64,000 bases of DNA from an uncultured delta proteobacterium (GTDB lineage Bacteria > Myxococcota_A > Polyangia > Polyangiales > B10-G4). Numbering within the stretch: position 1 is the first letter of the stretch; each line of letters begins with the position of its first letter. The notes under the pieces are model-generated. The model saw nothing but the letters and a program-made list of their open reading frames with translations, was not told where the DNA came from and ran no database searches. A program made the translations under genes and the position numbers. This document shows positions 1-64,000 of the stretch, one piece after another. Location of the stretch: assembly GCA_963727445.1 (NCBI GenBank), contig CAVSGI010000014.1:160001-224000 (forward strand), in the 5' to 3' direction.

Positions 1-1
1 C

Positions 2-1357
2 GATCACGACGGATACCTCGCGGTGCTCGGCGACGGAGACTGCAAGGAGCTGTCCTCGAGCATTCACCCGGCGGCCATCGACATCCCGGACAACCACGTC
101 GACGAAAACTGCGACGGCTCCGACGCCACCTTCACCGCACTCGGCGCGCAGGCGTGGTCGGTCCCGCTGCCGGAAGAGGCGCCCCACGACCCGCCGGTGG
201 TGCTCATCACCATCGACGGCGCCAGCCCCTACCACCTCGACATCGGCGGCCCGGGAGGCGGAAGCGATCCCGAGGACCGCGCGGACACACCGAACATCCG
301 CGCCTGGGCCGAGAGCGGCCTCGCCTTCGATTACGCCTTCGTCGAGGGGCCTTCCACCCGCCTCTCTTTCCCGTCGCTCTTCACCTCGCGATGGGACAGC
401 GAGCTCGAGCGCTCGCGCGCACCGCGTCTGCCCCACGCATTCTCCTGCGAGCACTGCCGCCTGGCGACGCTGGTGCAAGAGGCGGGCTACGACACGGTCG
501 CCGTGGCTTCCGACGTCTACTTCTCACGCGCGCGCTGGAGCAGCCTGCTTCAGGGCTTCGCGACCGTCGACGAGAACGCGATCGGCCACGGCACGCACAA
601 CGCCGAAGAGGTCACCGAACGTGCCATCGAGCACATCCGCGAGGAGCGCGACCGCCCGCTCTTCTTGTGGGTGCATTACTACGACGCGCACCAACCCTTC
701 ACCCGCGTCGAAGGCGACACCGTCCAGGCAGACTCGCCTCTCGAGCTCCACCACCGTGAGCTCGCGTTCATCGATCAGCACATCCAGCCGCTCTTCGACG
801 AGATCGAAGAGAAGCTCCCCGAGGCGCTGGTCATCCTCACCGCCGACCACGGAACCGTCTTCCGCGCACCCACCGACCGGCGGCGAGGCGCCTATGGCTA
901 CGATCTCGACACCGCGGCGCTCCACGTCCCGATGCTCGTCCACGCGCCCTGGATCGCGCCCCGCCGCTCCGACGCGCTGGTGGCCTCCCTCGACGTGGTG
1001 CCGACGATCCTGAACGCCCTGCGCGTGGAGGACGAAGACATCGTGCTCCGGGGGCAGAGTCTCTTCCGTCACGTGACCAACGGGGACGCGCCGGAGGAAG
1101 GCCGCATGCTCTTCCATCAGTTCTTCCTGCCGGAGAAGGCGATCCGGGGAGAAGACGCCCTCGAGCAGGTGAGTGTTCGAACCGATCGCTACAACCTCAT
1201 CTTCAATCGCAAGGCGGCGCGTTGGGAGATGTACGACTGGCAGGCGGACTACTTCGAACAGGACGACCTCCTCGACATCCACCCGCCGCCGGCCGAGCGC
1301 GGCCCGCTCACGCGGACCCTCGAAGGCTTCGTCTACGCGATCTACGAGGAGCCCTGA
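2..1357 (+). CDS. Sulfatase-like (alkaline phosphatase superfamily) protein with N-terminal myxobacterial Cys/Asp metal-binding repeat; 5' end outside window
   Basis: Frame open from base 2 (DHDGYLAVLGDGDC...IHPAAIDIPDNHVDENCDG); sulfatase-type segments VVLITIDG, FLWVHYYDAH, ILTADHG, LHVPMLV. Confidence 0.8.
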   Translation, partial: DHDGYLAVLGDGDCKELSSSIHPAAIDIPDNHVDENCDGSDATFTALGAQAWSVPLPEEAPHDPPVVLITIDGASPYHLDIGGPGGGSDPEDRADTPNIRAWAESGLAFDYAFVEGPSTRLSFPSLFTSRWDSELERSRAPRLPHAFSCEHCRLATLVQEAGYDTVAVASDVYFSRARWSSLLQGFATVDENAIGHGTHNAEEVTERAIEHIREERDRPLFLWVHYYDAHQPFTRVEGDTVQADSPLELHHRELAFIDQHIQPLFDEIEEKLPEALVILTADHGTVFRAPTDRRRGAYGYDLDTAALHVPMLVHAPWIAPRRSDALVASLDVVPTILNALRVEDEDIVLRGQSLFRHVTNGDAPEEGRMLFHQFFLPEKAIRGEDALEQVSVRTDRYNLIFNRKAARWEMYDWQADYFEQDDLLDIHPPPAERGPLTRTLEGFVYAIYEEP

Positions 1358-1372
1358 GGGGCCGCAAGCAGC

Positions 1373-3103
1373 TCACTCCTCTTCGTCGATCTCCACGCCT
1401 TCGAGCGGCTCGAGGGTCACCGAGACGCTGGCGTGCCGGCCTTCGGCCTCGCCGGTCCAGTCGCTCGGCCCGACCATGACTCGCTGGGGCACGTGATCCT
1501 CCGCCCACACCAGAAGCTCCACCGGTTGATCGGTGCGCTGGTTCTGCACGGCCACGCCGGGGGCGAAACCGATGAGCATGTACACCTTCGCTTCACGGGG
1601 CGCGGTCACCACGCGAATGGTGCCGAGCTCCCCCGTGGGCGCACCCATGTTGTCGCGCGGCAGGGTGGTCTCGCCGAGCACCAGGTCTTCGAAGGCCACG
1701 TCCTCGGAGCTGCCCTGGACCGGTAGCTCGTAGAGCGCGCCGTCATCGCCCGTCTCCCAGGTGCCGTCGGCTGGTACGACCGCGCGCGTCGGGCCCTTGC
1801 CCTCCGGGATCACCAGGAACTCGCGCGCGACACCCATGGGCTGCTGCTCCACGAGGGCGGGTCCCCGTCCGACGTAGAGAAAGACCTGCGCGCCCTCCGG
1901 CACGACATCGACCTGGAGATCTCCGAAGCGGGCCGAGTGCTCTTCGAGGAGGCGCGCTTGCTCGTCGAGGCGCGCCTCCTCCTGCCGCTCGTGCTCGAGC
2001 TGCTCAGGCGTCGCGTTGCCGAGGAATCGATCCACCGCGTCCGGGCGGAGGATGGCGACCCCAGCCAACAGGCCTCCCGAGAGCACCAAGAAGAGCAGCG
2101 CCCACCAGATCCCCTTGCCCTTCTTGGCGAGGGTGACCTCCTCGATGCCCGACAGGTCCAGCTCACTGCTGCGGCCGCGGGGCTCGAAGCGCGGTGCCTC
2201 CGGCTCTGGGCTCGGCGCACGCGGCGGCGGCACGGAGGAAACCTTCTGACGCGCGAGCGCGTCCGTCTCGGCGTCGAGCTCGTCGAGCAGGTCGTCCTTC
2301 ACCGGCGAAGGCACCGGCCCGTCCTTCACGAGCGTGGCCTGCTCCTCGAACTCGTAGTCCTCCTCCTCTGCGGCGGGCGGAGCCGTGATGACCGCGGAGG
2401 CGGGCAGCCCTCGGTCGAGGGTCTCGGCGAGGGAGTCGTCGCGACGTGGCTTCGGCGGCGCGTTGTTCCAGATCTGATCGCCGCGGGCACGGGAATCACC
2501 GACGGACTGCTGCGCGGGTGCGTGACCCCGCGCCGTCTGGACCCGCGGCCTCATCTCCTTCGGAGGCGCGGGGGCGCTCAGAACCTCGTCGGCCCCGAGC
2601 AGTCCGTCGAGCGCCGCGTCCACGTCGTCTTCCTGTGGCGGTGGCGGCAGGCTCGACTTGCGCACCTCGCCGTCGCGCTGCGCTTCGCGAAGCATGCGGC
2701 TGAGCACGCGCCGAGCCGCTTGGCGATTGAGCGGCACGAGCGAGGCCTCGAGCTCGTCGCGGAGCCGCGCCAGATCCCAACGGCCGTCCGCGGGCCCGCG
2801 CTCGACGAGCTCGATGAGCACCGGCGGCACGCCAGGTCCGGCGGCGACGAGCAGATGCGCCAGCACCTGAACCACGCTCTTGGCGGCGTCCTCGTTGCTC
2901 GCGCTGTTCGGGGGCGCGAAGACCGAGACCGCGCCGTCGTCTCCGATGCGAACGTCACGCACGCCGATGCGCGCGGGCCCCTGGAGCATCGCCTCGCACG
3001 CCTCGAGCGCGACGAAAGCGCCGATCTCGAAGGGGACGCGCGCCTTCTTGCCGCGCAGCACGGCAACCAGCTCCTCCACCGTCAGGCCGAGCAGATCAGC
3101 CAA
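1373..3103 (-). CDS. Membrane protein: degenerate kinase-like N-terminus, Pro/acidic linker, single TM, PEGA-like C-terminal domains
   Basis: 576-aa ORF overlapping the hisF end; [26 protein letters not shown]-like motifs [16 protein letters not shown] and [16 protein letters not shown]. Confidence 0.6.
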
Positions 3104-3893
3104 GGTTCGCCTCCACCGGCCGGACGACGACCCCGTGCGCCGCGAGGTAGGACTTCGCCTCGGCGATGGTGTGCTCGCCGTCGTGGAAGATCGACGCGGC
3201 GAGCGCCGCGTCCGCGCGGCCTTCGATCAAACCCTCACGCAGATGCTCGAGGGTCCCGACGCCGCCGGAGGCGATCACCGGGATGGACACGGCGTCCGCC
3301 ACCGCCCGGGTGAGCGCGAGGTCGTAGCCATCGCGGGTGCCGTCGCGATCCATGCTGGTCAGCAATATCTCACCTGCCCCCAATTTGGCCACCGTTTGAC
3401 ACCATGAGAGGGCATCGAGGCCGGTCCCCTTGCGGCCGCCATGCGTGAAGACCTCGAAGAATGGCGCATCTTCGGCGCCTTTCGGCGCCGCAGCGCGTCG
3501 AGCGTCCACCGCCACCACCAGGACCTGGCGCCCCCAGACCGAGGCGATCTCGCCCACCAGATCCGGATTCGCCACCGCCGCCGAGTTCACGGCGATCTTG
3601 TCGGCGCCGGCGTGGAGGAGGTCACGCACGTCGTCCCTCGAACGGACGCCGCCGCCGACGGTCAGCGGCACACCGACGCGCGCCGCCGTGCGCTCGACCA
3701 GGTCGAGTAGGATGGGTCGCTCCTCGTGACTCGCGCCGATATCGAGGAAGGTGATCTCGTCGGCGCCGCCCGCGGTGTATCGCGTGGCGCACTCGACGGG
3801 GTCGCCGGCGTCCCTGAGCCCGACGAAGTTCACGCCCTTCACCACGCGCCCTTCCGCGACGTCGAGGCAGGGAATGATGCGCTTGGCGAGCAT
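3096..3893 (-). CDS. hisF: Imidazole glycerol phosphate synthase cyclase subunit
   Basis: [48 protein letters not shown]; start ATG at 3893 overlaps hisA stop. Confidence 0.97.
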
Positions 3894-4621
3894 CACCCCA
3901 CCCCGGCGAGCGCCGAGAGCGCTTCTGCGAGGGTGAAGGCGCCCGCGTAGAGCGCGCGCCCACAGACCGCCGCGCTCACACCGGCGCGCGAAAGCGCTTC
4001 GAGGTGCGCGAGACTTCCGATGCCGCCCGAGGCGATCACCGTCGCGCCGACGGCGCGCGACATCGACGCCGTGCCCTCGACGTCCGGTCCCTCGCGCGTG
4101 CCGTCGCGATCGATGTTCGTGTAGAGGAAGCCCCACGGCCCCGGTTCCCAGCCGTCGATCTCGGTCGCCAGCGCCATCGCCGGTCGCCCCGTGCCCTCGA
4201 GCCAGCCCTCTACCGCGACCTCTCCGTCTCGCGCATCGATCGCCACCACTACGGCGCTCGGCGCGCCCGCGCACATCGCGCGCACCCACGCGGGGGACTT
4301 CACCGCCGCCGTGCCGACGACGACGCGCGAGGCGCCAGCACCGAGCCAGCGCTCCGCCGTCTCAGCCGCGCGGATGCCCCCGCCGACCTGCACCCGGAGT
4401 CCGGTCGCGCCGAGGATCGCCTCGACCGCAGCCACGTTCACGGGCGCGCCGTCCCGCGCACCGTCGAGATCGACGACGTGCAGCCAGCGCGCGCCCTCGT
4501 CCGCGAAGCGCCGCGCCATCTCCGCCGGATCGTCCGCGTAGACCGTCACCTCGTCGTAGCGGCCCTTGTGCAGACGCACGACCTTTCCATCGAGAAGATC
4601 GATCGCAGGGATCAGCTCCAT
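3893..4621 (-). CDS. hisA: ProFAR isomerase
   Basis: [48 protein letters not shown]; between hisH and hisF. Confidence 0.96.
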
Positions 4622-5241
4622 CACCCCACCTCCAAAAAGCGCCGCAGAAAAGCCTCTCCGGCGGCCTGGCTCTTCTCGGGGTGGAACTGGCAGGCGAGAA
4701 CGTTGTCCCGCGCGACCGCTGCGCAGATGGGCCGGCCGTAGTCGGCCTCTCCGGTGATGATCGACCGGTCGCTCGGCACGCAGGCGAAGCCGTGGACGAA
4801 ATAGAACCACGACTCATCGGGGAAGCCGCGGCCGCGCACGCGATTCCAACCCATGTGCGGCACCTTGAGGCGGCCGCCGTCCCGCGGGTCGACCAGGTCC
4901 TCCTCGAGCGCCACCACCGGACCCTCGAAGTGCGCGAGCCCGCGCCGCCCGGGCGCCTCTTCGCTCTCTTCGAAGAGCGCCTGCATGCCGAGGCAGATCC
5001 CCAGATAGGGCGTGCCGCGGCCGAGCGCCTCGGTCAGCGCGTCGCCGTGGCCCTCGTCGAGCGCGTCGGCGAAATCGCCGAAGCCGCCCTGCCCCGGCAC
5101 CACCAGGCGCTCGGCGCGGGCGACCTCGTCGGGGTCGCGCGAGATGCGGGGCTCGGCGCCGACCGCTGACAGTGCGCGCCTCACACTGCCGAGGTTCCCG
5201 AGGCCGAGGTCGACGATGACCACGGAGGGGCTGTGGATCAT
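4621..5241 (-). CDS. hisH: Imidazole glycerol phosphate synthase glutaminase subunit
   Basis: GNLGSV, PGQG, LGICLGMQ, VPHMGWN, FYFVH, QFHPEKS. Confidence 0.96.
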   Translation of the reverse strand: MIHSPSVVIVDLGLGNLGSVRRALSAVGAEPRISRDPDEVARAERLVVPGQGGFGDFADALDEGHGDALTEALGRGTPYLGICLGMQALFEESEEAPGRRGLAHFEGPVVALEEDLVDPRDGGRLKVPHMGWNRVRGRGFPDESWFYFVHGFACVPSDRSIITGEADYGRPICAAVARDNVLACQFHPEKSQAAGEAFLRRFLEVG

Positions 5242-5245
5242 CGCC

Positions 5246-5842
5246 TCAGCCGCCTCCCAACGTCCCCTTGGTCGAGGGGATGCCCGCGACGCGGGGGTCG
5301 TGCTCGATGGCGACGCGCAGGGCGCGAGCGAAAGCCTTGAAGCAGATCTCGATGATGTGGTGAAGGTTCTCACCGCTGATCAGGTGGAAGTGGAGGTTCA
5401 CCTTGGCGGAGCGCGCGAAGGCCTCGAAGAAGACCTCGGCCAGCTCGGTGTCGAAGTCGCCCACGCGCGCTTTGGGGATGGGCACATCCCAGACGAAATG
5501 GGGACGCCCGGATAGATCGAGGGCGCAGGTCACACACGCTTCGTCCATCGGCAGTGTCGCCGAGCCATAGCGACGGATCTGCACCTTGTCACCGAGCGCC
5601 TCGTCCACTGCCCAGCCGAGCGCGACGCCCAGGTCCTCGGTGGTGTGATGACCGTCGATGTGCGTGTCGCCCTGCGCGTCGACCTCGATGTCGAGCAGAC
5701 CGTGACGCGCGATCTGTTCGATCATGTGGGTCAGAAAACCGATGGGCGTCTTCACCTGGCTCTGGCCCGCCCCGTCGAGGGTGAGAGCGACGTGGATGCG
5801 GGTCTCGCCGGTCTGGCGCTCGACCTCGGAGTGACGTGTCAT
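5246..5842 (-). CDS. hisB: Imidazoleglycerol-phosphate dehydratase
   Basis: GFLTHM, DGHHTTED, PMDEA, NLHHIIE..FKAFARALR, IPSTKG. Confidence 0.97.
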   Translation of the reverse strand: MTRHSEVERQTGETRIHVALTLDGAGQSQVKTPIGFLTHMIEQIARHGLLDIEVDAQGDTHIDGHHTTEDLGVALGWAVDEALGDKVQIRRYGSATLPMDEACVTCALDLSGRPHFVWDVPIPKARVGDFDTELAEVFFEAFARSAKVNLHFHLISGENLHHIIEICFKAFARALRVAIEHDPRVAGIPSTKGTLGGG

Positions 5843-5865
5843 GGGGCGAGAGGGTACCCCAAAAG

Positions 5866-6381
5866 CTAGCGTTTCTTCGCGTCCCTGAGCGCCTTCTCCA
5901 CCGCGGCCAGGCGCGCCATGATCAGCTCGTTGTCGGGCTCGTGGCTCTGCGCGATCCGCAAATTCAGGCGCGCGGTCTGCCAGTCCTTCTTCTTCATCGC
6001 CTGCATCGCCTTCTGGAAGAAGGGGCGCGCCTTGGTGGAGCGCACCGAGAGGATCCCCGAACCCCGGCTCCCCGGCGTCTTCGAGCGCCGGAGATCGTCC
6101 GCGTCGGGATCGTAGCGGAGCTTGCCCTGCGCCAGCTGGCCGTCGTAGCGGCGGCGGGTCTCGGGATCGAGGAGCACCCGATAGGCCTCGGCGCCCCGCC
6201 GGAAGATGTGTGCGGCGCGGCTCACCTTGGGATCCGGTCCGCCGACGTGGCGGTCGGGATGGAACTTGAGCGCGAAGGTGTGCCACGCCTCGCGGATCTG
6301 ATCGGCCGTCGCGTCCTGCTCGATCTGGAGCAACGTGTAGTAGTCGAGGAGATCGAGCCGGTCCTGCTCCCCCGAAGCCAC
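5866..6381 (-). CDS. J-domain (DnaJ-type) protein with C-terminal TPR-like helices
   Basis: DYYTLLQI...ALKFHPDRH (HPD motif)...AEAYRVLLDPETRRRYD; GTG start just after the Hsp70 stop. Confidence 0.85.
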   Translation of the reverse strand: MASGEQDRLDLLDYYTLLQIEQDATADQIREAWHTFALKFHPDRHVGGPDPKVSRAAHIFRRGAEAYRVLLDPETRRRYDGQLAQGKLRYDPDADDLRRSKTPGSRGSGILSVRSTKARPFFQKAMQAMKKKDWQTARLNLRIAQSHEPDNELIMARLAAVEKALRDAKKR

Positions 6382-6382
6382 G

Positions 6383-8407
6383 TCACCCCTCGCGCGACAG
6401 CATCTGTGCCTGGCGATCGACCATCGCCTGCACCTCGTCCTCGGCCATGCCGCCGACCAGCTTGATGCGAACGCTCTGTTCGCGGCCGGTCTCGAGATCC
6501 TTGGCGCGAACGCCGAGCGTTCCGTCGGCGCTGATCTCGAAGGTGACGCCGATCTGCACCTTGCCCCGCGGCGCAGCGCGAAGGCCCGCGAGCTCGATCT
6601 CACCGAGGCCCTGGTTGTCGTCGAGGCGGCGCGACTCGCCCTGAAAGATGCGGACGCGGACGATGCGCTGATTGTCCTGCGCGGTGGAGAAGATGCGCGT
6701 CTGCTCGACCGGGATGGCCGCGTTGCGCTTGATCACCGACTCGCAAAAGCCGCCCACGGTCTCGATGCCCAGGCTGTGAGGCGTGACGTCGAGGAGCAGC
6801 GGCATCGACGGCTCGGGCGGCGCGCTCACCACCGCGGCCGACAGATCGGGCATCGGCAGATCGGGCGGCTCGAGGCTTTCGAGCTCGAGCTCCGGCTCGA
6901 TCTCGGGCTCCACCGGGCGGTCGGGCGCGAAAGCAGGGCCGGCGGGGAGCGGGCCCACGCGAGAGGAGCCGAAGGAGGGCAGCGGTGGAGGCGGCGGCGC
7001 GTGCGCGAAAGCCGGCCCCTCGAGGGTCGTGGCGCCGGGGCTCTTCGCTCGCTGTGGAACCGGCGGGGGGCCGCCGGGCGAGGCCGGTTGCGACTGATAG
7101 CGCTGGGTCTTGTCCGGCTCGAGGTTCACCGCGGTGTCGCCGTCGAGATCGTACTCGGGGTGAACCGAGGCGGTGCGCGGCGGCGGGGTCTCGGAGGGGC
7201 GCTTGAGCTGATCCCGGGTGACCTTCCTGAGGCGGACCCGACCGAGGGCGGCGCGCTCCGCGGGAGCGGTCAGGGCCCGACCCTGAATCGCGGCGCCCTG
7301 CGCCACCACCAGGTCCGGATCGATGTCCTTCATCGGCTCGCGGCCGAAGTACTCGGCGACCATCCGCTGGACGAGGGGCATCCGGGTCGAGCCGCCCACG
7401 AGGATCACGTTGTCGAGCTGGGTCGGCCGGATTCCCGCGACGCGCATCGCGTCCTCGCAGACGTCGAAAGAGCGCGCGATGAGCGGCTGCGCCATCCGCT
7501 CGAGCACCTGGCGCGAGAGCGCGAAGGTCAGGTCGAGGCTGGCGCCTCCGGCACCGTAGGCGAGCTCCTCGATGCGCAGCTGCACCTCGGGCTGCTCGGA
7601 GAGCTGGCACTTCGCCCACTCGGCGGCGGCGCGGAGGCGCTCGTAGGCCTGGGGATCGTCGCGCGGGTCGTAGCGATGATGCTCGAGGAAAGCGTCCGCC
7701 ATCTGCTCGGCGATCAGGACGTCGATGTCGTCACCGCCGAGATAGGTGTCGCCGGCGGTCGCCATCACTTCGAAGACCTCGCCCGACAGCTCGAGCAGGG
7801 TCATGTCGAAGGTGCCGCCGCCGAGATCGAAGACCGCGACGCGCTCGCGCGAGCCGCGACCGTAGCCGTAGGCGAGCGCGGCGGCGGTGGGCTCGTTGAG
7901 GATGCGCAGGACGTCCAGGCCCGCGACGCGGCCGGCGGCCTTCGTCGCCGAGCGCTGGAGCTCGTTGAAATTGGCGGGGACCGTGACCACCGCCCGGGTG
8001 CAGGGCTCGGCCACGTTGTACTCGGCCACGCTGCGCACCTGGCGCAGCACGAAGGCGCTGATCTCGCTCAGGGTGTAGGTCTCACCGCGCGCCCCCACCA
8101 GCACGCCGCCGGTGGGTCCGGCGCTCAGCTCGAAAGGGAAACGCTCCTGGGCGGTGCGCACCTCCGGGCTCCGAAAGGGGCGCCCGATGAGCCGCTTGAC
8201 CGAATAGATCGTGTTCCTGGCGTCGAGGAGGCGCCGGTCGCGCGCCGCGCGCCCGACGAGGATGTCGCCCGAGGGATGGAAGCTGACCACCGACGGGATC
8301 AGCTGATAGCCGTCGGGATCGGCCAGAACGCGCGCGCGACGGCCGTCGGCGACGGCGACGACGGAGTTGGTCGTTCCGAGATCGATACCGAGGACGGGGG
8401 CAACCAC
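6383..8407 (-). CDS. Hsp70/DnaK-family paralogue with long Pro-rich insertion and truncated lid
   Basis: [59 protein letters not shown]; start GTG 8407 or TTG 8416. Confidence 0.9.
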
Positions 8408-8544
8408 GGGGGCCAAGGGTACCCCCTGGACGGGGGCCCGTCAGCTTGCTTGTCACGTGTCCATCACGGGGCTGGCGCACGGCGATTTGGGCGTCATGAT
8501 GAAGACGAGTGGCATCGGATCGTCAGGCGGTTTCAGACGACAGA

Positions 8545-9405
8545 ATGCGCCGGCCGAAGCTGGCGCCCGCCACACACCACGAGCAGCGCGATGCGCTCGT
8601 CTACGGCCTCAGGCTCCGCTACATCGACGTCCGCCCCACCAGACTCGAAGAGGATCTGCCGCTGCTCCTGATCCACGGGCACAGCTCGCGCCTCGAGGAG
8701 TACGACGCGCTCCTGCCCCATCTCACGCGTCGCCGCCGGGTGCTGGTGCCGGACCTGCCGGGCAGCGGCTACTCCGACAAGCCCGACTGCCGCTACGACC
8801 TGCGGCTCTTCGAAGACGCGCTCCTCGGGTTTTTGGACGAGCGGGGCATCGACAAGTGTCACCTCGCCGGGGGCAGCCTCGGCGGCAACCTGGTGCTCAG
8901 GCTCGGCCATCGCGAGCCCGAGCGCTTCAAGCACCTGGCGGCATGGGCCCCGGCCGGGGCGTGGGATCGGATGCCCTTCACCTCGGCGATCATGCGCGGC
9001 GTGCGCCACCTGCGTTTCCTCTTCTGGCCGATGCTGCGCATGCAGTCGCGCTTCTGGTACTCGAAGCGCTGGGCGGGCCGACACGAGGCGCTGACGAACG
9101 CGTGGAAGTACTACGGCGAGGTCTACGGACGCGGCTTTCATCGCATGTACTGGGACATCGCCCTCGATCAGATCGAGAACACGCTCTTCGACCACGCGCA
9201 CGAGATCGACCACCCCACCTATCTCGCCTACGGCGACGAGGACCACGGCCTGAGCCTCGACGAGGGCACTCAGCGCCTGGCCAAGATGATGAAGCGCGCG
9301 AAGCTCCGCTGCTTCCGCGGCGCCCGTCACTCGCTGGCGAACGAGATCCCCGAAGCGCTCGGCAGTGACGTGGACGCGTTCCTGGCGGATCCGAGCGCGA
9401 GCTAA
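8545..9405 (+). CDS. Alpha/beta hydrolase
   Basis: LLIHGH, PDLPGSGYSD, nucleophile elbow GGSLGG, C-terminal GARH. Confidence 0.85.
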   Translation: MRRPKLAPATHHEQRDALVYGLRLRYIDVRPTRLEEDLPLLLIHGHSSRLEEYDALLPHLTRRRRVLVPDLPGSGYSDKPDCRYDLRLFEDALLGFLDERGIDKCHLAGGSLGGNLVLRLGHREPERFKHLAAWAPAGAWDRMPFTSAIMRGVRHLRFLFWPMLRMQSRFWYSKRWAGRHEALTNAWKYYGEVYGRGFHRMYWDIALDQIENTLFDHAHEIDHPTYLAYGDEDHGLSLDEGTQRLAKMMKRAKLRCFRGARHSLANEIPEALGSDVDAFLADPSAS

Positions 9406-9797
9406 AGGGTGTCGCGCGCGCGGCTCGCTGCGCGCGTCGCGTCCGCCGTGCGCGGGATACTCGTTTCGCTGCGCTCACTCAGTTTGAGATGGGGGGGTGG
9501 CGTGCGCGCGTTTCGCTGCGCTCACGCGCTTGCGGGGTCGCTGGGCAGGGGGCCGGAGAGGTTTAATTGTAGTCGGGGCTCCGCCCCAACACCCCGGGGG
9601 GGACAAGCCCCCCGTCGCCTCGCGCTTCGCGCTCGGCTCTCACGGCTGCCCGCCCGGTGTGGAACAGATGGGCTCGCCGTACTCATTGGCAATGAGCTGA
9701 TGGTCTGCGGGCAGCGTTCGCCCCCCCCTCGGCGCCTGCGGCGCCGAGTCGCGGCCTGGCGGCCGCTCCGCTACCGGGGCCAACGGGCGGGGCCAAC

Positions 9798-10084
9798 GGG
9801 GACGGTCTACACTTTTAAACTTTCGTTCCGCCCCCTCGAGGACGGCCAACGGGGACGGTCTACACTTTTAAACTTTCGTTCCGCCCCCTCGGGTTCCATC
9901 GCGCATGCGCGCGGCCCAGCGAAAGTTGAAAAGTGTAGACCGTCCCCATCAAGCGCTCGTAACCCTGACGACCCGGGCGGGGCCAACGGGGACGGTCTAC
10001 ACTTTTAAACTTTCGTTCCGCCCCCTCGGGTTCCATCGCGCATGCGCGCGGCCCAGCGAAAGTTGAAAAGTGTAGACCGTCCCC
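9798..10084. repeat. Cluster 1 of the 97-bp inverted-repeat element: solo arm 9798-9825 and full elements 9851-9947 and 9988-10084 (137-bp tandem period)
   Basis: Arms GGGGACGGTCTACACTTTTAAACTTTCG / CGAAAGTTGAAAAGTGTAGACCGTCCCC read directly. Confidence 0.92.
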
Positions 10085-10243
10085 ATCAAGCGCTCGTAAC
10101 CCTGACGACCCGGGCGCCGTCAGGCGCCCGCGACCGCCTACCGCCTCGACAAGACCCCCACCATCAACTGCACGAGCGCAGCGAAGCGCGCTCGCCGCCG
10201 CCCGCCTCCGCCTCGCCAAGACCCGCGTCACCACCCCAACACG

Positions 10244-10768
10244 TCAGAGCCCCCCCACCTCCTCCGCGATCCACCGCTCCACCATGCGTGGGAAGGGCCA
10301 CATCCATCCATACGCCGGCCCTACGAACTGCTTCACGATGTGCGCGTGCAGGGTCGGGTCGCGGGCGGCGTCCTCTCCTTTGAGCTCGGCGGTGGCACGG
10401 AGGGTCTCGGCGTAGGCCTCCCACTCGAGACGCGCCCGACCCCACGCGAGTCCGAGCGGCAGGATGGGCAAGAGATACATCGCGCTCATCCCCACGAGGG
10501 TGTAGCGGCGGAACTGGCGCAGGTGCACCGCCTCGTGCCGCAGCGTCACCACCTTGTCGATCTCGTCCCGCCCCGCCCAGCTCGTCGGCAGGTAGATGCG
10601 CTGGCCGATGGTCGTGACGTAACGCGTGGTGTACGCGCTCTGGCCGCCGAAGGTCAGGACGTAGAGGACTCGGTCGATCAACCGCGAAAGCGGGTCGTCG
10701 GCTTTGTCGATGATGCGCAGCCTGGGGAACTCGCGCCGGAGCTCGTCGAGATAGTCGGCGCTCGTCAC
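10244..10768 (-). CDS. Hypothetical protein with HExxH zincin-like motif
   Basis: VTLRHEAVHLRQ followed by LEWEAY; starts 9 bp after the gyrA stop. Confidence 0.7.
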   Translation of the reverse strand: MTSADYLDELRREFPRLRIIDKADDPLSRLIDRVLYVLTFGGQSAYTTRYVTTIGQRIYLPTSWAGRDEIDKVVTLRHEAVHLRQFRRYTLVGMSAMYLLPILPLGLAWGRARLEWEAYAETLRATAELKGEDAARDPTLHAHIVKQFVGPAYGWMWPFPRMVERWIAEEVGGL

Positions 10769-10777
10769 CAGATCAGT

Positions 10778-13423
10778 CTAGCCCTCGTCGGTCTCGTCCG
10801 GCGGGACGTCGTCGTCCTCGGGCGGGTCCTCCGCGGTGGCCGGCGGGACCGTGCTCGCCGGGGGAGGCGAGACGAGGCCGGTGTCGTCGTCCGGGTCTTC
10901 GACCTCCACCGGCTCGACGTCCACGACCTTTTCGCCTTCGTTGAGCCGAATGACACGCACGCCCTGGGTGTTGCGGCCCGCCACGCGGATCTCCGAGACG
11001 CGCGTCCGGATGACCTGGCCGCCGTCCGTGATCACCACGAGCTGATCGTCCGGTCGCACCAGGCGGAGCTTCACCATCGGCCCGTTTCGCTCCGAACAGT
11101 CGATGGCGATGATGCCCTTGCCGCCGCGGTTCTGCGGCCGGTGCTCTTCGACCTCGGTGCGCTTGCCGTAGCCGTGCTCGCTGACGGTGAGCACCTGCTG
11201 GGTGTCGTCCTCGATGACGTCCATGCCGACGACCTCGTCGCCTTCGCGCAGGTCGATGCCCTTCACGCCGCGCGAGTCGCGGCCCATGGCGCGCACGTCT
11301 TCGACGTCGAAGCGGATGCTCATCCCGTTCTTGGTGCCGAGGATGACGTGCTGCCCCGCGGTCACCACGCGCGCGGAGAGGAGCTCGTCGTCGTCGGCGA
11401 TGGCCACTCCGATGATGCCCGTCTGCCGCACCTTCGCGTAGGCCGAGAGCTCGGTGCGCTTCACCCTGCCGCCCTTGGTGCAGGTGAGCAGGAACGCGTC
11501 GTCGGCGAACTCCTGCACCGGCACGATCGCCGCGATGGTGTCGGTGGGATCCATCCCGACGAAGTTCACGATGTTTCGACCGCGTGCCGTCCGTGACCCG
11601 GAGGGGATGTGATAGACCTTCTTCAGGTACACGGTCCCCTTGTCGTTCAGGAAGAGCACGTGGGCGTGCGTGTTCGCGACGAAGACCGAGCTGATGAAGT
11701 CCTCGTCGTGCGTGTCCATGGCGCGCAGGCCCTTGCCGCCGCGCCCCTGGGCTCGGTACTCGCCCAGCTGAACGCGCTTGATGTAGCCCTGGTGGCTCAC
11801 CGTCACGACGACGTCCTCGTCCGCGATCAGGTCTTCGATCGAGATGTCGCCTTCGGCCTGGACGATCTCGGTGCGCCGCTCGTCCCCGTAGCGCTCGCGC
11901 ACCTCGAGGAGCTCACCCGTGATGACCTCCATCAGTCGCTCGTCGGAGCCGAGGATCTCGCGCAGGCTCGCGATGAGATCGCAGATCTGCCCGTATTCGG
12001 TGGCGAGCTTCTCGCGCTCGAGGCCGGTCAGCCGTGCGAGGCGCATGTCGAGGATGGCCTTGGCCTGCCGCTCGCTCAGGAAGTAGTCGCCCTTCGCCTT
12101 CGCCTCTTCGATCTCCGACTCGGGCCGGCCCGCCCGGCGCACGAAGTCCTCGAGGCCCTTCAGCGGCAGCTTCATCAGCTTCTCGCGCGCCTCCTCGGGA
12201 TCCTGCGACTTGCGGATGGTGTCGACCACCAGATCGACCTCGGTCACCGCCATGCCGAGACCTTCGACGAGCTCCTGCTGCGCGAGCGCCTGGCGCAATT
12301 CGTAGCGCGTGCGGCGAAGCACCACCTCGCGGCGGTGGACGATGAAGTGCTCGAGCGTCTCCTTGAGGTTCAGGAGCTTCGGCTGACCGTTGACGATGGC
12401 CAGCATGTTCACGCCGAAGGTGCTCTGCAGCGGCGTCATCTGATAGAGCGAGTTGAGGACGATCTCGCCGTGCGCGTCCTTCTTCAGCTCGATGACGATG
12501 CGCATCCCGCTGCGATCGGACTCGTCGCGAATGTCGCTGACGCCCTCGAGTCGCTTCTCCCGGACGAGCGCGGCGATCTTCTTGAGCGTCTCGGCCTTGT
12601 TCACCTGATACGGGATCTCGGTGATGATGATCTGCTCGCGATTCGACTTGCCCTTCATCTCCTGGATGTCGGCGCGCGCGCGCATCACCACCCGGCCGCG
12701 GCCGGTGTGCAGGCCCTGGCGGATCCCCGAGGTGCCGTAGATGAAGCCCGCGGTGGGGAAGTCGGGCCCCTTCACACCGAGGCGACCCTGATCATCGTCG
12801 ACCATCAGCTGATCGATCGTGAGCGTCGGGTCCTCGATCAGGCGGATGGTCGCGTCGATGATCTCGCGCAGGTTGTGCGGCGGGACGTTCGTCGCCATGC
12901 CGACCGCGATGCCGCCCGAGCCGTTGACGAGAAGATTCGGGAAGCGGCTCGGCAAGACGAGCGGCTCGTGCTCGGAGTCGTCGTAGTTCGGACCGAAGTC
13001 GACGGTCTCCTTCTCGATGTCGGCGAGCAGCTCCGAGGTGAGCCGCGACATCCGCACCTCGGTGTAACGCATGGCCGCGGCGGGGTCGCCGTCGACGGAG
13101 CCGAAGTTCCCCTGGCCGTCGACCAGCGGGTAGCGCATGGCGAAGTCCTGCGCCATGCGCACCAGCGCGTCGTAGACGGCCTGGTCACCGTGCGGGTGGT
13201 ACTTGCCGAGGACGTCGCCGACGATGCGGGCGCTCTTCTTGTAGGAAGTGTTCCAGCGAACCCCCTGCTCGTGCATCGTGTACAGGATCCGACGATGGAC
13301 GGGCTTGAGCCCGTCGCGCACGTCCGGGATCGCGCGCCCGATGATGACGGACATCGCGTAGTCGAGATACGAACGGCGCATCTCGTCTTCGATGGTGACT
13401 GGGAGCTTTTGGGACTCGGCCAT
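10778..13423 (-). CDS. gyrA: DNA gyrase subunit A
   Basis: [25 protein letters not shown], catalytic AAMRYTE, GyrA-box QGRGGKG, C-terminal pinwheel repeats, acidic tail. Confidence 0.97.
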
Positions 13424-13443
13424 GTGGGCTCTGGCCCTATCAC

Positions 13444-13503
13444 GCCTCGCGCGCGCGCGCACGCGCGTACGCACGCGCGCGCGTACGCGCGCGTGCGCGA
13501 GGC
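13444..13503. promoter_or_regulatory. Alternating purine-pyrimidine, self-complementary tract upstream of gyrA (Z-DNA/cruciform-prone)
   Basis: 13448-13499 alternates Y/R without a break for 52 bp; ends GCCTCGCGC / GCGCGAGGC are inverted repeats; regulatory role is inferred. Confidence 0.6.
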
Positions 13504-13636
13504 CCCGCCTGGCAACGTCGTTTCCACCCCCGCCAACTGAGTTGATGGCTGTGGGGCCCGATGGGATTGGAAAAGCCAGTCATTCCCATCGACTCATCCT
13601 CGGCACCACCCTTGCGTGGTAGTCTGCCGGGGAAGC

Positions 13637-13984
13637 ATGCCCATGAACCGTTTCAGCCTCTCGATCGTCCTCATCGCGGCTCTCGCCGTGGGATCGAGCG
13701 CCGTGGGATGCGCCACCCCGACCCTTCCCCTTCCGCCTCCAGCAGCCCTGACAGCCGGCCCGCCGGACGCCGACGGCATCGTCACCATCCGTGGCGAGTC
13801 GCTGGCCGAAGCCTACGTCTTCTGCCTCAATCTGGACTTGGATGCGGGCGTCATCGTCCGCGCCGATACCGACGGCAACTTCACCTGCCAACCGCGGGCC
13901 GAAGTGGGGAATTACGTCAGTGTTTGGCAGGAGTTGGGGTCCGACAGCGGCCCCCCACTGGAGATCCGCATTCCCGCCCCCTGA
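13637..13984 (+). CDS. Small lipoprotein, Ig-like/carboxypeptidase-regulatory-like
   Basis: Signal peptide and lipobox AVGC followed by TPTLPLPPP. Confidence 0.65.
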   Translation: MPMNRFSLSIVLIAALAVGSSAVGCATPTLPLPPPAALTAGPPDADGIVTIRGESLAEAYVFCLNLDLDAGVIVRADTDGNFTCQPRAEVGNYVSVWQELGSDSGPPLEIRIPAP

Positions 13985-14075
13985 ACCACGCGCCGCCAAA
14001 ATCAGCCCACTTCTTTGACCTCGTGTAAGAGGTTGTCCTACATGCGAGTACAGGTAGGCGCTTGTAGGAGGGCTC

Positions 14076-14930
14076 ATGGACACGGCGATGCGGGATCTGG
14101 AGCGACTGGAGGAGCAGGACGATGCTCCCGGGCGGCGAATCGGCACCCTGATGATGGCGGCCCTCGCGACCGTCGGTTTGATCTTCGCGATGGCGATCCT
14201 CCTCGGAGGTACGGGGGAGTCCGAGGTGGAGGCCCAGGACGATCCCCTCTCGGTGCTCGACCGGGCCGCCGGCTTCGAGGTCGACGAGGAGGTGCTGCCC
14301 GAGGAGGACGAGGCCCCCGAGGTGGACCGTCGCAATCTGGCCTTTCCCGAGACCCTCGCGGAGTACGACACCCGCCCCGAGGTCGAGGCCGCGCTGGCCG
14401 CCGCGGCGGCCGAGCTCGAGCATCCGGAGCCGATCCCCTCGGGTGTAGCCCTCGGAGACATCGCCTCGGGCAGCATCGAGGACGCGCCGGTCCCCTCCCC
14501 CGACGCCCCGCCGATCCGCACCGAGCATCCGGTCGACGACACCCTGCCCTCCGCCCTGCCCGCGGCCTCCGCCTTCGGTGGCACGCCCGAGGTCCTGAGC
14601 CGGGCGCGCGCCCACGATCCGCTGGTCGCCGCCGCGTTCCCGCCCGAAGCCCCTGGCCGTCCCGTCGCCTCCGGCATGAACGGCAAGTACACGATCCAGG
14701 TCATCAGCTATCAGCATCCGACCGACGCCGACGTCTTCGCTCAGGGCCTTCGCGCACGGGGCCATCACGCCTTCGTCGTGTCTGCCGACATCCCAGAGCG
14801 CGGGCGCTTCTATCGCGTTCGCATCGGCCCCTTCGACACCCAGCGTGAAGCGGATGCCTACCGCCACCAGTTCGAAGACGAAGAGCGGATGAACACCATC
14901 GTCATCCGACGCCGAGACGAACGAGGCTGA
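14076..14930 (+). CDS. SPOR-domain membrane protein
   Basis: AGGAGG RBS; N-terminal TM; C-terminal YTIQVISY...FYRVRIGPF SPOR signature. Confidence 0.85.
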   Translation: MDTAMRDLERLEEQDDAPGRRIGTLMMAALATVGLIFAMAILLGGTGESEVEAQDDPLSVLDRAAGFEVDEEVLPEEDEAPEVDRRNLAFPETLAEYDTRPEVEAALAAAAAELEHPEPIPSGVALGDIASGSIEDAPVPSPDAPPIRTEHPVDDTLPSALPAASAFGGTPEVLSRARAHDPLVAAAFPPEAPGRPVASGMNGKYTIQVISYQHPTDADVFAQGLRARGHHAFVVSADIPERGRFYRVRIGPFDTQREADAYRHQFEDEERMNTIVIRRRDERG

Positions 14931-14939
14931 GCGGCTCGG

Positions 14940-15707
14940 CTACTCGATGAGCGACCAGGTCACCCCTGGTCGCAGCTCGAGATGCAGATGGTTTTCGTGA
15001 TGCTCGTCGTGATGGGGTGTGAGCACGACCTGGAAGAGCTCTCGCTCGTACGCCCCACAGACCAGGTCGCGTAAGAGGCGTAGATCGTCCGAGTCGCCAT
15101 CGCGCGAGGGACAAGGGTTCACGCCGCGCCGCCAATCGGTCCATGCGTCCTCGACGACGACGCGCCTCCCGTCATCGAGGAGGAGGTCGCCCACGTCGAT
15201 GGCGAGGCCCGTCGCGTGGCCGCTCGGCCGGCCGCTCCCACCCACGCGGGCGCCCGGGCGATAGACCGAGTAGTGCTCGAGGCGTGCGACGCCAGCGCCG
15301 CGCAAGGTCGGCGCCCAGGCCAGCACCGCCACCGCCAGGCGGCAGTCGAGGATGCTCAGGCGCTCGATGCGGCGTCTGCGGCGGCGATTGCCTTCGCCAT
15401 GGCTTCGATGGCGGACCTCGACGCCCGCGAGCGGGCCCTCGAGGCGAATCGGTTGCTCGACGCCCGGCGCGTCCTCGGCGGCGAGCGCGGTGAAGCGGAC
15501 GCGACGGCTGCGTAAAATGGCCTCACAGCGGCGTTTCGACAGCTCCCCTATCGCCCGGCCCTCGGGGATCGCAGGGCGCCGACGGCGCCGCTGAGCGGGC
15601 GGGAGATGGGCCCGGCCCTCGCCGGCCGTAGGGGCCAGGCTCTCGCGGGCCGCGGTGGGGGCGGGCAGCAAAGACGAGAGGAGCAGGAGCGTGGCCGCCC
15701 ACCTCAT
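14940..15707 (-). CDS. Extensin-like C-terminal domain protein (M15/LAS-like fold)
   Basis: Signal peptide; LDCRLA, SGHATGLAIDV, VLTPHHDEHHENHLHLE. Confidence 0.75.
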   Translation of the reverse strand: MRWAATLLLLSSLLPAPTAARESLAPTAGEGRAHLPPAQRRRRRPAIPEGRAIGELSKRRCEAILRSRRVRFTALAAEDAPGVEQPIRLEGPLAGVEVRHRSHGEGNRRRRRRIERLSILDCRLAVAVLAWAPTLRGAGVARLEHYSVYRPGARVGGSGRPSGHATGLAIDVGDLLLDDGRRVVVEDAWTDWRRGVNPCPSRDGDSDDLRLLRDLVCGAYERELFQVVLTPHHDEHHENHLHLELRPGVTWSLIE

Positions 15708-15751
15708 CCGCCGCACCCATCGACGCAATTTTTCTCTATCATCGCTCCCAC

Positions 15752-16798
15752 ATGGACGAAGCGACCCTGCACGCTCTTCTGACCAAAGGGCAACAACACG
15801 GCGCCAGCGATGTCCTCTTCAAGGTCGGTCAGCCCCCGGCCTTCCGCGTGAACGGGGAGCTCCACTACCTGCAGGCGGAGAAGCTCAAGCCCCCGCAGAC
15901 CCAGGCGCTGGCCGAGCTGGTGCTGTCGAGGACGCGCTTCGACGACCCGATCTCCAAGCTGCTCCAGTACGACACCTCGTACGGCGTACACGGCATCGGC
16001 CGCTACCGCGTCAACATCTACCGCCAGCGCGGCACCCTGGCGCTCGCGATGCGCTCGATCCCGCTGACCATCCCGAGCTTCGACGACCTGCTCTTGCCGC
16101 CGGTGGTCGAGACCCTCGCCGAGCTCGAGCGCGGCATGATCCTGGTCTGCGGCGCCGCCGGTAACGGCAAGAGCTCGACCCTGGCGTCGATGATCGGTCA
16201 CCTGAACAACACCCAGCGCATCCACGTCGTGACGATCGAAGACCCGATCGAGTTCATTCACCAGGACAATTTGGCCTCGATCTCCCAGCGTGAGATCGGG
16301 CTCGATTGCCAGAATTTCGCCAGCGCCCTGCGCGCCGCGCTGCGGCAGGACCCGGACGTGATCCTGGTCGGCGAGATCCGCGACGAGGAGACGATGGACA
16401 TCGCCCTCAAGGCGAGCGAGACCGGTCACCTCGTGATGAGCACGCTCCACACGCCGGACGTGGCGCGGACCGTCGGCCGCGTCATCTCGCTCGCCGCCGG
16501 CCAGACCCGCGACACGTCGGAGACGCGCGAGCGCTTCGCGGACAACATCAAGGCGATCATCGCGCAGCGCCTGCTCCCGCGCGCGGATGGACAGGGGCTG
16601 GTGCTGGCGGCGGAGATCCTGGTGGTCACGGGGACGGCGCGCGAGAGCCTGAGGCGCCCGGAGAACAACCTGCCGCTCAAAGACGTGATGGAGCGCGGCG
16701 TTCACCCCTACGGGATGCAGACCTTCGAAATGGCCCTACGTGACATCGTGAAACAAGGTCTGGTCGACGTGGAGGTCGCCCGGGCCGCCCTCTCCTGA
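15752..16798 (+). CDS. pilT: PilT/PilU-family type IV pilus retraction ATPase paralogue
   Basis: ASDVLF, RYRVNIYRQRG, Walker A GAAGNGKSST, TIEDPIE, ALRQDPDVILVGEIRD, ETGHLVMSTLHT, GMQTF. Confidence 0.85.
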   Translation: MDEATLHALLTKGQQHGASDVLFKVGQPPAFRVNGELHYLQAEKLKPPQTQALAELVLSRTRFDDPISKLLQYDTSYGVHGIGRYRVNIYRQRGTLALAMRSIPLTIPSFDDLLLPPVVETLAELERGMILVCGAAGNGKSSTLASMIGHLNNTQRIHVVTIEDPIEFIHQDNLASISQREIGLDCQNFASALRAALRQDPDVILVGEIRDEETMDIALKASETGHLVMSTLHTPDVARTVGRVISLAAGQTRDTSETRERFADNIKAIIAQRLLPRADGQGLVLAAEILVVTGTARESLRRPENNLPLKDVMERGVHPYGMQTFEMALRDIVKQGLVDVEVARAALS

Positions 16799-16825
16799 CC
16801 GCCGCTGCCCACGAAGGAGGCGCCC

Positions 16826-17377
16826 GTGGCTCACCCCTGGCACGACCTACCGAACAACCCCGACACCGCGCACGAGTTCTTCAACGCGGTGATCGAGATC
16901 CCCCGCGGCTCGAAGGTGAAGTACGAGCTCGACAAACCGACGGGCCTGTTGCGTCTCGACCGCATCCTGTACAGCGCGGTTCATTACCCGGCGAACTACG
17001 GCTTCATCCCGCGGAGCTACTGCGAGGACGGCGATCCACTCGACGTGCTGGTGCTCTGTCAGGAGGCCGTCTTCCCGCTGACGATCCTTCGCGCCCGCGC
17101 GATCGGCTTTCTGCGCATGAGCGATCAGGGCAAGGACGACACCAAGATCATCGCCGTCCACGTCGATGATCCCTCGGTCAGCGACTACCGGGACATCAGC
17201 GAGGTCCCCCAGCACGTCTTCGCCGAGATCAAGCGCTTCTTCACCGACTACAAGCAGCTCGAGGGCCTCGAGGTGAAGGTCGAGGAGTTCCAGAACGCCG
17301 ACGCGGCGCTGAAGTCGGTGAAGGACGCGCTGAACCTGTACCGCCAGAAAGAGAGCCAGCTGCGCGGCTGGGGCTGA
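16826..17377 (+). CDS. ppa: Family I inorganic pyrophosphatase
   Basis: VIEIPRGSKVKYE, YPANYGFIP, DGDPLDVLV; AGGAGG RBS. Confidence 0.96.
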   Translation: MAHPWHDLPNNPDTAHEFFNAVIEIPRGSKVKYELDKPTGLLRLDRILYSAVHYPANYGFIPRSYCEDGDPLDVLVLCQEAVFPLTILRARAIGFLRMSDQGKDDTKIIAVHVDDPSVSDYRDISEVPQHVFAEIKRFFTDYKQLEGLEVKVEEFQNADAALKSVKDALNLYRQKESQLRGWG

Positions 17378-17407
17378 GGTCGACGCGCCGCGCGAGCGCA
17401 TCTCTTC

Positions 17408-18682
17408 TCAGAGGCTCTCGGCTTCGGCCGCCGCTCGGGCGGCCTCTTCCGAGGGGCGCTCGACGAGGTAGTAGCGCAGCGCTTCGCGGGCGATGTAGGC
17501 GGCCTTGATGCGCCAGAGCGGCGTGTTCACGGCGAGGGCGGCGACGGCGATGGTGGGATGGTCTGCCGGAGCGAAGCCGACCCACCAGGTGTAGCCGCGA
17601 TAGGGACGCTCGCTGCTCAGCGTTCCGGTCTTGCCGGCGATGCGGACGTCGGGGATGAAGGGCCGACCGTGTTGGTCGTGGAAGGTGCGGCGCGCGGTGC
17701 CCTGCGACACGGTGTTCTCCATCATCGCCCCGACGGCGCGTGCGGTGCGGCGGGAGATCACCGCGCGGAAGATCTCCGGCTCGTGACGCCTCAGCACCTC
17801 GCCGCTCGGGCTGACGATGCGGTCGATCATCGACGCGCGAGGCATGCGGCCGTCGTTGGCGAAGGTCGAGGCGATGAGCGCGCCGTGAAGGGGCGACATG
17901 TGCATGTGCCAGAAGCCCGCGGCGGTTCGCGCGAACTCGAGGCGATCGCTGTCGTGGTCGGGTACCTCGCCCGGGCTCGCGTTCGTCGGGACGTCGAAGG
18001 GAAGCGCGTGTCCGAAACCGAAGGCCGACGCGTAGCGCTCGAGGGTAGCGGTGTCGAGATTGCGGTCGGCGAGCTTCGCGAACACGCAGTTGATCGAGCC
18101 GCCCACGGCCTCGGCCAGGGTGCTGCAGCGGTTGTCGCTCGCGGCGTCTTCGAGGTGACGCGCGTGAAGCGCGCTCGAGCCGCCCGAGTAGCAGACGCTC
18201 GTCTCGGGACCGACGCCGGCATCGATGAGCGCGGACGCGGTGACGATCTTGAAGACCGACGCCGTCGGCGGCGTGGGGTCGCGGGCGAGGTCGGGCGCGT
18301 CCGGGTTCGCCGTCGAGTGGCTCACGTAGGCGAGCACCCGCCCCGTCGCCGGCTCGATGGCGACGACGGATGCGTAGGGTACTTCGTAGGTCTGGAGCTC
18401 GTGCTCGAGATGCTCTTGAAGCCCGGGGTGCAGCGTGAGGATCGCGGTGTTGCCACCGTCGAGATCCGCGACGAGATGGTCGCCGTCGAGCCGGTGCTCT
18501 CGCGGGTCGAAGCCGACGAGGAGATCGGGCTCCGCCGCGTCGGCCGCGGGCGGACTGTCGCCACGCTCCGACGCGCTCCGGTCCTCGCCCCCACCGCTCT
18601 CCGCGGAGAGGACTCCGACGCCGCCGCCGGCGAGGAGGAGCGCGAGGATCAGCGTGAGGACGGTTCGCTTCGAACGGGCCAT
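17408..18682 (-). CDS. Penicillin-binding transpeptidase-domain protein
   Basis: SxxK (ASVFK), SxN (SIN), KTG (AGKTGT), GFAPAD; N-terminal hydrophobic segment. Confidence 0.88.
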   Translation of the reverse strand: MARSKRTVLTLILALLLAGGGVGVLSAESGGGEDRSASERGDSPPAADAAEPDLLVGFDPREHRLDGDHLVADLDGGNTAILTLHPGLQEHLEHELQTYEVPYASVVAIEPATGRVLAYVSHSTANPDAPDLARDPTPPTASVFKIVTASALIDAGVGPETSVCYSGGSSALHARHLEDAASDNRCSTLAEAVGGSINCVFAKLADRNLDTATLERYASAFGFGHALPFDVPTNASPGEVPDHDSDRLEFARTAAGFWHMHMSPLHGALIASTFANDGRMPRASMIDRIVSPSGEVLRRHEPEIFRAVISRRTARAVGAMMENTVSQGTARRTFHDQHGRPFIPDVRIAGKTGTLSSERPYRGYTWWVGFAPADHPTIAVAALAVNTPLWRIKAAYIAREALRYYLVERPSEEAARAAAEAESL

Positions 18683-18769
18683 GGTCCGAAGGTACGGAGG
18701 GGCCCGCCAGGGACAAAGAAAGTGGCGAAGGTCACAGTCGAGGCGCCGCCGCGGATCCGGGAGGCGGTC

Positions 18770-19519
18770 TCAGGTGGCGCGCCAGATCCAGAAGCGCCGC
18801 GTCTCTTCAGGCGTGCGCGTCGCGGCGCGCACCGCACGGAGCACCGGGGGCGAGCCGAGAAAGTGGCCGAGACAGAGCGCGCCGCCGAACATCGCCACCC
18901 AGCTCTCCATCGGCGCCGCGACCGCGATCGCCGTGCAGAGCACGGCGGTGCAGAGATGCGTCACGCCATAGAGCGTCCACTTACGGAAGTGCTTCACGAT
19001 GTGCAGGTGCGGATCGATCGTGGAGACGAAGCCCGGCGCAAACCAGATGGAGTCGCCCGCTTTCACCTCGAGGGTGATCGGGCGGCGATAGCCGCGCGGC
19101 GAGGTAGCGCGCTTGACGCAGGCCTCGAAGTCCTCCGGATGCTCGGCCCCGACCTCGAACGCGTCCTCCGAGAGCCACACCAGACCGTCCTCGTCCGCGT
19201 CCAGGTGCTCCTCCTCGCCGTCGACGCGAACCAGACCGCCGTAGAGCGCGTGTTGGGCCAGCCCGTGGGAGACGTCCACCGCCGGCGTTTCCCCGTCGAG
19301 GGCGTGGCCCCGCTGCTCGAAGGCGAAGGTCGCGAGGGCGCCACCCTCCCCGTCTGTGGAGACCACCTCGCCCTTTCGGACGCCCGCGAGGCTTCGGCGC
19401 AGACGAAGCAGGTCGCGCATCTCCGACCAGACGTCGGCGCCGACCAGGAGCACGCAGATCCAGAACGCTGCGAGACAGCCGAGTCCCATCAGCTCGTTCG
19501 ACAGGTGCAGGGCGTTCAT
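18770..19519 (-). CDS. Hypothetical membrane protein
   Basis: ATG overlaps desaturase stop (ATGA); one N-terminal and two C-terminal hydrophobic segments. Confidence 0.65.
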   Translation of the reverse strand: MNALHLSNELMGLGCLAAFWICVLLVGADVWSEMRDLLRLRRSLAGVRKGEVVSTDGEGGALATFAFEQRGHALDGETPAVDVSHGLAQHALYGGLVRVDGEEEHLDADEDGLVWLSEDAFEVGAEHPEDFEACVKRATSPRGYRRPITLEVKAGDSIWFAPGFVSTIDPHLHIVKHFRKWTLYGVTHLCTAVLCTAIAVAAPMESWVAMFGGALCLGHFLGSPPVLRAVRAATRTPEETRRFWIWRAT

Positions 19520-20484
19520 CGGGTCGCTCCGTTCGCTGTCGCCGGCGCGGCCCCGTCGCCGTTCTCCATCGCGCTTTCGCCGTTCTTGGGGGGCTGCTCG
19601 CCCCCCTCGTCGCCCCCTCGCAGACCACGCGGCAGCACCAAGCCGCGCACCTTCCCGAGCAGGAACGTGCGCGCGAGATAGAGCACCATGCTCTTCTCGT
19701 TCAGACGCGCGTCCATCCGCGGCACGCACTCGCGCTCGTGCAGCTCGTCGAGCTCCGACCAGTGCACGTTCGGCTGGTTGTGATGGATGGTGTGGTAGCC
19801 GTTGTTGCACATCACCCAATTGAAGAAGCGTCCGACGAAGTTGCGCGAGTGGTTCCACTTGCTGCCGATGTCGGCGCCCTGATGCTGAATGAGGTTGATG
19901 CGCAGGATGCATCGCGCGCCGTAGAGCTGCGGCACCAGGATGAAGAAGAGGGTCGTCCAGAAGTCGAACGCCATCATCACGCCGGTCAGCCCGAAGGCGA
20001 AGATCATCTCGTTCCGATACTGCTTCCGAAACCGACCGCGGCCCCTCCGCTTCGCCCAGCGCCCCACGCCGTCGAAGGTGTTGGGGCCCGCGACGTTGGG
20101 GAAGTGGATCAGGTTGAGAAGGTTGTGGCGAAAGCGAACGTGATCGGGTGACGCCCAGTCCGGCTGCCCCTCGTCGTCGAAGGTGTGGTGGACGAGGTTG
20201 TGAGAGGGGACGTTGGCCGAGGCGGGGTAGAGGTTCCCGAAGCTCAGCACCCACCGCCAGAGGCTGTTCACCGCACGCGCCTTGAACGGCGGCTTGTGCA
20301 TCGAGTTGTGGATGACGACCGCGTTCAGGAAGCTGAGGTAGCAAGCCGCCGCCAAAAACAGGAGGTTCCGGCACTCGGGCAGGAAGTACATGGCGAAGAG
20401 AACCGCCATGTAAGCCGTGATCAGCCCCACCTGCCGAACGTCGGCGGGATGCTTGAGCCCGAGAGCGGTGGCGGCGAAGGACAT
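19516..20484 (-). CDS. Membrane fatty acid desaturase-family protein
   Basis: His boxes HNSMH, HNLVHH, (QH)...YHTIHH; hydrophobic segments. Confidence 0.88.
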   Translation of the reverse strand: MSFAATALGLKHPADVRQVGLITAYMAVLFAMYFLPECRNLLFLAAACYLSFLNAVVIHNSMHKPPFKARAVNSLWRWVLSFGNLYPASANVPSHNLVHHTFDDEGQPDWASPDHVRFRHNLLNLIHFPNVAGPNTFDGVGRWAKRRGRGRFRKQYRNEMIFAFGLTGVMMAFDFWTTLFFILVPQLYGARCILRINLIQHQGADIGSKWNHSRNFVGRFFNWVMCNNGYHTIHHNQPNVHWSELDELHERECVPRMDARLNEKSMVLYLARTFLLGKVRGLVLPRGLRGGDEGGEQPPKNGESAMENGDGAAPATANGATR

Positions 20485-20495
20485 CGCGGCGCCCC

Positions 20496-21392
20496 CTAAG
20501 GCCGCATTCGTTCGATCTTCTCCTCGACCCGCCCCGCGCGCTTCTCGTCGAGCTTCAGCGGATTGAAGACCGTTGCGTACGCGTGGTGGTTGGCGTGCAT
20601 GTACGCCCCGAAGAGAAGCCGGTTCCCGAGCCAGAAGATGCCTTCGTCTCGATTGACGGGCCGGAAGTCGTCCGAGCGATCCGCGTCGTGCGTCGCCCAG
20701 TTGAAGTGGGTCAGGTGCAGCACGCCGATGATCGCGGCGGGCACGAAGAGGCCGAGGAAGCCGACCGGCCCGAGAATCACGAACCAGAAGAAGAACAGTG
20801 AAGCCCCGGTGCCGACGCTGATCACCGTCTTCACGGTCTCGCGACGACGCATCGCGGGCGTGTCACCCCAGAGCTCGTAGTACTGCTGATGCAGGTTCCG
20901 CTCGAGGTTGACGGCCATCTTCTTCCAGAGGAACGCCCAATAGCTCCGGAGCATCGGATGCGGGTCCTTCTCCTCGTCGTCGGAGAACATGTGATGGCGA
21001 CGATGGAGGATCTCCCACGAGGCGAAGCGCGTCATGACCCACACCCCGATCACCTCGCCCACGAGGCGATTGATCGGCTTGGGGAAGTTGCCGTGGGATG
21101 CGTTGTGGATGAGGGCGTTGCCCAGCATCTGCAGGTACGCGGCGATCACCACCAGGGGCAACAGGTGCAGCCCCCAGCTGAGCCCGAGCCCACGCCAGCC
21201 CACCGACAGCAGGAGTGCGGAAGTCCCTAGGAGCAGCGACGCCCAGATCAAGTCGTACTTGATGTAGAACCAGGGGTCGCGGAGGAAGTCGGACGACGGA
21301 AGGCGTAGCCACCACGATTTCGTGGGCTTCCGTGTCGTCGCGGCTTCTCGCGCGGCAGGCGCGAGCTGGTTCGTCGCAGCGGGTTGTCCCAC
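20496..21392 (-). CDS. Membrane fatty acid desaturase-family protein
   Basis: His boxes HNASH, HRRHH, HANHH; GGAGG RBS. Confidence 0.88.
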   Translation of the reverse strand: MGQPAATNQLAPAAREAATTRKPTKSWWLRLPSSDFLRDPWFYIKYDLIWASLLLGTSALLLSVGWRGLGLSWGLHLLPLVVIAAYLQMLGNALIHNASHGNFPKPINRLVGEVIGVWVMTRFASWEILHRRHHMFSDDEEKDPHPMLRSYWAFLWKKMAVNLERNLHQQYYELWGDTPAMRRRETVKTVISVGTGASLFFFWFVILGPVGFLGLFVPAAIIGVLHLTHFNWATHDADRSDDFRPVNRDEGIFWLGNRLLFGAYMHANHHAYATVFNPLKLDEKRAGRVEEKIERMRP

Positions 21393-21740
21393 CTAGTCCC
21401 TCCTACTGGCCGCGGACCCTAGCAAGAGCAATTTACCCAGGCAAACCGGCGGCCTGCAGAGCGTGAGAGCCCACAACGGACGGGGGCTATTGTCCAACGA
21501 TTTCGTGTCGGTGTTTCTGGCGCGCCCCGAATTCGACGATCGCGCGACGCCTTCGGGGGCTGAGCGCCCGTGCGCCGTGACCGTCGGGGCCGGCCGAGGC
21601 GACGCCGGCTCCCCTCGCCCCGGCCCGTCCGAGCCACCCCCCGGGGAAGCGCGAGACGGCCGCGCAGTGCTGGCTTTTCGGCGTTCATGGGACGCACTGT
21701 CGGCTTTGGGCAATCGCCGGCGAAAGGTACAATGCGCGGC

Positions 21741-22637
21741 ATGGGTGAGGAGGACGCGACGACCAATCCGAACAAGACGGTCGTCACGGTCATCACTCCA
21801 CCGAACCCCAAGAAGGACAGCCGGGATGCGTGCCTGGTCGTCATCTATGGAGACGACCTCGGGCGCAGGGTTCCCCTGGGCACCGACCCCACCATCCTCG
21901 GCCGCTCTTCCAAGTGCGACGTGCAGGTCGATCAGGAGAGCGTCTCCCGAAACCACTGCCGCGTCTCCTTCAACGGCAAGCACTACACCATCCGCGATCT
22001 CGGCTCGACCAACGGCACCTACGTCAACGACGAGCTGATCGACGAAGTGAACCTGCGCGACGGTGATCAGATCAAGGTCGGCCGGACGATCATCAAGTTC
22101 ATCACGGGTGGCAACATCGAGGCGAGCTACCACGAAGAGATCTACCGGCTCATGACCATCGACGGTCTGACCGAGATCCACAACAAGCGCTACTTCCACG
22201 AGATGCTCGAGCGCGAGGTCTCACGCTCGCAGCGCTACGAGCGCGTCTTCTCGATCGTCATCTTCGACATCGATCACTTCAAGAAGATCAACGACACCTT
22301 CGGCCACCTGGCGGGCGATGCGGTGCTCCGTCAGCTGGGCTCGATCGTCAAGCACAAGGTGCGACGCGACGACATCATCGCCCGCGTGGGCGGCGAAGAG
22401 TTCGCCATTCTCCTGCCCGAGGTCGGGCTGGAAGGAGGAGTGGAAGCCGCCCGCAAGCTGCGTGCGGCCGTCGAAGGCACCTCGTTCCAGTTCGAAGGCA
22501 CCACCATCGACGTGACGATCAGCCTGGGCGTCGCGCAGTGGGAGCAGGGCGTCGAGGACGCCGACGAACTCATCAAGAACGCCGACGACAAGCTCTACGA
22601 AGCCAAGCGCAGCGGACGCAACCGCGTCTGCAGCTGA
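21741..22637 (+). CDS. FHA-domain diguanylate cyclase
   Basis: FHA motifs [21 protein letters not shown] domain [14 protein letters not shown], RxxD I-site RRDD, GGEEF. Confidence 0.93.
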
Positions 22638-22652
22638 AGCGCCTCGAGCCCG

Positions 22653-23360
22653 TCAGCCGAAGATGAGCTTCTTGACCTTGCGGCCGACGCCGCGGGCGAC
22701 TTCCTTCGCCACCGCATAGGCCAGAGCCATCACGGAGTCGTCATCGGGGGGCGGGGCCGCGTGGTGGGGGCGGGGAGGCTCGGGGCGCGCCGGGGGCCGC
22801 TCGGGTTTGGCCTTCGGCGGATTCTCGGCGGCGCGGGGTGACGATGAGGTGGCCGCGGGCTCGGCGGCGGGACGCTTTCGACGCTCGGCGACTCGGGCGG
22901 CGGCATCCGCCGCGGAAGGAGCGGAGCCGCCCGGCTGCTTCTTCGCACCCGCCCGCGCCGCTGCAGCTCTGATGTTGGCCTTGCTCGGCAGGAGCTCTTC
23001 GGACGCGCCGCGCTTGCCGGCGGTCTTCGTGACCTTCTTCTTCGCCGACTTCTTGGTGGGCTTCTTGGTGGGCTTCTTGGTGGGCTTCTTGGCGGGCTTC
23101 TTGGTGGCCGTCTTGGCGGCCTTCTTCGCCGGTGCCTTCTTCGCCGACTTTCGGGCGGCCTTGCCCCTGGGGGCGCGGGCGGTCGGCGCCTTTTTGCCGG
23201 CCGCGGTCTTCTGCTCGGCCTTCTTCTTCGGGGCGGTCTTCGCGCCCTTCTTGGGCGCAGTCTCCCGCTTCGAAGCCTTCTTGGCGGCTGCTTTTTTCTT
23301 TTTCGCCGGCTTCCGCTTGGCGCGGGCAGCGGGCTTCCGGCTCGATTCACCCTTGGCCAT
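22653..23360 (-). CDS. Lys/Ala/Pro-rich histone H1-like basic protein
   Basis: PAKK/KKPT repeats; GAGGAG RBS. Confidence 0.7.
   Translation of the reverse strand: MAKGESSRKPAARAKRKPAKKKKAAAKKASKRETAPKKGAKTAPKKKAEQKTAAGKKAPTARAPRGKAARKSAKKAPAKKAAKTATKKPAKKPTKKPTKKPTKKSAKKKVTKTAGKRGASEELLPSKANIRAAAARAGAKKQPGGSAPSAADAAARVAERRKRPAAEPAATSSSPRAAENPPKAKPERPPARPEPPRPHHAAPPPDDDSVMALAYAVAKEVARGVGRKVKKLIFG
23049..23108 (-). repeat. 12-bp coding tandem repeat x5 (KKPT/KKPA)
   Basis: CTTCTTGGTGGG units at 23049, 23061, 23073, 23085 and 23097 on the + strand. Confidence 0.8.
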
Positions 23361-23504
23361 CGCTCCTCAATTGTCCCGGGCCGGGGCGGTCAGCGTCAAA
23401 AAAGGCACCTGACTCCTCCACATCGCCCAGCCGACGTCGAGCCCATAGGGGCGAGCGATCCTCCCGTCGACAGCCCCTCCGGCGGCGGCTAAGGTCCGCC
23501 CGCC

Positions 23505-25166
23505 GTGATGAGGAGCTTCAGCGCAGCATGGATCTGCGCCGCCGCCCTGCTCTACGCGTCTCCGTTCTTCCCAGACGTCGACGCGGGGGAGGAGCGAGCT
23601 CATTTCTACACCACGGCCGCTCTCGCCGAAGAAGGCACCTACGACGTCCGCGACTACACGGAACGCTGGGGCATGGTCGACGGGCTGGTGGAGCGGGACG
23701 GCCGCATCGTCGCCGAGATCGCGCCCGGGCCGAGCCTGTTGGGCACGCTCGGCTATGCCGCCTACGCGCGCGTCGCCGGTGACGACGGGGGGCGGCCGAG
23801 CCGCGTCACGGCGCTGCGCGTCTGCCGCACCACGGCGGTGATCCTCCCGATGCTCTTCTTTCTCTTCGGGCTCCACCGCTTCTTCACGCGGAGCGGCGCC
23901 TCGCGCACGATCGCCGAGGCGGCCTTCTTCTCCGTGGCGCTCGGCTCGCTCCTCTACGGCTATGGGATCCTCTTCGTCGGCGAAGCCCTCGGCGCGGCCG
24001 CGGCTTTCGGCGCCTTCATGGTCATCCACCACGTACGGCGCGCCCCGCGCGTGGAGCCCAAGCTCGCGGTGTGGGCGGGGCTCCTCGCGGGCGCCGTGCC
24101 CTTCTTCGAGGTGACCGGCCTCGCGGTCGGGCTCGTGCTCCTGGTCGCGGCCGCCCTCGCCGTGGGGCGCCGGCGCGCGCCGTGGGTCCTGGTCGGCGCA
24201 GCCCTTCCCATCGCGCTCGTCGTGCAACACAATCTGTCGGCCTTCGGCGTCATCTATCACCTGAGCGAAGCGCGCACGCCCTCGAGCTTCTCAGCGTCGG
24301 CGCTCCTCACTCTGCTCTTCGATCGCGGCGTCGGGCTCTTCCCCCTCACGCCGCTTCTGCTCTTCGCGGTGCCCGGTTTCGTGCGCTACCTGCGCGCGCC
24401 CGGCACGCGCGCCGACGCGCTCCTCGCCCTCACCTGCGTGCTCGTCACCATGCTCTGGGCCGTCTGCATGCCCGGCTGGCGTGGCGGTTGGACCGTGGGG
24501 CCGCGCTACCTCGCGGTGGTCGTTCCCTTCCTGGCCTGGGTCGCCATCGGAGGGCTCTCCCTCGTCGCGGAGCGCTTCCCCCGCATCGCCGACGTGGTCG
24601 CCCTCGGCACCACCGCCATCGCCATCGGCGCCTCCGGCCTGCCCTCGGTCTACTACCCTCACCTGCCTCCGGATCTCGACCGGCCCCTGGTGCAGATCTT
24701 CGGCGTCCTCACCGGTCACGATTACGCGCCCGACAACGTGATGAACCTCTGGAACGTGTGGGGGAGCAGCTCGATGTTCCCCCTCTTCGCGCTCTGGTTC
24801 TTCGCGATCGGTTGGGCCGCCTGGCAGCCGCCGCTGCCGGTCGCCGATCGCGTGTCGATCGTGGCCGGCGCTGCGCTGGTGGGTGGCCTGCTCCTGGGCC
24901 CGCTCCTCTCAGCGCCCGAAGAGCCCAGCCCCGAGGTGCGGGCTCAGGTCGCGTTCGTGACGCGTCACTGGTACCCCGAGGGCCACGACGAGGCCACGGA
25001 ATTGGCCGAGCACCTCGCCGCCTCGGGAGACGCCACGCCCGAGGGTTATGGACACCTGGCCATCCTCTACGAGGAGGAAGGCCGCGACGCGGAGGCCCGC
25101 GCCGCACGGCGGGCCGGAGAGCTCCTGAGTGAGCGCCTGGAGATCCTCGGCGCTCGCGGCCCCTGA
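23505..25166 (+). CDS. Polytopic membrane protein, possibly GT-C fold glycosyltransferase-like
   Basis: More than 10 hydrophobic segments; GLFPLTP and WRGGWTVGPRYL motifs; function inferred. Confidence 0.6.
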   Translation: MMRSFSAAWICAAALLYASPFFPDVDAGEERAHFYTTAALAEEGTYDVRDYTERWGMVDGLVERDGRIVAEIAPGPSLLGTLGYAAYARVAGDDGGRPSRVTALRVCRTTAVILPMLFFLFGLHRFFTRSGASRTIAEAAFFSVALGSLLYGYGILFVGEALGAAAAFGAFMVIHHVRRAPRVEPKLAVWAGLLAGAVPFFEVTGLAVGLVLLVAAALAVGRRRAPWVLVGAALPIALVVQHNLSAFGVIYHLSEARTPSSFSASALLTLLFDRGVGLFPLTPLLLFAVPGFVRYLRAPGTRADALLALTCVLVTMLWAVCMPGWRGGWTVGPRYLAVVVPFLAWVAIGGLSLVAERFPRIADVVALGTTAIAIGASGLPSVYYPHLPPDLDRPLVQIFGVLTGHDYAPDNVMNLWNVWGSSSMFPLFALWFFAIGWAAWQPPLPVADRVSIVAGAALVGGLLLGPLLSAPEEPSPEVRAQVAFVTRHWYPEGHDEATELAEHLAASGDATPEGYGHLAILYEEEGRDAEARAARRAGELLSERLEILGARGP

Positions 25167-25252
25167 TGAGGCCGGGAGCCCCATCCGGATTCGCCCTGAA
25201 ATTTCGGGCATGGACGCTCTCCTCGGCTCACCCCTGCTGCGCCCGGGCGCCC

Positions 25253-25281
25253 TTGCTTTCCAATTTTCAGGTGACTATGTT
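25253..25281 (+). promoter_or_regulatory. Putative sigma70 promoter of lon
   Basis: TTGCTT-N17-TATGTT in an AT-richer patch 59 bp before the ATG. Confidence 0.45.
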
Positions 25282-25340
25282 CGCCCAAGCCTACCTCGCG
25301 GGTTGGGCGCGCGTCCGACCCGCTTTTTTCACAGGAAACC

Positions 25341-27776
<2,436 letters not shown>

Positions 27777-27799
27777 ACCGCGAGGGACACGACAGTCAC

Positions 27800-27831
27800 C
27801 GAGGGCCCGACGAGAGAACGTCGGGCCCTCG
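27800..27831 (+). terminator. Hairpin downstream of lon (no U-tract)
   Basis: CGAGGGCCCGACG-AGAGAA-CGTCGGGCCCTCG perfect 13-bp stem. Confidence 0.6.
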
Positions 27832-27835
27832 CGAT

Positions 27836-28082
27836 GGGGACGGTCTACACTTTTCAACTTTCGGCTGGGCCGCGCGCATGCGGATGAAACCCGGGCGGAG
27901 CGGGATGGGGACGGTCTACACTTTTCAACTTTCGGCTGGGCCGCGCGCATGCGGATGAAACCCGGGCGGGCGTGGCGAAAGTTGAAAAGTGTAGACCGTC
28001 CCCGTTAGCCGGTCCCCGTTAGCCGGCGTGCGGATGAAACCCGGGCGGGCGTGGCGAAAGTTGAAAAGTGTAGACCGTCCCC
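27836..28082. repeat. Cluster 2 of the 97-bp element, reverse orientation: arms 27836-27863, 27907-27934, 27976-28003, 28055-28082; full element 27907-28003
   Basis: Same 28-bp arms; spacer is nearly the reverse complement of the cluster 3 spacer. Confidence 0.92.
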
Positions 28083-28171
28083 GTTAGCCGGCGGCGCCCG
28101 CCGCGTCCTGTCCGAACGGGAATGGGGTGGGGGCGGGAAGCCTCCGTCCTCTGGGGGCGTATGATGTGTGT

Positions 28172-28786
28172 ATGACCGCCTATCGCAGTACGGATACCTG
28201 CGTCAGCTGTGGGCGGGCCATCGACGTCAAGACGGCTGCCTACACGGCGGACGAAATGATCTGCACGACGTGCGAAGCGGGCGAGATGCTCCGCGAGGCG
28301 GATCATCAGAGCGCCGCGAGCTCGGGGGTCGGGGCGCTCGGTTGGGGGATGCTCAGCCTCGTCTGCAATCCCTTCTTCATCCCTTCCATCCTCGCCATCA
28401 CCGGCGGCGTGCGAGAGCTTCAGACGCTCGCCATCGTCGCGCCCGAACAGCGCAGCGGCCGTCAGGTCCAGGGCATCATCGCCATCGGGCTGGGCGCCTT
28501 CTGGCCGGTGATCTTCGTCGGGATGATCGGGCTCGGCGTCCTCGGGATGATCGCCGGCGCCTTCACCGCGGGATCCTACGACGACCCATACAGCGACCCG
28601 TACTACGACGATCCGTACTACGACGACTACGCCTACCCACCCGTCTACGACGACAGCCAGGATCCTGCCTACGATCCCTACGCGGACCCCGCCTACGAGC
28701 CTCTCGAGGGCGGCTTCATCGACGACGACACGCTCGACGACCTCGGCGCTGAGCCCGAGCTGGGGCAGCCGACCGAGCCCCACTGA
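28172..28786 (+). CDS. Hypothetical membrane protein with CxxC..CxxC motif and Tyr/Asp/Pro-rich tail
   Basis: CVSC and CTTC; two TM regions; YDDPYSDPYYDDPYYDD. Confidence 0.7.
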   Translation: MTAYRSTDTCVSCGRAIDVKTAAYTADEMICTTCEAGEMLREADHQSAASSGVGALGWGMLSLVCNPFFIPSILAITGGVRELQTLAIVAPEQRSGRQVQGIIAIGLGAFWPVIFVGMIGLGVLGMIAGAFTAGSYDDPYSDPYYDDPYYDDYAYPPVYDDSQDPAYDPYADPAYEPLEGGFIDDDTLDDLGAEPELGQPTEPH

Positions 28787-28796
28787 TCAGCGGGCG

Positions 28797-29774
28797 TCAG
28801 GGGATCGGGCCGTCGGTGATCCAGGTCGGGTCGGCCGAGTCGGGCATGGTGAAGAGGCCGAGCACTCCGTCGTTTCCGCGCAGCGTGCGGTCGAGGACGA
28901 TCTGCCCCGACTCCTCGAGCGGCCAGTAGGCCACCATCCCCGGCGGGGGCGGACGGAGCCGCCGGTTCATCGCGTCGCGGATCGCGGCTTGTGAACGGAC
29001 GACGCCGAAGATCCGCACCTCGTCGATGTCCCCTTCGAAGCCGCCCATGATGAGGGGCTGATCGTTGATCGCGTCGAAGAGGGTGTTCTCGTAGAGCTGC
29101 GAGTCGGCGACGAAGCCGTTCACGTAGAGCGTGAGCTGCACCGACATCGGATTGGCATCCACCACCACGGCGATGTGGGTCCACACGTTCATGGGGACAG
29201 GCCCACGAACCAGCGCCTCGCTCCCCTCGGTCGCCCAACCCGCGAGCACCAGGCCACCGAGGACCCGGACGAGGTAGTGGTAGCGCTCCCCCATCACCAC
29301 CGTCCCCTTGGAGACGACGACACCCTCGGTGCGCGGACGGATCCACAGCTCGTAGGTGTGCGCGCTCGTGATGTCGAGGCCAACCGACGGAGCGACGAAG
29401 ACCCGGTCGCCGCGGCCGAAGCGCAGCGCGCGCGAGGGAGGTCCCGCGTCGACCGGAGGCGAGGTGTCCCGCGGAGGCCGGCTGTCGGCCGGGCCGCTGT
29501 CGGGCGGGGTGCTGGTGTCGGGCGGCGTGGTGCTGTCCGGCGGCGTGGTGCTGTCCGGCGGGAAGGTGGAGTCGAAGGGCGCGCTGTCGCGAGGCCGAAC
29601 GCTGTCCGGAAGATCCGAATCACTGACCGTCGTGTCGAAGAGGCCGCTGTCCGGAAAGGTCGTGCTGGTGTCGGGAAACGAGCCGGGCGCGCCGTCGTGG
29701 CTGACGTAGCAGCCGGCGGTTCCCATCGCGCTGGCGACGAAGAAAAAGAAGAAGCGAAAGGGATGGCGGGCCAT
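28797..29774 (-). CDS. LamG/concanavalin A-like domain lipoprotein
   Basis: Lipobox TAGC; PDS/PDT linker; TYELWIRP, WTHIAVV, LYVNG, FEGDIDEVRIF, VAYWPLEE. Confidence 0.85.
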   Translation of the reverse strand: MARHPFRFFFFFVASAMGTAGCYVSHDGAPGSFPDTSTTFPDSGLFDTTVSDSDLPDSVRPRDSAPFDSTFPPDSTTPPDSTTPPDTSTPPDSGPADSRPPRDTSPPVDAGPPSRALRFGRGDRVFVAPSVGLDITSAHTYELWIRPRTEGVVVSKGTVVMGERYHYLVRVLGGLVLAGWATEGSEALVRGPVPMNVWTHIAVVVDANPMSVQLTLYVNGFVADSQLYENTLFDAINDQPLIMGGFEGDIDEVRIFGVVRSQAAIRDAMNRRLRPPPPGMVAYWPLEESGQIVLDRTLRGNDGVLGLFTMPDSADPTWITDGPIP

Positions 29775-29835
29775 CTGCCTCAGGCGTTTAGCACGCTGGA
29801 TTGCAAGGCGCCCCCGAAAGCGTAAGAGTCTCGCC

Positions 29836-30846
29836 ATGGAAGAGCAGAAGATCGCGGTCCTCGGGGCGGGCTCGTGGGGGACCGCGCTCGCCAAGCAGCT
29901 CTCGGACCAGGGCCACGAGGTCCGTCTGTGGTCACGACGTCCCGAGCACGCCGAGGCCATCAACCAGACCCGGCAGAATGAACGCTACCTGCCCGGCTTC
30001 GAGCTCGCGCCGAGCCTGAGGGCCACCAGCGACCTCGCGGACGCCATCCCCGGCGCGGACATGGTGCTCGCGGTGGTCCCCTCTCACGGCGTACGCCAGA
30101 TGCTGGACAACGCGGCGCCGCTCTTCGGCGACGAGGCGCCCATCTGCGCCGCCATCAAAGGCATCGAGAACTCGACGCTGATGACGGTGAGCGAAATCTT
30201 CGAGGAGAAGCTCCCGAAGGAAAAGCATCACCTCCTCTGCTTCCTGGGCGGACCGAGCTTCGCCAAGGAGGTCGCGATGGGCGTGCCCACCGCGGTCTCC
30301 GTCGCGGGCAAGGACGACCACGTCACCGAGAAGGTGCAGCACATCTTCAACACCGACCGCTTTCGCGCCTACGCGACTGAAGACGTGGTCGGCATCGAGC
30401 TCGGCGGCGCGCTCAAGAACGTGATCGCCATCGCCGCCGGTATCAGCGACGGGCTGGGCTTCGGCCACAACACGCGCGCCGCGCTCATCACCCGCGGACT
30501 CCACGAGATCTCGCGCCTGGCCGTGCAGATGGGCGCCAACCCGCTCACGATGATGGGCCTCGGCGGCATGGGCGACCTGGTGCTCACCTGCACCGGCGAC
30601 CTGTCCCGCAACCGCACCGTCGGCCTCAAGCTCGGTGAGGGCATGAAGCTGCAGGAGATCCTCGACGGCATGAACATGGTCGCCGAGGGTGTGAAGACGT
30701 CGAAGAGCGCCTACGATCTGTCGAAGCGCGAGGGCGTCGACATGCCGATCGTCGAGCAGGTCTATCAGGTGCTGTACGAGGACAAGGACGCGCGGCAGGC
30801 GGTGACCGACCTGATGACCCGTCCCCTCAAGCGGGAACGTCACTGA
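29836..30846 (+). CDS. gpsA: NAD(P)H-dependent glycerol-3-phosphate dehydrogenase
   Basis: GAGSWGTALA, KGIE, GPSFA, GGALKNVIAIAAG, GDLVLTCTGDLSRN. Confidence 0.97.
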   Translation: MEEQKIAVLGAGSWGTALAKQLSDQGHEVRLWSRRPEHAEAINQTRQNERYLPGFELAPSLRATSDLADAIPGADMVLAVVPSHGVRQMLDNAAPLFGDEAPICAAIKGIENSTLMTVSEIFEEKLPKEKHHLLCFLGGPSFAKEVAMGVPTAVSVAGKDDHVTEKVQHIFNTDRFRAYATEDVVGIELGGALKNVIAIAAGISDGLGFGHNTRAALITRGLHEISRLAVQMGANPLTMMGLGGMGDLVLTCTGDLSRNRTVGLKLGEGMKLQEILDGMNMVAEGVKTSKSAYDLSKREGVDMPIVEQVYQVLYEDKDARQAVTDLMTRPLKRERH

Positions 30847-30856
30847 CGCACACGCG

Positions 30857-32497
30857 ATGACCCGCCTGCGCTTTCGGCTCCTGTACCTGGTGCTCCTGCC
30901 GGCCATCGCGGTGGCGGCCGGCATCCTCGGGTACTACAGCTGGCAGGCCGCGACGCAGTACACGCGCCTCGGTGAAGAGACCATCGCCGAGTCGACGCTC
31001 CTCCTCGTCAGCGAGAAGGTCGACCAGGTCGAGCAGGAGCTGATCCGCACCGACAACGCCGTCTTCGCGATGGTGCGGCTGAGCGACCCGGCAGCCATCG
31101 AGGAGACCTGGCCCGAGGTGGCCGAGGACGAGACGCCCTCGGTGCGTGCGGTGATGGTGCTCGACGATACCGGCAACGTGCTCGGCTACGCCTATCGCGG
31201 CAGCGCGGCCGCCCGGCGCGAGTACCTCAAGGTCTTTCAGGAGCTCGATCCTCCCCGACCTCGAGCTCGAACGGCAGCGGCTCTGGCGCCTCAAGCATCT
31301 GCACGCGACCTACGGTGACACCCCTTATCTCATCTCCTACAAGGCGGTCCGCTGGGAGGGGCGCCGCTTCTACGTGGTCGCGCAGCACGACACCGCCTGG
31401 ATCGTCCGCGACCTCTTCCCCGAGCTCTTCGCCACCGAAGAGGGCAAGCGGCTCTACAACGTGGTCGATCGAGAACGGCGACCGCGTCTACGGACCCAGC
31501 CTGGCCCGCGCGGGCGATTACCTCGTCGGCCGCCGCTTCCCGACCACGCTCTACGAGTGGCGCCTTCAGCTCGCGCCGAAGCAGGCACCGCTGCTCGAGC
31601 GCCAATCGCAGACGCGGCGGTGGAACGAGACCGCGCTGGTCGGCATCGCCGTTCCTGATCGTCCTGCTCGGCGTCGGCTTCGTGATCTACGCGGCCGACA
31701 AGGAGCGCCGCCTCAACGCGCTCAAGGCGGAGTTCGTCGCCAACGTCTCCCACGAGCTCAAGACGCCGCTGTCGGTGGTGCGGATGTTCGCCGAGCTCCT
31801 GCTCACCAAACGCGTGCGGAGCGAGGAGAAGCAGGAGCAATACCTCGAGCTCATCTGTCGCGAGTCGGAGCGGCTCTCGGCGCTGATCGAAAACGTCCTC
31901 GACTTCGCCGCCCTCGAGCGCGGCAAGCGCGAATTCCAGATGCGCGAAGGGCGCCTCGAGGACGTGGTCGCACGGGCGATCGACACCTTCCGCTATCGCA
32001 TCGAGAACGAAGGCGGCGAGGTGCGTCTCGACGCGGCCAGCGAGCTGCCCCCGGTCATGCTCGACGAGCAGGCGGTGCTCCTGTCGGTCATCAACCTCCT
32101 CGACAACGCCGTGAAGTACGGCCGCGGCACCCCGGTGGAGGTGAGGATCCGACGTGAGGACGGCGTCCTCCGCGTGGCGGTGCGCGATCACGGCCCGGGG
32201 ATCCCGAAGAGCGATCTGAAGCGGGTCTTCGAGCGCTTCTATCGCACCCGGAAGAACGAGAGCGACGTGCGGGGATCGGGGATCGGCCTCAGCCTGGTCA
32301 AGCACATCGCCGAGGCGCACGGCGGCAGGGCCTGGGCCGAAAACGCCGAGGACGGTGGCGCGGTGGTCGGCTTCTCGGTGGCCATCCCGAAGAAACGGGC
32401 GACGGCAGCCGCGATGGAGAGGGACGACAGCCAGCCCGAGGGCGCCCGCGCGGCGAGCGTGAACCTCCCCGCGCCCCCTGGCGTCCCGGAAGCCTGA
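30857..32497 (+). CDS. Membrane sensor histidine kinase, broken by about 3 frameshifts (near 31246, 31469, 31650; probable sequencing errors)
   Basis: N-terminal TM; H-box NVSHELKTPL, N-box NLLDNAVKY, G1 DHGPGI, G2 GSGIGL; middle part continues across frames. Confidence 0.85.
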
Positions 32498-32557
32498 GAC
32501 GCATCCCGTCCATTCGTCCTTGTTTTGAGCTGCCCCCGACCGGCAACATGAGCCCCC

Positions 32558-33263
32558 GTGAGCACCGAGCCAACGGGACGGACGATCCTGCTCGTCGAGG
32601 ACGACCCAGCGCTGGCGCTGGGCCTGTGCGACGCCCTCGAGTTCGAGGGCTTCGCGGTGGTGCACGCCAAGAATGGCCAGTCAGGCATCGACGAGGCCCG
32701 AGACCGCGGCCCCGACTGCATCATCCTCGACCTGATGCTGCCCGACATCAACGGCTACCAGGTGTGCACCGAGATCCGCGAAGGGGACCCGATCGTCCCC
32801 ATCATCATGCTCACCGCGCGCAGCCAGGAGGCGGACAAGATCCGCGGGCTCGAGTCGGGCGCGGACGACTACGTCACCAAGCCCTTCTCCGTGGGGGAGC
32901 TCGTCGCGCGCATCCGCGCCATGTTCCGCCGCGCCGCGCGCATCAGCACCGCTCCGGGCAAGCGGACCTTTCCGGATCGGGGAGCGCGTGATCGACCCCA
33001 CGGCCCAGACGCTGACCCACGGTCGCAAGACGGTGCAGCTCTCCTTCTACGAGATCGAGCTCCTGCGCATCCTCTACGAGCGGGCCGGCCAGCCGGTGAG
33101 CCGCGACGAGATCCTCGACAAGATCTGGGGCATCAGCTCGAGCCCCAGCAACCGAACCGTCGACAACTTCGTGGTGAAGCTCCGCAAGAAGATCGAGCCC
33201 AGCCCCGACAAGCCCCAGCACATCCTCACCGTGTACGGCGTGGGGTACAAATTGGTGATTTGA
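32558..33263 (+). CDS. OmpR-family response regulator, one frameshift near 32975
   Basis: Receiver [22 protein letters not shown]; winged helix [33 protein letters not shown] in the next frame. Confidence 0.9.
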
Positions 33264-33472
33264 GCTTGCGTGACGTCGCCGCCCAGGCACGCCGTCCCGC
33301 GGCTCTCCTCCTCGGGGCGGACGCTCGATGTAGCGCACGCACGCCTCGGCCCGCCCCTCCGGGGGCGCTCGCGGGACGACGCACCTGAACGACGACTTCG
33401 GACGAGATGTTCGAGAGTTCCCAAATGACACGAGATCTGCACAGGCCACAGCTTCGGCGCTATCATGCGCAC

Positions 33473-35123
33473 ATGCTTCGCTTCGCGATTGCGATGACGC
33501 TCCTCGGTGTGGCTCTCGGAGGCTGCAGCGCGGAGGAAGACCAGGGCTCCGGCCTGGCTCTGCGCGACCCAGCCGCCCTGATCGATGACATTCAGGGGGA
33601 CCTGCGCCTCCTCGTGCTGCCGAGCGACAGCTTCACCTGCGACCCAGCCACCGGGTTCACGACGCCGAGTCCGCCCGAAGAACGGGGCGCGATGATTCCG
33701 GAAGCGATCTTCACGAACGAGTTCAGCAGCGCAGATCTCCTCTCGGGCGTCATGGCGACCGTACCGCCAGGCCGGTGGGTCATTCTGGTTCGGGGCTGGG
33801 GCACCGACGAGGTGAGCGGACGTACCGACTTCATGATCGCCACTGGATGCGCGACGGACGAAGTCGCGAACGGAGGCACCAAGAACGTCGAGATCGAGCT
33901 GATCCAGAACTTCGGCGCGGGCGTCTGCGGCGACTCGATCCTGAGCCCCGACGAGCAGTGCGACGACGGCAACATGGCGGCGGGCGACGGCTGCGACGCC
34001 TCGTGCCGCACGGAGCCGTTCCTCGTGTCGCGGACCGCGGGGATGGCGGCCGCGGCCGAAATCACACCTGCGTCCGGCTGGACAGAAGGAGCTCGCCTGG
34101 CCGTGGTCTACGACTCGGATCTCGATGACTCGGGATATCCGCGCGATGATGCTGTCTGAGACGGGAGCGAATAATCGACGTCGCCAACTGCACTATCGGT
34201 GGACGGGATTGGTCGACGAGCTTCAGGGTCCACAAGGCGTCCCCGCCGTCGCCGCAGCTGCCTCCTGCACTCGAACGACTCCGCCAAACGGAACCTGTTT
34301 CGGCGTCGCCTATGCTTCGTTCATTGCCGGAACGAACGCGGGGGTGTGGGTGAGTTTTTCGACGGGTACCCGGAATCAGATCGGGACACCGGAAGCCAGA
34401 ATGAATGCAGCGCCAATGATCGCAGAGAGCGAATCCGTCGATTGCGCTCATGGGAGACGGTACGGCACTGGTCGTGTTTCAGGACCCTGCTCGGCCACTG
34501 GCTTGACCGGGAGCATCGTCGCCGGTGACGCGACGACCCCAGGAACTCCCTTCCCGGTCGGCACCGGCCAGACCGGCGCGACCAGCCCCTCGGTCGCGGC
34601 GAGCACCGCCGGCTTCGTCGTCGCCTTCGCCGCGGGCGGCAGCGTCCACTACCAGCGCTACGGCGCCGACGGCGCCGCCGTCGACGCCATGGCGGTCATG
34701 GTGGGCAGCGGAGCGGAGCCGGCGGCCGCGTCGCTCTCCGACGGCCGCACCGCCATCGCCTGGACCAACGGCCTCGGCGTGCAAGCCCAGGTCTACGACG
34801 CCACCATGACTGCCGCCGGTGACGTCCTCGACGTGGGCGCCGGCAGCGCCCCCACCCTCGCCGCTTCGCGCGACCGCTTCGGCGTGGCCTGGGTCGACGG
34901 CTCCGGCATCGTCGCGCGCATGATCAGCCCCGACGGCGCCTTCGCGCTCAACCGCGACGCGCCGCCGACGACCGACGCCTTCCAGGTCGCGACCGGGACC
35001 GTCAGCGACCCCGCCGCCGCCGCCGGCGGCACCGCGAGCGCGCCGCTCTGGTTCGTCGCTTGGCAGGACGGCAACGCCGATCCCGCCGGTGACATCCAGG
35101 GACGCCTCTTCCCGCTGCCCTGA
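33473..35123 (+). CDS. Lipoprotein with myxobacterial Cys-rich repeat; frameshift near 34125-34140
   Basis: Lipobox LGGC; CGDSILSPDEQCDDGN...GDGCDASC repeat; downstream frame continues with beta-propeller-like repeats. Confidence 0.65.
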
Positions 35124-35126
35124 CTC

Positions 35127-35288
35127 ATGGGCGCTGGTCAGTTCTACATCTACCTCTACGCGCTCTGCTTCGTCGCAGTGGCGGGGTTGGTCGTACTGGG
35201 CGCGGGCCTCTTCTTCTGGGGACGGCGCAAGGAGCGGCTCTCACGCGAGCGAAGGCGCGACGCGCGCAAGCGCGAGGCGGGCTCTTGA
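35127..35288 (+). CDS. 53-aa single-pass membrane protein (absent from ORF track)
   Basis: MGAGQFYIYLYALCFVAVAGLVVLGAGLFFWGRRKERLSRERRRDARKREAGS; fills the gap and its stop overlaps the next TTG start. Confidence 0.65.
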   Translation: MGAGQFYIYLYALCFVAVAGLVVLGAGLFFWGRRKERLSRERRRDARKREAGS

Positions 35289-36562
35289 AGGATTGGCGAA
35301 GGGCGGTGGTGCTCACCCTCGCCGCCGCGCTCCTGGGATTCGCTGGCGACGACCCCGACCTGTTGGACGCGCCCCCGGCCGAAGAGTTCGGCCTCCTCGA
35401 GCTCGCCGCCGGTCTCGATCGCCCCCCGGCGCCGGCCGGCGCCGTGCGCTCGCGCAGCCAGCTCCCCCCTCCCCCGCCGCCCGACGATGCGGCTTCTCCA
35501 ACGGGACTCACACCTCTCGCGGCGGCCAACCCCATGGCGCCCGCCCGTGTGGGCTTCGAGATCAGTGGCATGCTCGGCCCCATCGCGCGCAGCGCCCTCG
35601 CCTCGGACCTCTCCTACGTACGCGAGCTCCGCATCGAGGACGAGTGCGACTTCGTGATCAGCGGACGCGCCCAGAGCGGCGAGCTCACCCTCAGCCTGCG
35701 TCGCTCCACCGACGGCGTCGGATTCACGCGGACCTACCGCGGTCAGGACTTCGCGTCCTTCCTCCACGAGTTCGCGGACGACGTGGTGGAGTCGCTCACC
35801 GGACGTCGCGCCGCCTTCGCCTCGCGCCTCGTCTTCGGGCGTCGCATCGCGCGCGGGCGCAAGGACATCTTCGTGGCCGACGCCGACGGCCGGGGGCTCA
35901 CCCGCGTCTCGAGCGGGCACGGGATCGCCACCCTCCCCGCCTTCGGCCCAGAGGGCGTTTTCTATTCGGTGGCCACGCCCACCGGGGTCTTCATCACCCG
36001 AAGCGGCACGGCGGACGCGCCGATCGTGGGCGGCCACAACACCAACATGGGCGCGCGCTTCTGCGGCGGCCGCCTCTACTTCGCCTCGAGCCGTGAAGGC
36101 AACACGGACATCTACAGCGTGCGCCCCGACGGCAGCGACGAGCAGCGCCTCACCGCCAATCCAGCCATCGACGTGAGCCCCGCCTGCGCGCCCGATGGCG
36201 GCATCGCCTTCGTCTCGAACCGGCGCGGCACGCCCCAGATCTTTTTGGCGAAGGCGGGCGAGTCGGCGCTGGAGCAGCTGACCCACGGCGAGCTCGAAGC
36301 GCAGACCCCCGCTCTGTGCGGTCGATGGCTCGCCTACACCGAGGTGGGCGGCGGGATGCGTGTGATGGTGCTCGACCGCCGGACCGGGGTCGTCACCCGG
36401 GTCAGCGCCGAGCGGGGGGAGAACAAGGACCCGGCCTTTTCCCCCGATTGCCGCATGATCGCCTGGTCGACCTCCCGGGGCATCGTGGTGGCCCGCCGGG
36501 ATGGCCATCTGCCCCGGGTGGTGCTGCCAGGGGGCGCCGAAGCCATCCGCTGGGAGCGCTGA
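35285..36562 (+). CDS. TolB-like beta-propeller (PD40 repeat) protein
   Basis: KDIFVADADG, FASSREGNTDIY, DVSPACAPDG..IAFVSNRRGTPQIF, DPAFSPD. Confidence 0.85.
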   Translation: MKDWRRAVVLTLAAALLGFAGDDPDLLDAPPAEEFGLLELAAGLDRPPAPAGAVRSRSQLPPPPPPDDAASPTGLTPLAAANPMAPARVGFEISGMLGPIARSALASDLSYVRELRIEDECDFVISGRAQSGELTLSLRRSTDGVGFTRTYRGQDFASFLHEFADDVVESLTGRRAAFASRLVFGRRIARGRKDIFVADADGRGLTRVSSGHGIATLPAFGPEGVFYSVATPTGVFITRSGTADAPIVGGHNTNMGARFCGGRLYFASSREGNTDIYSVRPDGSDEQRLTANPAIDVSPACAPDGGIAFVSNRRGTPQIFLAKAGESALEQLTHGELEAQTPALCGRWLAYTEVGGGMRVMVLDRRTGVVTRVSAERGENKDPAFSPDCRMIAWSTSRGIVVARRDGHLPRVVLPGGAEAIRWER

Positions 36563-36678
36563 GGACCCGCCTTGCCGGCTTGACCCCCTTCGCGAGGCCG
36601 ATTAGAAGGGGGGGTAATTTCCTTTGCAATTCTGGTCCTCCCCACCGCGGGAGGACACTTCACGAGGACTCACGAGAC

Positions 36679-37158
36679 GTGGCCGAAGGTAGCTCGGAGC
36701 GCGGTGGACTACTCAGTCGTGCACCCCGGATCGGACGCCGCACGGCAGGAGTCGTCTTCTGGTGCGCAGCGCTCTACATCGCCGGGGCGGGCTTCTACTC
36801 GATCCCGCTGCAGGTCTTTCAACCGCAGGCGGCCGCCGAGCCGCCGGCGGAGGACTGCGCCTCGGGGGTTCGCGAGCTCAGGAGCGAGCTTCTCGCGCGC
36901 GCTTCGGAACACGTCGCCTCCGCGGGCGCGTCCACCGACGGGCTCGAGGAGTGGCTTCGCGGCTGGGACCTGCGTCACGCAGCTCTCGCCCCGCTGTGCA
37001 CCGGCGAAGGAGAGGCGGCGCACCTCGCGGTGGGTCGAATGCGACATCGCGTCGATGACGCGCTCGGTCGCATCACCCGCGAGATAAAGCCGCTCTCGCA
37101 CCAAGTGGACCGTGGCCTCGAACAAATCACCTCCCGACAGCAGAGAACAGATCGATGA
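36679..37158 (+). CDS. Hypothetical protein with N-terminal TM
   Basis: GTG start after GAGGA; TM GVVFWCAALYIAGAGFYSI; stop overlaps helicase start. Confidence 0.6.
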   Translation: MAEGSSERGGLLSRAPRIGRRTAGVVFWCAALYIAGAGFYSIPLQVFQPQAAAEPPAEDCASGVRELRSELLARASEHVASAGASTDGLEEWLRGWDLRHAALAPLCTGEGEAAHLAVGRMRHRVDDALGRITREIKPLSHQVDRGLEQITSRQQRTDR

Positions 37159-38984
37159 CTACCGACGTAGTGCCCGCGACCGAAGACAAGAGCCCGCCCA
37201 CTTTCGACGCCATTCCTCTCTCCGAGCCGGTTCGCCGCGCGGTGGACGAGATGGGCTGGGTCAACCCGACTCCCGTTCAGCTGGCGACCTACGAGCCGGC
37301 CGTGGACGGCCGCGATCTGATCGTCCAGGCACGCACCGGCACGGGGAAGACCGGCGCCTTCGGCATCGTGATCGCCGATAAGCTGGTCACCGCCGATCCC
37401 GGCGTGCAGGCCCTGGTGCTGGCGCCCACGCGCGAGCTCGCGCTTCAGAGCGCGCGCGAGCTTTCGAAGATCGGCAAGCACAACGGCATTCGCACCTCGG
37501 CGGTCTACGGCGGCGCGCCGATGGAGCGGCAGGTGCGCGAGCTCGAAGCGGGCGCGCAGGTGGTGTCCGGCACCCCGGGGCGCGTCCTCGACCACCTCAA
37601 GCGCGGCACCCTCGACGCCCGGGGCCTGAAGGTTCTGGTCCTCGACGAAGCGGACGAGATGCTCTCCATGGGCTTCGCCGAGGAGCTCAACGCCATCATC
37701 GACCGTCTCCCCAAGGAGCGGCAGACCCTGCTCTTCTCCGCGACCGTCGACCGCGGCGTCGAGCGCGTGGCGAACCGTCACATGACCGACCCCGAGCACG
37801 TCTCGCTCTCGAGCGACGCGATCGGGGCGACCACCATCAGCCACTTCACCTACCTGGTCAGCGGCCAGGGCAAGGTGAACGACCTGATCGAGATCCTCGA
37901 GGTCGAGGACCCCGAGAGCGCGATCGTCTTCTGCAACACCAAGGCAGAGACCGAGATGGTGGCGCAGCAGCTCTCCCAGGCCGGCTTCAACGCCACCTGG
38001 CTCAACGGCGACCTGCCCCAGTCCGAGCGCGAGAAGGTCATGGCGCGCACGCGTGAGGGCAAGCTCCGCTACCTCGTCGCGACCGACGTCGCCGCGCGCG
38101 GGATCGACATCTCGCACGTCACCCACGTCATCAACTACACCTTCCCCGATCACATCGAGCAGTACATCCACCGGACCGGACGGACGGGACGCGCGGGTCG
38201 CACGGGCACGGCCATCTCCCTGGTGAGCCCGCAGGAGTTGGGCTCGCTCTACTACCTCCGGCTCACCTACAAGATCTTCCCGGTGGAGCGCTCGCTCCCG
38301 ACCAAGGGCGAGGAGCGCACGCGCCGCGAAGCCGATCGCATCGGGCTCCTCGAGGCGGCCTTCCCGAAGGCGGTGAGCGAGATCGACCGTTCGGTGGCCC
38401 GACGCCTCCTGACCCACCCCGACGCCGAGCGCATCGTGGGCGGGCTTCTCGGGGCCTTCTTCGGTGGGCGCGAAGGGGTGGACGAGGAAGCCGCCGAAGC
38501 GCGCCGCGACCGCCGCCCCGAGCCGGTCGAGGCTGCCAGCGACGACGACGGCGGCAAGAAGAAGAAAAAGAAGAAGAAGGACGGGACGAAGAAGAAAAAG
38601 AAGAAGGACGAGGCCCGCGAAGCGCGCGAGCAGGAAGCGGCCGCCGCCGGTGCCGACGAAGCCCGGACGCCGCACGAGGAGCCCGAAGCGGAGGCGCGCG
38701 ACGACGAAGCGCCGCGCGAGAGCGAGGCCCCGAAGGACGACGAGGAGGGAATGACCCGCCTCTACGTGAACCTCGGCCGCCGCGACGGGTTGCGCGCCGG
38801 CGACATCGCGCGGCTCCTCCGCGATTCGTGCAGCCTCGAGCGCGCCGAGATCGGCCGCGTTCGTGTGCGCGACAAGCACGCCTTCGTCGACGTGCAGAGC
38901 GATCGCGTGGACCACGTGCTGTCGACCCTGCCCGGCCAGGTGGTCGACGAGCGCGAGGTCGTCGTCGAGGTCGCGAAGAACTGA
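37155..38984 (+). CDS. deaD: DEAD-box RNA helicase (DeaD/CsdA-like) with C-terminal DbpA-type RNA-binding domain
   Basis: ARTGTGKT, PTRELA, TPGR, DEAD, SAT, ARGID, HRTGRTGRAG; C-terminal RLYVNLGRRDG. Confidence 0.88.
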   Translation: MTTDVVPATEDKSPPTFDAIPLSEPVRRAVDEMGWVNPTPVQLATYEPAVDGRDLIVQARTGTGKTGAFGIVIADKLVTADPGVQALVLAPTRELALQSARELSKIGKHNGIRTSAVYGGAPMERQVRELEAGAQVVSGTPGRVLDHLKRGTLDARGLKVLVLDEADEMLSMGFAEELNAIIDRLPKERQTLLFSATVDRGVERVANRHMTDPEHVSLSSDAIGATTISHFTYLVSGQGKVNDLIEILEVEDPESAIVFCNTKAETEMVAQQLSQAGFNATWLNGDLPQSEREKVMARTREGKLRYLVATDVAARGIDISHVTHVINYTFPDHIEQYIHRTGRTGRAGRTGTAISLVSPQELGSLYYLRLTYKIFPVERSLPTKGEERTRREADRIGLLEAAFPKAVSEIDRSVARRLLTHPDAERIVGGLLGAFFGGREGVDEEAAEARRDRRPEPVEAASDDDGGKKKKKKKKDGTKKKKKKDEAREAREQEAAAAGADEARTPHEEPEAEARDDEAPRESEAPKDDEEGMTRLYVNLGRRDGLRAGDIARLLRDSCSLERAEIGRVRVRDKHAFVDVQSDRVDHVLSTLPGQVVDEREVVVEVAKN

Positions 38985-38995
38985 CGCCGCGCTGG

Positions 38996-39580
38996 CTACT
39001 GAGGCGGCGGCTCGGTGGGCGTCAGACGGAGGATCAACGCCGTCTGAATCGTGCGGCCGCGATCCTCGAAGGGCTCGAAGCGCAGCGCGCTCGCCCGGCG
39101 ACGCACACACTCGATCGCCTCTTCGCTCACCCCGGGCGCCGTGGCGCGCGCCCCCACCACTATGCCGCTCCTCACCGTGTCGACCTCGACCTGAAAGGAC
39201 ACGTCCCGACCGATGTGGCGGTCGGCCTCGGTGAGGCAGGCGCTCGGATCGCCCATCATGCGGCGGAGCTCCGCCGAGGGATCGCGGACCCTCTGCGTCT
39301 CGGCCGCCACTTCCTGGGTCTCGGTCACGGTGATGGGCGAGGCGGGGGTCGCCTCGAGCTGGACGTGCTCACCCCCCACCCGACGCTGCGTCGTCATCGC
39401 CACCCCAGGGCCATGGGGCCGGGCTCCTACCTGGCCCGACACCGGCTCCGTCACCTGAGCCCGCTGGGGCTCGCCCACGCCGCGCCCCGGAGCTACCTCC
39501 TCGCCGCCATCGTCGCTGCAAGCGGCTGCGCCGAGCGCCATCCAGAGGGCGAGCGTGGTCGTGAAAGCGCGGGGGGCCAT
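38996..39580 (-). CDS. Hypothetical lipoprotein, TonB-C/AgmX-like C-terminus
   Basis: Lipobox AAAC; SACL...ECVRRRASALRFEP. Confidence 0.6.
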   Translation of the reverse strand: MAPRAFTTTLALWMALGAAACSDDGGEEVAPGRGVGEPQRAQVTEPVSGQVGARPHGPGVAMTTQRRVGGEHVQLEATPASPITVTETQEVAAETQRVRDPSAELRRMMGDPSACLTEADRHIGRDVSFQVEVDTVRSGIVVGARATAPGVSEEAIECVRRRASALRFEPFEDRGRTIQTALILRLTPTEPPPQ

Positions 39581-39674
39581 CCAAGTCTTGATACCACGAC
39601 CGCCCCCGGTCGCGTCTTGATGTCTTCGGGCCTTTACGGGTGGTCGCGGGCTTCGATAATCTCGGCTCCTCCTC

Positions 39675-41603
39675 ATGACCGCTCAGACGGAAAGCTTGCC
39701 GATGGCGAGCCCGAAAAACGCGATCCCGCCGGGACAGGTAGTGGGCGGTCGCTTTCAGGTCGAAGAGACCGTCAGTGAAGACGCCTTGGGTCTCGTTCTG
39801 CGCGCGCGCGATCAGAAGACCAAACGCGCGATCGCACTGCGCCTCCTCGCCCCCACCCTGGTCTCGAACGACGCCGCACAGAAATCGGTGAAAGCCGAAT
39901 GTCGCGGCGCCGCCGGTCTGACACACCGGAGCATCGTCGGGACCTACGGCGTCGGCAGCGCCGCGGGCACGCAGTTCGTGGCCTGCGAGTGGGTGGACGG
40001 CGCGCCGCTCTCGGTGCTCGTGCAGAAGCGCGAGGACGAAGGAAAGAAGCTGTCTCTTCGCGGCGCCTACAACGTGGTCGCCCACGTCGTGAAGGCGCTC
40101 GAGAAGGCCCACCCGACGACCTGTCACGGCGGGCTGCGCCCGAGCATCGTCTGGGTCACCTCCGCCGGCCGCGTGAAGGTGGGCGACTTCGGCGTGGCCA
40201 AGGCGATCGTCAGCACGGTCGGCGCGCGGGCGCTGGGCGAAGCCGAGCAGGCCTGCCTGGCGCCCGAGGTCAAAGCCGGACAGCCGCCGGACAAGCGCAG
40301 CGACATCTTCGGCCTGGGCGCGATCCTCTACACGATGCTCACGGGCAAGAGCCCGGCCGACGGCTTCACGCCGCCGTCTCAGGCCCACCCCGACGCGAGC
40401 GAGGCCATCGACCAGGTACTGCTCAAGTGCCTCGCGGGCGATCCCGCCCAGCGCTACGCCACGCCGGGGGAAGTGCGCGATGCGCTCGGCCCTCTGGTCG
40501 CCGACGCGCCGGAGGTCGCCCCGGAGCTCGACTTCTCGATCGACATCGACTTCGCGGTGGACGAGGACGCGCTGACCATCGCGCAGCCGTCCAAGCGGAA
40601 GGTCGCCCCGCCCTCCCCCGGCCAGCCCAAGGTCGGGGCCCGGGTGTCGATCCACGAGGAGTTCCGCCCCTCCATGGCCGGCGCTGACGGCCCCCCGGCC
40701 CCACGGCTCAGCATGCCCCAGGCGGGCCCGGCCGAGGTGGACCTGAAGGACCTCTTGGCCAAGATCACCGAGAACGACGCGCCGCGTTGGATGGTGGTCA
40801 AGGACAAGCTCGACCACGGTCCCTTCTCGGGTCGCGAGCTGGTTCAGATGATTCTCAAGGGCGAGGTCCTCGAGAACCACGGCCTGCTCAACATGGACAC
40901 CGGAGAGCGCAAGCCGGTGAAGGGCTTCCCGGAGTTCACCGAGTTCCTCGAACAGTTCAAGGTCACCAAGCGCCAGCAGGACGAGGCGGCCGCGCTGCAG
41001 CGCTCGGAAAAGGTCGAGACCGCGAGCAACGTCGGCAAGCTGCTCATCGGCGGTGGCGTGCTCGCCGTGCTGCTCTTGGGCGTCGGCATCTTCCTGCTCA
41101 CGCGCGAGGCGGCGGACGACGAGGTGACGGGCGACGTCGAGCTCGCGAACCTCTACGAGTCGGGCGACATCCAGATCGAAGGCTCGGCCGGCATCCTGCC
41201 GATGCCTCACGGACATCGCGGCATGGGCATGCGCTCCGGCATGGGCGGCGGAGGCGGCGGCTCGCTGAGCTACGAGGACGCGATGAACGAGGCGGTGAAC
41301 CTCGGCGACGCCACCATGGGCGGCAGCGAGCGGCAGCTCACGAGCGCGGACGTCGCGGGGGTGATGAACCGGAACATCAACCGGCTCTTCAGCTGCGTCG
41401 GCCAGGAGCTTCGCGGCGGGGGAAGCCTGCACCAGGTGCAGATCGATCTCGCGATCCTCGGAAGCGGCCGGGTGCAGGGCGCCAGCGTTCGCCAGGGCAG
41501 CCCCGCCTTCAAGCAATGCATCGCCGGTCGCGTTCGCGGCATCCAGTTCCCTTCCTTCCCCGCCCCTCGCATGGGCGCGCGGTACAGCTTCAGCGTCGAT
41601 TGA
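39675..41603 (+). CDS. Ser/Thr pseudokinase - GYF_2-like - TM - AgmX/PglI-like C-terminal domain protein
   Basis: Kinase fold with DFG, APE and SDIFGLG, but IALR and HGGLRPS replace VAIK and HRDLKP; WMVVKDKLDHGPFS; TM; C-terminal FSCV...CIAGRVRGIQFP. Confidence 0.8.
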   Translation: MTAQTESLPMASPKNAIPPGQVVGGRFQVEETVSEDALGLVLRARDQKTKRAIALRLLAPTLVSNDAAQKSVKAECRGAAGLTHRSIVGTYGVGSAAGTQFVACEWVDGAPLSVLVQKREDEGKKLSLRGAYNVVAHVVKALEKAHPTTCHGGLRPSIVWVTSAGRVKVGDFGVAKAIVSTVGARALGEAEQACLAPEVKAGQPPDKRSDIFGLGAILYTMLTGKSPADGFTPPSQAHPDASEAIDQVLLKCLAGDPAQRYATPGEVRDALGPLVADAPEVAPELDFSIDIDFAVDEDALTIAQPSKRKVAPPSPGQPKVGARVSIHEEFRPSMAGADGPPAPRLSMPQAGPAEVDLKDLLAKITENDAPRWMVVKDKLDHGPFSGRELVQMILKGEVLENHGLLNMDTGERKPVKGFPEFTEFLEQFKVTKRQQDEAAALQRSEKVETASNVGKLLIGGGVLAVLLLGVGIFLLTREAADDEVTGDVELANLYESGDIQIEGSAGILPMPHGHRGMGMRSGMGGGGGGSLSYEDAMNEAVNLGDATMGGSERQLTSADVAGVMNRNINRLFSCVGQELRGGGSLHQVQIDLAILGSGRVQGASVRQGSPAFKQCIAGRVRGIQFPSFPAPRMGARYSFSVD

Positions 41604-42391
41604 TGCGGAACACGGGGGGACTACGACCCGCGGCGCTGTCAGCCCTGGCACTGATCGCGCTCCTCGCGGGTTGCGAAGCGACCATCGCCAGCGGTCTGTC
41701 CGAGGGCCAGGCCAACGCCGTGGTGGTCGCGCTCGACGGTCAGGGGATCGGCGCGAGCAAAGAAGCGACCGTCGGCGCGAACGAGGGGTGGGACGTCCGG
41801 GTCCCCAACGACGACGTGGGCTCCGCCCTCTCGGTCTTGCGCGCGCTCGACCTGCCGCGCGAGCCGGCGCCGGGATTGGCCGAGGTCTTCGGCGAGCCTA
41901 CGTTGGTGCCGACCGCGACGGAAGAGCGAGCGCGCTTCGCGGCGGCGCAGAGCGGCGAGCTCGCCCGTTCCCTCGAGGCGATGGACGGGGTGCTCGGCGC
42001 GCGGGTCCACCTCGCCATCCCCGAAGGCCGCAACTTCGCCATGGGTGAGGAGCGCCCGACGCCCAGCGCCTCGGTGCTCCTGCGGCTTCGCACCGGCGCG
42101 TCGGTGGACGACGCGGCGGTGCAATCGCTGGTGGCAGGTGCGGTGCCCGAGCTCACGCCCGACGCGGTGGCCGTGGTGAAGGTCGAAGCCCCCCCCGCCG
42201 CACCCCGGCAGGCCTCTTTGGTCCACATCGGGCCCATCGCGGTCACCCAGGGCTCGGCGCCCATCCTGAAGGGCGTCCTCGCCGGTGCGCTGGGGATTTC
42301 GGCGCTCCTCGCCCTGGCGTTGATCATTTCGTGGATACGGCTCCGCCGCCCGCGACAAGAAACAGAGACTCCGACAGCGCAGGGCGCATGA
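41603..42391 (+). CDS. sctJ: Type III secretion inner-membrane ring lipoprotein, SctJ/YscJ family (orphan)
   Basis: Lipobox LAGC; GLSEGQAN, VFGEPTLVPTATEERARF, ELARSLEAMDGVLGARVHLAIP, PSASVLL; C-terminal TM. Confidence 0.85.
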   Translation: MRNTGGLRPAALSALALIALLAGCEATIASGLSEGQANAVVVALDGQGIGASKEATVGANEGWDVRVPNDDVGSALSVLRALDLPREPAPGLAEVFGEPTLVPTATEERARFAAAQSGELARSLEAMDGVLGARVHLAIPEGRNFAMGEERPTPSASVLLRLRTGASVDDAAVQSLVAGAVPELTPDAVAVVKVEAPPAAPRQASLVHIGPIAVTQGSAPILKGVLAGALGISALLALALIISWIRLRRPRQETETPTAQGA

Positions 42392-42425
42392 CGCGCCGCC
42401 AACCGGAGGGGAAAGGGAAGAGAAC

Positions 42426-43664
42426 ATGAGCCAAGAAGCCCTGGAGGCCACGCGCTACTACTTCGACAAGGCAGCCAAGCTGCTCGACCTTCCCAGCGAC
42501 GTCTCGCTTCAACTGAAGACCCCCCACCGCGAGGTGCGCGTCGAGTGCAACATCGAGCTCGACGACGGAACCATCGGCACCTACATCGGGTTCCGGGTCC
42601 AGCACGACAACGCGCGCGGCCCCTTCAAGGGGGGGCTCCGTTACCACCACCACGTGGACGCCGCGGAGGTCACCGCACTGGCCACGCTGATGACGTGGAA
42701 GACCGCCGTGGTCGGCGTGCCCTTCGGCGGCGCCAAAGGCGGCATCGCCTGCAAGCCCTGGGAGATGAGTCAGGCCGAGCTCCAGCGCCTCACCCGCAAG
42801 TTCGTCGACGGCATCTACGAGATCATCGGGAACAAGAGCGACATCCCCGCGCCCGACATGTACACGAACGCCCAGGTGATGGCGTGGATCTTCGACCAGT
42901 ACGGGAAGTACCGGGGATACGAGCCGGGCGTCGTCACTGGCAAGCCCGTCGAGATGGCGGGATCGCTGGGGCGTAACGCGGCCACCGGCCGTGGCTGCGT
43001 CCACGCGACCGTCGAGCTCCTCGATGCCCTCGGCGACAAGATCGAAGGCAAGACCGTCGTCATCCAGGGTTTCGGCAACGTCGGCAGCTGGGCAGGGATG
43101 ATCCTGCAGGACCTGGGGGCGAAGGTCATCGGCATCTCGGACGTCAGCGGCGGCTACATCGACCCGAATGGAATCGACTGCCACGCTGCCGCCGAGCACG
43201 TGAAGAACAGCGAGAAGCGGACGCTGGAGGGCTTCGCCGCGGAGCACGTCGATGGTGCAGCGATCCTCACCCACGAGTGTGACATCCTCATTCCGGCGGC
43301 CCTGGGCGGTCAGCTCACGAAGGAAAACGCCAAGGACGTGAAGGCGAAGTTCATCGTCGAGGGCGCCAACGGGCCGACGACGCCTGAGGCGGACGAGATC
43401 TTCATCGAGCGCGGCATCCACGTGATCCCCGACATCTACGCGAACGCTGGTGGCGTGACGGTCAGCTACTTCGAGTGGGTGCAGAACATGCAGCACTTCT
43501 ACTGGGAAGAAGAGCGGGTCAACACCGAGCTGAAGAAGATCATGAAGAAGTCCTTCGCCAGCCTCTACGACATCGCCAAGAAGCACGGCTGCGACCTCCG
43601 GACCGCGGCCTTCGTGTTGGGCGTCGGCAGAGTCTGGGAGGCGACCCGCCTGCGCGGCCTGTGA
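42426..43664 (+). CDS. gdhA: Glu/Leu/Phe/Val dehydrogenase (glutamate dehydrogenase)
   Basis: GFRVQHDNARGPFKGGLRY, GGAKGG, DIPAPD, QGFGNVG, EGANGP, NAGGVTVSYFEW. Confidence 0.94.
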   Translation: MSQEALEATRYYFDKAAKLLDLPSDVSLQLKTPHREVRVECNIELDDGTIGTYIGFRVQHDNARGPFKGGLRYHHHVDAAEVTALATLMTWKTAVVGVPFGGAKGGIACKPWEMSQAELQRLTRKFVDGIYEIIGNKSDIPAPDMYTNAQVMAWIFDQYGKYRGYEPGVVTGKPVEMAGSLGRNAATGRGCVHATVELLDALGDKIEGKTVVIQGFGNVGSWAGMILQDLGAKVIGISDVSGGYIDPNGIDCHAAAEHVKNSEKRTLEGFAAEHVDGAAILTHECDILIPAALGGQLTKENAKDVKAKFIVEGANGPTTPEADEIFIERGIHVIPDIYANAGGVTVSYFEWVQNMQHFYWEEERVNTELKKIMKKSFASLYDIAKKHGCDLRTAAFVLGVGRVWEATRLRGL

Positions 43665-44398
43665 TTCGGGCCCGAGACGTCTACAAGAGCTTCGGCGACA
43701 AGGTGGCCCTCGAGGGCGTGTCCCTCGAGGTGCCGCGCGGGTCGATCTACGCCTTGATCGGCCCGGGAGCGGCGGGCAAGAGCGTCATGCTCAAGGTGAT
43801 CGCCGGGCTCCTCGAGCCCGAACGCGGCGAGGTGACCATCGACGGCGCGCCCATCACCGGCATCGAGGACGTCGCCCGCTTCGAGATCCAACGCCGCATG
43901 GGGATGCTCTTTCAGAACTACGCGCTCTTCGACTTCATGACCGTCGGAGAGAACATCGCTTTCCCACTGAGGCGCCTGACCAACCTGAGCGACGCGGAGG
44001 TCGCCGAGCGTGTCGCCGAGCGCCTCGCGCGCATGGCGCTGCCGGGGATCGAGGATCGCGAGCCGAAGAGCCTGAGCGGCGGACAGAAGAAGCGCATCGG
44101 CGTGGCGCGCGCGACGATCACCCACCCCGAGGTGCTGCTCTACGACGAGCCCACCGCCGGCCTCGACCCGGTCACCAGCCAGAAGATCTACGATCTGTTG
44201 GCGGAGGAGCAGAAGGCCGACGGCGCCACCGCCATCGTCATCTCCAGCGACGTCGCCGGCGTCCTGTCGATCGCCGACCGCGTCGGCATGCTCCACCGCG
44301 GCCGCCTCCTGTTCGAGGGCACCGTCGAAGAAGCGCGCACCAGCGAAGTGCCCGAGGTGAAGCAGTTCGTGCACGGGCTGACGGAGGGGCCGCTCTAG
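43661..44398 (+). CDS. mlaF: ABC transporter ATP-binding protein, MlaF-like
   Basis: GPGAAGKS, GMLFQNYALFD, LSGGQKKR, YDEPTAGLDP; GTG overlaps gdhA stop. Confidence 0.82.
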   Translation: MIRARDVYKSFGDKVALEGVSLEVPRGSIYALIGPGAAGKSVMLKVIAGLLEPERGEVTIDGAPITGIEDVARFEIQRRMGMLFQNYALFDFMTVGENIAFPLRRLTNLSDAEVAERVAERLARMALPGIEDREPKSLSGGQKKRIGVARATITHPEVLLYDEPTAGLDPVTSQKIYDLLAEEQKADGATAIVISSDVAGVLSIADRVGMLHRGRLLFEGTVEEARTSEVPEVKQFVHGLTEGPL

Positions 44399-44553
44399 AT
44401 TAGGGGCCAGGGGCGGAGGCGGAGGACCGCTGCGCCGGTCTTGACGGACCGCGCGCACGAGGCGACGCCGCGCCCAACGCGTCCTGTCCGCATCGCCGGC
44501 TGACGACTTCGCCCAGTTCGCGAGAATCGGCCCGCTCTGAGTCCGTGGCTCCG

Positions 44554-45941
<1,388 letters not shown>

Positions 45942-46069
45942 ATCAAGCGCGCTCTTCCCGTTCCCGGACGGAACGGGACGCGGCGGGCGCGGAGTCGCCA
46001 CGGGCGGGCGGTCCGTCCCGTTCCCGCTCCCGTCCCCCGTCTCCACCCCTTTCCCGCTATCCTCCCGCC

Positions 46070-46849
46070 GTGGCGTCCTGGACAGCAATCCCCGCCCGTG
46101 TGGGCGGAACCGCGCTGGAAATCGCGGAGACGACCGGAGGGCTCTTCGTCCTCGCGGGGCGCCTCGTATCGCGTCTCCTGCCGCCCCGCCTCGATCGCGA
46201 GGAGCTCCTGCGCTCCCTTCATCAAACCGGCGTGCAGTCGGTGGCGATCGTGTCCGTCACCGCGCTCTTCGTCGGCGCGATCATGGTCGTCCAGGCCGCG
46301 CCCCTGGTGCTTCGCTTCGATGCCAAGGCGCTCGTCGGGTGGGGAGCCGGATTTTCGACGCTGCGCGAAGTCGGGCCGCTCCTCATCGCGCTCATGTTCA
46401 ACGGGCGCGTGGGCGCCAACAACACCGCCGAGCTCGGGACGATGGTGGTGACCGACCAGGTGGACGCGCTGCGCGCGCTCGCGATCGATCCGCTGAGCTA
46501 CCTGATCCTGCCCCGGGTGATCGCCATGGTGATCATGCTGGTGGTGCTCACGGTGATCGGCGACGCGGTCGCTGTGCTCGGCTCGATCACGGCGGCGCAG
46601 ACACTCCTCGACACCTCACCGGCCACGTTCATGTCCACCTTCCAGGGCCTCCTCGAACCCTGGGACTTCTTCTCGGGCGTCATCAAGGCCGCGATCTTCG
46701 GTGTGATGATCGCCATGACCAGCTGCTACTTCGGGCTCGCGGTCAAAGGCGGCGCGCCGGGCGTCGGGCGCGCGGTGAACAACGCCGTGGTCGCCGCGGC
46801 CAGCGGCATCTTCATCCTCGACTTCTTCGCCACCTTCGCCATCGGATGA
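46070..46849 (+). CDS. mlaE: MlaE/YrbE-family ABC permease
   Basis: LREVGPLLIALMFNGRVGA..AELGTMVVTDQVDALRALAIDP, GVGRAV. Confidence 0.9.
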   Translation: MASWTAIPARVGGTALEIAETTGGLFVLAGRLVSRLLPPRLDREELLRSLHQTGVQSVAIVSVTALFVGAIMVVQAAPLVLRFDAKALVGWGAGFSTLREVGPLLIALMFNGRVGANNTAELGTMVVTDQVDALRALAIDPLSYLILPRVIAMVIMLVVLTVIGDAVAVLGSITAAQTLLDTSPATFMSTFQGLLEPWDFFSGVIKAAIFGVMIAMTSCYFGLAVKGGAPGVGRAVNNAVVAAASGIFILDFFATFAIG

Positions 46850-47676
46850 GCAGCGTCGGCACAACGCGCGGTCCGTCAGCCGCTCCCTCCGCCCTCACCC
46901 GGCTGCTGGCCGCCATCGGCCGCGCTCCGCTGAACGCGTACCGCGAATTGCGCGGCGTCCTGTCGCTCGCGGCACGCGTCTTCTACTGGCTCCGCCACGG
47001 CCACATCCACCGCGAGCTCGTCGTCGAGCAGATGTGGATCATGGGCAACAAGAGCGTCTTCTACATGACGGTCACCATGGGGGTGATCGGCATCATCCTC
47101 ATCTACCAGGGCGGGCTGCAAGCGCAGCGTATCGTGCCGGACACGTCGATGATCGGCGCGACCTACCTGAAGTTCGTGGTACGCGACCTCGCCCCCTCCA
47201 TCGGCGGCCTGCCCCTCGCGATGCGTATCGGCGCGGGTATCGCCGCAGAGCTGGGCTCGATGGTGGTCACCGAGCAGGTCGACGCGATGCGCATGTGCGC
47301 CGCCGACCCGGTGGACTACCTGGTGGTGCCACGCTTCATCGCCTCGACCGTGATGGGCACGGTGGTGATCATCTGGTCCGCCTTCGTCATGACGATCAGC
47401 GGCATGCTCACCGCAAACCTCGTCTTCGACGTGAACTTCCATACCTTCCTGAACACCGTCCTGATGAACCACGGCGACTGGATCGTCGGGCTGGCCAAGG
47501 CCGTCACCTACGGCTCGACCATCGCGCTCGTCTCCTCGCACCGTGGGCTGTCCACCTTCGGCGGCTCCGCCGGCGTCGGGTGGGCCACGACCAGCGCCGT
47601 GGTCTACTCCTGCTTCGCGATCATCGTTCTCAACCTCTTCTTGAGCCTCCTCGGGCAGGTGGTGTTCCCGGCGTGA
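46846..47676 (+). CDS. mlaE: Second MlaE/YrbE-family ABC permease
   Basis: RDLAP, RIGAGIAAELGSMVVTEQVDAM, YLVVPR, GVGWATTSAVV. Confidence 0.9.
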   Translation: MSSVGTTRGPSAAPSALTRLLAAIGRAPLNAYRELRGVLSLAARVFYWLRHGHIHRELVVEQMWIMGNKSVFYMTVTMGVIGIILIYQGGLQAQRIVPDTSMIGATYLKFVVRDLAPSIGGLPLAMRIGAGIAAELGSMVVTEQVDAMRMCAADPVDYLVVPRFIASTVMGTVVIIWSAFVMTISGMLTANLVFDVNFHTFLNTVLMNHGDWIVGLAKAVTYGSTIALVSSHRGLSTFGGSAGVGWATTSAVVYSCFAIIVLNLFLSLLGQVVFPA

Positions 47677-48416
47677 CGCTCAGCTTTCGCGACGTGAAGA
47701 AGGCCTTCGGGCCCAAGGTCGTCCTCGACGGCGTCTCCTTCGACATCGGCGTCGGCGAACGCTTCTTCATCATCGGCGCCTCCGGGGTCGGCAAGAGCGT
47801 GCTCATCAAGCACGTGGTCGGCCTGCTCCGCGCCGATTCAGGCCAGATCCTCCTCGATGGGCAGGACGTCTCGCAGCTCTCGGAGCTCGAGCTCTATCCG
47901 GTGCGAAAGAAGTGCGCGATGGTCTTCCAGAACTCGACGCTCTTCGACTCCATGAGCTGCGCCGACAACGTCGCGCTGCCCCTGCGCAAGCACCAGCGCA
48001 TGTCCAAGAAGGAGGCGCGCGAGGAAGCCCTGCGGCGCCTCTCGCAAGTGCAGATGGAGGAGTTCGCGGACGCCCAGCCAGCCGAGCTGGGCGATGGGAT
48101 GCAGAAGCGCGTGGCGATCGCCCGCGCGCTGACCATGGACCCGGAGTACGTGCTCTTCGACGAGCCCACCACTTCCCTCGACCCGGTGAGCGCCCGGCGC
48201 GTGGACGCCATGATCGTGCGCCTGTCGGAGCTCGGCGTGACCTCGGTGGTGGTGAGCCACGACCTGGTGAGCATCTTCGACGTCGCCGACAGAATCGCGA
48301 TGCTGTACAAGGGCAAGGTGCGCCTCCTCGGGACTCCACAGGACTTCCGACACACCGACGATCCGGTGGTTCTTCAGTTCATTCGCGGCGAGGCCGAAGG
48401 GCCGATGGAGGTCTGA
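47673..48416 (+). CDS. mlaF: ABC transporter ATP-binding protein, MlaF-like (degenerate signature)
   Basis: GASGVGKS, MVFQ, LGDGMQKRVAIARA, FDEPTTSLDP, VSHD. Confidence 0.88.
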   Translation: MTLSFRDVKKAFGPKVVLDGVSFDIGVGERFFIIGASGVGKSVLIKHVVGLLRADSGQILLDGQDVSQLSELELYPVRKKCAMVFQNSTLFDSMSCADNVALPLRKHQRMSKKEAREEALRRLSQVQMEEFADAQPAELGDGMQKRVAIARALTMDPEYVLFDEPTTSLDPVSARRVDAMIVRLSELGVTSVVVSHDLVSIFDVADRIAMLYKGKVRLLGTPQDFRHTDDPVVLQFIRGEAEGPMEV

Positions 48417-48421
48417 ATCCG

Positions 48422-49450
48422 GTGGCGGGCTCAGCGAAGACGACCTCCCTCGAAGTCCGCGTCGGGCTCCTGATCCTCACGGCGATCGTCGTCTTCGTGG
48501 GCTTCATCTTCCTGCTCGGCGGCTTCGATCTCTTCGCCTCGGGAAAACGCCTGCGCATCGACTTCGACAATCCAGGTGCCGTCAAACCCGGCGCGCCTGT
48601 CACCGCCGGGGGCGTCCGGATCGGGCGCGTGGACAGGATCGAATACCGGGGCAACCAGCTCGACCCCGAGACCCACACGCGGACGCTCATCCGCGTGCAC
48701 GTCACCGTCGAGGATCGCTACTGGGAGACCATCCACGACGATGCGACCTTCTACGTCACCGCGGCGAGCATCCTCGGCGAACAGATGATCGCGGTCGATC
48801 CGGGCGCGCCGGAGCGCCCCAACTTTCGAGACAACCAGGTGGTCCTGGGCCTCGACCCTCCCCGTCTCGATCTCGCGCTCGCCCTCGGATACGAGCTGTT
48901 GGAGGCGATCGTCGACGTCCTCAGGGAAAACCGCGGCGAGCTCCGCGAGATGCTCACCCACCTCGGCAACATCCTGCGCAACCTGAGCCACCTCCTCGGT
49001 GACGAAGAGGGCCGCATCGACAACATCATGACCAACCTGGACTCTGCGATGCAGGACGCCGCCGGGCTGGCCCACGCAGCGCGCGAAACGGTCGAAGGCC
49101 CCGAGGTGCATCGCATCGTCCGCAACCTGGACCGCACTCTCGTCGCGGTCGCGCGCGACATCGAGCCCATCGTCGGCGACACCCGCAGCGCCGTCAGCAA
49201 CCTGAACGAGACCCTGTCCGCCGTCGGCCCCGAGGAGCGCGATCAGATCCGGTCGGCGATCCACGACGCCGCCGAGCTCGCCGAGCGGGCCAACGCCACA
49301 GTCGGCGAAGCGCAGAGCATCGTCAGTCAGATCAGCGAAGGCCGCGGCACGATCGGCGCGCTCTTGATGGACGATGCGATCTACGACGACCTGCAAGAGA
49401 CCGTGCGGGACGTGAAGCACAATCCCTGGAAGCTCTTCTGGCGGGAGTGA
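48422..49450 (+). CDS. mlaD: MCE/MlaD-family protein with long helical extension
   Basis: EVRVGLL TM; GAPVTAGGVRIGRV, ASILGE; C-terminal GTIGALL..DAIYDDL..NPWK. Confidence 0.88.
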   Translation: MAGSAKTTSLEVRVGLLILTAIVVFVGFIFLLGGFDLFASGKRLRIDFDNPGAVKPGAPVTAGGVRIGRVDRIEYRGNQLDPETHTRTLIRVHVTVEDRYWETIHDDATFYVTAASILGEQMIAVDPGAPERPNFRDNQVVLGLDPPRLDLALALGYELLEAIVDVLRENRGELREMLTHLGNILRNLSHLLGDEEGRIDNIMTNLDSAMQDAAGLAHAARETVEGPEVHRIVRNLDRTLVAVARDIEPIVGDTRSAVSNLNETLSAVGPEERDQIRSAIHDAAELAERANATVGEAQSIVSQISEGRGTIGALLMDDAIYDDLQETVRDVKHNPWKLFWRE

Positions 49451-49458
49451 GGTCGAGC

Positions 49459-49902
49459 TCAGTCGGCGGTGGCGTCGGCGGCGGTGCCGGTGTCCATCAC
49501 CGTGCCGGTGTCCATCACCGTCCCCGTGTCCATGGGCGGCGTGGTGTCGGGCGGCACGCTGGTGTCCATGGGCGGCGTGGTGTCGGGCGGCACGCTGGTG
49601 TCCATGGGCGGCGTGGTGTCGGGCGGCACGGTGCTGTCCATGATGGGCGCGTCCGCAGACGCGTCCATGGCGTCCGTCATCGCGTCCGCGGGCGTGGCCC
49701 CATCTCCGAGCATCGGCACCGTGCCCGCCTCGGCCAGAGCGCCCAGATCGGTGGAGCAGAAGCCGGCGACGCAGGCCAGGCCCTGGGTGGTGTCGCAATC
49801 CGCCGTCCGGAGACAGGTCTCGCCCGCCCCGCGGGCGGCCCTCTCGGTGCTGCAGGAGGTGAGCAGGGCCGTGGAGAGCAGGAGCAAGGAAAGGGGCCGC
49901 AT
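49459..49902 (-). CDS. Small Cys-rich lipoprotein with D-T/S repeat tail
   Basis: Lipobox LTSC; GETCLRTADC..GLACVAGFC; (VPPDTTPPMDTS)x3. Confidence 0.75.
   Translation of the reverse strand: MRPLSLLLLSTALLTSCSTERAARGAGETCLRTADCDTTQGLACVAGFCSTDLGALAEAGTVPMLGDGATPADAMTDAMDASADAPIMDSTVPPDTTPPMDTSVPPDTTPPMDTSVPPDTTPPMDTGTVMDTGTVMDTGTAADATAD
49526..49630 (-). repeat. 36-bp coding tandem repeat, about 3 copies
   Basis: Units begin at 49526, 49562 and 49598. Confidence 0.85.
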
Positions 49903-50052
49903 GGGCTTCGAGAATACGCCCGACAGGGGGCCGCCTCAATCGGATCCAAGGACGAGGGGATCCGATGGGTCCAAGGCCACGTGCGTATGCCACGAGGTCT
50001 CGAAACCACCGAAAGCGCGGAGGATTCGCGGCCGCGGAGGGGTGCTCTCGGA

Positions 50053-50082
50053 TTGACAATCCAGAGTGAGCCCTGCTACTTT
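50053..50082 (+). promoter_or_regulatory. Putative sigma70 promoter
   Basis: TTGACA-N18-TACTTT with TG extended -10. Confidence 0.55.
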
Positions 50083-50156
50083 TCGAGCCGCAGTTCCGCC
50101 GTATTTTCGGGGGCTGTCGCCGATTTCCACCGCCCTGCGCGACGGAGAGACGTCTG

Positions 50157-50918
50157 ATGAGCGAGCAGAAGGAATCCTCAGTCCTCTTCAACCTCAAGGA
50201 GTTGATGAACCTCGAAGAGGATCGCATCGAAGAGGAAGAGGCGGAAAAGCAGCGACGCGAGGCTGAAGCACGCGCCGCGAAGGAAGCCGAGGAGCGCGCC
50301 AAGCGCGAGGCCGAGGAAGCTCGGATCCGCGCCGAGGAGGAAGCCCGCCTCGCCGAAGAGCGCGCCATCCGCGAAGCGGAAGAGGCGAAGATCCGCGAGA
50401 AGGAAGAGCGCGAGCTGAGGGTTCGCCTCGAGACCGAGGCCAAGCAGCGCGCCGCGGAGCAGGAGCGCCTGCTTCAGCACGAGCGTGAGGTGCAGGCGCT
50501 CAAGAGCCAGCAGCGCAAGGGCGTGCACCCAGGCGTCTTCGTGGCGATCGTCGTCCTCCTTCTGGGAGGTCTCGCCGGTGGCTGGTTCGGGTTCGTGTCC
50601 CCGTACCTCGCGCGCAAGGACGCCGAGGCGGCCGCCGCGCAGCAGCTGGCGCAGCAGCAGGCCGAAGAGCGACGCCGTATCGCCGAGGAGGCCGAAGAGG
50701 CCCGCGTTCGCGCGCAGGAAGCCGCCGAGAAGGCGCGTCAGGCCGAGGAGGCCGCAGCTGCCGCCGCCCAGGCGCAGGCAGCAGCCGCCCAGGCAAATCA
50801 GCCCACCACGTCCTCCCGTCGACGCCGTCGCAGCAGCGGAGGCATGATGTCGGGCGGCATGTCCGGCGGCTCCATGACCTTCGACGACGATCCGTTGGCC
50901 GGCCTGGACGGCATCTAA
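50157..50918 (+). CDS. Coiled-coil single-pass membrane protein (TolA-like composition)
   Basis: N-terminal ESSVLFNLKEL motif, E/R/A-rich helices on both sides of one TM, C-terminal DDPLAGL; GGAGA RBS. Confidence 0.75.
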   Translation: MSEQKESSVLFNLKELMNLEEDRIEEEEAEKQRREAEARAAKEAEERAKREAEEARIRAEEEARLAEERAIREAEEAKIREKEERELRVRLETEAKQRAAEQERLLQHEREVQALKSQQRKGVHPGVFVAIVVLLLGGLAGGWFGFVSPYLARKDAEAAAAQQLAQQQAEERRRIAEEAEEARVRAQEAAEKARQAEEAAAAAAQAQAAAAQANQPTTSSRRRRRSSGGMMSGGMSGGSMTFDDDPLAGLDGI

Positions 50919-50962
50919 GACGGGCGCCCGCAGCCCCGCGGACATGCTAAAGAGTGGGCGCG

Positions 50963-51670
50963 ATGTCGGCGCCCCCGAGAGATCGTCTCGTCCTTCCCCT
51001 CGATGTGCCCACGCTCGTCGAGGCGCGGAGCTGGGTCGAGCGGCTGGCCGGTGAGGTCGGCGTCTTCAAGGTGGGCCTGCAGCTCTTCACCGCCGCGGGG
51101 CCGGACGCCGTGCGGCTGGTCCACGACGCGGGTGCGCGGTGCTTTCTCGATCTGAAGCTCCACGACATCCCCGCCACGGTGGGTCACGCCGTGAAGGCAG
51201 CCTGTGACCTCGGCGTCGCCTACCTGACCCTCCACGCGGCCAACGGGCCGGCAGGTCTGAGGGCGGCGGCCGAGGCGGCCGAGGGTCAGGACACCACCCT
51301 GCTCGCGGTCACCGTGCTGACGAGCCTCGACCAGGGCGAGCTCGACGCGATCGGCCTCGAAGGGAGCCCTGCCGAAGCCGCACAGAGGCTCGGGCGGCTC
51401 TCGGCCGACAGCGGCGTCGGCGGCCTGGTCTGCTCCCCGCACGAGTGCGCACCTCTGCGCGAGGCGCTGGGCAGCGAGATCGTGTTGATGGTGCCGGGGG
51501 TGCGGCCCGCGGGCGCGGCGGCCGGGGACCAGCGGCGGATCGCGACCCCGGGCGAGGCGATCGCCTCGGGCGCCGATCTGCTCGTCGTCGGGCGACCCAT
51601 CCGCAACGCCCCGGATCCCGTGGCGGCCGCGCGGGCCATCGTGGCGGAGATCGCCGCCGCGGCGGGGTGA
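50963..51670 (+). CDS. pyrF: Orotidine-5'-phosphate decarboxylase
   Basis: FKVG, FLDLKLHDIPATV, AVTVLTS, PGVRP..DQRR, VVGRPI. Confidence 0.97.
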   Translation: MSAPPRDRLVLPLDVPTLVEARSWVERLAGEVGVFKVGLQLFTAAGPDAVRLVHDAGARCFLDLKLHDIPATVGHAVKAACDLGVAYLTLHAANGPAGLRAAAEAAEGQDTTLLAVTVLTSLDQGELDAIGLEGSPAEAAQRLGRLSADSGVGGLVCSPHECAPLREALGSEIVLMVPGVRPAGAAAGDQRRIATPGEAIASGADLLVVGRPIRNAPDPVAAARAIVAEIAAAAG

Positions 51671-51673
51671 CCG

Positions 51674-52390
51674 GTGGGGCGGATCATCGCAGGCCGGCGC
51701 GCCGTCTACGAAGCCCTCGCGAGCCGCGGCGAGATCGCCGTGGTCTTCGCGCAGGATCCCGACGACGAGGGTCTGTCGCGGATTTGCGACCTCGCGCGAA
51801 AGAAGAAGGTTCGCCTCGAGCCGCGCAGCGCCAGCGAGCTGTCGGCCCTCGCCGGGGAGGCGCGACACCAGGGCGTGGTCGCCGTCGCGGGCCCCTACCC
51901 CTATCGCGACCTGCACGAGCTGCTCGAGGAAGCGGGCGATCGCCCGCTTCTGGTGGCGCTCGACCAGATCACGGACCCGCACAACTTCGGCGCCATCGTT
52001 CGCAGCGTGGTCGCCTTCGGCGCGCGCGGTGTGATCATCACTCAGGATCGCGCCGCGCCGGTGACCCCGGTGGTGGTGCGGGCGTCGGCGGGCGCGACCG
52101 AGCACGTGGCGATCGCCCGCGTCACCAACCTCAAGCGCACCCTCGGACAGCTCTCGAAGGAGGGGTTCGAGATCGTCGGGCTGGCGGGGGAAGCCGAAGA
52201 GCACCTCGGCGATGTCGGCCCGGCCGCCGGCGGGCGGGTGCTTGTGATCGGCTCGGAGGGCAAGGGCCTGCGGAGGCTCACGCGACAAGCCTGCGATCGC
52301 CTCGTTCGAATCGAGATGACCGAGACCATCGGCTCTCTCAACGCCTCGGTCGCCGCCGGGATCGCGCTCTACGCCCTCACGCGGAGCTGA
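51674..52390 (+). CDS. rlmB: 23S rRNA Gm2251-type TrmH/SpoU methyltransferase
   Basis: HQGVVA, LDQITDPHNFGAIVRS, RASAGA, IGSEGKG, SLNASVA. Confidence 0.9.
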   Translation: MGRIIAGRRAVYEALASRGEIAVVFAQDPDDEGLSRICDLARKKKVRLEPRSASELSALAGEARHQGVVAVAGPYPYRDLHELLEEAGDRPLLVALDQITDPHNFGAIVRSVVAFGARGVIITQDRAAPVTPVVVRASAGATEHVAIARVTNLKRTLGQLSKEGFEIVGLAGEAEEHLGDVGPAAGGRVLVIGSEGKGLRRLTRQACDRLVRIEMTETIGSLNASVAAGIALYALTRS

Positions 52391-52435
52391 CCCTGCGGCG
52401 CCGCTTCGCTTCGGCTCCGACCAGCCTTCTCTTGG

Positions 52436-54374
52436 TTACTCCGCGGCCGCCCGCTCCTGGTGGGCGGCCTTGGCCTCGGCGAGGAGCGACGAGAGCTCGT
52501 CGCCTTCGAGGACTTCCTTTTCGATGAGCGACTTGGTGATGCGTTCGAGCGCGTCGCGGTTGGCGGTGAGAAGCGACACCGCCTTTTCGCGCGCGGTCTC
52601 GACGATGGTGCGCACCTCGGTGTCGATGATGTCGTTGAGCTTGTCACCGACGTCGCGGGTGAAGCCCACGCCGCCCGCGTCTCCACCGAGGAAGATCGGC
52701 CGGCGCTCTCCGCTGATGGAAAGCGGACCGACGGCGTCGCTCATGCCGTAGTCGACCACCATGGCCCGTGCCATCTCCGTCGCCTTCTGCAGATCGTTCT
52801 GCGCCCCGGTCGAAGGCTCGCCGAAGACGACCTCCTCGGCCGCCCGCCCCCCGAGCAGGCCCACGATCTTCGCGCGGAGGTCGGTCTCGGTCATCAGATA
52901 CCGCTCCTCGGTGGGAAGCGTCATCGTGTAGCCGAGGGCCGCCATCCCGCGCGGGATGATCGAGAATCTTGTGGACCGTCTCCTCGCCGCCTGCGAGCAG
53001 GCCCGCCAGCGCGTGGCCGACCTCGTGATACGCGACCCGGCGCTTCTCGCGGTCGGTGATGAGTCGGCTCTTCTTCTCGAGGCCGGCGACCACACGGTCG
53101 ATGGCGTCGGAGAGCTCCTTCATCGTGACCCGCTCCTTGTCGCGCCGCGCGGCGAGGAGCGCGGCCTCGTTCACCAGATTCGCGAGGTCCGCGCCGGCGA
53201 AGCCGGGCGTTCGCGACGCGATCTCCGCGAGGTCCACGTCATCGTCGAGCCGCACCCCTTTGACGTGCACGCGGAGGATCGCCTCGCGGCCCTTGCGGTC
53301 GGGCCGATCGACGAGGATCTGCCGGTCGAAGCGTCCGGGGCGCAGCAGGGCCGGGTCGAGGATCTCGGGCCGGTTGGTCGCGGCCATGAGGATCACCGCC
53401 GCGTGCGGCGCAAATCCGTCCATCTCCACCAGGAGCTGGTTCAGCGTCTGCTCCCGCTCTTCGTTCGAGCCGATGCCGCCCGAGCTGCCGCGGCTCCGCC
53501 CGAGCGCGTCGAGCTCGTCGATGAACACGATGCACGGCGCGGACTTCTCCGCCTGGTCGAAGAGGTCGCGGACGCGCGCGGCACCGACGCCGACGAACAT
53601 CTCGACGAATTCGGAGCCGCTGATCGAGATGAAGGGAACCTGCGCCTCGCCGGCGACGGCGCGCGCCAACAGCGTCTTGCCGGTGCCGGGGGGCCCGACG
53701 AGCAGCACGCCCTTGGGGATCCTGGCGCCGATGTTCGTGTACTTCTCGGGCGTGCGGAGGAACTCGATGATCTCTTCCAGCTCCACCTTGGCCTCTTCGA
53801 CTCCGGCCACGTCGTCGAAGGTCACGGAGACCGAGTCCTGTTGGACGATCTTGCCCTTGCTCTTGCCGAAGGTGAGCGCGCCGGAGGCACCTGCGCCTGG
53901 CGCCATGCGGCGCAAGAGCCCGCCCCAGAGCAGGAAGAGCAAGAGGACCGAGACGCCGAGGTAGATCATCCAGGGCCACTGACTCCCCATCCCGGAGTCG
54001 TCCACGTAGCGGATCGCGACGTGGTGCTCTTCCATCAGCGGCAGGAGCGACTCGTCGCGCGGGTCGCGACCCGTGACGAAGACGTCGGGACGCGTGGTGC
54101 CCTGGGCATCCTCGCGAGGCGGTGGCTTCTTGCCGTGCTCGTAGCCGCCGCGGATCTCCGTCGGCGAGAGCTGCACCCAATCGACGCGGTCGTCGCGGAT
54201 GTAGCGCTTGAGCTCGTCGTAGCGGATCTGATCGCGGGGCTCGAAGGAGAACACCGACTGAAAGATCGCGAGGAGCACCAGCGCGCCGAGCAACAGATAG
54301 AAGGGGAAACGCCGCCGCACCCCCCCGTCGGGAGGGGGCGGCTCGGTGGGCCTCTTGTCGGGCGGCGGCGGCAC
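52436..54374 (-). CDS. ftsH: ATP-dependent zinc metalloprotease FtsH; one frameshift near 52965 (probable error)
   Basis: Two TMs; [35 protein letters not shown]; continues as SIIPRG..ALGYT, GGRAAEE, TGAQNDL in another frame. Confidence 0.93.
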
Positions 54375-54447
54375 GGACCAAGGGTAAGCATGGGCGCCGC
54401 CGAGCGGAAGCCCCGAGAACCACGGAGGATCCCGAGCCTCGCGCTTC

Positions 54448-55179
54448 TCACTCCACGCGGACGATCTTGCCGTCGGCGATGCCCGCCCGGACGTGGTCGA
54501 AGGCGGCCGTGACGGCATCGCCGTCGGTCCCATCGAAGGTCAGGCGCACCGCGTAGTCGGGCGCATCCCACGCGAGATAGCTCCCGATGATCACTCGCGG
54601 ATGCGCCTGGGCGGCCTCGTCGAGGAGATCGGCGAGCTCGAACTCGTCGGCGTGGGTGTAGAGCACCCGGCTCACGAAAGGAGCGTCCGAGCGGAGGCGC
54701 TCGCGGAGCACGGGGAACTTCCGGTGGAGGATCTGGGGGACGCCAGGAAAGACGTAGACGTTTTCGACCTCCACCGTGGGCCAGGGCATCTCGCCGCTTC
54801 GCACCAGCGAAGCCCCTTCCGGCACGTCGGCCATGCGCAGGTGCCCTTCGGTGGTCTCGTCCCCGAAGTGCTTTCGCACCATCCGCTCGATCTCGGGCGA
54901 GCGGGTGATCCCGCGGCCGAGCGCGTGCGCCACCGCCTCGAGGGTGACGTCATCGTGGGTGGGACCCACGCCGCCGGTGGTGAACACCACGTCGTGGTCG
55001 GCGCGGAGCGCGTTCAGGTCGCTCGCGATCACCTCGATCTCGTCCGGGCAGATGATCACGCGACGCAGCGCGACGCCGAGCGCGAAGAGCTCGCTCGCCA
55101 GGTAGGGAACGTTCTCGTCCCGGATCTTCCCCGAGAGGATCTCGTTGCCGATGACCAGGATCGCGGCGGTGCGCGCCAT
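54448..55179 (-). CDS. CinA-like molybdopterin-binding (MoCF) domain protein
   Basis: [32 protein letters not shown]. Confidence 0.85.
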
Positions 55180-55194
55180 GCGGCGAGGGTATAG

Positions 55195-55611
55195 CTACTC
55201 GCAGTAGGGCGCCATGGTCTCGCGAAAGCTGTCGCTCCACGGCACCGGTTGCCAGGTGTCGGGGCTGACGCGGACGATGGTGCGGGAGCCGCTCGCGTAG
55301 TCGAGGTCCTGGTCGAGCGGCAGGCAACGAAGGCCGAAGGTGAGGCTGGTGCGCCCGAGCTTGTGTACCCACACCCGCACCCGTACCTCGCCCACGCCCT
55401 TCACCGGGCGCAGGTAATCGACGTGATTGGCGCGGACGAGGTGGAAGCGATCCGAATCGCTCTGCACGTCGAGAGGCCCGCCCCAGCCGAGATGCCGCCA
55501 GAAGCTGCCGATGGTGCGCTCGAAGAGCAGCACGTAGCGCGCGTTGTGGAGGATCTGGAAGGCGTCGAGGTCGTCGAAGTAGACGCCGTGTGTGGTCTCG
55601 TGAAATCGCAT
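55195..55611 (-). CDS. Hot-dog fold acyl-CoA thioesterase (YbgC/4HBT-like)
   Basis: VYFDDLDAFQILHNARY, VDYLRP, LGRTS. Confidence 0.85.
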   Translation of the reverse strand: MRFHETTHGVYFDDLDAFQILHNARYVLLFERTIGSFWRHLGWGGPLDVQSDSDRFHLVRANHVDYLRPVKGVGEVRVRVWVHKLGRTSLTFGLRCLPLDQDLDYASGSRTIVRVSPDTWQPVPWSDSFRETMAPYCE

Positions 55612-55614
55612 GGG

Positions 55615-55914
55615 TCAAGGGGGGATGGCGCGGAGGCTGAGCTCTATCTGGGTCTCTCCCACCGGGAGGTCCACCTCTACGTCGTGAGGAAAGTAACCAG
55701 GCGCGGTCACGGTGACGAAGTGGCGTCCGGGACGGAGCCGCTCCGGTCGCCCGGCCAGCTTGCGTCCCGTGGCGATGAAGCGATCGTCGATGTAGACGGA
55801 GGCGGTTTCGGGCTCGATCCGCATGCGCAAGAGCGCGTGCTCGCCCGCCTGCTGCCGGCCCCCGCAGCTGGCGACGAGCGACAGCGCGAAGGCGAGGAGC
55901 AGAACGCGACTCAC
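55615..55914 (-). CDS. PEGA-domain lipoprotein
   Basis: Lipobox VASC; EPETASVYIDD, PGRHFVTVTAPGY. Confidence 0.75.
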   Translation of the reverse strand: MSRVLLLAFALSLVASCGGRQQAGEHALLRMRIEPETASVYIDDRFIATGRKLAGRPERLRPGRHFVTVTAPGYFPHDVEVDLPVGETQIELSLRAIPP

Positions 55915-56318
55915 GAGCGCCACTGGACCCCTGGCGCCGCGCGCCTGAGGCGCGAGAGCGACAGCTCGAGCACGACCACCGTCTCCCCGGACGCGAGGGG
56001 ACGGCGCCCAACGACCCGCGCCTGTCGGTCCACCACACGATGGGCGCGTGCGGCCACCGCCGCCGACGCCGAAGCCGCGGCCAGACGGTCGTCGACGAAG
56101 CGATGCATGAGAGCGCGCCCACGCGCTTCGCCACGCCGCCGCGAGGACAGCCGCCGCGCCCCGAGCCGCTCGATCCGCGGGTCCGGCGTGCCCACCACCA
56201 CCACGCGGAGCTCGCCCCGCTCCACGTGGGGAGCGCGCTCGAAGAGCGGAACGTCGAAGCCCAGCACCTGGGCCAGACCGGGCGCCGGCGACGCCAGCAC
56301 GCAAGCGGTCACCAACAT
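55911..56318 (-). CDS. Hypothetical protein
   Basis: Fills the gap after guaA and its stop overlaps the next start; true start uncertain. Confidence 0.5.
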   Translation of the reverse strand: MLVTACVLASPAPGLAQVLGFDVPLFERAPHVERGELRVVVVGTPDPRIERLGARRLSSRRRGEARGRALMHRFVDDRLAAASASAAVAARAHRVVDRQARVVGRRPLASGETVVVLELSLSRLRRAAPGVQWRS

Positions 56319-56376
56319 CGATGCGCCCGCCCTGCGCAGCCAACCGCTCGTGTTCGATTCGGGTCCCAGGACGAGC

Positions 56377-57922
56377 TCACTCCCATTCGATGGTAGCCGG
56401 AGGCTTGCTCGACACGTCGTAGACGACGCGGTTCACGCCGCGCACCTCGTTGATGATGCGCGACGAGACCTTGCCGAGGAGGTCGTAGGGGAGACGCGAC
56501 CAGTCGGCGGTCATCCCGTCGCGCGAAGAGACGGCGCGCAGGCCCACTACGTACTCGTAGGTCCGCTCGTCGCCCATCACGCCCACGGTCTTGACCGGGA
56601 GGATCACGGCGAAGGCCTGCCAGACGTGGTCGTACTGCCCACTGGTGCGGAGCTCCTCGATGAAGACGGCGTCGGCCTCGCGGAGGATGCCGAGCTTCTC
56701 CTCGGTGATCTCGCCGAGGCAGCGAATCGCCAGGCCGGGCCCCGGGAAAGGGTGTCGCCACAGGACGTGATGCGGCATGCCCATCTCCGCCCGACCTCGC
56801 GCACCTCGTCCTTGAAGAGCTCGCGCAGGGGCTCGATGAGCGAGAGCTTCATCTTCTCCGGCAGGCCGCCCACGTTGTGGTGGCTCTTGATGACCGCGCT
56901 CGGCCCCTTGAAGGACACGCTCTCGATCACGTCGGGGTAGAGCGTGCCCTGGACCAGGAATTTCGCGCCGCCGACCTTGGTGGCTTCGCGATCGAAGACG
57001 TCGATGAAGACGCGGCCGATGATCTTCCGCTTCTCTTCCGGATCGGTGACGCCCGCGAGCGCGGACAGGAACTCCTGTCGCGCGTCGACGTGCACCAGGT
57101 TCAGGTGGAAGTGGTCGCGGAACATGCGGACGACTTCCTTGGCCTCGTCCTTTCGGAGCACGCCGTTGTCGACGAAGATGCAGGTGAGCTGGTCGCCGAT
57201 GGCTTTCGAGACCAGCATCGCCGCGACCGACGAGTCGACCCCGCCCGAGAGGCCGCAAACGACCTTGGCGTCGCCGACCTCCTCGCGGATCTTGGTCGAC
57301 CGTCTCTTCGATGAAGTGGCCGGCGGTCCAGTCCGGCTCGGCACCGGTGACGTGGAAGAGGAAGGACTCGAGGAGCTCGATCCCGCGCGGGGTGTGCACG
57401 ACCTCGGGGTGGAACTGCACTCCGTAGATGCGCCGCTGGTGGTTGGCGACGGCGGCGAAGGGTGTGCTGCCGGTCTTGGCCAGGGTGACGAAACCGTCGG
57501 GCAGGGCCTCGACGCGATCGCCGTGGCTCATCCATACGTCGACCTTCTCGCCAACATCGAAGGAGTGCGAGGATGCCCTCCCCTTCGGTGACTTCGATGG
57601 TGGCGGGGCCGTACTCGCGCTCGGTCGCCTTCTCGACGCGGCCGCCGAGGAGGTGACATGTGAGCTGCATGCCGTAGCAGATGCCGAGGACCGGCACGCC
57701 CAGCTCGAAGACGCCGGCGTCGACCTGTGGGCTGCCCTCGCCGAAGACGCTGGCCGGACCGCCGGAGAGCACGATGGCCTGCGGCTCCATGTGGCGGATC
57801 TCGTCCAGGGAGAGGGTGCAGGGATGGATCTCGCAGTAGACGTGGCTCTCGCGGATGCGGCGCGCGATGAGCTGCGTGTACTGGGAGCCGAAGTCGAGGA
57901 TGAGGACGAGAGCACGACTCAT
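56377..57922 (-). CDS. guaA: GMP synthase; three frameshifts (near 57568, 57296, 56790; probable errors)
   Basis: [68 protein letters not shown] across frames. Confidence 0.95.
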
Positions 57923-57962
57923 GGATGGCTCGTATGGGATCGGTGAGCGCGGCGCCGACTCA

Positions 57963-59485
<1,523 letters not shown>

Positions 59486-59614
59486 AACACCTCCTGAAAG
59501 GTGCGCCGGAGCCTAGCGCGGATGGGGGGGCGGGGCCAGGCGGGGATTGTGGGGGATTCCGAGGGAATTCGGGGGCGGTCGACGCGCCTCGTCCCCCCGC
59601 GCTATCGTGAATTC

Positions 59615-61363
59615 GTGGCGCGGATGGGCGGATGGGTGTTGGCCCTGACGATGGCCTTCGGATGTGGCCGGTTGGGTTTCGATCCCATCGCGGGCGATAC
59701 CGGGCTGCTCGACTCCTCGATCGACGCGTCCGGAGACGGCGGCGCGATGGATGCCGCCATGGACGGTGCACCGGACACGGCGATGATGATGGACTCGAGC
59801 ATCGCGGACGGCTCGTCGGACACGAGCGTCGTCACCGACACGACCACGCCTCCTCCGCCCCTCGCCGTCAATCTGACGACGTGCGCGGCGGAGGCTGTCT
59901 TCGGCGGCGCGTACAGCTGCATGCCTTCGGTTCGTGACCCGATCGCCGGGGAGGTGATCAGGTTCAGCCTCTCGGCCACCAACACGTGCGCTTGGGCCGG
60001 AATCGACCCGACGTCCGGCGCGGTGAGCGGCTCGGTGCTGATGGACGGCTTCTGCGATCTCGGCGTCTTCGCACAGAGCTCTCTCGGACCCTCCGCGGAC
60101 GGAAGCTTGCGCATCGGCGTCGCCGTGGGCTCGGACGTGCGACAGATGGACATCGGGGCATGGCACACCTGCGCGCTCTCAGCAGGCGGCGCCGTCCGGT
60201 GCTGGGGGCTCAACAGCGTGGGTCAGCTCGGCTACGACGACACGGCGCATGTCGGCGACGGAACGGCCGGGCGGTCGATCGCCGACATGGGAGACGTGAA
60301 CGTCGGCGGTCTCGTGCGTCAGATCTCCCTTGCGTACATGCAGTCGTGCGCGCTGATGGCGACGGGCGGCGTACGTTGCTGGGGCGGTGGCAGCTTCGGC
60401 CGGCTGGGCTACGGCCACACCAACGACGTCGGCGCCGGTGGTCCCGGCGGGACCATCACCGACAACGGTGATCTGCCTCTCGGGGGCGAGGCCGTCCAGG
60501 TCATCACCGGTGGTGTGGGCGGTTGCGCCCGAATGTTGGGTGGGGGCGTTCGGTGCTGGGGGCACAATCACGGCAACGGCGCGGACCCGGAGATCATCGG
60601 CCTCGAGATCGCCGCCGCCGGCGATCTGACGATCGGCTTCGAAGTCGCCGACGTGGTCGGGGGCTACAATCACTACTGCGCTCTCAGCACGCTCGGCGCC
60701 GTCCGGTGCTGGGGGCAGAACTGGGCCGGTGCGCTCGGCTACGACGACACGCTGACGGTCGGCGACGGGACCACCGGACGCGGGATCGCGGAGATGGGCG
60801 ACGTGAACGTCGGGGGACGGGTCGTGCAGTTGAGCGCCGGGGACCAGACCACCTGTGCCGTTCTGGACAGCGGGGCTCTCCGGTGCTGGGGCGCGAACGA
60901 CCTCGGTCAGCTCGGCTACGGGGACACGACGAACGTGGGCGACGGCACGGCCGGCCGATCGATCGTCGAGATGGGTGACGTCCCCGTGGGCGGCACCGTC
61001 AGCCAGGCGTGGGCTGGAGAGCAGCACACCTGCGCCATCATGACGACCGGCGCCGTGCGCTGCTGGGGTTTCAACAGCGAGGGTCAGCTCGGCTACGACG
61101 ACACCCTCAGCGTCGGCGATGGAACCGCCGGGCGCGCCATCGTCGACATGGGCGACGTGCCCCTCGCTGGCACCGCTCGCCACGTGGTGACCACCGACTG
61201 GGACACTGGCTTCACCTGCGCTCTCATGACGAGCGGCGGCCTCCGCTGCTGGGGAAACAATGGAGGCGGTCAGCTGGGGCTGGATGACAGTCTCAACGTC
61301 GGCGACGGCACGGCCGGGCGCGCGATCCTCGACTTCGCCGAGGTTCAGCCTTTCGTGCCCTGA
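59615..61363 (+). CDS. RCC1-repeat beta-propeller lipoprotein
   Basis: Lipobox AFGC-GRLGFD; repeated HTCA..G.VRCWG.N..GQLG units; start GTG 59615 or ATG 59624. Confidence 0.88.
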   Translation: MARMGGWVLALTMAFGCGRLGFDPIAGDTGLLDSSIDASGDGGAMDAAMDGAPDTAMMMDSSIADGSSDTSVVTDTTTPPPPLAVNLTTCAAEAVFGGAYSCMPSVRDPIAGEVIRFSLSATNTCAWAGIDPTSGAVSGSVLMDGFCDLGVFAQSSLGPSADGSLRIGVAVGSDVRQMDIGAWHTCALSAGGAVRCWGLNSVGQLGYDDTAHVGDGTAGRSIADMGDVNVGGLVRQISLAYMQSCALMATGGVRCWGGGSFGRLGYGHTNDVGAGGPGGTITDNGDLPLGGEAVQVITGGVGGCARMLGGGVRCWGHNHGNGADPEIIGLEIAAAGDLTIGFEVADVVGGYNHYCALSTLGAVRCWGQNWAGALGYDDTLTVGDGTTGRGIAEMGDVNVGGRVVQLSAGDQTTCAVLDSGALRCWGANDLGQLGYGDTTNVGDGTAGRSIVEMGDVPVGGTVSQAWAGEQHTCAIMTTGAVRCWGFNSEGQLGYDDTLSVGDGTAGRAIVDMGDVPLAGTARHVVTTDWDTGFTCALMTSGGLRCWGNNGGGQLGLDDSLNVGDGTAGRAILDFAEVQPFVP

Positions 61364-61493
61364 GGTGGGGCACGCCGGCCCCTGTCAACGTTGCGGAGCG
61401 TCCCCGTCGCGGAGGCGAGCGCTTCGAGATCCGGACGGGCGCTACCGTCGCCGGAGTTTTACAGGGCGCCACCATCACTGGTACACGACGGCG

Positions 61494-62144
61494 ATGACGC
61501 GTCTGACCACCCAACTCCTTCCCGCTTTGATCGTTCTGTCGTGCTTCGCTTGCGGGGGCGCGAGCAGCGCTTCGGAGGCCACCGCCACGCCGGACGACGA
61601 AAGCGGCGCCGCACCGCTCACTCGATACGAGGTCGGCGACACCATCACCTACGAGTACGCGGGCGCCTTCAGCGAAGCGCCCGTCGTGCTGACCGAGACC
61701 ATCGAGAGCGTCGAAGGCGCTCAGCTCCGCATCCGTGTGGACGCGACGCGAGGCGACGAGACCCGTCAGTGGATTCAGGTGGTCACCGACACCGAAGAGA
61801 ACCGCGACGCCAACGTGATCGACGCGCTCTACGAGGTTCAGGACGGCGAGGAGGTGCTCCTCGAAAACGAAGGCAACCGCGACCTCTTGCGCCTCTACGC
61901 CTGGACGCTCCCGCCCTGCCGCGGCCCCTCCGAAGCCGTCGGCTCCGAGACGAACGACGTCGACGTCGCGGGCCAGTCACTGTCGTGCGAGTGCAAGACG
62001 GTCACGATGACGTGCGCGGACGCGCCCGCCCGGATGACGACCTGCGACTGTCCGGACCTCGTCTGGACCCACGGCGGAGGTCGGGTCGTCCTCGACGGGC
62101 AGGAAGAGCCGTTCTGGTCGATGACGGTGACCGATCAGCAGTGA
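61494..62144 (+). CDS. Hypothetical lipoprotein
   Basis: Signal peptide ending CFACGG; coding-like composition. Confidence 0.65.
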   Translation: MTRLTTQLLPALIVLSCFACGGASSASEATATPDDESGAAPLTRYEVGDTITYEYAGAFSEAPVVLTETIESVEGAQLRIRVDATRGDETRQWIQVVTDTEENRDANVIDALYEVQDGEEVLLENEGNRDLLRLYAWTLPPCRGPSEAVGSETNDVDVAGQSLSCECKTVTMTCADAPARMTTCDCPDLVWTHGGGRVVLDGQEEPFWSMTVTDQQ

Positions 62145-62175
62145 TGGGCCCGGGCACCTCGCGCGCCCCCTTCGC

Positions 62176-62313
62176 TCAGCGCCGCTTCTTCTGCGGCTCG
62201 TGGCAGCGGCAGCGCTTGTCCTTCGGCACGTCGTAGAGGACAGCCTCGATGTGGGCACCACAGCCGGCGTAGGTGGGCTTGTTGCAACGGGGACAGTTGA
62301 CGCGAACGCACAT
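62176..62313 (-). CDS. 45-aa Cys/His-rich small protein
   Basis: MCVRVNCPRCNKPTYAGCGAHIEAVLYDVPKDKRCRCHEPQKKRR; GAAGGAG RBS. Confidence 0.75.
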   Translation of the reverse strand: MCVRVNCPRCNKPTYAGCGAHIEAVLYDVPKDKRCRCHEPQKKRR

Positions 62314-62341
62314 GGATGGATTCTCCTTCGGGCGAACGTAA

Positions 62342-62357
62342 AGCACGCAGCGTGCCA
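62342..62357 (-). promoter_or_regulatory. Putative sigma54 (-24/-12) promoter
   Basis: TGGCACG-CTGC-GTGCT versus consensus TGGCACG-N4-TTGCW, just upstream of the small gene RBS. Confidence 0.55.
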
Positions 62358-62468
62358 CCGCTCGACGTCCAAGAACTCGGGGGCGCGGCCGGTCGGCTGG
62401 AACGAGCTGAAACAGATGTGACGCTCATGCTTCGCGTGGTGTCCCACCCCGTGCGCTATCCTGTCGCC

Positions 62469-63032
62469 ATGCAACGGACCATCGCCTGCCTCTTCGTCGT
62501 GACCCTGGCCTTTGGTTGTGGGGGCGATGACGGGGGCGACGATGCGGGCAGTGACGGCAGCACCGGCGATGCGGGCAGTGACGGCAGCAGCGGCGATGCG
62601 AGCGGCGACGGCAGCAGCGGCGATGCGAGCGGCGACGGAGGGAGCCCGGCGGAGTGCACGCCCGGCGGGCAAGGCGTCACGGGTATGGAGCTCACCGTCG
62701 AGCCGAGGATGTTGTCCCTCTCCGCGAGCGAGTGTGGGACGGGGGACATGGTGCTCACGAGCATGGACGACGTGACGGCGGCCTTCCCGGCAGGCGCCCC
62801 GGCCGAGCTCGACGGAATCGATTTCAGCGCCGACCGCGTCATCCTCGGCAGCTCCAATCCGGTCATCCGCTTCGTCGTCGACGACGGAACCGATCTCGTC
62901 GCAGGCGAGGAATCGCTCTGCCAGGGTGTTGCGCCGAGCTGCGTGGCCTACGTGGTGCGCGGCACGACCCGCGACTCCGTGCGGAGCGTCACCTGCCCCT
63001 ACCGGGGCCCGGATCCCTGCCTCGCGCCCTGA
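62469..63032 (+). CDS. Hypothetical lipoprotein with DAG/DAS repeat linker
   Basis: Lipobox AFGC; GDAGSDGS repeats; Cys-containing C-terminal domain. Confidence 0.72.
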   Translation: MQRTIACLFVVTLAFGCGGDDGGDDAGSDGSTGDAGSDGSSGDASGDGSSGDASGDGGSPAECTPGGQGVTGMELTVEPRMLSLSASECGTGDMVLTSMDDVTAAFPAGAPAELDGIDFSADRVILGSSNPVIRFVVDDGTDLVAGEESLCQGVAPSCVAYVVRGTTRDSVRSVTCPYRGPDPCLAP

Positions 63033-63084
63033 GACCTGTCGGAGATCACGTGCGCGACCACGAGCTCAACACTAGGCTACGGAC

Positions 63085-64000
63085 ATGAGGTGGTGGGTTG
63101 TCGCCCTGGCGGGTGCGGTGGTGGCGTGCAGCCCGGGCGAGGTCGACCTGGACGGCAAGGCCTGCCCGTGCGTGGTGGGATGGGTCTGTGACGAGGCGAT
63201 GAACCTCTGCGTGCGCGGCGACGCCTCCACATTGGACAGCGGCCCCGTCGATTCCGGCTCCTCGACCGACACGGGCGCGGCGGACGCCGCGCCGCCGGAT
63301 GCGGCCGTCGACTCGGCAGCCGGAAGCGATGGCGGTGACGGCGCCATCGACGGCGGCGACGCGGGCGGCTCGGACTCGGCGTGCGACGGCGCGCTCGCCG
63401 ATGCGATCTTCTGCGACGGCTTCGAAGACGGCCCCGGCTTCGCCGCGTGGTCCGAGGACGGCAACGGTGGGGGCACGGCCAGCTGGTCCGAGGACGTCGT
63501 CTACCGAGGTCTCGGTGCGCTTCGGGCCGAGTCCACGATGATGGCGGGATCGGTGTTCATGTGGGGCGCCACGAGCGCCGCCATCGACTCCGGCGATCTC
63601 TGGCTCCGCCTCTACGCTCTGTTCCCAGCGGAGTCGTCGCTCTATCACTTCGACTTCGCCAACGTGTCTCCCGCGGACGGCGGAGGCATGACGCTCTACG
63701 TGGAGGGAGGGCGGCTTCGGGTCTGGAACGAGGGGCTCATGATGTCCCACGCGTCGACGACCATGGTGCCCCTCGACACCTGGACGTGCATCGAGCTCCA
63801 CGTCAGCGTCGGCGACAGCGGAGGCTTCGAGGCCTTCATCGACGGCGCGCTCGTCAGCTCCGCGATGGGGGAGGACACTTTCCCCGAGATGCCCTACGAC
63901 ACCGTCGCGACGGGCTTCATCTACTCGGACCCGGATCAGCCCCCATCCCTCTTCTACGTCGACGAGGTCGCCGTGGGCACGTCGCGCCTGCCCTGCGACT
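63085..64000 (+). CDS. Lipoprotein with Cys-rich motif and concanavalin/polysaccharide-lyase-like domain; runs to the window end (absent from ORF track)
   Basis: MRWWVVALAGAVVACS, KACPCVVGWVC, IFCDGFE, WTCIELHV, YVDEVAVGTSRLPCD. Confidence 0.75.
   Translation, partial: MRWWVVALAGAVVACSPGEVDLDGKACPCVVGWVCDEAMNLCVRGDASTLDSGPVDSGSSTDTGAADAAPPDAAVDSAAGSDGGDGAIDGGDAGGSDSACDGALADAIFCDGFEDGPGFAAWSEDGNGGGTASWSEDVVYRGLGALRAESTMMAGSVFMWGATSAAIDSGDLWLRLYALFPAESSLYHFDFANVSPADGGGMTLYVEGGRLRVWNEGLMMSHASTTMVPLDTWTCIELHVSVGDSGGFEAFIDGALVSSAMGEDTFPEMPYDTVATGFIYSDPDQPPSLFYVDEVAVGTSRLPCD

Follow-up and report, generated by a model that had tools for sequence, protein, structure and literature searches.

An alternating pyrimidine–purine tract across the predicted −35 element of gyrA in a myxobacterial order: a candidate supercoiling-driven B-to-Z switch

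The window, that is, the whole analyzed stretch of 64,000 nucleotides, corresponds to C14:160001-224000, part of a contig from an assembly of 9.47 Mb with 68.8% GC and 86% completeness. The gene for subunit A of DNA gyrase, gyrA, lies here on the minus strand, and the divergent intergenic gap separating it from a small lipoprotein-like gene is the setting of a 52-bp tract in which pyrimidines and purines alternate without interruption (Table 1). The initial annotation had pointed out this alternation, its distance of 24 nt from the gyrA ATG in a divergent intergenic region, and the ability of the 60-nt span to fold back on itself with 17 terminal pairs, including one G–T. All these observations were recovered: the alternation at 13448-13499 was reproduced both from the sequence and by a script, the A of the ATG is at 13423, leaving 24 nt before the tract, and the fold-back is present as described.

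Table 1. Features of the gyrA locus and of the adjacent divergent gene (window coordinates).
Feature	Position	Strand	Comment
gyrA, DNA gyrase subunit A	10778..13423	-	GyrA above both NCBIfam cut-offs
Predicted extended −10, TG-A-TAGGGC	13434..13442	-	Hexamer 13434-13439; assigned by position; last base C, mostly T in relatives
Alternating pyrimidine–purine tract, 52 bp	13448..13499	.	26 dimers: 21 CG, 3 CA/TG, 2 TA
Predicted −35 hexamer, GTGCGC	13457..13462	-	Inside the tract, 17 bp from −10
Two CAAC-N3-GTTG-type palindromes, 21 bp apart	13513..13544	.	13513-13523 degenerate, 13534-13544 perfect
Predicted extended −10 of the divergent gene, TG-G-TAGTCT	13617..13625	+	Putative; read from the sequence, same motif as in relatives
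Small lipoprotein-like divergent gene	13637..13984	+	No NCBIfam or Pfam family

The claim that the window holds nothing of comparable length stands, the runner-up being 15 bp long. The same is true of the whole 9.47-Mb assembly, where the second longest alternating run is 23 bp, 33 runs fall between 18 and 23 bp, and the 52-bp tract is the only one of at least 24 bp; runs of 18 bp were observed in five out of 6109 rough gene-upstream windows of the same genome. Moreover, in a simplified Z-DNA model applied genome-wide, the tract ranks first among 5308 sites under the cut-off (0.0340 vs. 0.0361 for the next site). Thus, similar tracts are not common at unrelated sites of this genome. Assignment of the tract to dispersed repeats or simple microsatellites as a class was considered and rejected, as it is single in the genome and consists of mixed dimers with no fixed period. 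An assembly artifact is unlikely because relatives carry the same feature, but single letters may be wrong, since gyrB and topA match as several frameshifted pieces in the same assembly (G000 C13:271923-274352 and C2:208909-210981, respectively), which suggests indel errors.

Two other features of the window may be mentioned. Positions 9784-10116 hold an intergenic miniature inverted-repeat element with 35-nt inverted arms starting with GGGG and a perfect 136-nt tandem duplication, each copy having a 14-bp alternating core; an 18-mer of the arm is found 154 times in the genome, and presumably the element is akin to repeats of the REP or MITE type. Positions 6383-8416 encode a DnaK-like protein that carries a long proline-rich insertion and scores below the NCBIfam cut-offs.

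To the other side of the gap, positions 13637-14930 contain the lipoprotein-like gene with the PTLPLPPP motif followed by a gene for a SPOR-domain protein, and this pair adjoins gyrA in many families of the order; by eye, similar divergent neighbors are seen in many relatives. In many genomes of family f17, gyrA is instead located behind a same-strand gene whose product ends with FTIGNFF and which we take to be BamA-like. According to rough frame calls, the neighbor is divergent at 32 out of 34 tract-bearing and 50 out of 80 tract-less loci for which it could be called, and divergent orientation as the cause of the tract was rejected, as most tract-less loci share it. The two CAAC-N3-GTTG palindromes upstream of the tract are likely to be a protein-binding site. 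Such boxes, often paired at a distance of 21–22 bp and located 36–153 bp upstream of the gyrA −10, are conserved at most gyrA loci of families f1, f3, and f22 and at some loci of f9, f14, and f16; a perfect copy is present in 18 out of 20 tract-bearing f22 genomes and in 11 out of 12 tract-less f3 genomes. The window's own genome has only 20 perfect copies and two double sites; a CAAC-box regulon was considered and dropped, the single further double site being located beside a frame with no identity. By eye, many tracts in several f9, f14, and f22 genomes are flanked by a short ATACCT/CACCT-type motif and then CT- or AT-rich bases, a combination also seen before topA.

The position of the tract relative to two conserved promoter-like motifs follows from comparison of the gyrA upstream regions. 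Relatives share the pattern xTGCxx-17-TAnnnT, extended by TG, and in the window the −10 ends with C. In a search with the RTGNTAS motif, the unspecified last position of the −10 was T in 73 out of 89 motif-bearing genomes (of 165 searched). Upstream of rough gene calls in the window's own genome, the T-ending motif favors the sense strand (105 sense vs. 39 antisense), and the motif ending with other bases has no such bias (142 vs. 155). The xTGCxx motif is found exactly 17 bp upstream of the −10 in 41 out of 76 genomes (nine at the next best spacing), namely, 16 out of 34 with the tract, four out of five intermediate, and 21 out of 37 without the tract. Of 16 tracts covering the place of the −35, 15 have TG as the dimer there, while CG prevails elsewhere in the tracts; hence the predicted −35 appears to be written into the tract. 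Overall, 34 out of 40 tracts could be placed relative to the −35: 25 overlap the hexamer, five are wholly upstream, and four follow the −10. Discriminators are equally GC-rich with the tract (96%) and without it (95%).

In coordinates of the predicted gyrA promoter, the window's tract extends approximately from −21 to −72. Only 10 nt separate the predicted −10 from the ATG of gyrA, the gyrase gene that this tract-bearing promoter would control, and therefore the gyrA mRNA, with its start expected near 13427, is predicted to be nearly leaderless; the tract, being upstream of the predicted −10 and covering the −35, would remain outside the mRNA. By eye, tRNA promoters of this genome have TTGAC-type −35 and TAnnnT. 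A scan of the region with the Escherichia coli consensus yielded no match, and no publication on a myxobacterial promoter consensus was found in the open full-text literature. Among 14 sequencing runs screened for the stretch, the word share did not exceed 0.06 (6%) in any. The coverage of the predicted −35 hexamer strengthens the Z-DNA branch of the initial annotation, which had proposed a structural feedback switch damping gyrA expression in over-supercoiled DNA.

In order to assess conservation, gyrA loci were collected from 170 genomes of the order; five loci with less than 150 nt upstream were dropped, yielding 165, and the unpublished genome G122 was left out, entering only pooled tallies such as the genome-wide count of 30-bp runs given below. 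Alternating runs of at least 18 bp occur in the 250 nt preceding gyrA in 40 out of 165 genomes, belonging to 22 genera and 10 out of 22 families, compared to one out of 1447 control stretches of this length taken elsewhere from these loci, and thus the tract is not absent from orthologous loci. It is near-universal in family f22 (20 out of 26 genomes), patchy in f9 (six out of 30) and f7 (four out of eight), and was not found at this threshold in f17 (none out of 35) or f3 (none out of 12). The lengths range from 18 to 54 bp, and the dimers vary (summed over the 40 tracts, CG accounts for 400 out of 553, TG for 75, CA for 41, and TA for 37), in line with the expectation that the alternation rather than the exact letters should be conserved. 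The dimer phase is kept in eight out of nine split tracts, which point substitution alone would also produce. In all 14 genomes where the gyrA tract reaches 30 bp, it is the sole run of at least 30 bp in the genome (in a genome-wide count, runs of 30 bp anywhere were found in 87 out of 401 genomes); at a threshold of 22 bp, the gyrase tract is one of two to at least 13 sites in nine out of 10 genomes searched.

The 40 tract-bearing genomes are not independent, since tract presence changes nine times, at least four of them forced, on a quick GyrA tree of 83 out of 165 genomes, those with at least 420 amino acids. Long retention of the tract suggests selection, because (CG)14 is unstable in bacteria (PMC2425487, in part; here and below, sources so marked are cited for the sections covered). 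At the same time, the tract is dispensable, as 125 out of 165 genomes, including close relatives with the same −35/−10 and a discriminator of 95% GC, have no 18-bp run. We regard the alternating tract as a real and selected-looking feature and its function as a proposal.

Outside the order, within the same phylum, a gyrA run of at least 15 bp was observed in seven out of 77 genomes and one of at least 18 bp in three; by eye, these tracts precede the −35, occupy the spacer, or follow the −10. In G448 (L500), G464 (L489), G489 (L490), and G511 (L522), which belong to other classes of this phylum, the gyrA tract fills the −35/−10 spacer or lies just upstream of a TTGAC-type −35, again by eye. None of 70 named non-myxobacterial gyrA loci has an 18-bp run, and two have runs of 15–16 bp. 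A metagenome scan with a pattern comprising the tract and a −10-like motif yielded, among the matches listed, gyrA at three out of 111 loci and no gyrB, most other loci looking by eye like eukaryotic microsatellites or unrelated DNA, and the scan is weak as a reverse test. A wider class of Z-controlled genes was sought and not found: out of 32 other runs of at least 22 bp that were inspected, 19 are inside GC3-biased frames, and no neighbor gene recurs, by eye. One 27-bp alternating run, L659:990-1016 (G014), lies close to where a frame for a D5-like primase ends (matches to Pox_D5 and DUF5906), probably in a mobile element.

Other topoisomerase genes were considered as well. Upstream of gyrB, a run of at least 15 bp is present in seven out of 83 genomes, all six examined genomes of genus g7 and one f22 genome, and 76 have none; for gyrB of the window's own genome, no run as long as 9 bp lies within 300 nt. 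In the g7 genomes, the gyrB run begins 12–14 nt past a −10 that follows a TTGC-type −35, by eye, and in four g7 genomes the gyrA tract is likewise downstream of the −10. In the topA control, runs of at least 15 bp were found in four out of 52 loci, located within the upstream reading frame in three cases and intergenic in one; topA often closely follows another gene and may lack a promoter of its own. The intergenic case is that of G050 (L046 / L620), where the gap before topA contains a 32-bp alternating tract and a 12-bp run, and both gyrA and gyrB of this genome are devoid of any.

The propensity of the tract for the B-to-Z transition was estimated by two models. Dimer energies for a single-run Z model were taken from Table 1 of PMC3024258 (in part), with a nucleation cost of 10 kcal. 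A junction pair is reported to take 0.7 turn (PMC10783518, in part). With real flanking DNA, a two-run equilibrium model places the Z midpoint at sigma of about −0.028, −0.032, and −0.039 for domains of 10, 5, and 2.5 kb, respectively. The model constants were 2220RT/N for supercoiling and 0.4 turn for junction twist, and unconstrained supercoiling in bacteria is about −0.025 to −0.035. The models consider the B-to-Z transition alone, leaving aside melting, Z–Z junctions, and bound proteins. The segment predicted to flip first, 13449-13482, contains the −35. As expected of a Z-forming element, the tract is a long CG-rich alternation predicted to flip at moderate supercoiling, outcompeting its neighbors. 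The tract ends provide a further indication. The base beside a C-starting end is T at 46 out of 61 ends and, with one genome per genus, at 26 out of 33 (p = 0.0006), against 91 out of 199 in the background, with the limitation that promoter flanks have 39–43% AT and the background, from one genome, 31%. This bias matches the extrusion of an A–T pair at B–Z junctions (PMC6212838, in part), though the promoter flanks are richer in AT.

Taking all this into account, we lean, by a modest margin, toward the tract across the predicted −35 being a supercoiling-driven B-to-Z switch through which gyrase transcription would fall once negative supercoiling becomes excessive. In the B form, the housekeeping RNA polymerase would read the weak GTGC-type −35 in the tract, the extended −10, and the very GC-rich discriminator. 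Promoters with GC-rich discriminators are typically activated by negative supercoiling (PMC6700405, in part), a response opposite to what gyrase homeostasis requires. Beyond a threshold, at model sigma of about −0.028 to −0.039 depending on the domain size, the tract would flip to Z, so that the −35 would no longer be in the B form and as many as about 10 turns of supercoiling would be taken up beside the −10; less gyrase would then lead to relaxation, and the tract would return to the B form. In this scheme the threshold is computed, and we infer the promoter itself, Z formation in cells, and the repressing sign. That the tract is not tied to one position is easier to reconcile with a structural effect than with a protein site at a set place. 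Several observations speak against the switch: gyrB mostly has no tract, including that of the window's own genome, though both subunits are needed; a 32-bp tract precedes topA, where repression by supercoiling would have the wrong sign; and three quarters of the order manage without the tract. For the tracts placed downstream, the effect may be weak, by analogy with T7 polymerase, only about 4% of which were blocked by Z-DNA met in elongation (PMC2425487, in part). The broader proposal, that of a natural protein-free Z-DNA thermostat, in which the gyrase −35 would be inside a Z-forming tract, the tract length would determine the set-point, and such tracts would have been placed more than once in the phylum at one or the other gyrase gene, gyrA or gyrB (covering the −35, within the spacer, or shortly past the start), seems to us plausible but slightly short of even.

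Other roles of the same tract have to be weighed against the switch. It could flip to Z as a torsional buffer or activator, absorbing supercoils of the divergent promoter pair and keeping a relaxation-preferring gyrA promoter on, or its output even, instead of shutting it off; we find this improbable, although it is the most serious of the alternatives. The predominance of divergent neighbors at tract-bearing loci (32 out of 34), the five tracts out of 34 wholly upstream of the −35, the tract before topA, and the case of E. coli, in which supercoils generated by a divergent promoter inhibit that of gyrA (PMC6170449, in part), agree with buffering. Against it, 50 out of 80 tract-less loci are divergent too, the flip takes in the −35 hexamer in 25 out of 34 cases, which is hard to square with activation, and activation at high supercoiling would constitute a positive feedback. 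Somewhat less probable still is a role in the B form, the tract offering a surface to a protein, which may act jointly with the one that would bind the CAAC-N3-GTTG boxes, or serving as a spacer whose twist or bending is unusual. The conserved palindrome pair just upstream points in this direction, as does the bend around the −10 proposed to be the sensor in E. coli gyrA (PMC6170449, in part); a search of the genome revealed no Z-alpha domain, a weak argument, as the control search was also empty. Such a role is difficult to reconcile with lengths from 18 to 54 bp, varying letters, a placement that is upstream in some cases, in the spacer or downstream in others, and at either gyrA or gyrB, and the presence of CAAC boxes without a tract (11 out of 12 f3 genomes).

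Nor do we see much chance for a neutral microsatellite, with 2-bp slippage having started from GTGCG of the −35 in a GC-rich setting and its product having no function. The −35 itself is alternating, the tract-less genus g9 has a 9-bp run at this place, the distribution is patchy, and other long alternating runs in these genomes include simple repeats and runs inside reading frames (19 out of 32 inspected), all of which slippage would accommodate; however, it leaves unexplained why the gyrA tract is the sole run of at least 30 bp in 14 out of 14 genomes, why tracts also follow the −10 of gyrA and gyrB, where no −35 seed exists, and why mixed, non-periodic dimers keep the alternation; also, 18-bp runs are rare in gene-upstream windows of this genome (five out of 6109). 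The least probable, and in our opinion very doubtful, reading has the fold-back as the functional unit, in the form of a DNA cruciform or, as the initial annotation offered as an alternative, a 5′UTR RNA hairpin controlling translation. The 60-nt span does fold at −36 kcal/mol as DNA (z = −2.1 vs. dinucleotide shuffles), has short complementary flanks, and in genus g7 the tract would be transcribed. Nevertheless, over 40 tracts the real order of dimers folds no better than 150 dimer permutations of each (in 19 out of 40 cases it surpasses the permutation mean, and z averages −0.14), genus means are negative in 11 out of 22 cases, and for the window's own tract z is +0.19, with 52% of 150 permutations folding as well or better. 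In a rough model calibrated on a statement in PMC3834812 (in part), a cruciform needs sigma of −0.045 to −0.066 with mismatch penalties (−0.033 to −0.041 penalty-free), compared to about −0.032 for Z in 5 kb. No Rfam family matches at threshold, the best score being 26 bits vs. 98, with low-complexity matches only, and the tract itself is upstream of the predicted −10. Since the hairpin is no better than that of shuffled dimers, neither branch is supported: the cruciform is left with no sign of selection for pairing and, with mismatch penalties, a higher supercoiling need than Z, and the 5′UTR hairpin with a tract outside the predicted transcript.

The native regulatory role of Z-DNA in bacteria is a long-standing question, and promoter sensing of supercoiling is only partly explained; according to a 2026 review (PMC13463272, in part), direct evidence in vivo that Z-DNA has a role in bacteria is still limited. 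A search of the open full-text literature, covering titles and starts of abstracts, found no description of a natural Z-prone tract at a gyrase promoter, and the main text of a tree-of-life Z-DNA survey (bioRxiv 10.64898/2025.12.30.697008) contains neither "gyr" nor "topoisomerase." In many genomes, the strongest single Z-prone site sits on the promoter of the enzyme that makes supercoiling. If the thermostat proposal holds, chromosomal Z-DNA would gain a native regulatory job in bacteria. The system provides a precise and cheap test, as it comprises one tract, one promoter, a predicted threshold, natural variants of 18–54 bp, and, as controls, tract-less relatives with the same core promoter.

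Related phenomena are known from other systems. Relaxation-stimulated gyrase promoters of E. coli were reportedly described by Menzel and Gellert in 1983, and transcription under supercoiling with (CG)n-type Z inserts is said to have been studied by Peck and Wang in 1985 and by Sheridan, Benham, and Hatfield in 1999. The relaxation-stimulated gyrA and gyrB promoters of E. coli (PMC6170449, in part) resemble the locus described here in being gyrase promoters with a TG-extended −10, and the proposed homeostatic feedback is the same. However, in E. coli gyrA the response has been assigned to some 20 bp surrounding the −10, and a bend is the proposed sensor (PMC6170449, in part), whereas here a 52-bp tract covers the predicted −35 and the response is a proposal; the E. 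coli gyrA promoter, checked in one strain, has the TG-extended −10 and no long alternating run. The placement of the tract is opposite to the bacterial trend, because 5′ flanks of E. coli are reported to be poor in Z-forming sites (PMC10783518, in part). Engineered (CG)n inserts (PMC2425487, in part) share with the tract the CG-rich alternation and similar length, and their supercoiling-dependent inhibition is exerted by a block or by absorption of supercoils; these inserts are artificial, while the tract is natural, conserved, composed of mixed dimers, and located at a gene that sets supercoiling. Finally, eukaryotic promoter-proximal Z-DNA, e.g., that of c-myc (PMC3024258, in part), is also a Z-prone site just upstream of the start, driven by negative supercoiling, but, unlike the tract considered here, it is tied to active transcription in chromatin.
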